The notes under the pieces were generated by a model, which saw nothing but the letters and a program-made list of their open reading frames with translations, did not search any database and was not told the DNA's origin. 64,000 nucleotides of DNA from NCBI GenBank assembly GCA_951406725.2, contig OX597820.1, forward strand, positions 115,568,001 through 115,632,000, in the 5' to 3' direction. Of this stretch, positions 1-64,000 are shown in pieces. Numbering within the stretch: the first letter of the stretch is position 1; each line of letters starts with the position of its first letter. Made by a program: the position numbers and the translations under genes. The DNA comes from Octopus vulgaris (lineage: Eukaryota).

Positions 1-992
1 AATTTATATCATATCCAGAATATTCTGTTAAACCTGTTTTTTTTTTTAAATTATTTCTGTTCATAACTGTTTTGTTTCTTAAAGTTTTTATTTTCGTTTC
101 TCAAATTAATTCATTTACTTAAAAAACTAATATGATTTTCTTGTTAGGTTTTCTTGTTAGTCAAAGAAATCCTCATACATATATTTATTGATGGGTTAAC
201 CTATTTCTAACCAATAGTTAACTTATTAACCAATAGTTAATACATTGATAAGGATCACTCTCACACTGTAACCTATTCTATATTACTTCAATGTTACAGT
301 GAAACCTTATTTTTCTGGTCACATATTTCTGCATGAATTTCTTCATTGTGGTAATCTATGATGTTTATTATTATTATTATTAGTAGTAATTGTTTTAATA
401 TCTTTACAGTCTACGTAAAGTCCATTTATAAGTATACAGGTTTAAAATTATTCACATAAGTGAAAAGAAAAAAATAAGAAAATCTCCCATCCACCCTTTT
501 CCCCTGCCTACTATTCCTGGGTGGGTTGTTGGGAGTGGAGTCCTCAGGTACTTCTACCATGGGACCTCTTAGAAACAATCCTCGTTACACTTTCTAGCTG
601 GATTCCCAAGCATGATCACCTGAGACTAGGGATGTCATCCAACCATTCATGCTCTGCATATTTTGTCAGCATAAGTAAAGCCTACTTTGTCAATATGAAA
701 TACATTGAACTCTCAGAAATACTTGATATTTATGGTGGGTATCTTTCTGTTTTATCTTCTATTTGCTTCAGTCATTCGTCTGTGACCATGCTGGGGCACC
801 ACACTGAAGAATTTTAGTCAAATGAATTCAATCCAGTACTTATATCTTTCATTAAAGCCTGGTACTTATCCTATCAACCTCTTGCCGAAACACTGACTTA
901 CAGGGATGTAAACACACCAACACTGGTTGTCAAGCAGTAGTGGCAGACAATTGCAGATACAAAGACACACACACACACACATATATACACAT

Positions 993-1155
993 ATATATAA
1001 TTGTTAAAGAGGACAACAAACTTTAAGGCAAGGCAAACATCTCAAGTCATATTCAACATTATTACAGGAAGAAATTCTCTGTGTAATAATAATATATATG
1101 ACTTGAGATGTTTGCCTCGCCTTAATGTCTGTTGTCCTCTTTAGAAATTATATAT
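993..1155. repeat. Long inverted repeat (fold-back element) nested in the microsatellite of a SINE
   Basis: aaagaggacaacaaactttaaggcaaggcaaacatctcaagtcatat ... atatgacttgagatgtttgcctcgccttaatgtctgttgtcctcttt. Confidence 0.8.
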
Positions 1156-1530
1156 CCACTATATCGGAAATCTGCAATGGCTCCATAACTACTGTCTCAG
1201 CTATAACTTTGAAGCCCTTGTAATCCATTACAGCACTTATCTAGTATACCTAGTCTTTTATATCACTTGTGAGATAAAACCCCATACTTTGTGTGTGTAT
1301 ATATATATATGATGGGGGTTCTTTCAGTTTCTGTCTACCAAATCCACTCACAAGGCTTTGGTCAGCTTGAGGCTATAGTAGAAGACACTTGCTCAAGGTG
1401 CCATGCAATGGAACTGAACCCAAAACCATGTGGTTGGGAAGCAAACTTCTTACCACACAACCACACTATCTATATATCATAAATGTAGCATATCGCCTTA
1501 ATGGTTCATATCCATTTAGAAGTAGTAGAT

Positions 1531-2046
1531 TGTGATATTTGTAGTGACGGCATTTTCCAGTGTGCGCACACGCAACGTCATTCTTCAGTGTGCGTGTGCA
1601 GAATGTCATTCTTCAGTGTGCGTGTGCGGGGCTGGAACCTTTCTGGAAAGGCCTAAGGAAGTTCCCTCATGCACATGCGCAAGAGACTGGGGAAGAAAAT
1701 TCTATCGCGTTCCTTGTTTAGCGTCGTCGATTTGAGACATGGCTATTGAAGCGAAAGGACGTGTTAAACGTGTGATCAGCCATTCTCCTGTCCCAGACAC
1801 TTAGAATTTGACCTGCTCTGTTGCTGCTGAATTTGTTGTAAGAATCTTACAAATGTTAAAATTCAGCTTTGCTATATCGAACCAAGTGGATACCAATATA
1901 CCAACGTACTTCTTTTGTAAATAAGAAATAAAGAGAATATATATTTTTAAGGTTGCGTTCTTGTTCCTGACTGGTAGATTCTGGAAATTGAAGCAAGGAA
2001 ATTGGTTGCGCCTGAACAGTGTAAAGAATTAACCAGTTCCATTACA
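1531..2046 (+). mobile_element. Probable solo LTR
   Basis: tgtgat...attaca termini (TG..CA), internal short tandem repeats, CpG-rich, AATAAA near 1928; no clear TSD. Confidence 0.5.
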
Positions 2047-2161
2047 TATTCATTAAAGAATCAGTTAGACAAAATGCCTTGCAGCATTGGTTCTGAGTTC
2101 AAATCTCATTGAGGTCAACTTTATTTTTCATCCTTCTGAGGTCAATAAAATAAATTCCCAG

Positions 2162-2307
2162 TACTAGCATAGCTAGACGGTGTACCACCTGGGGCAATCC
2201 TTCCATTTGCCATCCCTGGACCTCAGAAAACACACATATTGCCTACAGCAGACCCAAAAGTGCTGCCCAGGCAGACCACCCCAACTGCCCCCTTAGTTAC
2301 ACTAGTG
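2162..2307. mobile_element. hAT-type MITE (family 1)
   Basis: TIRs tactagcatagcta / tagttacactagtg; 8-bp TSD attcccag at 2154 and 2308. Confidence 0.85.
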
Positions 2308-2764
2308 ATTCCCAGTCCACAGTAGTGGAATGGTGATGAAATTGTGAAAGTGTCAGGAAAAATAGCTTGCAGTATTGGTTCTAGTTCTTTATGTTCACAG
2401 TTCAAATCCCACTGAAATCAGATTTATCTTTCATTGTTCTGGGGTCAGTGAAATACAGAAAACTAGAATGGTTGCAGCAATTTTGTTGGACAAAACACCT
2501 TTTGATTTTGACTTCAACTCAGAAGGTGCAGGTGTGGCTGTGTGGTAAGAAGCTTCTTTCCCAACCACATGGTTCCAGGTTCACTCCCACCATGTAGCAC
2601 CTTGGGTAAGTGATTTCTACTATGGCTTCTGGCTGACCAAAGCCTTGTGAGTGGATTTGGTAGCTTGTCAAGTGTGTGTGTGTGTGTGTGTTTGTATCTG
2701 TGTTTGTTTCCCATCACTGCTTGACAACTGGTGTTGGTGTGTTTATGTCCCTGTAACTTAGAGG

Positions 2765-3425
2765 CAGTGGTGACTCATGTATAGGCACTGCAGAACTGCA
2801 GCACGCCCTATTTCCACTCAATATTATCGATAACATTTAATATAATGAGTCCTTTTTTTTCCTTTAATTCTTTCTTTATACTTGTACATTATATAATCCT
2901 TAAGCTTAATGTTAGTAGCCATCCCCTAGTTTATGAAAAAATGCAAAAATCCTTGTATAGAACTGTGCACTCCACAGTTCCAGCAATGTTGTGTTTGGCT
3001 GTTGTGCGTATGCTTACATGTCTGAGATAGGAAGCTTCATGCTAGGGAGGGAGAGCACTGCATGAACAACAGTGCCAACTGGTGTTCCGGTGAAAGGTAC
3101 TGTTTCTTTTTGACTCTGTCTGTGTTGTGCTTAAAAACATGTTTATATTCTTGAATGTGATAAAGTGTTTTTGGATAAAATACCTTTTGCTGTCAGGATT
3201 TAAAAAATAGGACACATTTCCCCATCTTATTTTGTGATTTAGGGGAGATTTTTTGAAAAACAAGGGGGAATTCGCGGCAGTATTCAGCGACTAAAACGCA
3301 AACTGATCAAGTTTATTTATAAATTTTCTTTTTATATATTTGTTTCCTTTTACACAATATTAAAACGACTGCTAAAAATTTTCTGAAGTAGCACCCCCAG
3401 TAATTTTATATACGAGCTGCCACTT
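2765..3425. mobile_element. Non-autonomous hAT transposon inserted in a SINE
   Basis: TIR cagtggtgactc / gagctgccactt; perfect 8-bp TSD cttagagg (2757-2764, 3426-3433); the SINE resumes in register. Confidence 0.85.
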
Positions 3426-4036
3426 CTTAGAGGTTCAGCAAGAGAGAACTGATAAAATAAATACCAGGCTTAAAATATGAAAATAAGTACACAAAAGTGG
3501 TGCCCCAGTATGGCCTCAGTCTAACAACTAAAATAAGCAAAAGGTAAAAATGAAAAAGGTAGGTTGTATTGCTTATTGCTTTACTCTTGGACAACATCAG
3601 TGGCATAAAGAGGAGGAGGAGGAGAGTTGGTGCATGGGCAACTGTTGGCCTTCCACAAAACACCTTACTGTGACCAGTGCCTTAGAGAGGAACTTTTCAG
3701 ATGTAGGTACATATTTATCAATAACCTCCAAGTGTAGATATCGTATATTTTGGGTATGAGATCAGTTTAGATCAGTTTGAATATCTAAATGATTTATATT
3801 GTGCCTGCTATAAAGCTTGTTACACCTATTTTGCTATGGTACCCTCCTTTCCACATGAGAAATCTAACACAAGGTTAATTTTTAAAGAAGAAAGATGTAT
3901 ATCATGTACCCATGTATATTACTGGTAGTATTTTATCATCACCAAAGGGGATGAAGTGTTTAAAAAACCTGGCAGGTCAAAACTACCTTTTTCATGTAAG
4001 AAATGAAGATTAAAAAACTATTACCCTCTAGAGCTA

Positions 4037-4322
<286 letters not shown>

Positions 4323-4947
4323 TATTTGCTGAGAGGAAAGAGTTATGCTCCTGATCTTTGCAAACCCTCTAAAACTTGTTGCCATTGATGTGATTTGTAT
4401 TCAGTTTGAACATCTGTAAATCCATCAGTGATGGATTATTGGGCCACACCGTTTGGTGAGGGGGTAGGGGAGTTTGGTTGGTGAAATAGAGTAACAGGGA
4501 AAGCATGTGTGTTGGGTAAATTTGGGTGGAGTTGGTACAGAGTGAGTTTGTTCAGAAGAGCCTAGGCCCTTGTTGTATGGAAAAGAATAGGCAAGGAGAT
4601 GATACAGCACTTCTGTAGCTAAAAATTGTTGAGTTGTTGATGGGTGAATATTTGGTCATTCATCTGAATAACCTCCTTTTGAATGAATGCAATCAAAGTT
4701 GTGTGCGTGTGTGTGTGGCAGAGGTGGGTGCAGTACCCCATTGTGCATTTTATTTAGTCTTTTTCAAAGGTCATTACTTGTTTCTGGACCTTGAAGAAAA
4801 AGGCTTGTCTTTAGGATGTATTTTTAGTGGGTGCAAAACATTTTGGCACAGCTGTTTCGGTACAACCTATTGTTGATTTAACATTGACTTCTTTGACATA
4901 AGTCATGTTTCTCTCTGAGCATATTTCTTTTTTATGTGTTTGAAGTT

Positions 4948-5062
4948 GAGAGAAAGTGTTTATGTCAATTGTGATCAATTAATAAATTGTAATCTCTCTC
5001 TCTCTCCCTCTCTCCCTTCCTATGTCTCCTTGCTCTCTCTCTCTCCTCCCTTTGTCTGTCTG

Positions 5063-5097
<35 letters not shown>

Positions 5098-5260
5098 TGT
5101 CAGCATGTTTCTTTCTTATGTGAAGATGAAGAGAGGGAAAGAGTTTATGTCAATCACATTCAATTGATAAATTGTAATGTCTCTCTCTCTTTCTCCCTCT
5201 CTCTCTCTTACCCATTCTCTCTCTCTCCCCTCTCTACCCCCCTCTCTCTCACTCTTCCTA
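4948..5260. repeat. ~185-bp tandem duplication with (CT)n tracts
   Basis: gaaag(t/a)gtttatgtcaat...aatt(a/g)ataaattgtaat(g)tctctctc at ~4952 and ~5137. Confidence 0.75.
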
Positions 5261-5513
5261 TCTGTACATGTATATTTCTCTAGTACCAAAATAGACTGAA
5301 TGTCCAATCATTCATGTCCCATCTCTCACTGTCCAAACAGCTGTGCTCGGTCATCTCATTCCAGTTTTTTGTCATGTCTGCAGTCATCAGGGAAGATTAA
5401 TGGAACCACTTTGAGAGTTTGTGTTTTGTCCAAGATCAGGAAAAATTATGTATAAGATTCTTTCCTTGATATAACCAGTGATTGTATCATGGCATCTAAG
5501 TTGTTGGAATAAA

Positions 5514-5708
5514 CCCATTAACATTCAGATTTTTCTGTCATCTATAATCCTTATTTATTCACATGGTTTTGAATCTCATAGCTTCAAAATTTCGATAAAG
5601 TAAATGACATTGTAGGGTAGGTGTGAGAGACCAAATTTAGTTATTTTGAACACAAAACAAGTAGAATATTTAGGTTGGACATGGCTGGTTTAAAAACTAA
5701 AAGATTAA
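5514..5708. mobile_element. piggyBac-like (TTAA) MITE; related fragments at ~32689-32760 and ~37484-37570
   Basis: cccattaacattcaga ... tttaaaaactaaaagattaa; similar sequence at two other loci. Confidence 0.55.
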
Positions 5709-5863
5709 ATGTTACAAATGAAAATAACTTTAATAAGCTGTAATTATAATACCGAATTCAGTTCTTAGTAACCTTTCTGCTTTAATTTATTTACATCAAG
5801 CATAATAGTTTTTATAATTCAATTTGAATTCTCTTCAAATATCTTCTTCCATCTATATTAGAA

Positions 5864-6419
5864 CTAGCTGTTGGACCCAGCGTTGCATGTGTTTTCCGTG
5901 TTGAAGTTAAGCCCATCTCTGACTTGTAATGAAATCTATGTCCCCCGTGCCAACTATTACCCATTAAGATGTTATATCTGGTTTGGCAGGGGTGTTGCAG
6001 AATGAGTAGGTGTGTGGTAGATGGAGGGAAAATGGTCAGAGCAGGCAACAGAGTTTTGTTGATGGAGCAGAGTTTTTGCAGCCAACAATGATGTGTTCAA
6101 TGGTGCAGAGGACACAAATGTAAATAAGCATTTCTTTAGAGACTATTCTATCGATTTTACACATGAAAAATGCAAAAAGCTGCTGGAAAAATAACATTGT
6201 TATGGGAATTTCCATTCAGATGCCCGATTGAGCTCACAAAAATCAATGCCAACTAAGTATTATTGAGTTTTCAAAAAATTCCAACCTTATTTGAACTTTA
6301 GGGCATGTAATCTACCTATGTGCCAAAAATCATTAAAATTGGTTGAACGGTGTGGGAGAAGTTAGAATTAACCCAAACACACACACAGACAGACACCATT
6401 ACACATTTATGTATATAGA
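5864..6419 (-). mobile_element. Non-autonomous Helitron
   Basis: Minus strand starts a|TCTATATAC..., then a (GTCT/GT)n tract, and ends gcaacgctgggtccaacagCTAG|t; A-T target, no TSD. Confidence 0.8.
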
Positions 6420-6905
6420 TTCCTCACACAAACATTTTGTTTGAAATCTTTGTTTTTTGTATAATTTTAATGCATATATTGTTATAGAAGATTGTTTCTG
6501 TTAATGTCCCAAACCATTCTGATATATGTATTAATTCCTGTTTTTTTATTGTCTTTTTTTTCCCACCTTAAATACTTGTCTGATTTGTAAAGCAGTTGTT
6601 TCCTCCTCCAGTATTAGCTTTAAACTATTTCAATCTGTGTTGATGGTTGTTCAGTTGTTGTGTATAACATTGGTTGGTCCTTAGCTTCATTTCTTGTTCA
6701 CCTGACTAACTCACCACTGATTCCTGCCTTAAACCTTCCTTTATTCTTGCCAATCATCTGTTACTTCATGTATTCCCTGTAGAAATGCTTGTTTTTTTTT
6801 CATTTCCAATTTGTTTCTAGTTTTTCATTTTTTTTTTTTTATTGGTGTTCCGTTGGTTTGAGTTCCTTCAATGTAAATGTAATGAGAAAGGTTTGCATAA
6901 AAAAT

Positions 6906-6907
<2 letters not shown>

Positions 6908-6960
<53 letters not shown>

Positions 6961-7023
6961 CCGTCGTCGTCATCATCATCATTATCATCATAATCATCAT
7001 TATCACCACCACCACCACCATCA
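6908..7023. repeat. (CAT)n compound microsatellite
   Basis: Direct reading. Confidence 0.97.
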
Positions 7024-8197
7024 TTGTCATGTGTTTGACAATTTGATGGGATCCAACAGGTCTGAAGACTGCATCATACTGCAGTGTCTGTTTTGGAATG
7101 GTTTATATGGCTGAATGCCCTCCTTAATGGCAACCACTTTACAGCATGTAGCTGGGGTGGGGTGGGAGGCTCTTTTGCGTGGCATCAACACTAGGTCACT
7201 GAGGTCACCATGCGGCATGCAAGACTAAGAACTGGAGAACAGAAAGTGTATCTAAGAGAGATGGTTAGAGTTAGAGAATGAATGAAAGGGGGAATATTAG
7301 GAACAAGTGTGGGGGAGGTAGAGAAGAGGGAGGAATAGGTGAGAATTGTAGCAACTGGGTAGGGTTGAGGGAGGGTTATGGGGTGGCCAATGAGAGAGGA
7401 GTCGGGGGAGGTAGGGTGAGGAGATGACTGACTGAAGGAAAAGGAATGGGACGATGAAGAACTAGAATAGCAATAATAATAATTATTATTCTTTCAAATT
7501 TTTGCCACATGGGCAGATTGGGGGAGGGGATAAAGTCGATTACATTGACCCCAGTGTGTAACTGGTTCTTATTTAATCAACCCTGAAAGAATGAAAGGCA
7601 AAGTCAACCCCGGCAGAATTTGAACTCAGAACATAAAGACAGGCAAAATACCACTAAGCATTTCACTTGGCATGCTAATGATTCTGCCACCTCGCTATCT
7701 TAGCAATAATAATAATAATAATCCTTTCTACTATAGGCACACAGCCTGGATTTTGTGGGGAGGGGGACAGTTGATCACATCAACCCCAGTATTTAACTAG
7801 TACTTAATTTATTGACCCCCGAAAGGATGAAAGACAAAGTTGCTCTTGGTGGAATTTGGACTCAGAACCGTAGTGGCAGACGAAATACTGCTAAGCATTT
7901 TGCCTGGCATGCTAACGATTCTGCCAGTTCTTTTCTACTCTAGGCACAAGGCCCGAAATTTGGAGGAGAGGCAGTCGATTAGATCGATGCCAGTATGAAA
8001 CTGGTACTTAATTTATCGACCCTGAAAGAATGAAAGGCAATGTTGACCTCGGTGGAATTTGAACTGGTGAAATACTGCTAAGCATTTCACCCAGCGTGCT
8101 AATGATTCTGCCAGCTTGCCGTCTAATTAAATGATAATAATAATAATAATAATTAATTCTTTTATTGGCCACAAGGGTAATAATAATAATAATAATA

Positions 8198-8698
8198 AAT
8201 GCCCTGATGCAGTACCAGGCAATGGCTCTCGTAGCTTCTGATTGGAAATGTTATCATGTACATTGTTTTGTCTTGGTATAAAAGATGGGCTACAGTAAAT
8301 ATTCTGCTCAATACCACAGATTTGCTTGTCAGTTGTTTGACCTTAATCAGTTGAGCATGTCCCTCAGTGGCTGACGATATGTGCATCTCTGATCACGAGC
8401 AGAAGTAGTGGAGGAGCATCATAGCCATGTGTTGAGAGGGATTCTTTGTGGTTTGGATAAATCACCTTTGGAAACATGGGTGATTCGTTCAACATCCTTA
8501 AACAATCCTTATTCAGGGACCTTTTGAGTGGGATTGGCTACTCGACCAGAAGAAACTTCTAACTGGGCCCCACCTGCAAGGTCATGTGCTGTTCATCTTG
8601 ATATGAGATCACCATGTCACGCACATATGGTTGTACCCTTATCAGGCAGGTAGTCATGATGAGTATACTGGGCTTCGTATACTTTACCCCAGTGTCAC
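8198..8698. mobile_element. Unclassified interspersed repeat (retroposon-like) flanked by (AAT)n
   Basis: GC-richer 500-bp block between SINE fragments; family not recognised. Confidence 0.35.
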
Positions 8699-8745
8699 TT
8701 ATTTAATCGACCCCAAAAGGATGAAAGGCAAAGTCGACCTCAGCG

Positions 8746-8795
<50 letters not shown>

Positions 8796-9283
8796 GTGTG
8801 GACAGAGTAAGAAAGAGAGAGTATGGATGAAAGGAGGAGAAGGAGATAACATGTGGTTGGGTAGGTTGTGAGAGTGTGGAGGGAAATGTAGGGAGTGGGG
8901 GAGACATATGGTGGTGGAGGAGAGGTGATCACTGTGGATGGGGAGGAGAGTTTTACATTTTTCTTTTTAGCTTCTATTTGTCTCAGTCGTTTCACTGCTG
9001 CCATGCTGGAGCATCACCTTGAAGGGTTTTAGTCAAATGAATTGACTCCAGTCCCCTTTTTATTTTTAAAGCCTGGTACTTATTCCATCATTTTTTTGAT
9101 GAACAGTTGTCACAGGGACGTAAACAAACCAACACTGGTTTTCAAAGTAGTAGAGAACGAACACATACATAGATATATCAATACACACACACACACACAA
9201 AGTTTCCATCTGCCAAATCCATTTACAAAGCTTTGGTCAAACTAGATCTATAGCAGGAAACACTTACTCAAGGTGCTATGCTG

Positions 9284-9358
9284 TATATGTGTGTGTGTGT
9301 GTGTGTGTATATGTATATATATATATATATATGCATATGTGTATGTATATATATGTTT

Positions 9359-9409
<51 letters not shown>

Positions 9410-9530
9410 TATAAACTTATATATATACATACACATATATATGTATGTGTTTGTGTGTGTATATATACGTGTATGTATATGTATATGTATTTATACATAC
9501 ACACACACACACACATATATATGTATATGT
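9284..9530. repeat. (TG)/(TA) compound microsatellite
   Basis: Direct reading. Confidence 0.95.
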
Positions 9531-9959
9531 TGGTGTGGTGTGGTTGTTTGGTTAAGAAGTTTGCTTCTCAACTCATGGTCTTGGGCAAGCGTCTTCTACA
9601 ATAATCCTAGACTAAAGTTTTTTTGTGAGTGGATATGGTAGGCAGAAACTGAAAGAAGTACATTATATATATGTGTGTGTTTGTGTGAGCGTGTAGATTT
9701 GTGCCTTGATATCACATAATGAGATTTAAATGAGTTTCATCGTCATGTTAGTGAGATTATTCATTTCCAGTCATCTGTGGAAAACATGTCTGTCAATGGG
9801 AAAATATTAGGTTACCTTGAAACAATTGAGTGTTGGCAACAGGAAGGGCATCCAGCCATCAAAAAATCTGCCCCACCAATTTTGATGATGATACACATGC
9901 ACACACATATAAACACATAAATGCAGACATAACCTCACACATCTTTACATATATATACA

Positions 9960-9994
<35 letters not shown>

Positions 9995-9998
<4 letters not shown>

Positions 9999-10354
9999 AT
10001 AAATATTAGGGAATAAATCCAAATTTACAGGGAAAAAATCAGATTTAGGATTAAATCCAATTTTATAGTAAAATATTATATAATATTAATCGAGACAAAA
10101 CCACTATTTTGCAAAACAAACAAGGAAAGACTTAATCAATACATAAAAATGTTTAATATAAAGAAATAAACCGCCACTACAATCGTTTCATGTCTTCAAT
10201 GACATTCGTCAGCTGGATTTTCATAAATTAAAACAGATTAGGAGATCGAAAATCCACCTGACGAATGTCATATATTGTAGTGGGTTTATTTTTATATAAA
10301 ATTTTTATGTATTGATTAAGTCTTGCCTTGTTTGTTTTATGGTTTTGTCTCGAA

Positions 10355-10360
<6 letters not shown>
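9995..10360. mobile_element. Second fold-back element (probably Penelope-like) inserted in (TA)n, carrying a hammerhead motif
   Basis: Inverted arms ~10085-10222 and ~10248-10360; HHR core at the inner end of both arms; (TA)n on both sides. Confidence 0.65.
10174..10216 (-). ncRNA. Type-I hammerhead ribozyme motif with GUA triplet
   Basis: Minus strand: ccag CTGACGA atgtc attgaa gacat GAAA c gatt g TA gtgg. The plus-arm paralog has ccac (perfect stem I) but lacks the 3' half of stem II and GAAA. Confidence 0.65.
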
Positions 10361-10394
<34 letters not shown>

Positions 10395-10416
10395 ATATAC
10401 ATGTATGTTTTTTTTT

Positions 10417-10469
<53 letters not shown>

Positions 10470-11660
10470 GTATCAATTTGAAAGGGACAAGTTCCAAGGT
10501 CAATAATACTCCTCATCAAAGCTGACACATATCTAAACACAGAGGGCATATACAAGCCATTACAAGCATGCAAACGCATAACATACAAAAACATATAATA
10601 GTGTAATTCCTTGCCCAAATCAAAGTCGGATGAGTAATTGCATAAATACATACAGATAAATTAAGAAGTCCGAGCTGATGAGATAACAGTTCACAATAAT
10701 CCAAAAAGAGAAATCCTCAAATGAATCCAATAAATAGAAATAATATTATGGCCATTTCCAAGAATGTATATATCTCACTACAACAGAATTGAGATCCTAA
10801 CACCAAGGTGCCTCATGAAAAGCAGTGGCACTGGTGCCATGTAAAAAGCATCTGTGATGGTGCTGTATTAAAAGCACCTTGTATATCTGGAGTGGTTGGC
10901 ATTAGGAAGGGCATCCAGCCATAGAAACGAAGCCAAAACTGAGTATGGAACCTGGTGCTGCCCCTGGCCTTACCAGTTCTTGTCAATCAGTCTAACCCAT
11001 GCCAGCATGGAAAATGTATGCTAAATGATGATGATGATGATGATATATATATATATATATATCATCATCATCATCATCATCATCGTTTAACGTCCGTTCT
11101 CCATGCTAGCATGGGTTGGACGGTTCAACTGAGATCTGGGAAGCCAGAAGGCTGCACCAGGCCCAGCCTGATCTGGCAGTGTTTCTACAGCTGGATGCCC
11201 TTCCTAATGCCAACCACTCCATGAGTGTAGTGGGTGCTTTTTACGTGCCACCAGCACAGGTCCCAGACGAAGCTGGCAATGGCCACGGTCGGATGGTGCT
11301 TTTTACGTGCCACCGGCACGGAAGCCAGTCAGGGCGGCGCTGGCTACGGCCACGTATATATATATATACTCTAGCGGGTTCAAATGTGGAGGCACATGGC
11401 TTAGTGGTTAGGGTTTTGGATTCATAATCATAAGATTGTGGTTTCAATTCTTAGACCAACTGTTGCATTGTGTTCTTGTGCAAAACACTTCACTTCACTT
11501 TGCTCCAGTTCACTCAACTAGCAAAAATGAGTAATCCTGCGATGGACTATCATCTCATCTGGTGGGGTGTATATATACACCATGCAAACCGAGAAACTGA
11601 GCCTTACGAGTTGGCACAACTCCAGAAGGTAGCTTTACTTTTACTTTACCTTTAACAGGT

Positions 11661-12013
11661 TTGAATATGCCTCAAGCATATTTGAACAGGTAACAAGTGT
11701 GTATTCATACACACCACTACTCAGTACTGTCACCCTGTATTTTATTTCGGGTGAGCCACTGATTAACATTACCACCTTGTCTGGTTTCTGTAGCTGAAGA
11801 GGAAATAACTACTCTGAAATCCTTGTATCAGCACTTTGGTCTGGTGGTACTGCAGGCTGATTTGATGTATTTATACTTATTTGTCAACATCAAGAAATTT
11901 TCTCTCTCGCAAAACACAGTCAATGGTTTTTTTTATGCGCTTGAATAGGCCTCATACATATTTAAACTGGTAACAAGTTTGTATTTATACACATCACTGC
12001 TTAGCATTATCAC

Positions 12014-12015
<2 letters not shown>
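11661..12015 (+). repeat. 280-nt-period element: 75-bp ungapped direct repeats flanking a hammerhead-like core
   Basis: 11661-11735 vs 11941-12015, 62/75 identical by hand count; CTGAAGA 11794-11800 and GAAA 11816-11819 between them. Confidence 0.6.
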
Positions 12016-12051
<36 letters not shown>

Positions 12052-12179
12052 ATAATAAATCAAATGAAGAAAAACACAATTCCTTCAAATGGATGTAAAA
12101 CATCCAATTCACTGATACAGCTGTTGAATACTTCAGATAAAAGTGTATAATTATAATATACAAATATTGTGTATACACA

Positions 12180-12245
<66 letters not shown>

Positions 12246-12261
12246 TACACATGTACATATA

Positions 12262-12477
12262 CGAGGGGTTACTGAAAAGTTTCTGGCTTTGAATAAAAGA
12301 AAATACAGGAGAATCAGTTAATTATGATTTTATTCAACATATTCCCCTCTCAGATTCACACACTTATTGTAGCAGCCCTTCAGGTTTGCTAAACCCTGTA
12401 AAAGAACTCAAAAGGTTGGGCCTCCACCCAGGTCTTTCGCAATACCTTAAAGCAAGGAACTTTCCAGCACCCCATCA
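12262..12477. mobile_element. mariner-type MITE
   Basis: ta-cgaggggttactgaaaagtt ... aactttccagcaccccatca-ta. Confidence 0.75.
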
Positions 12478-12891
12478 TATATATACATATACATCATGTT
12501 CAGTATGGAAGATAGACATTAGATGATGACAGCGGTTGTGATGTTGATGATGATGACAATGATGACGACAATGATGGTGATGATGATGATGATGTTATGT
12601 ATCTGTGTGTGTGTGTGTGCATTGTGTGTGTTTATGTGTGTGTGTATATATATATATATATATAAATATCTATGTAGATAGATGTATGTATATATCTACC
12701 TTTTTTTCTCTTTCTTCTGATGAAGGATTAATGCCTAAAATGTCAAGAGTCTTTCCATCTCTCGTAGTGTTAAACTAATACAACATTTGTCAAAAATTGT
12801 TCCTTTTATATATATATATCTGCTCAGTGCCTCTCCGAAAGAGAGAGAGAGGGATATATATATATATACACGTCTTTGATTGCTAATTTAA

Positions 12892-13092
12892 CCCATTAAC
12901 TGCAAAATTAAATTTCATGGTTGATGTTAAATAACAATGTTAAGTATCTACCAAAAATTGAAATTGGTTATTTTCACCAAGACATGTTTCCTCAGTAAAC
13001 TTTGACATATCTCAATAAAAAATAGCTCCAAACATGGCATCCCTCAACAGAAGATAGATCGGGATATAAAACTGCTTTCTTCAGTTAATGGG
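12892..13092. mobile_element. piggyBac-type MITE
   Basis: ttaa-cccattaactg ... cagttaatggg-ttat. Confidence 0.7.
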
Positions 13093-14005
13093 TTATGAAA
13101 TCTTGAATGGATGTATCTGATTTCCACAGTAAAAGAGTTAATATTTAGAGAAGGTTTATCATTGTAAAGTGAGCCAAAAGTTGAGAATTACATTGAGGAA
13201 AGTAATAAGTAAATTGATGCTGGCATGGCTGTGAGGTAAGACACTTACTTCTCAGCCACATGGTTCTGGGTTCAGTCTCTCTGCATGGCACCTTGGGCAA
13301 GTGTCATTTTCTATGTGAGTGGAATTGCTAGATGGAATCTTAAAGAAGCTCATTGTCTGTGTGTGTATGTGTGTGCATCAGTGTTGATGTGTTTACATCC
13401 TGTAACTTAGCAGTTTGGCAAATGTGACCAGTAGAACAAGTACCAGGCTTAAAAAAAAAAGTTTTGGGGTGATTCATTCTTCAAAGCAGTACCCCAGTAT
13501 GGCCACAGTCTAGTGGCTGAAACAAGTAAAAGATAAAAGAAATAATTATTTGAAGTTTTTTCTTAGTTTTACAGTTATAATATTCCCCCAACCTTAGTAT
13601 TCCAGCAATGACATGTCATTAATTACATTTCATTACATATCATTAAAATTAATAAAATAAAAAAATTTAAAAAATCATAATCTTCAATAAATTAATCCAT
13701 TTAATCTAAAGCCAGGGATTTTTTAAATTGATGATTTAAAAAGACATTTATTTAGTTATTGGCTGATTGATTTCTAATATGAAAATGTGTTAATTTTTGC
13801 ATGATATTATGTTAACTATGATTTTAGAAAATGGAGTTTGGTTTTGGAATGACATTGGCTTTTGTCTAATCAAGCATGTTAATTTATCAATCTTTCTCTC
13901 TCAAATTATTAGTTTACAAATTAGTAGTAAAAACTCCTGGGAATTCCAGTAATATACCGTGTTCTCATATCATCTTCATTCTTATCATTTTTTTTTTTCT
14001 AATAG

Positions 14006-14101
14006 TTTGGTCTGGAGGAAGGAACTGTGTTCAAGGTCATCGCATTCCCCCCAAAAGACCTGCCAAATAGGCATTGCTTACTGAATCCTCAGTTTGCCTA
14101 G
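14006..14101 (+). CDS. Candidate alternative terminal exon of gene A (FGLEEGTVFKVIAFPPKDLPNRHCLLNPQFA*)
   Basis: Long poly-T tract plus ctaatag acceptor, abrupt rise in GC, protein-like phase-0 translation ending in TAG. A phase-1 reading (WSGGRNCVQGHRIPPKRPAK*) is also open. Confidence 0.45.
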   Translation, partial: FGLEEGTVFKVIAFPPKDLPNRHCLLNPQFA

Positions 14102-15501
14102 TTATTATTATTAGTTTTTAATTTTTTGTCTTTAGATCACCAACTCTCATTAAAATATACGATCTGGCTTTCTGGAAATTTTATTGCTTTTAAATTGAAT
14201 TGCGAAACATTTGATGAAGCTATTGAATGGATAAATTCTGCTAATGCAACATTTATTGCTTCTAGACTGTTTTAAGATTGTGGTTTGTTAATCATTCGAT
14301 TTTTTTGTGTGATTTTTCTCAAAATATACTTTGTGATAAAACAGTAAATTTAAATTTATGGAACACAAATCTTAATCTTGGAATGTTACCATTTTTTTTT
14401 TCTTTTGCTATAGAATTAAAACCAATATCTTCAGCTGTTTAGTGTTAGAGTTGTGAGGTTTGATTGAAACTGACGTTTCTGACTTTGATTGAATATTAAT
14501 CATTGAAGAATTAGATCAGAGGGGACAGAGATCAATAGATTGGGAGAATTGATAGAGTAACTGACAAATATTATATAGTGTTTAGTTAGTTGTGTCCCAC
14601 TACATTCAGAGTTCAAATCCTGCCAAGGTCAACTTTGCCTTTCATCCTTTTTCAGTTTGATAAAATAAAAGTTCCAATCTAGTACTGGGGTCAACATAAT
14701 CAAGCACCCCCCCCCCCCTTCCGAAATAATTGGGCCTAATGCCTACATGAGAAACTGTGAGGATGACATTTCTTTTGACTCTTTACGTTCTGAGGTCAAA
14801 TATGCCTTTTATCCTCCTGGGGTTGATAAAATAAAGTACTGGGGTCGATGCAATCAACAAACCCCCTTCCTCCTGCTCCTCCTAAAATTGCTGGACTTTT
14901 GCCAAAATTTGAAACAATTATGATTATTAAAGATGATTTCAAATCCCATCGAGGTTAACATTGCCATTTATCCTTTTGGAATCAATAAAATATATTACCA
15001 ATCATGTTCTGGAATCGATACAATCGACTAAATGCTGCCCTCAAAATTTCAAGCCTTGTGCCCTTAACTAGAAACAGTATCGTGATCCAAGATAAAGTTT
15101 TATATCAAGTTTGTTGAAATTGTCTCCCTTAGATTGTATATCGTCTGAACTGTTCTCCCCCCTTCCTCCCTTAAATCAGTGATTGTAAAAATGTTGTTTC
15201 TCCTTGTTTCGTTTAGTTATTGTTTTTTTTTTTGTTCTTGTTTAAATGTAAATAATATTGACTTCTTAGTTTGTTGTAAACAATACAAGTGAACTGATAA
15301 TTACCAATTGTTTGTTTACAGTGTTCCTGTATTATTAACAGCATCATTATAATTGTTATTGGTTAATGCATTGTATGTTTCCTAAACAGTATATTCCACT
15401 AAAAATGTTTGTTTTTCCCTTTCTAAATTTTCCTTGTTCTTGTTGTTTATGATGATGATGATGATGGTAATGATGTTAGTTATTTATTTCTGCTTCTGCA
15501 G

Positions 15502-15558
15502 TGTTTGTTCCCTAACTTCAACTTCCAGAAATCTTATACTAAAATACAGATCTCATGA
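15502..15558 (+). CDS. Weak candidate alternative terminal exon (CLFPNFNFQKSYTKIQIS*)
   Basis: Acceptor ttatttatttctgcttctgcag followed by a short phase-0 ORF; no other support. Confidence 0.2.
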   Translation, partial: CLFPNFNFQKSYTKIQIS

Positions 15559-15608
15559 GAAAAATTGATATGTATTAAGCGTTGCCTTTATTGCATTCTG
15601 GCATTGCA

Positions 15609-15655
<47 letters not shown>

Positions 15656-15843
15656 ATATGTATGAATTTTTAAAAATTTGCAAAACAAGATGGAAAGAAC
15701 AGGTTTTGATCACTAATCACAACAATTGTTTCTGTGCATTGGTAACAGCAGTTAGTTGCTGAGCTTTCCATATCATACTATGAAATAAACGTTCTGTAAA
15801 AAATATGATTCAGCAGCTGTGTATCAGCACATCATCAGGTGCG

Positions 15844-15880
<37 letters not shown>

Positions 15881-15895
15881 TTATATATATATATA

Positions 15896-16760
15896 CAGGG
15901 TGCAATGGGTAAACTGTCGCCATTTTATATTTTTACTTTCATGTGTGTGCATTGTTTGCTTTTGATTTTGTCAACTACACAGCATAGTAGGGTCAATTGG
16001 GCACCGTCTGTGAGAAAAAAAGCACCATGATGCAATTCACTCTGCCAGAAATTTGGAAACAACATGCTGTGCTGCTTGGCATTTGCACTGGAAGCTACAA
16101 TACGAACATCTCAGAGTGTTTGGGTGTCAATGTGAGGACAGTGCAGTCTGAGGATATGTACCAAGAGTGATGAAAATCAAACATCCAGTCAGCCTCATGG
16201 TGTTTGGAGTGATCACTAGTGATGGCGATGTTATGCCTCCATTCATCTCTCCCCATGGCCTCAGACTCAACACAGATACCTACATCAAGTGTCTGGAGGA
16301 GGTAGTGCTGCCCTGGGTCAAGAGGATGGCTGCTGGAAGACCCTATGTCTGGCAACAGGACTCTGCACCATGCCACACAAGTAGGAGAACCTAGTCATGG
16401 CTGTCAGACAATTTCTGCGACCATAAACTCCCCAGACTGCAATCTCCTTGATTATTATGTGTAGGGTGCAGTTGAGTGAGAGACCAGCAAAACTCTTTGT
16501 AACACCAAAGATGAACTGAAGGCAAGGATAATGTCAGTGTTCACTAACTTAAACAAAGAGACTGTCCAGGAGAGTTGCAGGAGATTCTGAAGTCGTCTGG
16601 AGGCCATGGTTGAAGCCAATGGCGAATTATTGAATAAATTTATTCTTTAGTATTTCAAGATATTTTAATGTAATTCTGGTAAATGTATCTGTTAAAATGA
16701 GATGTCAGTGTTATTTTCATTTTTGCATAATTTAGACGACAGTTTATTCACCGAACCCTG
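15896..16760 (+). mobile_element. Internally deleted Tc1/mariner-superfamily transposon, probably maT (DD37D-like), with transposase pseudogene
   Basis: TIRs cagggtgcaatgggtaaactgtcgcc / gacgacagtttattcaccgaaccctg, TA flanks; KHPVSLMVFGVITSDG...WQQDSAPCHTS and downstream SPDCNLLDYYV (third catalytic residue Asp), with stops and deletions. Confidence 0.9.
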
Positions 16761-17340
16761 TATATATTAATGCATATATGTATGTGTATATAGATTACAT
16801 TTGTTATTGATTTGATATAATAATTGTTGTTTTTTTTTTATTTTAAGAATTCCATTTAAATTAATCATTTTTGCAATGTTTTGATAATTGATAAAATCCA
16901 GGTTGTAAAAAAATATATTATGAAACAGAAAAGCATAAATATATATAATGAAATTTGGAAGTTTCTTTGTTTTTACCTGAGGCTGTCCAACCCATGCCAG
17001 CATGGAAAGTGGATGTTAAACGATGATGATGAAAGTTTCTGATGTATCAAATGAACTATTTTAGCATAACTACAAGATGATGGCTACGAATCATTTTACA
17101 TTATAAAAATCCCTCCACATTTAGAGGACAAATATATTTGTAATTTCTATAACTAAAAAAAATTTTAAGTTAGTCTTAAACATAGAAAACTATCATAATT
17201 TAGTGGGGTTTTTTCCCCCCGAGATCTTGTTTTCAATAATGATTTCTAAATATGTTAACTAACAAAGCCTAATTCCTTGTTCTGATTTGTAACTAATCAC
17301 ATTAAAACGTTTATATATTAAAATAGCCATCTATTTATCA

Positions 17341-17636
17341 TACTTGATGTATGTACACCATTGATAGGCCAGTTACTACAGTATTTGCCTGATATAACAT
17401 CTCTTATAGATGTGCTGCGTTAAAAATGCAATAATGGAGGGGTTAATAAAGACCAGCAAAAATGTCAGATGCATTTGGTGTTTTTTTGAAGGGGGATGCT
17501 TTTTCAAAGATGTACTCACCAGCAACCATATGTTACAATATTTATTATTTTTAACACAACACATCCATACAAGAGGATATCTCAGGATAAATACTACAGT
17601 AACTGGCCTATCGAAGGTGTATATACATCAAGTGCA
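17341..17636. mobile_element. MITE with ~90-bp terminal inverted repeats
   Basis: acttgatgtatgtacaccattgataggccagttactacagtattt ... aaatactacagtaactggcctatcgaaggtgtatatacatcaagt. Confidence 0.75.
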
Positions 17637-17799
17637 GTACATAGATAGTTATTTTAAATCATTACTGCCTCATTTGCATCCATCCAGATTTATATATTAT
17701 TTCTACATTTTGGTAAGCTGATTAGTATTTTATTTCTATATTTTATATTTTGTTACAGAAATCGAAAATCAAAAATCAAATGACAATGAAAAATGGAAA

Positions 17800-18090
17800 T
17801 TGTAGTTGTGGCCGATGCCAGTGCTGCCTGACTGGCTCTCATGCTGGTGTCATGCAATAAGCACCATTCATGCGTGTTGTTGCCAGTGCCGCCTGACTGG
17901 TTCCCATGCCGGTGGCATGTAAAAAGCACCCACTACACTCTCGGAGTGGTTGGCATTAGGAAGGGCATGCAGCTGTAGAAACTCTGCCAGATCAAGATTG
18001 GAGCCTGGTGCAGCCATCCAGGACAGTCAAATCATCCAACCCATGCTAGCATGGAAAGCAGACGTTAAACGATGATGATGATGATGATGA
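17800..18090 (+). mobile_element. SINE family C ending in (GAT)n, probably Meta-domain. Others: ~7020-7230(-), 10810-11043, 11062-11353(-), 25975-26248, 30940-31225(-), 34545-34780, 35080-35282, 38185-38575, 38937-39072, 47343-47560(-), 51320-51525, 53310-53470(-), 55561-55650(-)
   Basis: Shared ggttggcattaggaagggcat...gtagaaac...ccaacccatgctagcatggaaagcagacgttaaacgatgatg. Confidence 0.85.
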
Positions 18091-19048
18091 ATATATTCTA
18101 TTCATTCATCCACTTTTCACAATTTTACACATCATTAATCATTACACAACTTTAAATGAATTAACAACGGAGCCTCTATGTGACTGCTCAAACCTGCTAG
18201 ATACAGCAACCTAATTTCCCTCAAATCACATCCTGTTATCTTAAAAAATGTAAGGGGACATTGAATAATCTAGTTACATTAGACATACATGTATATAATA
18301 TAATGAAATCACTGTATACAGTGCTCAGGTGCACCACAACGATGAGGAGGCCAAAACTGGAAACCCTTTGATTGAAAGTCTGCTCAATCGGGGCTAAGTT
18401 AGCTAACCCTCTCATTAGAGAACTGGAAAGCTGAACCAGCTGATTTTTTTATTGTATAAAATTCAGTGCCTCAAATTTCTTAGTTCAAATGTTGAACATA
18501 GTCACACTTTGTCTTTCATCATTTTGTTAGTTAAATAAATTAACCATGACTTCAATCAAACTGCTAATGCAATGACAACCTTTGCTCATTCTTCAACCCA
18601 AAATACTGGAATACCCTTGGTTTATACATCAAAACATCACACCAAATCCCTTTTATTTTGACATGCTCACCCATTTTTCTTTAAAAACCAATGTCTATGC
18701 TTTGATTTATATTGCATCTTAATCTGCTCCATTTATAACTAAACACTCATAGTTTTATACATGTTATTGATTTCTTCTCTCAAATTGATATTATTGATTG
18801 ATTACACAGTTGGTCAATACAATCACCATCCCTCATAGACAACTACTTTTCTACCATTAAATCTATTTAATTTTACTTCATCTCATTGATTTATTTATTC
18901 CTTTTAAGCTTATTTTTTAAGTTAGGTCCTGAAAAAGTTGAAGTTTTTTTTTTTGTTTATTTTTTTGACATGATTATTCATATTTGTTTTTGTTTTGTGT
19001 TTTATTTGACTTTCCTCCGTACTGTATTTCAACCGTTGCTTCTTTCAG

Positions 19049-19675
19049 TGGTAATGTGGTGGCTGTTTCACTCAGCGAAGATGAAGAGGATGAAGATGAC
19101 CTTTATGACAGTGAGACTCTGAAGCCAGGCATGAGCCAGCAGTATTGTTTTAGCACTGCTTCTGCTTCTATGACCCTACCTGTAAAACATTCTAGCCAAA
19201 CTTCTTTAAATAATGGTTGTGACACTAATTTACTAAAAAACGAACATTCCCTGTTACCAATGAATAATGGAGGTCCCCCCTCTTCATTGTCTCGGACAAC
19301 AATCCCTTCCCCAAATAATCATTCTGAAACATCATCAACTCTAAATCATTCACCAATTGGCCATAGAACATTAACATCACCAGACACACACAACGCAATA
19401 TCTTCATCAAAGAAAAACAATTCATTATCATTTCCAATACGGAAAAGCTATAGTTTTTCACCAAATGGACATCGTTCAATATATTCTAACCCAGCTTTTC
19501 AAACATTGCCTGTACCGGCGGATTTCGGCTATCATTCATCACAAGATGCATTTGGAACTTTAACATCTTCCGTGAGTGTAGGAACACTCACTTCACCCAT
19601 CAGTTATGCAAATTTATCCAAAATATTTGAAAATTCCCCAACTCATTCATTAAAGCAAACAGATGACACTTGCAG
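19049..19675 (+). CDS. Internal coding exon of an unidentified gene (gene A): acidic patch then Ser/Thr/Asn/Pro-rich low-complexity region
   Basis: Acceptor ttgcttctttcag ends at 19048; donor tgcag|gttagt starts at 19676. 627 nt, phase 2/2, open reading GNVVAVSLSEDEEDEDDLYDSETLKPG...SLKQTDDTC inside ORF 18984..19748, the longest non-repeat ORF in the window. Confidence 0.85.
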
Positions 19676-21283
19676 GTTAGTTGCTTTCAATTTACTTCAA
19701 TTTTTCATGTTTTCACAGTTGATTCATCTTCTAATTGAAGCTGGTTAAAAAGACAGAGAATTTTAAAGAGGTACATTTAATACATCTTGTTCAAATCCAG
19801 CATATTTGTAATCTTTAGTGACCCTTGGAGTTATTAAACCAATTTGCACCCAGTATTGACAGTTTTTTTTTTTTGTTCTTTATGAAAATTAGTCAATATA
19901 TATACATTGATTACATGTAGCTTGCTAACGAGCCATATGGTCCGAGTTCAGTCCCACTGCGTGGCACCTTGGGCAAGTGTCTTCTACTATAGCCTCAAGC
20001 TGACCAAAGCCTTGTGAGTGGATTTGGTAGACGGAAACTGAAAGAAGCTCATCGTATATATATGTGTGTGTATATATATATATTTGTATGTGTTTGTGTG
20101 TCTGTGTTTGTCTCCTTGACAACTGATACTGGTGTGTTTATGTCCCCGTAACTTAGCGGTTCGGCAAAAGAGACCGATGTAATTAATACCAGGCTTACAA
20201 AGAATAAGTTCTGGGTTGATTTTGGTCGACTGAAACAATTAAAAGAGTAAAAGAGATAATTTAGGAAACAAAAATAACAGTTTATTGTTTAAAGATATGA
20301 TTAAGATGAACTGAAAGAAGACTTTCTTCTTTTATTAAATGAAGTAAATTAAAAGGAAAAAGGAAAAAAGATTGTATTACAATTTAAAATATTTTATAGA
20401 CAATATTTTTATTATGTTAAGGAGGCTAGCTGGCAGAAACATTAGCATGCCGGGTGAAATGCTTAGCAGTATTTTGTCTGCTGTTATGTTCTGAGTTCGA
20501 ATTCTGCTGAAGTCAACTTTGCCTTTCATCCTTTCATGGTTGGTTAAATAACTACCAGTTATGCACTGGGGTTGATGTAATCAACTTAATCCCTTTGTCT
20601 GTCCTTCTTTATTCCCTGTATGTTTATCCTCCTGTGGGCAATAAAGATATGAATATTTTTATTGTTATACTAAAAAACAAAACAAAAAATTGTGAAGGTA
20701 CATGGATCAGTGGTTAGGATGTTGCACTCATGGAAGCTAGATTGTGAGTTCAATTCCTGGAGCAGGTGTCATGTCGTGTTCTTGAGCAAAACACATCATT
20801 TCACGTTTCTCTGCAGGTGGGAGAGTGATAGAATTGTTGGCACATTGGCAGGGATGCTTTATTGCATATCTTCTGGCTCCCTACATTCTGAGTTCAAATC
20901 TCACCTGCCTGGAGATGGCAATGGGAAACCACTCTAATATTCATTCCAAGCCTAGTCATGGTTGCCAAAGTTCTAGTAATCTACTCAATGGTAGCAGAGG
21001 AGGATGGTATGTGTTGGAGAGGGTTCACAGGCATAGAACCTACCCAAGGGCAGATCACTACTAGACTGGACTATAAAGTGATCTAATTATAGATTTTCTT
21101 AAGGAAGAACTAACATTTCAGGTAAAAATTAGTTATGTTGTTAAAATCTGGTATCTATTGATAAGATGGTACTTTATAGTTATATAGCAATATTTGGTAT
21201 TTCATTAAGAGTTTAGTTCCCTGTTTGTAAGACAGTTGGAATTTATTCATATTTATAAATTTCAGTATTCATATCTTTGTATT

Positions 21284-21560
21284 TATCTACTACAAATGTG
21301 GGAAATTCTGTGTGTGGGTGTGCTTGTGGAGTTGTTAGCTAACTCCTCCTACATCGTTTTATCAATTTTGATGAAACTTGACATGTGAGTAGAACTTTCG
21401 TCTGGAAACCTTGTGGCATACTCAGATTGTTGAAAAAAATCGATAATAGGGCCCCTGGATGGGATCCTTATATATATCTAATATATTTCATTTTAACAGC
21501 CAAGGGAAATAACCCAATCGCCTAGATTTTAACAACCAAGAGATATAACTCATTCATTTT
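21284..21560 (+). mobile_element. Helitron-like 5' fragment
   Basis: atctactacaaatg..tgtgtgtg..aactcctcctac..caattttgatgaaacttg; 3' end not resolved. Confidence 0.45.
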
Positions 21561-22071
21561 CCTAAATTATTTGGTATAAATCAAATTGAGTATACTTATT
21601 TTTTAGTATGTGAAGTGTTAGAGGTATTTTCTCAATTTATCCAGTACAACCCTTAAACAAGTAAATAGTATACTCCTAAACAATAGTTCCACTTATTTCG
21701 GTTAGTGATTTATTCGCGAATATACCAACACTAGCACCACTGAGGGTAATATTCTCCAGGAATGCACAAAAGCCCTTTTGGAGGCTACTTTATTTGAATT
21801 CTTACTATCAGGTAACTAATTTCATGTTATTACATAAGTGACTTCATTATTTGGGTATTCATAACTTATTGGAAATTCCTAGAAACAAGATCCTGTGTAA
21901 AACAGTTCGGTATTCTTTGTAAATGCACAAAAACCGTTTTAAAGACTACATATTTTGTATTGTTGTAATTGGATTAGCAAACCAACTATGAGAATGGAAC
22001 CAAAGGATAATCTCCACTCTCCCGGGAATTACCAGGTACATCAGCTAGTATGCAAATATGTATTTTGTAAT

Positions 22072-22862
22072 ACAGTTATATATTTAAGAGATGAGGAATT
22101 ATTTACATTATTTACATTTGACAGATATTTGTCCTCATCTTGTTTGTTGTTAACACAATGTTTTGGCTGATATGCCCTCCAGCCTTCATCAGGTGTCTTG
22201 GGGAAATTTCGAACCTGGGTCCTCATTCCTAAGGTATTTTTCAATATTATTATTATTATCATTATTCAGGTCACTGCTTGGAATCAAACTCGGAATCTTG
22301 GGGTTAGTAGCTCACGCTCTTAACCATAGGCAATTATGGAGTGAATTTTAGGGATAATAAATCTGATATTCTCCTATCCTTCCTTAATACTGGTTCCCAT
22401 ATGCTATTCATATCTGCACTCACTCTGCTTAGGAGGTTGTTGTGTCCTAGCATATGTGCTGCTTCTTTTAGTTTTCGTATTTTCCAGTGGTGTTCTCTGT
22501 CTATTATTTTAACTTCATCCCACAGGGGGAGGTGTCCATTTTTCCATATATGATCAGCTATACCTGATTTATCAATAACTCCTCGTGTCACAGTCTTGCG
22601 ATGTTCATCTACCCTTATTTTACCCTTATTTTATAAGCCCTAAAATTCACTCCATAATTGCCCATGGGCATATGGCATATTTGTTAAGAGTGCGGGCTAC
22701 TAACCCCAAGATTCTGAGTTCGATTCCAAGCAGTAACAACAACAACAGCAGGTTCAAAATTTCCCCAAGACATCTGATGAAGGTTGGAGGGTATATCAGC
22801 TGAAATGTTAACAAACAAACAAGATGAGGACTAATATCCGTCAAATGTAAACAATGTAAATA
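22072..22862. mobile_element. Penelope-like retroelement, 5'-truncated, with inverted terminal arms (GIY-YIG C-terminus + tRNA-like segment + degenerate hammerheads)
   Basis: Minus strand reads IRVDEHRKTVTRGVIDKSGIADHIWKNGH...WDEVKIIDREHHWKIRKLKEAAHM, typical of the PLE GIY-YIG C-terminal half. Arms ~22072-22360 (-) and ~22630-22862 (+) are reverse complements; probable TSD tg(c/t)aaatatgtattt at 22051 and 22863. Confidence 0.85.
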
Positions 22863-22904
22863 TGTAAATATGTATTTCTTTATGTTTCTGTTATTGTTCT
22901 ACAG

Positions 22905-22920
22905 ACAGCCAAGACAATAG
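22905..22920 (+). CDS. Terminal coding exon of gene A, (R)QPRQ*
   Basis: Acceptor ttctttatgtttctgttattgttctacag; phase 2 matches the donor at 19676 (ag+a = Arg); TAG at 22918-22920 followed by AT-rich UTR-like sequence. Confidence 0.6.
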
Positions 22921-24533
22921 GATATTAACAGTCAATGAAATTCCTAGATTAATTTTATTTTTATTTTCTATACGTCTAAGAAAGTGGACATTTTGCTCTC
23001 AAAGCATGCAAAATTGTTTAGAGACTTAAAGTTTAACTTCACTTGATCTCCAGTTAATATATCATTTCATGATGTTAGCTATAATCAAGGGCTAAATTCT
23101 TCACGCCTCTGTTTAATTTAATATTAATGTTTTATATTTTGTGTGTGAGCTCAGACAACTACAATTTTATCATAATGTTCATAAAATTTCCTCTACATAT
23201 GACATATTTCTCATAGGGCATGTTATTTAAAGTGAGTTCCTACCATATTTTTAGCTTGATGTTAGCTGTGGCCATGTATGTCAACTATCCCATCTATCCA
23301 GCCTCTAAAATAAACTGATTTTTATCATCACCGTCATCATTTTAAGATACATTTCTTTTTATCTTGTTCACACGGCTGGACAGGTCTGTCATTTATTGGA
23401 TGACGCATTACCAGTTTTGAATAATATTTCAGTTCAATGAGTTGGAGATGTGTGTAGATAAAAAATTTCATGGGAAGAAACACGAAACTACGTCTTATGT
23501 AAAATTTGGACAATGAGATTGCATAAAAGACAAAGATTATAACGACATCAGAAAATAAGTGAATTGCGAAGCAGTGGATAGAATGATAGGACAAATTTTA
23601 ATTATCTCTATTTTTATCTGATAGCATCTATGACACTATATTCCAAGCTAAACAGTGGCAAGCTGGTAGGAATGTTAGCAGGCCAGGCGAAATGCTTAGT
23701 GATGTTTCGTCAGTCTTTACATTCTGAGTTCAAATTCCCCCGAGGTCAACTTCCCCTTCCATCCTTTTGGGGTTGATAAATCAAGTACCACTTGCATACT
23801 GGGGTTGATCTAATCGAATGGCCTCTTCTCCAAAAATTTCAGGCCTTGTGCCTAGAGTAGAAAAGAGTAGATTCCAAGCTAAATTTCACATCAGTGTGAT
23901 TTTAATTCACCTCAAAGACATAATTTTTTTTTTTAATGTCCGAAACTTTATTTTTTCCCCTTCATGCTCTTCATTTAAAAAAAGATACAGTGAAATCAAA
24001 GTTATTTCTTCATCAATGTAATATTTTATTGAAACAAAATATTACAAAATAGTATTTACAAGCAACGCTGTATAAAGGAATTTGCCTTGCAACTATGAGG
24101 TTTACAATTTGATCTCACTGCGAGGCACCTTGAACAAAATACCTCAAACTGATATCTTGATAAAATTAAATTTGGGGGCAGAAACTGTAAAGAAGCCTGT
24201 TGTGTGTGTGTGTTGGACGGTGTGTGCTGCGCGTACATCTAAACACCTGGTATTTTTATTCGTAAAGGGACATAACTCTGTAGGTGAACCTAGTAATTTG
24301 AATATGCAGAGATAAAAATGAGGATTGGATTAATTAGTGGTGTTGATAAAAGTTAACTAAAAACCCTTGGAAGTAGTGTCCTAAAATGGTCACAGTTCAA
24401 TGACTGAAACCGGTATAAGAATAAATTAATAGAAGTGTTAAAGCTTTTCTTGAAAATGAAAACTTTATCTAGTTTTCTCTCACATTGGTAATAATTGCAT
24501 GTTTTAAAGCCCCTGCCCCCTTCTCTCTATGTA

Positions 24534-24565
<32 letters not shown>

Positions 24566-24941
24566 CATGTGTATGTGTGTATGCATGCATGCAAGTGTGT
24601 ATATGTGTGTGTATATATATGTATGTATGTATGGATGGATGGATGGATGCGTGTACGTATGTCATAAGTTTCATCATTCTCAAATTATAATTTGTATTCA
24701 TGGCATTTCAGAATAGTTTCTTCTATGAATTATGAATGAAGGATTCATGGCTGGCTTTTATTTTCTGAAGCACTCGTGACATCATTCAGAATCTCTGAGA
24801 TTGGTGCAGGTTGGGGAGAGACAAAATTATCCTCAGGCTGGGGTGGATTGGGTTCAAATGCTTGCAACTGGGTAAACTCTGCTAAACGTACTCAAGGATT
24901 AGTTGATGGTGTTAAACTAGATGGTAGATTAAATCTACCAT

Positions 24942-25142
24942 CACTAGCATAGCTGGAGTGTGTGCCACCCAGGGTGGACCTTCTGTTTGCTGCCCCCGGA
25001 CCCCACGAAAAGTACATATTGCCTACAGCAGACCCAGTGGTGCTCCTTTCAAAGTGCCTCCCAGAGTGGACCGCCCAAGGTGGAGCACCCAGGGTGGAGC
25101 ACCCGGAGTGGACTGCTCCCTCCCACCCTAGCTATAGTAGTG
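24942..25142. mobile_element. hAT-type MITE (family 1)
   Basis: TIRs cactagcatagct / agctatagtagtg; 8-bp TSD tctaccat; shares core catattgcctacagcagaccca with 2162-2307. Confidence 0.85.
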
Positions 25143-25508
25143 TCTACCATTCATTTAAATAGCTAAAAGAGAGAAAGGGGTGGGGGAATTATTTTAGAGC
25201 TAACGTTGTTTTATGAAAGGCAGCAAACTGGCAGAAGTCTTAGTGTGTGGCACCAAATGCTTGGTGGTAATACTTCAAACTCAATATGTCCTGACTTCAA
25301 ATCTTGCTAAGGTCAGCTTTGCTTTTCTTCTCTTTGGGGTTGATAAAATAAACTACAAGCCAAGTACTGAGGTTGATGTAACTACATTCTGTCACCACAT
25401 TTCTCCAGAATTGTTTTAGTGCAAAGTTGGATTATATAATTAGTTGAAAGTTAAAGTATCAGAAGAGGATGCAACAGCATACTTGCTTGCTTTATTAGAA
25501 AACCTCTC

Positions 25509-25894
25509 TCTATATAAAGCTGAAGTTGTCTGTGTATGGCGGGTTTGGTAGCCTTCAACTAATACTATCTCCTCTGAGACCCTGCGGCGCAAGTTGACCA
25601 AAATTGAGAGTATGATAGAAGGCTTGCTCTTCCTTCCATAGAAGAAAAAAATTCAAATCAGACCATGTTAACACCAAAAATTATTTACATCAAAAAGGTG
25701 CTTTTTTTTTTCCATGAAAATCCATTTTTTACGATTTTTTTACTGCTGTGTCGCCATTTTTTTGGTGTATTTCAACCAGAAAAATGTTCACTTAAAGAGA
25801 ATAACAAGCTACATAATGCAAAATTTTTACTTTTCAAAAATTCCAATTCTAAAGGGTCGAAACAAACCCGAGTAACGCCAGGCGATACTGCTAG
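25509..25894 (+). mobile_element. Non-autonomous Helitron
   Basis: TCTATATAAAG... start; subterminal hairpin cccgagtaacgccaggcg and terminal CTAG|t. Confidence 0.8.
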
Positions 25895-26579
25895 TAGAAT
25901 ATAAATATGAGGGCTACCTCTTGCCATTTCCATTCCTTCTCTCAGCAGAGAGGTCCTTATCTTGCAAACTTGCAGGTGTTGGTGTCCCATAAAAAGCACC
26001 TGTACTGGTGCCATGTAAAAAGCATTTGTACTGGTGCCACATGAAAAAGCACCCATGAAAAAGCACATATATGGCACCCAGTATACTTTGTGAAGTGGTT
26101 GGTGTAAGGAAAGGCATCCAGTCATAGAAACCATGCCAAAACAGACAACCGGAGCCTGGTGCAGCCCTCTGGCTTGCCAACTCCTGTCAAACCGTCTGAC
26201 CCATGCCAGTATGGAAAACGGATGTTAAATGATGATGATGGTGATGACTTCACAACAGGATTAGTTTTAATTATTTGTAATAATGAGAACTTATTTAAAT
26301 GCAGTTTCAAGGAAACTATTTATTATAAGGCGGGAGACTGCTTTAATTTTTATTGATTTTCTTTGGTTTAAACTTACTTTCTAAACAATATATAAATTTA
26401 TGTATCAAGAAAATTGGAAAAAAGAAATATTTTGATAGAATAAAGTGAAAAAAAAAAAAAGTAACTTGTATAGCATGAGATTTGATAATTTAGTTTCGTT
26501 TGATGATTCCTCTGCTAAGAGTCTTAAACCTGAAGTGCCTTATCGTTTTATAATGAGACATAATAGTTCTTAGGAAATA

Positions 26580-26814
26580 TCATTACGTGTCCCGAAATGA
26601 TGTCGAGAGGATGACGTTTCTCGGGGGGAAAAACAAATGACACGATAAGGGACCAGAGTTACTTGCCCTTGATCGGAATAACTATCCAATCATGGTAAAC
26701 ACATGGAACTCACTATTTTCTAGTCATCAGCGTGTGCGGTTTGGCGGCGGAGGTGGCGTAGTGGGGATATAAGCAGCCGTTATTACGGATAAAAAGGCGC
26801 ACGGTTCATGAGTC
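26580..26814 (+). promoter_or_regulatory. CpG-rich, repeat-free promoter / 5' UTR region
   Basis: Local CpG and GC enrichment (gcgtgtgcggtttggcggcggaggtggcgtag), CRE-like tgacgt near 26612, CCAAT near 26686, directly upstream of an ATG and a GTAAGC donor. Confidence 0.6.
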
Positions 26815-26921
26815 ATGACTTCCACAGTTCTACCAGCCACCGGATCTACTCCTGTACTAGCCACATCTAATAATATTATTATTAATAATAATAAGAGCTT
26901 AAACCGAGACATGATGCTAAC
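26815..26921 (+). CDS. RASSF2: Probable first coding exon of the RASSF2/4-like gene (MTSTVLPATGSTPVLATSNNIIINNNKSLNRDMML-T)
   Basis: ATG at 26815, 107 nt open frame, donor ac|gtaagc at 26922. Phase 2 joins exon 55418 in frame (ac+a = Thr). The link across the ~28.5-kb intron is inferred from phase only. Confidence 0.55.
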
Positions 26922-27428
26922 GTAAGCTTCTCTTATTTATTAATTTCATTTCAATGTCCATTGTTCACCTTTGTTTTATTTCTTTCTTTCCCTCTAAACT
27001 CTATTGTCTTCTGATATAAACCGATAATTTCAGTCTGCAAAGAAAATTATTCCGAATCTATTGGCACCGAATTCCAACCAAACTCACTATTTTAACTTGT
27101 AGCTATAATTTAAGCTTATATTTAAAACAAATTACTTTGTTTATGCTTTATTGATGAATTTATATTGGGTTTCTAAAGAAAATAATAAAATGAATTACCA
27201 AAGACTTCGCTGCTATAAATGTTTCGTTTCCAATTGTTGCGAGAGTGAATTAATTCGAAAATGAATGAAAACAAATTTTCTTTTGTTTATGAAACGATGT
27301 GACCTGTATTTACTGACTTTATAAGAAATACATACTTTCTGTTTTGAACACCCGGTGTAATTTATAATTAAAAATGTTTGTTATCCTAAGAAAACTGCTC
27401 AAATCTAGACATAAGAATTTATATTGGA

Positions 27429-27582
27429 ATGAAGAAAGTACTCGTTTTCCGGTTAACTACAAGCATCTCGTGCCAACGACTTCCGAAAATTCACCAACTT
27501 ATTGTTGCTTTGATAATATCCCTGCTGCTAATAACCCTGAATGTGGTGTCAGCGACGGTCGCTGCTGACTCAACTCGCACTT
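27429..27582 (+). CDS. Candidate exon or small ORF with a signal-peptide or TM-like segment
   Basis: ORF 27429..27626 MKKVLVFRLTTSISCQRLPKIHQLIVALIISLLLITLNVVSATVAADSTRT; CpG-rich and repeat-free; internal donor t|gtaagc at 27583 (phase 1). Confidence 0.4.
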
Positions 27583-27811
27583 GTAAGCGATCGATAATAG
27601 CTTCCCTTCTTACAACTTCTGTCTGAATCTAGGAAAACATTACAACTCATGCTGAAATAATTTTCTCTGTAAATTATCTGAACGTTTTGGTCTGCAGTTA
27701 GGAATTTAGTGTCTATAGTTATGGGATAGGGTAACCATACAATGCAAAATGGTTAACTTTAAATAAAAGGATCAATGATATATAGCTGGATAATTTACTT
27801 GCAATCTTAAG

Positions 27812-27857
<46 letters not shown>

Positions 27858-28095
27858 CATAAAAAAAATGAATGAATCTGGGACTTCGTATTTTCTTTCC
27901 CAATTGCACATTTTTAAAGAGTCGGCCTTTATTTATGTAGGTTTATAATAAGGGTGCTCGGTAACAGCTTTTTATGTGTAATTTTAATAATTGAACCATT
28001 ACCATTCTTCCATATTGGCTTCGGCTCCTTTCGTGATTTTTTTTTAATGTTTGGAACAATTTCAGTCATGTTGTTTGTCATCAATAATTCTACAG

Positions 28096-28107
28096 ACACA
28101 CACACAC

Positions 28108-28173
<66 letters not shown>
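28096..28173. repeat. (CA)n-(TC)n microsatellite
   Basis: Direct reading. Confidence 0.97.
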
Positions 28174-28175
<2 letters not shown>

Positions 28176-31100
28176 AATAAATTTGTTTCGAAACAGCTTC
28201 ATGTGATTTAATTTCAACTTTTCCAAGATTTTTATTTGAGGATTTGTTCTTAATCTATTATAAAATTAAGAAATACCTAAATGTTTATGAATAACTTTTA
28301 TTTCCTAAATAATGCTTTATCAGTATTATCAGTTTTTTCTTTAAATTCTATTCTGATATTTCTTATCTAATCTTCAAAATTTTCAAAATATCTAAGAATA
28401 TTTAATTGTTCCTTAGTCATCTTCGTTAATAAACATTAAAATCATTTTCTCCCCCCCTCTCTATCTCTCCCACTTTTACTCCCTCTTCTCCTTACCTTTT
28501 TCTCTCCCTGTCTCTTCCCCCCTCTTCTCCTCTCCTCCACTCTCCTACTTGTATTTTCTCTTCTCTCACTTTCCCTTTTTTCAATGCCCTAAAACCTCGA
28601 TATACTCAGATTTCTTTTCAACAAATCCCCATTGGCCAGTCATTAACGCCTGTTGCATACTGAAACCAAACCAGAAATATTTATTTTGTAGGCGGCATTT
28701 AAGTTACAATTGATAAACCATTTTCAGACTCAAAACAGTTTTGAAGAAATAGTAGTCTGTTCCTTTCTTTCTTTTCATTTACTAACTCGCAAAGAACCGA
28801 GTTCAAATATCAACAAAGACATTCTGCTCGTGCAATTACTCAGTGTATAAACTATTTAACTCCAGCATGCAGAGTAACATTTATTTTATCATCTTATGAT
28901 TAATATATGGCGAAATTGATTTTTGATTTGGAATTGTTAAAGAAAAAAAAAAAAGCTGACGGAAGTAAAACCTTAATTATACTCCTTCTTCCCTTCCTTG
29001 ATCTCACAACTCGTGATGAAGCGGTAGGGGCGCCGTTGTTATATATTTCTTGAGTCCTGGGGCTCATAAAGCCAGTTATCCAATTTCCATCGCATGTGAA
29101 GTGACTAACATCTCACTATACCCCCTCAACCGGACACCGGTCCAATGCAGAGCCCAAGGTAGCAGCAGCACTTTTGAGGGGAGGTGGCAAGTCAGTTACC
29201 TCAACCCCACCACCCCCCACACCACGTGCCTGCTACTTGATTTTTATCGACCCTGAAGAGATAAAAGGCAAAGCTGACCTTGGTGGAATTTGAACTCAGA
29301 GCTGGAATCTTGCTAAGCATTTTGTCTGATGTTCTGCTAATGATTCTGCTGCCTTGCCACCTTTACTTATGACTTTGCCTTTCATCCTTTCGGGGTCGAT
29401 AAATCAAGTACCAGTTACGCACTGGGGTCGATGTAATCGACTTAATACCTATGTCTGTCCTTGTTTGTCCCCTCTGTGTTTAGCCCCCTTGTGGGTAATA
29501 AAGAAATAGGTATTTGAATCTAGTTTCACTCCACCCAATACCTGTTAAAGAGAGAAGAACCAACACCTGACTGGACTGTTATTTTATCTATCAGCTTCAA
29601 AAGGATGAAGAGCAAAGCTAACCTCAACAGAGTTTGAACTCGGTGTATGGAGCTTGACAAGTGCCATCAGGCATTCTGTCTGATGCTCTATCACTTGTCC
29701 CAATTAGCCGCTTTAACTACTTTGCCGACTCTAAATGAATGAATGAATGAATGAATAAGAAAGTTAACCATCGAAGAATTTGAACTCAGTCAAGTGACTC
29801 AAAGTACTTCAGTGAAGCTGTGCCTGACTACCTCTTGTTAGTTGGCCAAACTGTTGCTCTCTTACACAGGCCTCAAATTTATAACAGAAAAGAAATGAAA
29901 TTGTATGATGTACCTTTTTTTGTTGAGTATTAAACTGAAGTAAAATAGTTATCTATAATAATAAATGCCAAACGAATTTCTGTGTGTCAGTGTGTCACAC
30001 TTTAACCCCCTCTCTCACTATTCAGTGACATTTCTATTTTTCCTCATGTTAGGGTGGGAGTAATGGTAGGCATAGACAGCGAGGGCAGTAGTAGACTGAC
30101 GGATGTGATGGTAATGGGGTGATAGTATGAGCTGTACTTGTGATAGAAGTAGTGGTGGTGGTAGCCAAGGCAATCGGAGATGGTGATGGTAGTAAGCGAT
30201 GGGAAAGACAATGGTGGTGGTGGTGGGGAAGGCAGCAAGGTCAAAGATATTGATGGTGGTGGCGTCAGAAGTCTGAATGGTGTGTGTATTGACAGTTGTT
30301 GTGGTGGTGATGGTGTTGGTTGAAAACAATCAACAGAAAGAGGTTAGGAAAAAAATTTATACTGACCCCCCGAATGGGAAGACAAATGTTTATTGGGCAG
30401 CTTTGCAATAAGTTCCAAGTCGACAAATTATATCATTGTTTATTGCTTGAAAAATATTGGCCAAGTTTAATAAAATTTAATATGTACTCAATGCATGAAG
30501 TGTCATTGTTGGGCTCAAGGCTCAATGAAGAGCCCTCCACAGGAGCTAGCTTAAAAGCTAGTAATCAATAATTGAAACTATATTGTGGATTGGTCTTGAA
30601 ATGTTAAATTGTTACATCACCATCATCATTGAATATCCATTTCCCATAGAGCCAGACAACCACACCAAACTCCAATGTCGGCTTATGCATAATTTCTATG
30701 ACTGGATGCTCTTCCTAATGCCAACCACTTCAGAGTGGCTGGCATTAGGAAAAGCACCCAGTGAGGTCACCATGAAACTCACAAGACAAAACTTCTCAAC
30801 TGAATGGAGTGTAGTATTGAGGGAGGTGGCTTTATGCCAGGTGATGAGAAGTTAAAGTATGATAGAAGGACAGGAACAGGTGCCTTGAAGTAGAGAAGAC
30901 TCATGACCACCATTAATGACATTTTGGGCAAGTACATCCTCATCATCATCGTTAATGTCCATTTTCCGTGCTTGCATGGGTTGGACGGTTTGACTGGGGA
31001 CTGGCAAGCCAGTAGGCTGTGCCAGGCTCTAGTCTGATCTGGCAAGGTTTCTACAGCTGGATGCCCTTCCTAACACCAACCACTCAGAGAGTGTAGTGGG

Positions 31101-33257
31101 TGCTTTTTATGTGCCACCAGCATAGGAGCCAGTGGGGGTGGGGGGACTGGCATCGACCATGTTCAGATGGTGCTTATCACGTGCCACCAGCACAGGTGCC
31201 AGTCAGGCAGCACTGGCATCAGCCACCTTTATAATAATCCTTTTCTCTCATTTTATTCTCTACATCAAACAGTGTATATATTCAGTTTTCTATTAACTGC
31301 ATTCAAAATTCAGATTATTAATTTTCTATTCTACATTGCTTTTTATTAACCATTGAAATAAGTACTACTTCAATATTTTGGTTATTGTTTTGTGAGCGCA
31401 ACAGAAAAGTGAGTCTGCGTTGGAGATTTCTCAAAGAAACACTAGATGTGTGACCAGGCATGGTTGTGTGGTAAGAAGTATGCTTCCCAACCATATGGCT
31501 CCAGGTTCAGTCCTAGTATGTGGTGCCTTAGGCTGACCAAAGCCTTGTGAGTGAATTTTAATGGTAACTGTAAGAAACCAATTGTGTATATATGTGTGTG
31601 TGTGTATATATATCTGTATTGTCCCTCACCATCGCTTGACAACTGGTGTTGGTGTGTTTACATCCCTTGTAATTTGAGGGTGCAGCAAAAGAATAACTGC
31701 CGGGCTTAAAACAATGGAAAAATAAGTCCTGGGTTCAATTCATTCGACTAAAAATTCTTCCAAGCAATGCCCCAGCATGGCCGTAGTCTAATGACTGAAA
31801 CAAGTAAAAGATAAAAGTTGTGGGTGTGTGTGTGTGTTTTGCTTAGGTTTGTTGTTGATAAATGGACACAGTTTGCTCTGCTTACTCTGTCCAGTGGTGT
31901 CACTAACCTTATCTGTGAATATAAATCCGTTAGGGTTTTACTCTGCAATTTGTGGTTGACCATTAAGCAAGATAATGGAGCCAGTTTGATTGTCTATAGT
32001 TTGACTTTCTTTTCATGTTTTGGTTTGTGTGATGGAAGTTGCTTCTGTCCATTATTTTTCCAGGTTATTAAACTGGAGAACAAAGATATGAAGTGCATTT
32101 GATGCCTCACTCAAAATCTTAAAAGTCAATTGTTAAACAGAAATTTGGTTTTAGGAAGGGCATCCAGTTGTAGAAACCATGCCAAAACAGAAATAGGAAC
32201 TTGATGCGGTTCTTGTCAGCACGGAAAATGGATGTTAAATGATGAGAGGTGAGGTTCCAGAAGACTACAACTCTTGGCTGAAAAAATTAAGGAAAATATT
32301 TAGTATTGAATCTAATGTATGTGCAATGCAGTAGGGATGATGGGGGGGGGGGGGAGAAAAGATAGGGTATATAAGTGGATATAGATGGGGTAAGCCAATA
32401 TGTAACAAATTTAAAAGAGCAGAGGCCATTGTAGTCATAGCAGACAGATAAAAGGAAGAACAGTGTTGCATTTGGGTGTGAGGTTGTGTTGATGAGGGAA
32501 TAATGAGTTGCCAATCAAACAGGCAGCATGCTTCTTCTTTTTTTTTTCTCCAATGCAGTCCAAATTGTGTTGTTGTGATCGATGTTTCATCTTTGTGTGT
32601 AGCATGTTAGTGTAGAGCAATATTTATGCTTTATGCCTAAAGGAAATCAATATTTTGCTTTGTTTCTATAAGTTTATTGAGAAGTACTTTAACCCTTTGG
32701 CATTCAGATTTCGCTGTTAAGTATCAGGCCTATATATTCACATGGATTTTGAATTAATTTTTGGTTTTTTTATATATTGGATTATGTTAGTGTTTTATTC
32801 TTACCTTTCAAAAAGACAACTCTGAGACATTTGAAGATACTTTTTAATTTATAAACTTTACAGAATAATTTGATTTTAGGTAGAATTTCTTTTCCTGCTG
32901 TGACTAAAATGGAAATTTTTATTCCCCATTCCCTTCCCATATACACAAGGTATTTTTCAATGTTGAATGTTATTATAATTAATGTTATTATTGATATCGA
33001 ACTTGGAATCTTGGGGCTAGTAGCCCATGCTCTTAACCACTATGCTATATGCCCGTGGACAATTACGGAGTGAATTTTAGGGCTTATAAATCTAATATTT
33101 TCCCATCCTTCCTTAATACCGGTTCCCATATGCTATTCATATCTGCACTCGGTCTGCTTAGGAAGTTGTTGTGTCCTAGCATATGTGCTGCTTCTTTTAG
33201 TTTTCATATTTTCCAGTGGTGTTCTCTATTATTTTAACCACTATGCCATATGCCCGT

Positions 33258-33331
33258 GGGCATATGGTGTAGTGGTTAAGACCGCGGGCTACTAACCCCA
33301 AGATTCCGAGTTCGATTCCAGGCAATGACCT
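33258..33331 (+). other. tRNA-derived segment (Pol III A and B boxes) inside the Penelope-like terminal region; not a functional tRNA
   Basis: gggcatatggtgtagtggttaagaccgcgggctactaaccccaagattccgagttcgattccaggcaatgacct: ~74 nt, A box tggtgtagtgg, loop ct-ACT-aa, B box gagttcgattcc; anticodon and T stems imperfect. Confidence 0.75.
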
Positions 33332-33398
33332 GAATAATAATAATGATAACATCGAAAAATACCTTAGGAATGAGAACCCAGGTTCAAAATTTCCCTAA

Positions 33399-33444
33399 GA
33401 CACCTGATGAAGGCTGGAGGGTATATCAGCCGAAATGTTGTGTT
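33399..33444 (+). ncRNA. Minimal type-I hammerhead ribozyme with one CpG-type change (ACGU to AUGU)
   Basis: gacac CTGATGA a ggctg...cagcc GAAA tg TT gtgtt; perfect 5-bp stem II. Confidence 0.7.
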
Positions 33445-34094
33445 AACAACAAACAAGATGAGGACAAATGTAAATAATGTGCTTAATTCCTCATCTCTTA
33501 AATATAGAACTGTAAAATCTAGTCCATTTTTATAAATTTCCTATTTGTTTCCAGCTATATTTTGTATTGATTTGATTTGAAATCCTAATCATATTCATAA
33601 CTGAACTTTGTGAATATTTAATCTAGGATTGCTAAAAAGGATAACTCATCTCTTTGAAACCTTTCCCAGTGAAAAGATAACAGAAAATTAATTTGTGACA
33701 ATTTCCTAAATTATCTCTTTAAAGGAAATCCGTTATTAATTAGCCTTGAATATTGTTATTTTGACAAGCTAGGTATGACTCATTCCATATTACTGCTCTA
33801 CTTGTAGGGGGTGCACTGAGGCTGCAGAATTTAATGTTTTGCTTGCATCAATGGTTATCTTTTAGACTGTTGCTATCAGTTTCTACATGAATAAAATTCC
33901 ATTCTGCCCTCCTAATTACTCATCATAATTAGATATATGCTCTTCTGCCATGCTTTCCATATCTACAAGGCATTTACATTCATCAGAAGCAATATGTTAA
34001 GCATTTCAAAACTATTTGCTTTCACTGGTTTTTATTTAAAATAAACTTCAAAGTTCAAACACACAAAATCCAAATTCTAATATTGTGCTGTGGC

Positions 34095-34365
34095 ATAGAA
34101 TGAGGCAGTTGAGCACGGCTGTTTGGATGCTGGGGATTTGGCACAGCTGACTGGACGTACAGACCATACAGTACTTGTTGGCATGAGACAGGCAAGCATG
34201 GAAATATACACAGACAGATAATGAGAGAGAGAGAATAAATATAGCAAGGAAACGTTTGTCAAATAATTCAGTGTTTAGCTGTGATGCCTAAAGCAAACTA
34301 AAAACTGCTCGAATGAATCCGAATTTATCCAGAGCATTAGAAAAGGCCAAGACTATATGGTAAAT
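34095..34365 (+). mobile_element. Probable RTE (BovB-like) ORF C-terminal remnant
   Basis: Frameshifted WHETGKHG / DNERERINIARKRLSNNSVFSCDA, resembling the RTE C-terminal region before the zinc finger. Confidence 0.4.
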
Positions 34366-36087
34366 GGGACAGTTTTGCACTCTGTGGATCTGGTTTGATA
34401 TTCACTCTTCAGAATGGAAATCTGACCTGCTTCCAACATCAGTTAGATGAGGACCTGAAATATGGTGAGTTGATCATTCTTTTTGATACCCACCCCTTGA
34501 GGTTACATCTAGTTTAGATCTGCATAATAAAAAAAAAAATCTATGCTGGTGCCAGGTAGAAAAACACAGGTGCTACATAAAAACACTGGTGCTGGTCCCA
34601 GTGCCATGTATAAAGCACCCAGTATACTCTGTAAAGTGTTTGGCATTAGGAAGGGCATCCAGTAATATAGACTATGCCAAAACGGACACATGGAGCCTGG
34701 TGCAGCCCTTCAGCTTGCCAGCTCTTGTCAAGCCATCCAACCCATGACAGCATGGAAAATGGACATTTAATGATGATGTTGAATAAAACTTCTCATTTTA
34801 CTATAATCTTAACTTTTCTGCTGCTGTGTGCTATCAAACATTCCCTACTCCTAACCACCTTGTACCCTGAAGGTCCACATTGACACCTCATCACCACTAT
34901 TCATATCATTTTCCAGCTCCAGTTGACCACTCCAGTCCTCTCTCCAAGTGTGAATAGTCATGTAGCTCTTTCACAGCAAACTTTTTCTTTCATACTTTAC
35001 CCTTTCTCTGTTCCTCATCTCCTTGCATAACATTTTAACCCCCCCCCCCCACCTTGGAGTTCATAATTATGCATGCTGCATGGTGACCTTACTAGTGCTG
35101 GTAGTATGTAAAAAGCACCCAGTCCATGCTGCTAAATGGTTGACACTAAGAAGGACATCCAGCTGTCGAAGCTATATTGAATTGAATAGTGGAGTATGAT
35201 GCTGTCCTTGGGCCCATCAGATCTTCTCAAACCATCCAATTCATGCCAGCATGGAACACAGATATTAAATGATGATGATGATTTAAGTTGAAATCTCATT
35301 ATCATTTTGTGTTCCACTCTCAGACTTTATTAAAATCTTTCCAAATTCTTAATTATTTTTAATATGAAGCTAAACAAATATGTTTAAAAGTTAGAGCAAA
35401 TATGCACCTCTTCCTCCCCTCAAAGATCTGGCCTTGTGCTTTGCTATAGAAATTCAGTTTTATTCAGATTTGATTAAAGGCTCAGTCTTTTATCTGACAA
35501 TAAAACATTTGCGACTGTTTAGGAAACTAAATTCTCAAACAGATGACCTAAATCACACAATCACTGCACTGGCTTCCCATCTAGATGCGTGTGTGTGTAT
35601 GCGTGTGTATAACTTTGTGCATATGAATATTGTGTGTGTGTGTGTGTGTGCATGCATAATACGAGTTGTGCATGTTTATACTACATGAGTATGTGTAATC
35701 TGAGTGTGCACTTGTGTAATTGGAGTGTGTGATCCGTGTGTGTGTGTGTGTGTGTGTATTGAGAGAGAGAGAGTTTGTTTAATAATTAAGATGGATGTGT
35801 TTAGTTTTTCTGTTTTCACTTTTATTATGGAAACCAAATGTCAAATAGATTGTATGCTGACAGAATGTTTTAATGTTTACATCCCTTTATTGATGATTCA
35901 GTATATTCTTGTTATTATTTTTTTACCTTCATATTTAACCCTTAAAGTATGTTTATGATACCTAATACAGGTCAACAGTTCAACTTAGTCCCTTAATGGT
36001 GATGAATATTAAAGTTTACTGACGTACAACAGCTCATAGTAATATTATGAAAAGTGTATAATATTACACTTTTTCATAAAAATAATA

Positions 36088-36318
36088 CCTATTTCTTTAT
36101 CGCCCACAAGGGGCTAAACATAGAAGGGACAAACAAGGACAGACAAAGGGATTAAGTTGATTACATCGACCCCAGTGCGTAACTCGTACTTAATTTATCG
36201 ACCCTGAAAGGATGAAAGGCAAAGTCGACCTCGGCGGAATTTGAACTCAGAACGTAGTGCCAGACAAAATTCTGCTAAGCATTTCGCGCGGTGTGCTCGT
36301 TTCTGCCAGCTCGCCGCT
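36088..36318 (-). mobile_element. tRNA-derived SINE family B with Deu/Nin-like domain. Others: ~7490-8125(-, three copies), 14540-15080 (three), 20420-20650, 23655-23865, 25217-25390, 29165-29510, 47607-47808, 55825-56395, 57790-57900(-), 63650-63980
   Basis: Minus strand ggcgagctggcagaa...ctgagttcaaattccgccgaggtcgactttgcctttcatcctttcagggtcgataaattaagtac. Confidence 0.88.
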
Positions 36319-36623
36319 TTTTATAAAAATAATACCACCACCATGTCACAGCTAGAGTTTTTGCCACCCAAGTAGCCCTTGTGCTTCTCAATGCCTCATC
36401 CCCACTCTGTCCCCTATACTGGCTTATACAGCAGAACAAAAAATGCTGTTAAATCACCCATAGGAGACTGCCTAACTATGCTCCTTCAATAATAACCATG
36501 TTAATAATAATTGTTTGAAACACTTCACTCGTTTGTTGGGAATATTTATTTTCTGTATATTTACCAATCCTGAGTTACATAAAAGAAAAACTATGTATTT
36601 TACAAATTAGTTTTACATGCTCA

Positions 36624-36823
36624 TATGTAATGGGTGATGGCATTTTATGTTAAATATGTTTTGTGACCATGGCATTCTGGGATCAATCTCACTACACAAT
36701 AGCTTTTGATGGGAGACTTCTGCCTATGTAATGGGCGATGGCATTTTATGTTAAATGTTTTGTGACCATGGCAGCCTGGGATCAATCTCACTACACAATA
36801 GCTTTTGATGGGAGACTTCTGCC
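36624..36823. repeat. Recent ~100-bp tandem duplication
   Basis: tatgtaatggg...gggagacttctgcc twice (36624-36724, 36725-36823), few differences. Confidence 0.92.
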
Positions 36824-38604
36824 TTGATTGATATATTGCCAATGAAATTTGTGTGTGTGTGTGTGTGTGTGTTTATATCTGCTTGAAGTATCAGTATATT
36901 CAAAAAGAAATATTTTGCAGTAATAATGTCTGACTGAATTACCTCCCCCTATGTCAACTTTTTCATATTTTATGAGGCAAATGAAATAAATGTTTGAGAA
37001 AAAGTACCAAGTCAAGCATAGCAACAAACCCCTTTGAACATGGTACCCCAGCGTAGCCACCAATACGATGACAGAAACCATTAGGTGTGTATGTGTGTGT
37101 GTGTGTGTTAACCTGTATTCTTGGGCGTTATTGTTTTTGCTAGTGGAACAAATCTGACAACAAAAAGACACAAAGTTCATAACCTGATCCCTTTATGTGT
37201 TTGACAATATCCATTTAATTTACTTCACCCATTTCTCTCCTATATTTACTATTTCTAACAGTCAAGTCCATACTTGCATGATATTTGCAAATTTGTAAGT
37301 TATTACAACAAAAAAATAATTATAATAATAAAAAAACTGCTGCATTTAATTCTTCTAGCAAAGAGAATCATAAAATATTTATGATTGGAAAATGTTCTAA
37401 AGCTTCTAAAAGAATAGCTTCTACTTTCAGCAAAATCAGCTGTGATTATGTTACCCTACTCTCGTTTGTTCAATTCTTTCAAGCCTTAAACATTTAACTG
37501 GCCGTGTCTGGCCCAAATATTCTACCCGTTTTATGTTGAAACTGACCAGATTCAGCCTCTCACACCTTAGATCTAAAATCCAAAGAAATCAATACATTGG
37601 CATCTTCTAGGCACTGGCTTGGCTGTGTGGTAAGAAGTTTGCTTCCCAACCACATAGTTTCAGGTTCATTCCCACTGTGTTGTACCTTTGACATGTGTCT
37701 TCCATTCTATCCCTGGGTCAACTAAAGCCCTGTGAGTAGATTTCATAGATTGGAAACTGAAAGAAGCACAGTGTGTATGTACGTGTATATCATCATCATC
37801 ATGTATATGTTTCCTTGTCTTGACATGATGGTTGTAAATGGGTTTCACCAGCATGCAAATAGCATCCTTCATTTCCAATCTTCTGCAAAAACATGTCTGG
37901 TCATGGGGAGATATTACCTCTCTTGGAAACAGGTGAATATTGACAATAGGAAGGGCATACAACCCTAGATTATCTGTCTATACAAAAATCTGTTCGATCC
38001 ATATGAACATAGAAAAATGAACGTTAAAATGATGATCAGTAAGAATTTGTCTTGCAATGTAGGTACAAGAGTCCAACACAATAAAAATGTTTTGGAAATA
38101 AAGATTTCTTGCTGTGGTTTTTATGAATTAATTTCAAAAGGGATAATTAACAATGGGGAAACCTTAAAACAAAACATTTTAGAGACCTGTTGAACCGAGT
38201 AATATTGTAGTCATGGCCAATGCCAGTGTCGTCTGACTGGCATCCATACCAGTGGCACGTAAAAAGCACTGTTTGAGCATTGGGTCTCATGGAGGCAGTG
38301 ATGTGACCAAGACCTTTGGTGATATACCATGTTTGTGTAGACCTGTCAAGCCAAGTGAGACCATAGCTGTGGCTGGTGTCAGGTCATTGGCACGGTAGGG
38401 ACAACCACTACACTCTCAGAGCGGTTAGCATTAGAAAGGGCATCCAGCTTGTAAGAAACCTTGCCTAATCAGATTGGAACCTGGTGCAGCAGTCCCCTCC
38501 CCACCAGCTTACCAGTTTCTCAGTCAAACTGTCCAACCCATACCAGCTTGGAAAGTGGACGTTAAATGATGATGACAGCCGTTAACTATAATTTTATTAA
38601 CACA

Positions 38605-38880
38605 ACTTAACTCTGTTGCATCCTCAAGAATGGCAGGACATCTCAGTTCCAAGTAATGTTAGAAGGCCCATGAGTTGGCCTCATCATTCCAACTAACAAA
38701 AGCAATGACTTCTTTGTGTTGCAAACCTGTCCAGTCCATGCCATGTTTTGAAAATCTTGTTAAACCTTTAATCGTGGTCTTTAACCAACATTCCCCAAGC
38801 TCTGTAACTCTAGCCAACTTCCATTTCCTCAACTTCAAGAACCCCTTCATCATCCGAGCAACAAAGTCAATCAGCCACAT
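38605..38880 (-). mobile_element. Degraded LINE (RTE-like) 3' fragment
   Basis: Decayed coding-like stretch ending in gaggatgcaacagagttaagt. Confidence 0.4.
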
Positions 38881-39599
38881 TTACTTTATTTATACTTCAT
38901 TTTCTTTTTCTTTACTTCCTTCAAATTAATATTTATGGAAGGGCATCCAGCCGTAGAAACACTGCCAGATCAGACTGGGCCTGATGCAGCCTTCTGGCTT
39001 CACAGACCCCAGTTGAACCGTCCAACCCATGCTAGCATGGAAAGCGGACGCTAAATGATGATGATGATGATGTATCTCTTTTACTTGGTTCGCTCTGTCA
39101 GTGGCCATGCTGGAGCACCACCTTGAATTTTTAGTTGGATGGCTTGACCCCTGTACTTAATTTTTGTAAGCTAGGTATTTATTCTATTAATCTCTTTTAT
39201 TGAACTATTATTAAGTTATAGACATACACATTCCTGATGAGCTTCTTTCAGTTTCCATCTACCAAATCCATTCACAAGGCTTTGGTCAGCCTAGGGCTAC
39301 AGTAGAAGACACTTGCCCAAGATGCCATGTTATGGGACTGAACCTGGAACCATGTGGTTGGGAAGCAAGCTTCTTACCACACAGCCATGCCTGTTGTTTG
39401 TTTTTTATACCAGGTTTTAATAAAAACAATTTAACATTAAACTGAAGAATTACTCGACACTTTTTTGTGAAGTATTTATTATTCTTTTACAAGAAGACGA
39501 CTGACAGTGACTTTGAAGTCTTGGTCTGCTTGCTGCACACACACACACACACGGTGTGTGTGTGTGTGTGCTTATGCATAATTTGTAGCTATTTTATCA

Positions 39600-42320
39600 G
39601 TTTTATTAATATTATTAGATCTACATCCCTGTTGCCAGCTGAAATGTCTGATCATTTGTTTTTGTTTTTCAACCTCCTTCAATTTACTTCCTGTGATATT
39701 TCTGTACATCCACCTCCACAAAATTCCCTCTAACTGTTTACATCTGTGAAGTTGCCCATGTGTTCAGTAGCTGTTATCATTTACTTACACACTTTCTCTC
39801 TCCTTACCGAGAAGTGTGTGTCTGTGTCTGTGTGGTGTGTGTGTGTTTTGGCAACTACTTTCAGAATAGTTGCTTCAAGGGATCTATTACTTATAAGTTA
39901 CTAGTTGTACATATTAACTCTTAGTTAAATTGCTCTACACTGCCATTTTTAGCAGTTTGCTTGTTGTCTGCTCCATATACAAACCATGAAATACCTTCTG
40001 CAGCTTGTCTCAACTGTTATTTGATATTGTGAATTTTCCAAATGTATTTCTAACTTGATGTTTGTTCCAACATTTTGTTTTTGTGGAAATCAGTTTTACT
40101 AACTCTGGTAAGTCTTTATTATTATTGTTGTTGTTATCATTATTAATCCTACCTCCTTTAGATATTTTATTTAAACAGAATTAATTTATAAAACGTCTTC
40201 TTGCACTGGTATATATCATTTCTGTTCTGAGAAAACTTTGTCCTAAAGTATGAATTCAAAGTATTTGAGGTTTATATTATAAAATTTATCCTGCAGCTGC
40301 AAAGTACTCTTCCAACACTCTGTTATTTATTCTCTTTTTAATCTCTATTTTTTTTTTCTTAAGGTAATTTCTTTGACTAGTTTTAATTTGGAACCAGCTT
40401 CCATTAGTCTACATTTTGGTGGAGTTATATTTATTTATGATTCATTCTTAAAACAAATCCATCCTTCCAGTCTCTGTTCTCTTCTCACTCCAAACGGATG
40501 CATCTTTCGCTATCTTTCCTCATAATAATCAAGTTGAAATTGCTCACCTTTAAAGATTGTTCTTTTTTTCTTCTTCGTTTTCTGTCCTTACTTGGTGCAG
40601 GCGTGGCTGTGTGGTAAGATGCTTGCTTCCTAACCACATGGTTCTGGGTTCAGTTCTGCCCTGTGGCACCTTGGGCAAGTGTCTTCTACTATAGCCTGGG
40701 GCCAAGTAAAACCTTGTAAGTGGATAAGTACCAGGCTATAAAAGAAAAGGGAAGTACTGAGGCTGATCCATTCAACTAAAAATTCTTCATAGTTGTGCCC
40801 CAGCATGGCCACAGTCTAATGACTGAAATTAATAAATAATAAAAGATTACTTTTTAATTAGCTTCTTTATATTTCAAATATCTTACAACACAGTAAACTT
40901 AACTGTCTCCATTTAAAATAACATTGAAATGTTTTTGGACCACTTAAGGTCATTGTGTATTATCATCATCTGTCATTCCTTAATCGATTAAATCACCTAG
41001 GTAACAGGATTATTATTACTACTACTCCTACTACTACCACCACCAGCAGCAGCAGCAGTCATGGCTTTTGTACTTGTTGGGCTCAAAAGTTTTATCCTTT
41101 TGTAGTTGTGTATTTTAGCCTCTCTTACAATAAGTATTCTGTTTGACTATTGGTAGCACCACCACTGCTTTAATAGCTAAACTGTATTCATTTTCAAATG
41201 TACAACTTGTTTGATAATGGTTCTGTTGTTATCTTGCCCCTTTGTTACTAGACCCTATCCCCCAATGGCTCCCAATTGTGCCTGTTTCATGATCGAAACT
41301 CTTCAAGAACCAAAGTTTAAAGTTCACAGCTTTAGAATAAACTAAATGGATATTTAACTTTCTAAAGTCCAGGCTATATATTACATAACTTCATCATTCT
41401 TGCACATGGGTTGGTAAAAATAGTGGAACACAAGAATTGATATCTCTTATTTAATTTTGAGGCTTTTTGTTCTCCCTTTTTCTTTTCAAATTGATATAAG
41501 AATTTAGATATTGTAAAAGTTTTTTTTCTTCTTTTCTTCTAATTATTAATCAATGATCTTTTAACAATTTTCACATCTACTCATTGTTAATATATTCCAA
41601 CATCATCGTTTGAAATGATTTTTCTATTTTAATTAGGTTTTTAAGTAGGTTGTGGATTTGTAAATTTTTATAAATTTTTGTATATTTATCAATAAAGTTA
41701 TGTTCATGGTGCCTTTTGAAATCAAACCTGTTGGTGCCAAAATTGTCTTTCAACATTCTGGGATCAATAAATATAACTTCCAGAGTTTTTTTTCGTTTTT
41801 TAATTAACTGCCCCACCACCACATCTCTTCATGAAAAAGGGCATTGTGCCAATTTTAAAGATATTGTATCTTCTAGCATTATTTTTATTTTAGTAAGTCA
41901 ACAGCTCATTGTATTATGTATTTCCAAGACTTCTTTTATCAACTGTTCGTTTTTGAAATTAGTTTTATAGCATTCATAAGTGTTTAAATAATATCTGCCA
42001 AAAGCTACCAATGTTTATTATTTTTTCATTATATTCCTTAAGTTCCCAATACTATTTTGCTTTTTAATGTTTTTTTTTTTTTTTTGCTTTTTTTTTCACT
42101 ATTGTTAATGAGGCTTCTACACATAACACCTGACATTTAAATGCAATCAGTAACTATAGTAACTAACCATCATGAGTGCTGCTTTATGCATCAATCTTAC
42201 TGTTTAATAGTGAAGAATGTGATCCCAAAATAAAAGCATTGTATGATTTCTTTAAAGAGTGCCAAGTACTTCATTATCTTGCAACTGAAAGGTTTCCCGA
42301 CATACTTTTACTCGTTCTTA
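39600..42320 (-). pseudogene. Possible decayed JMY/WHAMM-like pseudogene, antisense within the RASSF intron region
   Basis: Collinear broken reading frames on the minus strand: RETFQLQDNEVLGTL (~42290), GQLIKKRKKTLEVIFIDP (~41800), KDRKRRRKKEQSLK..IIMRKDSERCIRLE*EENRDW (~40590-40460), WH2-like RNITGSKLKEVEK (~39690). Similarity judged from memory only. Confidence 0.3.
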
Positions 42321-42658
42321 TAAATTAATCTTTTTTTTTTATTCCATAGAAACTTAAATTCTAAACTACCTTTCAAAAATAATATAATTGTGTGATTATT
42401 TATTAACGAAGTATCTTGGTTCTATTTTCTCATTTGTTTCTTCTCATCAAATCTTTTGTTGGAAATCTTTTCAGAATATATTTTGATATATTTAGTGTAT
42501 TTGACACTCTTGAAATTATAATTCCATGAGAAAATTAATTAAAAATACAATATTCCCACTGCGTGGCATCTTAGGCAAGTGTTTTGTACTATAGCCTTGG
42601 GCCGACCAAAGCCTTGTGAGTGGATTTGGTAGACGGAAACTGAAAGAAGCCCGTCGTA

Positions 42659-42705
<47 letters not shown>

Positions 42706-43004
42706 TTCTGTGTTTGTCCCCCTAGCATTGCATGACAACCAATGCTGGTGTGTTTATGTCCCCGTTACCTAGCGGTTCGGCAAAAGAGACCGATAGAATA
42801 AGTACTGGGCTTACAAAAAAGAATAAGTCCTGGGGTCGAGTTGCTCGACTAAAGGCGGTGCTCCAGCGTGGCCGCAGTCAAATGACTGAAACAAATAAAA
42901 GAGTAAAGAGAGTATTCAAAATGTATTGTATTTTTTATGTATATTTATTCTTTCAAAGATAATCTTTACTTTTTATTTAAATGCTTTCCAAAACACATTC
43001 CATT

Positions 43005-43233
43005 TTAAAGGCTCTGAAGAAGTTATAAGCTGATACACTAGCACTCAGCTTTGGGGGTACAGCTTCAAAAACAACTGTAAACTTTTGAAGTTGTTTACAT
43101 AATTCTTGTTCTTCATCTTAAAGGCTCTGAGGAAGCTATAAGATGATGTACAGGCACTCAGCTTTGAGTGCACTACTTCTTATAGCAAAAACAACTGTAA
43201 GCTTTTCAAGTTATTTACATAATTCTTGTTCTC
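43005..43233 (+). repeat. Two ~113-nt tandem units, each with a degenerate hammerhead-like fold
   Basis: aaaggct-CTGAAGA (43014) and aaaggct-CTGAGGA (43127); unit 2 has stem gctataaga/tcttatagc then aaaaa-caactg-TA-agctttt. Confidence 0.6.
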
Positions 43234-43946
43234 TTGTCATTCAATTAATTCATAGAATGCTCTATACTTGTCAAACACTTCATTTTGAAAAATATGTATA
43301 TAGCTGCTATTTCTTGCAAGTCAAGTCACCACATATCAGATTATTTTAGGCTGGCTTATCTTAGACAGGTCACCTTCATTATAGCTCACATAACCTTCTC
43401 TCTCCTGCACTTCGATGGCTTTCTTTAAGCTAATTATCTAACTTACATTTGTTAGAGATAAATGGCTCAGGCCACTAGGGATGGAATACAGTGGAAAGTA
43501 AGAAAAAAAAGGAAAACAAAGATAATTATAAGTATTCTTGATATATGCAAAAATATTTGTAGAATATTCTTGATTAGGAGCAGACATGGCTATGTGGTTA
43601 AGAAGCTATGATTACAACTGTTTGGTTTGGGATTCAGTCCCACTATGTGACCCCTTGGACAGGTGTCACCTACTATAGCCCCAGGACTACCAATGCCTTG
43701 TGAGTGAATTTGGTAGATAGAAACTGTGTGGAGGCTCATTCTGTGTGTCCCATTACCGTTCAGCAACCATTGTTTATGTCCCTGTAACTTAGAAGTTCAG
43801 CAAAAGTGACTGATAGAATAAACAACAGACTTAAAATGTAAGTACTAAGGTCAATTTGCTTGAGGTGGTGCCCCAGCATGGCCTTCGTCTAGTGAGTAAA
43901 GCAAGGGCTAAACATTCTAACCTTAACTCTTTTGTGTTATTTTCAG

Positions 43947-43999
43947 GCATAGCACATCTAGAACTAGATGTTCAATGTGTCCTCCCATAACAATGAGAG
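43947..43999 (+). CDS. Candidate alternative exon giving a different RASSF N-terminus (MFNVSSHNNE-R)
   Basis: Acceptor ctcttttgtgttattttcag, donor gag|gtatgt. ATG at 43968 is preceded by in-frame stops; the exon ends in phase 2, compatible with exon 55418. Confidence 0.4.
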
Positions 44000-45199
44000 G
44001 TATGTGTCATTTTAGGGAGAGTTAGCTGCTATTTCTATGAGATTGAGTGATCTTATAAAGCAGTCGTGGGCTACTTGTGTTTTGCAGGACTTTCTGAATG
44101 GCACATCAAATGGATAATCACCCTATTTTTAACCCCACCACCTCTTTAGTAGTGCAGCCTGCCTATTGATGAAGCATATTTCATGGGGTCCACATCTTGT
44201 AAAAGGCTGTCCAATGCCTGATATAGAAACTCCCATGTGAGGGTGTGTGGGTGGTGGGGTATGTAGACCTGTGTATTCTTCCCTTGTGATATTTCTAATT
44301 TCAAAAATTCTAAAATTACTAATCTCTGGAGATTCCAATTCCTATGCAACAGGTGTTCACCAATATTATAAGTAGCTTGGGGGGTTGGGGGAGTAAAAAA
44401 TACTTTTTTTTATTATTTTTGCATTATTGTTGTTGTTGTTTCTTGCCCCACTAAGACAAACAGTTTGTTGCTTGTGTGATGGCAAAAAGTTCATCTGATT
44501 AGACTAAACTGAATGGAACTTTGATGTGAATTCTTCATATGGAAATAGGTCCTTCACTTGTTTCTGGCTGTGGCTATGCTTGGACACTATCTTGAAGGGT
44601 TTAGTTAAACAAACTGATCTCCATGCTTTGTTTATTTTCAATGACTGGTACTTAATTTGTCTCTTTTGCTGAACTGCTAAATTATGGGGACATAAATAAA
44701 CCACTGGTTGTCAGGCAGTGTTGGTGAATAAACATACCCCATATATGTCACATGTCAAGCACATTCTATCAGTGTGTGTGTGTAAGAAAGATTGATTTAA
44801 TAGTTTCTGTCCATTAAATTCATTCACAGGGCAAAATTTTTTTTCTCAAGCTTCAAATGTAGGTGTGTTACTTTGAAAAGAAAAACAGTATTTATTGATA
44901 ACTTTGCTAAACAAAATCACATTTTTCTGTTTTAAGACCTTACAAGCATTGCAACTTCACATTCCCAGAATCACACATAGAAAAAAGAGAAACTTGTCTT
45001 GTAGACAAAATCACGTGGACAGAAATCCCATTTTTACTTGTAAATTCATCTCCCACCATAACACACACAAATAGTATCTGCCAAAATCACCACAAAAAAT
45101 TATTTTTCTTTTGTTTCTTGTGTCCACAACTGGAAAATTTTGAATATGGTCTGATTTCAATCTGCAAAGGAGTTGTTACTAAATTGTGTCACCATAGAT

Positions 45200-46695
45200 T
45201 TCTTGTCTGAAGTTGTTCAACAGTAGGCTAGGAAAAAAGCTAATATTACCTTGCTTCACAAAGAGAAAAGGTGACTTTAAGGAAGCACTTGCCAATGTGT
45301 GGACCATCATTTTATCCCTCAACCAAGGTAAAATATACAGTACTGTCTGCCTGGCTTTCGTGACAGAGAATGAAACCCAACATCAAGTGGAAAAAGCCTG
45401 AAACCTTTATCTATTGGCTTGGGCCTGTTTCTGAGCAAGAGGCCAACATAAGGGTCAGGACTATTGGCAGTGGCATTGACCCTGATTTGTTATCTTTGTA
45501 ATGGAATATGGTTGGGTTAACAGAGAAGGGATGAAGAATGGTATGGTCTTGCAAGTCCTCTGATTCTCCAAGATCTCTGGAGATCTGTGTGCTAATATGG
45601 CTGCTGAGATAAAAATGAAGCCAATTGTGCAGGTTTTATACTTGTTGCAGCAAAAGCCACTTAAGAGATTTTTGCTCTGGAAACACCGGAAAAAGAGCCA
45701 CAATAGGTTCCATGACAATTTGCTTGAGGTGCTGGGGCACCACCTCAAGCAAATTGTACCTCTGAAAATAACAAAAGATTGTTCCTTCCTTAGTCTCAAG
45801 TGGACAATACCAAGCCTTGCCAGACCTTGGCAGTACCACTTCATCCATGTGCTAGGAAGAGGATCAAATGGAGGTTGAGATGAAACTGGCAAATTGTTAG
45901 AGAAGAAACAAGAGAAAAACAAAACTATTCCCTCCTTATGAGAAATCTTTTAAGAGATCGGAGCCAATGTCTAATCTCAGGAACTTGTTCTTATTTGTTA
46001 GAAGCGAAAATAATGGGAAACTTATTACTGAGCTCAAAGACAATCAGCCAGTGGAATGACAAGTGGATGGGTTCACTGATCAGGAGTATCTAGAAGATGG
46101 AACTTGTGTACAGATCATACAATTACTCTATGAATGTGCAAAATGTTTTTGACCAGAATATATGGTGGGACCCTTCTAGATCGAAATCAATGAAGAAATA
46201 CTGGGTACATTTTGAAGGTACTGGCATTCATAATGAATGCCAAGTGGTCAGTCATGGGACATGATGGCACTATCTAATTAGTGGGTTCTCATTTTGTATG
46301 TGGATGAGGTACCTTAAATGTTTTTCATGCTTTGTGTTTTATATACCATATTTGATGATATACAAGACACACCTTTCCCCCAAAAAATATTTGTTTCAAA
46401 AATCACCTTTGGTCCCATATGCAAAATTAGGCCTATTTTACATGCTTCAAAACTTCTTTTGCTGGAATTGTGGTGCACTTGATCTGCCTCGGCTTCTTTT
46501 GTGCTAGAAAATACTGTAATTTCATGTTCTCTATTTTTACCATTTTTAATATATTTGTTATATAAATATCTTGACTTCACCCTTCAGTTTTATATAACTT
46601 TGTCTTGTCTGTCTCCACATGTTTTTTATAAGCCACCCCACCCCATACTGTAACATCATGTTATATGTATGAGCCCTTGTGGCTAATAAAAAAAA
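45200..46695 (+). mobile_element. Old degraded LINE-like region ending in the Tx1-type tail
   Basis: Coding-like composition with many stops, possible frameshifted CxxC..H....C knuckle near 45720-45757, tail shared with 63608-63635. Confidence 0.35.
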
Positions 46696-48698
46696 TATTA
46701 CTATTTTTATTCATCTCTTGCTGTAAACATAGATTCTGCAATTTGTCATGCTAAGATCTCTCTCTCTTCCTCCTCCTTTCTTCCTCTCTCTCTCTTCTGA
46801 AGTTCTGCTGCTTCTTTGATTCTTATCAGAACTGCTTTGTGTTATAAAGGCTATTCTTAGCCTGCCTCTGTCTTTGCTACACTGTTTCTATCTTTACCCA
46901 CTTAGAGATATATCATCCAGCTCTCTTTCAAACAGATCATATTGCTCCTTTTTTTCTCTTTTACTTTAGCTGACAAACAATTGATACTTCAGTGATGTTT
47001 TATTAGCTCTCATTATTTCTCTAATTGAACACATTCAGTTTGTTCACTACTTGTCTTATAGATCATGTATACATATCCATAAACCTCTTCTGACTCAGAC
47101 AACAAGCTCAAAATGCAATGTTTTTCCAACTATTACAGAAAGCATCTCTTTTTAGATTATGGCATTTTGTCTTTAATTGTTTACTGGAAGAAGCACAGTA
47201 TTCATATGTAATATAAGCACAACGCCTGGATCGGGAGGTGAGGGACAATTAATTCGATGGACCTTACTCCTTGGTTGATACTTAATTTTATATGACACCA
47301 TAAAGGGAAAGTCAAAATGGATCCTCGGTGGATTCAAACTCATTGTTTTAACATTCACTTTTCCTTGCTGGTATGGGTCGGACAGAATTTGTTGAGGTAG
47401 ATTTTCCACAGCTGGATGCCTTTCCTGTCACCAACTCACACCTGTTTCCAAGCAAGTCAGTATTGCCCCATAACCAGACATGTTTTTCATATTAGATCGG
47501 AACAAACAACATCATTTGTATGACAGCAATGTTCATTTGCAGCCATCAAACAACAAGATAAGAGTACACACCATGTGATGGGCTTCGTTCAGTTTCTGTC
47601 TACCAAAGGCGGTGAGCTGGCAGAAACCAGGTGAAATGCTTAGCGGTATTTCATGTCTTTACATTCTGAGTTCAAATTCCGCCGAGGTTGACTTTGTCTT
47701 TCATCCTTTCGGGGTCGATAAATTAACTACCAGTTGCGTACTGGGGTCGGGCTAATCGACTGCCCCCCCCTCTCCAAAAATTTCAGGCCTTGTGCGTAAA
47801 GTAGAAAAGTTTCTGTCTACCAAATTCACTCACAAAGTTTTGGTTGACCTAGAGCCTCTAGTTTAAGACATTTGCTCACAGTGCCACTCATTGGGACTGA
47901 ACCCAAGATCACATGGTTGGGAAGCAAGGTTTTTAACCACACAGCCATGCCCTTACAATTTTGCTGTACAATAATAATGTTCTACATGTGTGTTTGCACA
48001 CATGTATTTGCATGTTTGCACGTGTATATATGTACATGTATGCATGCATGTACATGTTTGTGTGTAGTCTGATATAAGGTCTGGAACGACCAAAGTGTCA
48101 CTGCCATTCCTCCTCAGACAAATTAAAATATCTAGGAATGTTTTCATTAGCCTATCGCTTGATAATTAGGTCTGCTTATATAGCAATACTGATTCTTTAA
48201 TTACTTACTTGGTTGTTGAGCTTAAACCCTACCTTTTTCTCTTAACACTGGCCAAACTATCTCTTGTCACATATTGTTTATAGCCTGTAGGAGAGAGAGA
48301 GAGATTATGTATGACAATTAATTGCTGGAGAAGGGATTTAATTAAAACTCTTGTCGTCATTGCCCACTGACCACAACAAAACAAATTATATCCTGTTTTC
48401 TATTTCAAACCTTTCACTGTAATTAATTTGCTAATTACTTGTGTTCTTTTCAAAGTTGTCCTTCGTGTTTTTATGTGTATATGACAGCTGTTCGTTTACT
48501 TTAGTTAACATTCCAAAATAGTATTTATCCCGCCTTCAATTGAGGTCAATTCGTCGTTTATTACCAGAACATAAGGCATAAAAGCAACACTGCTTGATAG
48601 TTTTTCTTTCTTTTCTGATACAACTTACTGTTATATAACTGGAAGCGAAAACATTTCACACGTGGAAACAAAATCGTTCATATCAAATAATTTTATAG

Positions 48699-48896
48699 AA
48701 GTATTGTTTTTCCACTTCATCCCATTGTACTTTTCAAGAGTTGTTGTATCCAATATAATAACCTAGCTTGCCCGGGACAGATTGTGGGCACTCCTCCTTT
48801 CGGAAACATAACATCCTTATCAATTGAAATAGGTCAGTTTACATGCAGTCATACTGAAACATGCAGTTGTGTCTTTAAATGTGATTTCTGGGTCCC
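48699..48896 (+). other. Candidate exon (198-nt frame-preserving cassette, or alternative first exon) in a repeat-free CpG-richer block
   Basis: Consensus donor ccc|gtaagt at 48897; weak acceptor ttttatag at 48698; open phase 2/2 frame without ATG (SIVFPLHPIVLFKSCCIQYNNLACPGQ...TCSCVFKCDFWVP). Confidence 0.35.
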
Positions 48897-50031
48897 GTAA
48901 GTAAAAACAAAAAACGATTTTTTTTTTTTTAAACTTCGTTTTTAATGTTTTAATTGTGTGTATATTATAATCAATGTTCAGTTTAATGTCAAAGCTTCCT
49001 TCAAGTAATCATATATATTTTCAGTGTTGATCTTTCAATTTTATTTATCTTAAAACTATTTCGGGTTGGGTGAGAAAATAAGTTACATATTCTTTTCTCA
49101 TGCGCCATGCATAGGTTATATATATATATATATATATAGTAATGTTTAAAATTGTTTGACATTTCTTCAGTTTAGAAATGATCAATACTGTTGAATACAT
49201 ATTAAACGTTTACAAAATCAGCAGGCGGAAACTTCGGAGTCACTGTCACCTCTCTTATAAAATTACATTTCTCCCTTTTTAGAGTTTTATATAAATTGGA
49301 GAAAAAAAAAAGTATTCTTTTAACAGAAAAATTGTAGAATAATTATAGAGTCCCTCTATTAACCTCAGATCATTTTAATTGGGAAAATTGTTGATATTGA
49401 AAAACTTTTTTTACATCCTTTTACTGTTATTTTAAAACCCTGTTGGGGTCAATTTCAGATCTTTTAAAAAATTTCCCAATCACTTGCATTAAATCAATTT
49501 TTCACCGACTTTTTTTTTTTTTTAATTTCAACACGGATGTAGTTTTGCATTTTATTGATAAAAATCACATTCATTATTACAGTAAAACATTATTATTAAT
49601 AATAATGATAATAAAAAGATAGAAAAAAAATCATTTTCGTCGTTAGCATAGTAGAATGGTGGGAGTGGAGAACCTGAAAATTTGAAATCCTTCAAGTGGT
49701 TAGATGGGTTTTAAAAAGATCCTCGATTTCGTCTTTCGACACTTTCAGATCGATAAATTAAATATTATAGTGGAGAAGAGGACGTTGACGATTCTGCTGA
49801 CTGATTGATCTTTCGTCTGAGAGAGAATACGTTTTTTTAAGAATTTCCCAAACTCACGAACAAACATTACCACCAGTTTCTTCAGACACTTTATTAATAT
49901 TATTAATTTAACTATCTATACGAGTTAATGTACTTGGGCTGTATTTAACCGCTCCTATCTCTTCGTTGAGAAGTTTTGACCCTAAACTAATGCAAAAGTC
50001 CATATATAACAGTGAATGTCATCACGGCTAT

Positions 50032-50071
<40 letters not shown>

Positions 50072-50264
50072 TTTACAATTCTCGAGAATGACAAAGTTTA
50101 TAGGAATATTCTACTCTGGGCACAAGGCCCTAAATTTTGGGGGCAGGGGCCAGTCGATCAGATCGACCCCAGTTGCAACTGGTACTTAAACCTTGAAGTG
50201 TTTAGTCGAACAAATCGTTCCCAGTACTCTTTGTTGAAAGTCTATATTACTATTCTATCGGGGA

Positions 50265-50354
50265 TGAAGGTAAAGAATACGCACACCACCCGCTTTCGAC
50301 GTTTAGGTTCAGGGTTACGCCAAAAACGGGTGGTGTGCGTATTCTTTACCTTCA
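50265..50354. mobile_element. Small hairpin element with perfect 28-bp inverted arms, inserted in a SINE
   Basis: tgaaggtaaagaatacgcacaccacccg (50265-50292) / cgggtggtgtgcgtattctttaccttca (50327-50354). Confidence 0.8.
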
Positions 50355-50889
50355 CCTTTATCGGGTACTTCTGCAGAACCGCTAAGCTACGGGGACATTA
50401 AAAGAAACCCCAAAAAACTGCACTGGTTATCAAGCGGTAGTGGAGAGCAAATACACACATACCACGGGATTCTAGTTTCCTTTTACTAAATTCTCTCATA
50501 AGGCCTGCTGTATAGTAGACGCTTGTGCAGGGAAGGTACTGCGCAGTGGGACTGAACCCGAAACCACATGGTTGTAAAGTGAGCTTCTTAACCACATAGC
50601 TATGCCCAAAAGTTTACTAAATGGAGTAAATTAAGAAAACAGTCGCATCCAAGGAAATCGGGTGTTTTACATTAGTAAAAAAAAAAAGCTTACAAATCGT
50701 CCAAACATTGGAATAAATGTCTTTTGGCAGAACCTTTTTTTGCTGTGAAGAAGAAAAGTGTAACCTTTTTTTTGCAGAAGCCATCACGGCGATGTCCCAC
50801 CGTGTCCTGCCTGAAACATTAGCCCCTCCCTGCTCCCTCCCCCCTGCTTCGCCTCCTCCTCACATCAAACACTATTTGCCACTACTGGC

Positions 50890-51062
50890 AGTAACATAAC
50901 TAATTTGCGCCGCTCAAGGCAGTCTTTATGTCTTCCATCCCCACCTCTTATACATGCATATACAGCAGACCCCAAAAGTGCCGCCTGAAGGCGGATTGCA
51001 CTTATTAACCAGACCTTATTCCTCCACTCCCTGCCTATGCGACCGGCCATCCATCACTAGTT
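50890..51062. mobile_element. Diverged copy of hAT-type MITE family 1
   Basis: Shared core tacagcagaccccaaaagtgccgcc and terminal cactagt. Confidence 0.55.
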
Positions 51063-52538
51063 TCTTGGATTCTGGTTTATAAAAGCAATATAAACATTCA
51101 AGAGGAGCTGACTGCTGGGTTTTGTACTCTACGTCTATGTAGACATGTATTCTATTGCATACTGCCAATGTGGTTTACAATATACATCGTGTACAGAAAT
51201 GCAAACACTGTATTTGTTTTAGCTATTCTTATTTACAGTATCCTTTACCTGTTTAAATGCAAGATACTCCATGTAGTCGTTCGACCTGCTAGAAATAACA
51301 GCCAAATCTCCAGATCACACTGGTGACCTCACCAGTGGTGGGGCCATGAAAAACACACCCAGTACACCTCTAAGATGGATGGGATTAGGAAGGGCATCCA
51401 GGTGTAGAAACCATGCCAAACTTGACATTGGTGCCTGACACAGCTCTGCAATTTGTTAGTTCGTGTTGAACTGTTCAGCCCGTGCCTGCATGGAAAAGGA
51501 GACATCAAATGATGATGATGATGATATCTTGTGTATAAGCCATTTCCCCCTGCCCTGTTTCTTCAACAGGAAATATTCTAGAAGAAGTTTTAGGGAATTC
51601 AAGCATTTATTGAAATACATAGTTGATGGTATGATAAGACTATGATAAAAATCAGTTTTTAAATAAACTACCAGTTGTAATGATAACAATGAGAATGTTA
51701 GAGTGAATAGTTTTACCATATGAAATTAAGCAAAGCTGGATAATACTGGTTTCCAGTTTGCCTTTTTGCAACTAATCTCAAGGTAAATCAAGTAAACGGC
51801 TTCTCAGGATAAACATTTACCTTCTGGAGACTTCATCAGCTCTGGTTTAGCCCGAATTGAGTAGACCTATTATGATTAAAGGTATTCCACCCTTAATCAT
51901 TCCATGTTATTTTTGACAACCATCTAGAACTATATTGTCTGCTGTAAGCTTCTTTTATTAAGACAGTAAATTGTAGTCTGGTGTTCATTTGGTTGCTATT
52001 TCTAACAAGTCAAGTGACCCATGTAGATGTTCCCTGGCTGGTTCATTCATGGGACTTTTTTTTTCTGCACAGGTGTGGCTGTGTGGTAAGAAACTTGCTT
52101 CCCAACCACATGATTCCAGGTTCAGTCCCACTGCATGGCACCTTGGGCAAGTGTCTTCTATAGCCTTGGGTTGACCAAAACCTTGTGAGTGGATTTAGTG
52201 GACGGAAACCCAAAGAAGCCCATTGTGTGTATGTGTGTGTGTGTGTGTGTGTGTATATATTTCTGTGTTTGTCCCCTGACCATCGCTTGAGAACAGTTGT
52301 TTGTGTGTTTATGTCCCCATAACCTAGTGGTTTGGCAAAAAAGACCGATAGAATAAATACTAAGCTTACAAAGAATGTCCTGTGGTCGATTTGTTCGACT
52401 TGGGGTGGTGCTCCAGCATGGCCGCTGTCAAATGAGTGAAACAAGAGATAAAACAATATAAATATGGTATCAAAGATAATCTCTGCATCATTCTTATTTT
52501 AAAAAATTCCTACAAAACTTTGATAAAAATCAGTTTTT

Positions 52539-52952
52539 CAGTTTTATATTTAAGAGATGAGGAATTATGTACATTATTTACATTCGATGGATATTTGTCC
52601 TCATCTTGTTTGTTGTTAACGTTTCGACTTATATACCCTCCAGCCTTCATCGGGTGTCTTGGGGAAATTTTGAACCTGGGTCCTCATTCCCAAGGCATTT
52701 TCGATATTATTATTATTATTATTATTATTCAGGTAGTTAGTAGCCCATGCTCTTAACCACTACCCCAAGATTCCAAGTTCAATTCCAAGCAGTGACATGA
52801 ATAATGATAATAATAATAACATTGAAAAATACCTTAGGAATGAGAACCCAGGTTCGAAATTTCCCCAAGACACCTGATGAAGGCTGGAGGGTATATCAGC
52901 TGAAACGTTGTGTTAACAACAAACAAGATGAGGACAAATATCTGTCAAATGT
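52539..52952. mobile_element. Third copy of the same Penelope-like family (two inverted terminal arms, no ORF)
   Basis: Arms ~52539-52760 (-) and ~52762-52952 (+); 12-bp TSD aaatcagttttt at 52527-52538 and 52953-52964. Confidence 0.85.
52869..52914 (+). ncRNA. Minimal type-I hammerhead ribozyme, apparently intact
   Basis: gacac CTGATGA a ggctg gagggtatat cagct GAAA cg TT gtgtt: stem I gacac/gtgtt, core CUGAUGA, stem II ggctg/cagct, GAAA, palindromic ACGU in place of helix III, GUU cleavage triplet. Confidence 0.75.
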
Positions 52953-54092
52953 AAATCAGTTTTTAAATGAACTTTCACTAATGATAATAATAACAATGAA
53001 GAGACTTTCAAGTGAACAGTTTTACCATAAGCACAGGCCTTGCTGTGTGGTTAAGAAGCTTGCTTTGCAACCATATGGTTTCTGGTACAGTCCCACTGTG
53101 GAGCTCTTTGGGTGAGTGTCTTCTGCTATAGCCCTGGGTCAACCTGTACCTTGTGAGTGAACTTGCTCAAAGGAAATTGTGTAGAAACTTGCTATATGTG
53201 TGTGCTTGGCCCTATACTATTCCCCCACCACTGTTTGGCAACCAGTGTTGGATTGTTTATACTCCTGTGACTTAGTGGTTCAGCAAAAGATACAGATAGA
53301 ATAAGTATCATCATTTAATGTGCATTGTCCATGCTGGCATGGGCTGAATGGTTTGACTGGAGCTGGCATGCTGGAAGCCTGCACCAGACTCCAGTCTGTT
53401 ATGGCTGGATGCCCTTCCTAACGCCAACCACTCCAAGAGTATAATGAGTGCTTTTACGTGCCACCGGCAGACTTTAAAAAAAAGTACCATGGGTGATTTG
53501 TTCAGCTAAAATCTTTCAAGGCCTTGCTGCAGCATGGCCACAGTCCAATAACTGAAACAAGTAAAAGATAAAAGATAAAAGATATCTAACCACTCCAAAG
53601 TTATACACCACTGTTGTCATTCAAATTAGTTTGAGAAACTATAAAAGCTAGAAAGCTTTTGTGAATGATTGCTGTAAAAAGAAAGAAAAGAATCTGGTTT
53701 GAAAATGTTAATTACACAGTCCAGCTCTTAAAATTTAAAAGTGCGTAACCCTGCTGAATACAAGTTATATTATGTTAAGTATTCTGCTGTTTATACTGAA
53801 ACAAAAGAAATATTTTCTCATACGTGGCAGGACATAAGTAAACAGTTCATTTCATTTTGTTCTACATTTATATCTACTGAATTCATTGTGTCATAAATGC
53901 TTTTTAATAAAAATTCGTTCTTGTTATCTTAAGAGCACTTGTATTCTGGATAAACAGAACTTTTATATTTTGTTTTGTCTGGGAGATCTACTGACAAATT
54001 ACTACACACACAACTTCTTTTTAATCTTTTTGTTCTTTGTTTTGTCTTTTCCTTTTTAAACTCTTTCTAACACCAAACTCTTGAAGATTGTA

Positions 54093-54490
54093 GGCGCAGG
54101 AGTGGCTGTGTGGTAAGTAGCTTGCTTACCAACCACACGGTTCCGGGTTCAGTCCCACTGCGTGGCATCTTAGGCAAGTGTCTTCTGCTATAGCCCCGAG
54201 CCGACCAATGCCTTGTGAATGGATTTGGTAGACGGAAACTGAAAGAAGCCTGTCGTATATATGTATATATGTATGTGTGTGTATATGTTTTTGTGTCTGT
54301 ATTTGTCCCCCTAGCATTGCTTGACAACCGATGCTGGTGTGTTTATGCCCCCGTCACTTAGCTGTTCGATAAAAAGAGACTGATAGAATAAGTACTGGGC
54401 TTACAAAGAATAAGTCCCGGGGTCGATCTGCTCGACTAAATGCGGTGCTCCAGCATGGCCGCAGTCAAATTACTGAAACAAGTAAAAAAA
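54093..54490 (+). mobile_element. tRNA-derived SINE family A, best-preserved copy. Others: ~755-1470(-), 2525-3550, 8965-9280(-), 9530-9880, 13218-13540, 19915-20258, 24060-24425, 31455-31817, 37610-38037, 39075-39392(-), 40594-40848, 42553-42912, 43578-43905, 44555-44830(-), 47570-47952(-), 50190-50606(-), 52067-52455, 53033-53582, 54970-55342
   Basis: ggcgcaggagtggctgtgtggtaag (A box)...gggttcagtccc (B box), CORE-like ccttgggcaagtg in most copies, central (TA)/(TG)n, tail ggtgctccagcatggccgcagtc...gaaacaagtaaaa. Confidence 0.9.
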
Positions 54491-55417
54491 AAAATAGAAA
54501 AAAAGAAATCAAAATCTCATACAATGTATAATATCATGTGATTTCTGTTGTTCAACCCTGACATGGTGTACCTGTGTATTAAAGTTGATCAGCAAAAATT
54601 TATTGCTTAGTCATTAGGGTGTTGCACTCATGATTGTAAAACCAGTTTCAATTTCCAGACAAAGCAATGCGTTGTGTTCTTGAGCGAAACTCTTCATTTC
54701 TCATTGCTCCAGTTCACTCAGCTGTAAATGAGTTCAAACTATTGTTGATAAGTTCACCTTGTGACTGACAGGTATCTTGTTTAGAAGGCAGTGTTGTAAT
54801 CTGTCACGCGCACACCTTGGAAACTGGGTTAAACTTGGCCTCATGAATCCTAAGGCTTGTGACAGACCGAAGTAAGTTGATGGTGGTGGTCATATTTTAC
54901 TTTCCCCGTTCCTTTTGATTCAATTGGAAATCTAGTCACAAATGAATTAATGCTTAATGCGCATGATTCTTGGCTGTGTGGTAAGTAGCCTGCTTACTAA
55001 CCACATGGTTCTGGGTTCAATCCCACTGTGTGGCAAGTGTCTCTACTATAGGCCCGGGCCATCCAAAGCCTTGTGAGTAGAATTGGTAGACGGAAACTGA
55101 AAGAAGCCCGTCGTATATATGTATGTGTGTGTGTGTATGTTCGTATGTCTGTATATGTCCCTCCAACATCGCTTGACAACCGATGCTGGTGTGTTTACGT
55201 CCCCATAAGTTAGTGGTTCGACAAAAGAGACCAATAGAATAAGTACCAGGCTTACAAAGAATAAGTACTGGGGTTGATTTGCTCGACTAAAGGTGGTGCT
55301 CCAGCATGGCCACAGTCAAATGACTGAAACGAGTAAAAGAGTATATATATATACCTGACGTATTCTGTTACTTATTTTGAGTGCATTTCTGAATATAAAC
55401 TTTTATTTATCTTCCAG

Positions 55418-55493
55418 ACAAGATATATTGGAAAAATTCCAGTTGTACAATGCTTTTTATGAAGGCAAACGAGGCTGCTTAAGTATGGATCAA
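55418..55493 (+). CDS. RASSF2: RASSF2/4-like coding exon (QDILEKFQLYNAFYEGKRGCLSMDQ)
   Basis: Acceptor ttttatttatcttccag, donor caa|gtaagt; 76 nt, phase 2 to 0; resembles the YN.YYEG N-terminal motif of RASSF2/4/6. Confidence 0.85.
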
Positions 55494-55956
55494 GTAAGTG
55501 ATACTCTTATCTACTTATTTTTAATCAAATGAAGGTTGACGGTCATTTTTTGCTTTATATATCATCATCATCATCATCATTTAGCGTCCGTTTTCCATGC
55601 TAGCATGGGTTGGACGGTTCAACTGGGGTCTGGGGAGCCCGAAGGCTGCACATTTTCTTGTTATATATATCAGAATATTTTATTAGTTTCTTTTTAAGAA
55701 AGAAACAAAAGAGGATTAATGTGACGCGTCTTTTTAGTAATTTTTTTTTTATAAATATCCTCCGAGCTATTTTTTATTGCTTCATTGTTTGCCTCCTTTA
55801 TCTAATTAATATCTCTAATTGGCAAAGGTGGTGAGCTGGCAGAGTTGTTAGCATGCTGGTGGCATTTTATCCTTCTTTATCTCCACCAAGGTCGACTTTG
55901 CCTTTCATCTTTTAGGGATCAATAAAATAAGTACCAGTTGAGCACTGGGTGCAATA

Positions 55957-56332
55957 CAGGCATGTGCCGTCAGTAATTACTCAGGGTAGGCAGTTGGTGA
56001 CATTTATGTAGTAAAACACACAAAAAAAATAAGCAAAACACAGTCATGTGTAGGACATAAAGAAAATTGTGTTGTAGGAATGTACGCAGCAGGTGTACAA
56101 CAGCGGTATTATGTGTAGCTTTAATACTGGGATTGAAAGACAGGAGTGAATTACGCCTACCTGATCTATAAAAAAATAAAATATTTTGCATTTTATGCAT
56201 AGTAATCTGACTAACCTTCATAATTTTCTTGAATTAGGCGTATATTTTGCCATAAAAGGAAAATGTTGCTATCAATCTATTTTATTGAAGGTAGGCACTG
56301 CCTACCTTGCCTACCAAGGCAGTATGTCCCTG
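55957..56332. mobile_element. hAT-type MITE inserted in a Deu-like SINE
   Basis: cagg...ccctg termini; 8-bp TSD gtgcaata/gtgcaatg; subterminal gtaggca/tgcctac motifs. Confidence 0.75.
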
Positions 56333-59300
56333 GTGCAATGTAATGGAGCTTTCCTCCTGCCCCAAACTCACTGGCCTTGTACCAAAATTTGAAGCCAATA
56401 TTTTCTGATAGGAGAAATGACTTAGTTAATAGCATACATTCAGCAACACAAAATATAATCAACTGCTATGGTTAAATAAATGCTAGTTTTAGTTAATATT
56501 TACTATTACTAAACCTTTCTGCTTCTAATTTCCATGTTTAGCTGCTGTGAAATGAAGCATTTTGCCAAAACTTCAGCTTTCTACTTAACATTCGTATTTT
56601 TCAATTGTATACTTATTTGTTTCTTTTCCTGATTGATTCAAAGTTGTTTCCATGATACAAGGAATGCTTTAGCACAATTTGATCTATATTGTAAGAAAAA
56701 AAGAAAATTTGCTTTGCAACTCTGTTTCTAGGTTCAATTCCACTGCACAACACCTTGGGAGTGAGCCATTTTGGTACAGCCGTTTTGGCATCACTGATTC
56801 AATGCTGATTTTTATTTGATTTAATGTTCCTCTTGTTCTCTCTCTCTCTCTCTCTTTCCCTCTCTCTCTCTCTCTCTCTCATATGTGTATATTTCTGTGC
56901 GCTTATGCATGTATGTGTTTGCTCCCCACAAAAAATACTTTTGCTAAAATGGGTTGCATATCCACCCAACCATGCCAAATCATCTGCACCCAATCGTCCC
57001 ATTCTGAAGTGTCTTCTACCATATCCTCAGGTTGACTGATACTTTGCAATTGGAATTTGATAGATGGAAACTGTGGGGAAGTTGTGTGTGTGTGTGTTTG
57101 TGTGTATGTGAGAGAGAGAGAGATTCGCAGGCATATATTGAGGACGAAACAAAAACATTTGTTCTGTATCGTGCTAGACCCCACTCCCTTTGGTCCCCTC
57201 GCCATTAGAAATGCAATGAACCAGTGATTATGTTGTTATTGTTGGAATGTAACCAACACCATTCTTGTCAACAAATTACATATGAAAGCCATTTTCAAAC
57301 ACTAGCATTAGGTAATTCTGAAAATTAGAATGGATTATTAACTAGAGCATGGAATTTTTCAAGTTAATTAATCTTTCATATATCAAGTATCCAATTCAGA
57401 GAATGATGCTTTTATTTATTTATTTATTTATGCTTTCTAGAGTGCTTAAGGCAAGTAAATTATTTTACCCCTGGACTTGTAATAATTCCAATAATATGGT
57501 TTGTCCAGTTTCAGTGATAGCCATGTCTGATTATTGACCATAAACAAATTACCAAGCGTTTGTGTGTGAGAGAGATCAGCAAATAACTTATAGTTACAGT
57601 TGGCTAATTGTGTGTGTTTGTTGTATCTGGGCAATTTCACTCCACACATCCCACTCACTGCTGTCGTTTTCTTCCCGAGCCCTAGGACTCATAGAACCAG
57701 TTAGCCAGTTTCTATGGCATGTAAGTGACTAAGATCACAACATACCCCCTGAACCGAATGCCAGTCCATTGCAGGGTCCAAGGTCAGCAAGTTTGAAGGG
57801 AGGGGACAACTTCAACCCTAGTACTTGACTGGTATATATTTTATCGACCCTTAAGGGATGAAAGGCAAAGTTGATTTAGGTGAGATTTGAACTCAGATTG
57901 TAAAAATGAAGCATTCTTGTTAACAATTCTGTCAGTTCCCTGCTTTTGAGAAAACTAAAATAATTTTCCACCATTTCTTTGCCATTTCCTGTTTGCTCGA
58001 CATGATCAATAGTTTAATATAAAAATCAGACAAAATCAGTTTGAAATTAGTTATTCCAACATCAGGTGCTCTTGATAAACATGACAGAAGTTTTTGTTCT
58101 GTTTTCTTTTCCCTCCCTCCAGTATATATGCTCCTCCTAATCTTTGATTGTAATGGTTTCATTGAATTCTTGTCTGTTAATTAGAATTTTAATTTTTATG
58201 GATTGTGTTGTCTTTCTATGGTTGGATGATGACAGGAAACCTAACCTAGACTTATTTTCCAACAGAGGCAATTACTGGGGCAGAATTTCATTTAGATTTA
58301 GACTGCAGGCAGCATGTCTGTAGGATAGTGTGGTAATAAATACGAAATAAGAGACAGACTTGGAAGTTGTGAAAGAAAATAGTTAGCAGGGGGTTGAAAG
58401 GCTAAACTGAAAAAATTAGGTGTATGTTTTTCCTTTGCCAGATGTTTCAATATGTATGTATGAAAAATTTGATGAGGCATGTCTGTAGGAAAAGGTATTT
58501 GTTAGTAACACAAGTTAAATACATTTCATTGAACTTTTCTTCGGTGGTGCGTGGGTGTTGAGTTTTCTGTTGTGGTTTTCTGTGTAAGGGGACGCAGCAG
58601 TGACAGGAAAAGAAATATTGGAGATGAGGGAATTACAGAGATGTGGAATGATAGAGATTTGTGGAGAGATACTACTACTACTACTAAGGGAGAAAGGCAA
58701 ATGTTAAGCTGGTAATGATTGGTAGCTACACTGAAGTGAAATTAATCTGGTTAAACTCTTTCACAGACATGACATAGCATGTTTAATCAGTATTTTATCA
58801 GTTTATCTATAAGATATATTATGACAGTCATATAAATAGTAAGACCAGAAATTTATATAGGTGTATATATATATATATATATATTTATATGATAATGTTA
58901 TTGAATATTAAATTAAAGTGAGGTTTGAAGTATTTTTAATGGGAAACTATTCAACTGCTAATTTTCATGTTTAATTAGCCTTATGTTGTCATCATTTAAA
59001 TGTTGTCTTGGAAGGAATGGGGGGAATTCTCACATCTACTTTTTAAGGTTTCATTTTGCTCTTTTGATTTGAGAGCATAGCGCTAATGTTCAGTTGGATT
59101 AGAGTCTTTATAGCTTGCATAAATTTATATACTTCTTGTAAACTCTACCTTAAGATTTAGCTACCTTTGTGAATGGTTCAATAGAATAAAGGCCAAGCTG
59201 CTTAGATGACTGATGAATAAATACATCAATTACATTGCTTGATGGAAATTCTCAAACTGCTCAAAAGCCAACTTCTTAATCATATTACCATGTCTATAGA

Positions 59301-59971
59301 AGCCAATTAACTTCACTCTAGCTTCTAAATAGAAACATATTCTATAATCATTCTGTTTTTTTTTTCTCTCTTCTTAAATTTTTTCTTACCATTCTTCATA
59401 TATAAAGGTGTGTGGCCTAGTGGTGGTTACACTGTTGCACTCACTATCTCCAGATCATGGGTTCAATTCTCAGATTGGGTGGCATGTTGTGTTCTTGAGC
59501 AAAACACTTCATGTTGATCTAGTGTTGTGTGGGGACCAGCATGTCAAAGAACAGACCCATTGTTTCCTCTGTGTGTCGTAAAACAGGGCGACTAAAAGAG
59601 GTTAGGTAGGGTTTGTACTCCAACCTTGTAAAACCCTCACCAGCAATGACTACCTAAACACCCATGGCTTAGAGAGTTGTCAACCGAGTGGGGCAAAGGC
59701 ATCATCTGCCAGGGGTAGGGAATCATCAATAAATGGTGGATGCAGTAATGCACCGTTACTGCATATACCCTACTGCTGCTGCTGCTGCTGCTACTACTAC
59801 TACTACTACTACCTATTTAGCTGTTACAATGATTATATTCATTTGTTTACTTTTTAATTGTAAATAAGTATTATAACTGAGTATTTTGCGGCCTGAAGTT
59901 ACAACCCTGCCTGTTTCATTGACCAATTCCATTAGCAAAGTCATTTTATTTTCTCTTTGAGTAGTTGTCAA

Positions 59972-60225
59972 ATGTGGAAAGCCTGTGGCCTAGTTGTTAA
60001 GGCATCATACTTGTGATTGCATGATCATAGTTCCAATTCCTGGACTAGGTACTGCACTCTGTTCCTGAGCAAAACACTTTATTTGATGAGGTTTCAGTTC
60101 ACTCGGCTGTGAGTGAGTAACCCTGTGATGGACTAGCATCCCATCCAGGTTGAGTCTTGTGATCTTGGTCACTTATATATTATGGAAACCAGGTAACTGG
60201 CCCTAAGAGTCTGAGGGCTTGAAAT
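59972..60225 (+). mobile_element. tRNA-derived SINE family D (V-domain-like). Others: ~11385-11630, 20690-20810, 29048-29160(-), 54605-54870, 57675-57780(-), 59407-59520
   Basis: tggcctagttgttaagg...caattcctggac...ttcctgagcaaaacac...ccctgtgatggactagcatcccatccagg. Confidence 0.75.
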
Positions 60226-60679
60226 AATATTACTTCAGATGTTTTTTTCTTACTCATTACAGCAGAGTGGGATTAGCATTTAACTATTATTTCTAGCAGA
60301 TCAAATAACCACATAGAGGCTTGATGAGCAGAGCAAAGTAGAGGCAATCTATTGGCAAAGTGAACTCCCAACTTGGTTTCAATTTCTGGTTTGTTTTAGA
60401 TTTGCATGGCTTCATCCAGGTCTCTACATAAAAATTGCAGAAATGCTACACTTGTTCATTTTTCCTCTTAAATCTGAACATGTGTAGCTACTTAAAAATT
60501 AGTCATATCAATTTTGTATTCTAGTTAGCTCTCTAAATATGGTCTTTACTGAGAAGCAGATAAAGTCAGTAGAATAGGCTGGAAGAAATCCTGATAAACT
60601 AACTATACCATTTACCCCCCCCCCCCCCATCTGATTACTGCTGTTAACTATGGTCACTCCACAGTGTCAAATTAATACT

Positions 60680-61200
60680 GGAACTTGATGCAATTCAATG
60701 GTGCTACACCAAGAAGATTGCATTAATGGGACAGTTGAGCTTCTGGGAGAGGCTGAAAGAATTATGACTCTACTCTCTCAAGTGTAGTTGGGAAAGATAT
60801 CTAGTGATGTACATATGGAAAATCCTGGAGGGTTTGGTACCGAACTTTAGCATCAAGAGTTACATGCCTTGCTTCCAGCAGGTTGCTATGGGTTCCGACT
60901 ACCTTGTACAGAGTAAGAAGGAACAGGTATTCCAATAGTTTGAGATCCAAGGGCCCATTGCAGTTTAATATATTGTCATAAAACCTGAGGTATCTATCTA
61001 CACTCAGTGGAGGTAGGTGTTTTCAAGTAACATCTTGACTTCTGCTATCCAAGATTCCAGATGAGTCTATATCACCACAAGAGACCAACAATATCGGACT
61101 CCTTTATTCATCAAAAGCCAACCACATGAGAATGGATATTGAAAAGATGATCATAATAGTGGTTCCCCAGCATAGTCACGGCCATTGAACTGGAATGCAT
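60680..61200 (+). mobile_element. CR1/L2-type LINE 3' end
   Basis: IQWCYTKKIALMGQLSFWERLKEL*LYSLKCSWERYLVMYIWKILEGLVPN, typical of the CR1 ORF2 C-terminus. Confidence 0.8.
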
Positions 61201-61329
61201 ACAGGGAAAAAAAATGACAATTCAAAGGTTTTTGTGGGATTCACATCTGCAAATTAATGAATTTGGCTACAAATAATTGACCAAAAGTCATTGGTGAAGT
61301 TCAGCACCTCCTGTACTCTCAAGAACATT

Positions 61330-61790
61330 GGGCAACAAGTTGATGCCACTGGTTTCTGTTGGCTGCAGTTTTCTCTGCATCCGGCCATGTGATGTTGGCC
61401 TCTCTCATGTAGGTTATGAATGTTCTGTACCCTGCACTTTTTGGTCATCCTCTTTTTCTTTTTCCCCTCCAGTAGTGTCCATTTGAAAGCTGTTTTACAA
61501 TGGTGTTGTTCTGGTGGCCAGTGTATGTGACTCACTAGTTTTAATTTTCATTCTGTGATGATTTTGCTAAGCAGTCTTGTATTGGCTTTCTTCAGAATGC
61601 CTTCTTTGGTTATATGGTCTTGCTAGTACGTTCTTCAAATCCTTCTCCAGTGTCTTTGATGGAATGCATTTAGCTTTCTGTTGACTTTCACAGTGCTCTT
61701 TCATTGGCATAGAGAACCATTGGTAGAACTATGGTATTATAGAAGCAGATGTTTGTGCTGGGGTTGCATTTTATCAGCATTTGAAGTCCC
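61330..61790 (-). mobile_element. RTE-type LINE 3' fragment
   Basis: SHIHWPPEQHHCKTAFKWTLLEGKKKKRMTKK resembles the RTE motif GH..R......K.AL.W...GKR.RGRPK; degraded. Confidence 0.65.
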
Positions 61791-62298
61791 TACTCCGGTT
61801 GAGAAAGAAAGGAGAGAAAAGAGGGGTAAAGGTAGAGAGGAAGAAAGGCAGGCAGAACGAGAGAGAGATGATGGTGGAGATGTATTGGGACATACCTACA
61901 GGGTACAGTGGGGATGAATATAAGTAAATATAAGTGGTACAGAGGGGATTAGACAGGGTAAGTGGGTAGGGAGGGATAGATGGGGGGATGTTTCATAAGA
62001 GTGTGGTGGGAGATGGTTAGAGATGGGACAGAGGTGTAACTGTAGCAAGTGATAGGAGTGGCTCAAGGGGCCGATGTGAGTAGATAATTTAGAGGCTGAT
62101 TATTTATGATTTATTTATCTCATTCACTCCTAAACATTTTAGCAGCGATGGAATAATTTGTTAGGCTCAAAGGATATATTTTTATTGAAGATGGGACATG
62201 TAGTAAATCTCTGTATGTTTCTAGAATAAAAAATCTTTAAGATTATACAGCTATCAAAATTGTTAACTCTAATTAGAAGTATTTGTTAATTATTTCAG

Positions 62299-62472
62299 GT
62301 AAATGGTGTTGATGTTTTAGAAGGTCCGTTACGGATATATTGGCAAGTTACTATACCAATACAGTTAAAACATTGTGATGACGTCCCTGTACCACCAATT
62401 GCATCATGGAGACACAGCTATTATGCTACTCCAACTGGTAATGGCCTTAATGTTGATGCTGAAGAACCACAG
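62299..62472 (+). CDS. RASSF2: RASSF2/4-like coding exon (VNGVDVLEGPLRIYWQVTIPIQLKHCDDVPVPPIASWRHSYYATPTGNGLNVDAEEPQ)
   Basis: Acceptor taattatttcag, donor cag|gtaggc; 174 nt, phase 0/0, in frame with the previous exon. EGPLRIYW...PIQLKHCDD matches the RASSF2/4 motif EGLL.I.WG..RPIRL...DD. RA and SARAH domain exons would lie beyond the window. Confidence 0.88.
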
Positions 62473-62572
62473 GTAGGCTTGTTATGTATTCTCTATTCAT
62501 GTGTATGTGTGTGTGGGCGTGAATATTAAACATTGTTTGTATCATAAAATATACATGTAAAAGGCTTCTGCT

Positions 62573-62603
<31 letters not shown>

Positions 62604-63302
62604 TTCAATCATTACATGTACTAATGTGTGTGTGTGTGTGTGTGTATGCGTGCACACACATATACATGCATGTAATTTCTTTAAAACTTACAATTTCTGT
62701 GTCCAGAATATAAACTGACCAATGCACTAAGAATTAGAAGTGTAGATGGCTATGTTACTAAATGTGTTAGTGTTGAAAATCAGGCAAAGAATGAGACCAG
62801 CTGGCAGACACTTTGCCAATGCAAAGTCTGTAAGATTAAGATGTACAGTAACATGTAACTTTCCACCATTGTTATGTGAATCCATTCCAGCAATGGGCAT
62901 TTGATTCTTCATAGAAACCAATCCACTTCTTGGAGAATTTCAAACAAGAAAGTGACTTTCATGAAAAATATGTGCTAAGTCAGCAAACTAAACCAGATTT
63001 TATTTTTATTTTTTCCTTATCGAACAGCATTTAAGATGAATTTTGGCAGCACAGAAATATTTAAGTCTTCAATTTTCTTAGGGGTTGTTTTTATTCCTTT
63101 AAAAACATGTGATTTAATGCATATTTCACATTATTTTTTTAATGCATTTTTGGTAAAGAAATATGTGCTTAAGTATCTTGAAATCTCTTATAATAATAAT
63201 TTTCTTTTTCTTTTTTTAGTTTTTCCATGTATGTAATGTATTTCAAAACTGTACTCAACATACTTAACAGATACAGTCATTATTATTATTATTATTATTA
63301 TT

Positions 63303-63638
63303 AATTGAGGGTGGAGAGGGAAGTGTTGCCTTGTAGCAAGTTTGTTGAAAGGTGGGTGAATGTTGGAAGAATGGCCAGTGTGAAAGAACCAATTCTGAGC
63401 GTGCACCTGTTAAAAAAAAAAAAAAAAAGGGCTCTTGCCCTGTTCAGGCTTTTGTGGGTTTTTTCACGAGGACCTTAATGCACCTCGCCTCTCGCCTATT
63501 GGGGGTTTTTAATTTGTTCAATTTTTTTTTTGTCATTACATTGTGCATACACAGAAACCCATTGTATCGTCCTGTATTTGTCTTTTGTGTTGTATGTCAA
63601 TGTTGTGTATATGAGCCCTTGTGGCTAATAAAAGAATT
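63303..63638 (+). mobile_element. Tx1/L1-type LINE 3' end
   Basis: LRVEREVLPCSKFVERWVNVGRMASV then a 3' UTR ending atgagcccttgtggctaataaaa; the same tail occurs at 46669-46695. Confidence 0.65.
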
Positions 63639-63801
63639 TACTATTATTATTTGCTATGTTCTGAGTTCAAATTCCACCAAGGTCAACTTTGCCTTTTATC
63701 CTTCGGGGTCAATAAATTAAGTACCATTTGCACACTGAGGTCAATCTAATCGACTGGCCCTCTCCCCCCAAATTTGAGGCCTTGTGCCTCCAGTAGAAAG
63801 G

Positions 63802-63836
<35 letters not shown>

Positions 63837-64000
63837 GTGGTGAGCTGGCAGGATCATTAGCATGCCAAATAAAACATTTAGTACCATTTTGTCCATCTTT
63901 ACGTTCTGAGTTCAGATGCTGTCAAGATTGACTGAGCCTTCCAGCCATTTGGGGGGCAATAAACCAAGTACCAGTTGGACACTCATATCAATACAATTGA

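What the first reader, a model, noticed from the sequence alone, without database searches (positions are those of the whole stretch)
32948..33513. Penelope-like family whose terminal region fuses a tRNA-derived Pol III promoter to a minimal hammerhead ribozyme
Seen: three loci (22072-22862, 32948-33513, 52539-52952) share one module, complete with the GIY-YIG tail at the first two. It runs GIY-YIG C-terminus (...WEPVLRKD...LKFTP*), a few nt, a ~74-nt tRNA-like segment with A and B boxes (33258-33331), (AAT)n, then ~70 nt after the tRNA a hammerhead gacac-CUGAUGA-a-ggcug..cagcc-GAAA-(c/u)g-UU-guguu, then a shared terminus. Established: PLE pseudo-LTRs carry minimal hammerheads that lack helix III, have a palindromic tetranucleotide and cleave as dimers. 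Inference: the captured tRNA head could drive a ~190-nt Pol III RNA with a ribozyme-defined 3' end, making a SINE/retrozyme-like unit mobilised by the PLE, or it could be the promoter of the next unit in tandem PLE insertions. I do not know this combination from described PLEs but cannot verify novelty.
Basis: partly seen in the sequence, partly recalled or inferred. Interest (0 to 1): 0.85.

Follow-up and report, generated by a model that had tools for sequence, protein, structure and literature searches.

The report
Penelope retroelement with tRNA-derived promoter head
These repeats are end fragments of a high-copy Penelope-type retrotransposon whose terminal repeat starts with a tRNA-derived segment; most copies that keep this segment begin right at it, so it is likely an RNA polymerase III promoter and the element would make its own SINE-like copies.

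Summary
The parts are real. The three loci are head-to-head fragments of a ~2.6-kb Penelope/Poseidon-type element (RT + GIY-YIG), roughly 37,000 loci genome-wide. The tRNA-like head, (AAT)n, minimal hammerhead and terminus form its pseudo-LTR. The head follows the GIY-YIG stop in 28 of 30 protein-selected loci, runs into the ORF in long copies, and is shared by a sister subfamily. The hammerhead lies inside the ORF's N-terminal reading frame.

Copies end at two downstream sites about 35 nt apart, the known PLE 'tail'.

New: copy number jumps 4.2-fold at the head (896 to 3,735 exact matches). 45 of 60 A-box copies start there, the clean ones within 6 nt of tRNA +1. The sense strand lacks T4 terminators over 2.6 kb. 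Best reading: Pol III starts the RNA at the head (about 55%). Main rival: an unusually stable hairpin at the same spot stops RT (about 25%).

PLE hammerheads and tRNA-SINE-plus-hammerhead (schistosome SM-alpha) are known. I found no paper with a tRNA/Pol III head on a coding PLE; Repbase and Dfam were not checked.

The parts
33063..33238 (-). 5'-truncated C-terminal tail of the GIY-YIG endonuclease with its stop codon (left arm of locus 2)
   Evidence: the same tail at locus 1 is 68% identical to RT-bearing protein P0001
32947..33054 (-). second, 3'-truncated tRNA-like head and degenerate (AAT)n after the stop; no hammerhead
33231..33257 (.). fold-back palindrome at the junction of the two arms, centred on the hairpin at the head's 5' boundary
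33258..33331 (+). tRNA-derived head (best match tRNA-Arg), 5' part of the pseudo-LTR; likely type-2 Pol III promoter
33265..33275 (+). A box
   Evidence: consensus recalled
33310..33319 (+). B box
   Evidence: consensus recalled
33333..33352 (+). (AAT)n linker, length variable among copies
33370..33372 (+). likely ORF start codon; the frame runs through the hammerhead into the RT ORF in long copies (frame broken in this copy)
   Evidence: relative P0032 has the same N-terminal peptide
33399..33444 (+). minimal type I hammerhead: stem I 33399-33403/33440-33444, core 33404-33410, stem II 33412-33431, GAAA 33432-33435, predicted cut after 33439
33445..33514 (+). ORF-start segment holding the two recurrent 3' ends, E1 (~33469-33480) and E2 (33514): the PLE 'tail'
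22071..22615 (-). locus 1, left arm: GIY-YIG tail (22615-22334), partly deleted head, hammerhead, end E2
22630..22862 (+). locus 1, right (inverted) arm: GIY-YIG end, head 22666-22737, hammerhead core at 22774, end E1
52534..52767 (-). locus 3, left arm: head fragment, (AAT)n, hammerhead, end E2
52762..52956 (+). locus 3, right arm: 3' part of the head, hammerhead core at 52874, end E1

Best explanation
The module is the pseudo-LTR of a high-copy Penelope/Poseidon-type retroelement whose 5' end is a captured tRNA(Arg)-derived segment that likely works as an internal RNA polymerase III promoter, so that most inserted copies that reach this segment would be reverse transcripts of RNAs starting just before it.

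Steps. (1) Shown: the head is fixed between the GIY-YIG stop and the ORF start in two subfamilies. (2) Shown: copies stop sharply at 0 to -6 relative to tRNA +1. (3) Inferred: this edge is the transcription start, G at -6, 13 nt before the A box; a YNMG-type tetraloop hairpin would cap the RNA's 5' end. (4) Inferred: Pol III reads through the hammerhead into the ORF, which lacks T4 terminators. (5) Inferred from the Anolis element: the RT/EN protein binds the ORF-start region, nicks AT-rich DNA and starts cDNA internally at E1 and E2, one per strand; this gives head-to-head arms with different 3' ends (pattern shown). (6) Inferred: cDNA that runs off the RNA 5' end folds back on the hairpin or joins the other arm. 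The hammerhead is likely uncut in the templates that are inserted. The protein most likely comes from a capped read-through RNA of tandem or host-promoted copies; this is untested.
For: Head fixed in the element: 28 of 30 GIY-selected loci carry it after the stop. L099 and L110 run head-HHR-ORF; L100 and L102 run GIY tail-head-HHR-ORF. A sister subfamily has the same architecture with an in-frame indel after the ATG.

Sharp 5' edge. Exact 20-base counts genome-wide: 844 at -172, 896 at -28 to -9, 3,735 at +2 to +23, 5,148 at +30 to +49. Of 60 A-box copies 45 lack the GIY tail; the 30 without a fold-back remnant all start at 0 to -6, and 10 abut unrelated flank. In 90 HHR-anchored copies, 28 of the 38 that reach +5 end between -30 and +5. 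In the unselected inverted arms, 23 of the 26 that reach +20 end between -18 and +20, with no excess across the hammerhead stem.

No T4 run on the sense strand over 2,624 columns, against 30 A4 runs. A synonymous-codon shuffle expects 2.7 (P = 0.033). 41 of 43 other PLE ORFs and all 4 other RT families of this genome have T4 runs. 0 of 26 hammerheads in 80 other PLE loci have an A+B box upstream, and 21 of 26 have a T4 within 150 nt upstream.

3' ends: 44 of 60 head-to-head pairs use E1 on one arm and E2 on the other, matching the PAc mechanism (PMC11167929).
Against: The boundary hairpin is among the most stable 0.2% of 30-mers along the element (-9.6 kcal/mol), and 15 of 45 copies show fold-back there, so an RT stop could make the same edge. 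The closest outside relative (L421, 48% identity) also has no T4 in 1,990 nt of ORF, yet has a T-rich pLTR and no head, so the T4 signal is weak. RNA reads of a related organism show both strands about equally, no discrete start, and only a ~1.5-fold depth step at the head; contig depth steps only 1.0-1.2-fold. The A+B test has low sensitivity (2 of 6 decayed family copies). Uncapped Pol III RNA translates poorly (recalled), and Kojima argues that autonomous partners must use Pol II (PMC10886601).
Confidence: 0.55

Rival explanations
1. The edge is an RT stop, not a promoter. Long read-through (Pol II) RNA carries a strong hairpin at the head's 5' boundary; cDNA stalls or snaps back there, and the tRNA piece is an old passive insertion in the pLTR.
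For: The boundary 30-mer is in the top 0.2% for stability and 15 of 45 edge copies are fold-back palindromes. Ends at +6 to +20 are also enriched. No discrete RNA start is seen.
Against: The hammerhead stem causes no excess of 5' ends (0.0024 per nt against 0.035 at the head). The 30 non-fold-back copies never pass -6, although the stem continues beyond it. A/B boxes are kept in both subfamilies.
Confidence: 0.25
2. The edge is an RNA 5' end made otherwise: a Pol II start that coincides with the head, or processing of a read-through RNA at the tRNA-like part (RNase P-like).
For: Characterised PLEs use a pLTR promoter with a 5'-UTR intron (PMC8557442 passages). A capped RNA would explain translation from the ATG about 113 nt downstream.
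Against: The head does not fold as a cloverleaf. Many ends lie upstream of +1 (-1 to -6), which RNase P would remove. The A-box spacing fits Pol III (recalled).
Confidence: 0.12
3. One reading: a separate ~190-nt SINE- or retrozyme-like unit, started by Pol III, ended by the hammerhead and mobilised by the PLE.
For: All 8 loci in 600 kb of unselected DNA are module-only. SM-alpha is a precedent.
Against: 0 of 58 3' ends lie within 7 nt of the cut. Copies extend into ORF-start sequence. The arrangement is head-to-head, not tandem monomers. In PAc the RT binding and initiation sites lie downstream of the cut.
Confidence: 0.05

Closest known systems
Poseidon element of Anolis carolinensis (PAc; PMC11167929, parts 1-2 of 4 of the main text read)
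   Same: RT + C-terminal GIY-YIG; pLTR overlapping the ORF start; hammerhead within the ORF 5' end; two RT initiation sites giving a 30-40-bp tail; AT-rich targets. An 836-aa Anolis protein (P0142, inferred to be PAc-like) is 37% identical over 800 aa to the family relative P0016.
   Different: No tRNA head is described in the parts read. In PAc the start codon lies in the hammerhead; here the likely ATG is 34 nt upstream of the core.
Minimal hammerheads of metazoan PLEs (PMC4209133, parts 1-2 of 4 read)
   Same: No helix III, palindromic 15.1-16.1, a bulged base before stem II, dispersed single copies and opposite-strand pairs 100-700 bp apart.
   Different: No tRNA or Pol III head is reported in the parts read; one supplement file has no 'octopus' or 'tRNA' and another could not be searched.
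Schistosoma SM-alpha / Sj-alpha (passages of PMC6765202, PMC2770079, PMC6155905; the primary papers were not read)
   Same: A tRNA-derived SINE head and Pol III transcription joined to a type I hammerhead; tens of thousands of copies.
   Different: SM-alpha is non-coding and often tandem, with a fast full-size hammerhead and a tRNA-Gln-like head. Here the head is the 5' UTR of an RT-EN ORF and copies do not end at the cut.
TRIMp3 elements: Cassandra, Helenus, Ajax (passages of PMC10886601)
   Same: A small-RNA-derived Pol III promoter inside the terminal repeat of a retroelement.
   Different: These are non-autonomous LTR elements of 0.3-1.3 kb; here the host is a coding PLE.
Animal non-LTR retrozymes as PLE derivatives (bioRxiv 10.64898/2026.07.22.740005; part 1 of 5 and a term search)
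   Same: Short hammerhead-bearing units related to PLE pLTRs.
   Different: Those are tandem monomers bounded by hammerheads; the text has 0 occurrences of tRNA, Pol III or octopus.

Membership tests
Penelope-like element (Penelope/Poseidon type) | RT domain in a single ORF | tested here: met
   P0001 hits PF00078; most genomic copies align to P0016 at about 55-75% over its length, L078 from aa 1 to 803
Penelope-like element (Penelope/Poseidon type) | C-terminal GIY-YIG endonuclease | tested here: met
   The region aligns with the EN motifs of the Anolis protein P0142 through P0016 and is read in L033. Pfam alone did not name the 93-aa tail.
Penelope-like element (Penelope/Poseidon type) | pseudo-LTR formed by partial tandem, overlapping the ORF start; inverted truncated arms | tested here: met
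Penelope-like element (Penelope/Poseidon type) | 30-40-bp optional tail | tested here: met
   E1 and E2 are about 35 nt apart (loose ends at 1735/6 and 1769/70 of L027); 44 of 60 pairs use one of each
Penelope-like element (Penelope/Poseidon type) | minimal type I hammerhead in the pLTR (sequence) | tested here: met
Penelope-like element (Penelope/Poseidon type) | hammerhead self-cleavage as dimer or with protein | not testable with these tools
   needs an in vitro assay
Penelope-like element (Penelope/Poseidon type) | placement in the Penelope/Poseidon clade by RT tree | not tested
   only pairwise identity and domain order were used
tRNA-derived SINE | tRNA-derived head with A and B boxes at the 5' end | tested here: met
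tRNA-derived SINE | transcription by Pol III | not testable with these tools
   indirect only: 5' edge and lack of T4 runs; the RNA-seq lay shows no discrete start
tRNA-derived SINE | non-coding family separate from its autonomous partner | tested here: not met
   the head is continuous with the ORF in L099, L100, L102, L110; most copies are nonetheless module-only
tRNA-derived SINE | simple-repeat or poly(A) 3' tail with target-site duplication | tested here: inconclusive
   ends are E1/E2, not poly(A); no clear TSD by eye at the 3 window loci; not tested systematically
non-LTR retrozyme / SM-alpha type | units delimited by hammerhead cleavage, in head-to-tail tandem | tested here: not met
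   0 of 58 3' ends at the cut; head-to-head arms dominate
non-LTR retrozyme / SM-alpha type | circular RNA intermediate | not testable with these tools
   the 15 joints shown include no cut-to-cut circle; 125 more were not shown

The most novel reading that the evidence does not exclude
An autonomous Penelope element transcribed end to end by RNA polymerase III from a captured tRNA-Arg promoter: a terminator-free 2.6-kb coding retroelement that is at once the source of RT and of its own SINE-like progeny, which outnumber ORF-bearing copies several-fold. It would show a SINE class arising inside a PLE terminal repeat.
Probability: 0.3. Interest if true: 0.8.

Novelty: new variant of a known kind. 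Interest (0 to 1): 0.58.

Why it matters
How PLEs are transcribed, and what their hammerheads do, is open: promoters are mapped for only two elements in the passages read (PMC8557442). This family offers a sharp, countable 5' edge and two 3' edges in thousands of copies. It gives genomic support for the two-site RT initiation model and argues against hammerhead-defined templates. If the head is a Pol III promoter, a coding retroelement uses the SINE-type promoter thought to be limited to short non-coding elements. That would suggest a route from PLE pLTRs to SM-alpha-like hammerhead SINEs. The frequent head-to-head arms would also form double-stranded RNA when read through (inference).

Tried and rejected
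ARAGORN and Rfam found neither tRNA nor hammerhead; the models do not cover degenerate heads or minimal hammerheads well, so this is no refutation. A functional tRNA gene is rejected (no cloverleaf). Origin of the head from an abundant SINE of this genome: a head profile over 600 kb of unselected DNA, 60 control loci and the window hit only family copies and the sister subfamily at E < 0.03; other SINE heads scored E >= 0.05. No RNA holder listed by the run search. The close relatives P0016 and P0026 could not be placed on DNA (0 loci; viral contigs 0), so whether they carry the head is open. Earlier findings of this scan: none in 3 look-ups. Literature searches with no paper holding all terms: Penelope + non-autonomous + SINE + tRNA head; Penelope + tRNA-derived + internal promoter + polymerase III; Penelope + tRNA-like + retrotransposon + cephalopod. 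Listings showed no such element by title or abstract start. The Craig et al. supplement lists only Naiad PLEs for octopus in the 2 of 4 places shown and holds neither of two family motifs. Luense et al. 2017 is not held. Ohshima and Okada 1994 (octopus SINEs) was seen only as a reference, so identity with one of those SINEs is not excluded. The supplement of the O. vulgaris repeat paper was listed but not read; bioRxiv supplements are closed. The GIY, start and fold columns used a wrong reference and were replaced. The T4 argument was downgraded after L421.

Full report
WHAT IS IN THE WINDOW. The window lies at G000:C7:115568001-115632000 in a 2.8-Gb genome. The three loci are related at 82-95%, and each is a pair of arms pointing outwards. 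At 32948-33513 the GIY-YIG tail is on the minus strand and runs into a cut-off head; the + strand head-hammerhead-terminus is the other arm. The colinear order endonuclease tail, head, (AAT)n, hammerhead, terminus is read at 22615 to 22071.

THE FAMILY IS A PLE. The 93-aa tail is 68% identical to P0001, which carries an RT domain. Its 806-aa cluster mate P0016 aligns along genomic copies, L078 from aa 1 to 803, and is 37% identical over 800 aa to an Anolis protein inferred to be Poseidon-like. The unit is about 2.6 kb. Copies are a median 94.3% identical to each column's commonest letter (96 segments). In 60 unselected 10-kb stretches there are 8 loci, all module-only, or about 37,000 genome-wide (my arithmetic; Poisson range about 16,000-74,000).

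THE MODULE IS THE PSEUDO-LTR. Of 30 loci picked by the GIY-YIG protein, 29 have the module downstream and 28 include the head. Among 30 loci picked by the ORF start, L099 and L110 read head-hammerhead-ORF and L100 and L102 read GIY tail-head-hammerhead-ORF. The 'terminus' is the start of the ORF. An ATG about 113 nt after tRNA +1 opens a frame through the hammerhead into the RT protein in several natural copies, and the outside relative P0032 has the same N-terminal peptide. A sister subfamily (30 loci) has the same head and hammerhead and an in-frame insertion after the ATG. PAc likewise has its hammerhead in the ORF 5' end (PMC11167929).

HEAD AND HAMMERHEAD. The head aligns to genomic tRNAs above shuffles, and tRNA-Arg is best among the 10 genes at hand in 17 of 17 heads. 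The set lacks Asn, Ser, His and others, so the parent is provisional. It is not a tRNA gene. In 65 copies not picked by the core pattern, the hammerhead core is near-invariant except at N7 (U 43, A 19) and at CpG sites. This fits the published minimal type (PMC4209133). Cleavage was not tested.

3' ENDS ARE NOT SET BY THE RIBOZYME. In 58 of 60 A-box-anchored copies with a readable end, 0 end within 7 nt of the cut, 18 end at E1 and 17 at E2; 12 break off in the head or the AAT run and 11 end elsewhere. Of 60 head-to-head pairs, 44 use E1 on one arm and E2 on the other. RNA reads of one coded organism and contigs of two others show the same two ends about 35 nt apart. This is the PLE tail (PMC8557442), explained in PAc by two internal RT starts, with hammerhead cleavage dispensable.

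5' ENDS PILE UP AT THE HEAD. Exact-match counts are 844 and 896 in the endonuclease tail, then 3,735 and 5,148 in the head. That is 4.2-fold across about 10 nt, against 1.06-fold over the 145 nt before. Of 60 A-box copies, 15 carry the GIY tail and 45 do not. These 60 were taken from the first 100 listed on C1, skipping 9 already held; L374/L375 and L388/L392 look duplicated. Fifteen of the 45 have a fold-back remnant; the other 30 start at 0 to -6 and none further. In 90 hammerhead-anchored copies (90 of the first 100 listed; L196/L197 are one insertion and L208/L209 look duplicated), 28 of 38 reaching +5 end between -30 and +5, and 10 go beyond -30. In 57 unselected inverted arms, 23 of 26 reaching +20 end between -18 and +20. 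G at -6 is 13 nt before the A box, a normal Pol III spacing (recalled).

TERMINATORS. The sense strand has no T4 run over 2,624 columns, against 30 A4 runs; single decayed copies have 0-3. A synonymous shuffle expects 2.7 (P = 0.033) and a redraw of third positions 3.8 (P about 0.01); four other RT families of the genome have 1.7-5.3 per kb. Among 43 long ORFs from 80 outside PLE loci, 41 have T4 runs, and observed matches expected overall (432 against 394). Against this, the closest of them, L421, has none in 1,990 nt and has no head. No A+B box pair lies upstream of 26 hammerheads in those loci, but the test found only 2 of 6 decayed family copies.

THE RIVAL. The boundary forms a hairpin, GCC-CACG-GGC (loop beginning TA in subfamily 2), in the top 0.2% of 30-mers of the element. 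It could stop RT on a longer RNA. It could equally be the 5'-terminal cap of an RNA starting at -6. The hammerhead stem causes no such stops, and clean copies never pass -6, which favours a true RNA end. RNA-seq does not decide. Reads lie on both strands about equally, no start or end stands out, and depth rises only about 1.5-fold at the head, as expected if most reads come from copies inside host transcripts.

WHAT IS KNOWN. Minimal hammerheads in pLTRs, inverted arms and tails are standard PLE features. A tRNA-derived, Pol III-transcribed SINE with a hammerhead is SM-alpha/Sj-alpha. Pol III promoters inside terminal repeats are known for non-autonomous LTR elements, whose autonomous partners are argued to need Pol II. 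Searches showed no coding PLE with a tRNA head. Repbase, Dfam, Luense 2017, Ohshima and Okada 1994 and unread supplements may hold it.

VERDICT. A real feature and a new variant of a known kind: a Penelope-type element with a tRNA-derived head that marks the 5' end of most copies reaching it and is probably a Pol III promoter. The ribozyme-ended mini-RNA is not the mobile unit. Interest 0.58.

Noticed in passing
L130:1190-1400 (minus); L331-L360: Sister PLE subfamily with the same tRNA head and hammerhead, a different linker instead of (AAT)n, and a 9-codon in-frame insertion after the ATG; 539 candidates in the genome search.
   Followed up: partly
window 52074-52220 and 53035-53200: Another abundant repeat with a tRNA-like start, SINE-like, unrelated to the PLE head except weakly at the boxes; many copies in the flanks of fetched loci.
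   Followed up: no
L027:900-1790, runs X21/X22 against X18/X19: More A>G and T>C sites in RNA reads (18-21 and 25-29) than in contigs (9 and 16). Could be A-to-I editing of hairpins formed by the inverted arms, but the organisms differ and C>T and G>A rise too.
   Followed up: no
hammerhead position N7 (window 33408): The only strongly polymorphic core position in the family (U 43, A 19 of 65): neutral for the ribozyme and a conservative Asp/Glu change in the ORF.
   Followed up: partly
protein P0023, N-terminus: Its first residues look like the antisense translation of a hammerhead, so this relative likely also has an inverted pLTR arm before the ORF.
   Followed up: no
L216:138-2854: Cluster of 7 tRNA-Cys-like genes within 3 kb, two with variant anticodons.
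   Followed up: no
L421:3501-5490: Outside PLE, 48% identical, with no T4 run in its ORF but a T-rich pLTR and a hammerhead at 5823.
   Followed up: partly
L440:7675-8442: Six tRNA-Cys-like calls at low ARAGORN threshold with 135-bp spacing, a tandem repeat near a PLE in a metagenome contig (locus id read from the order of the output).
   Followed up: no
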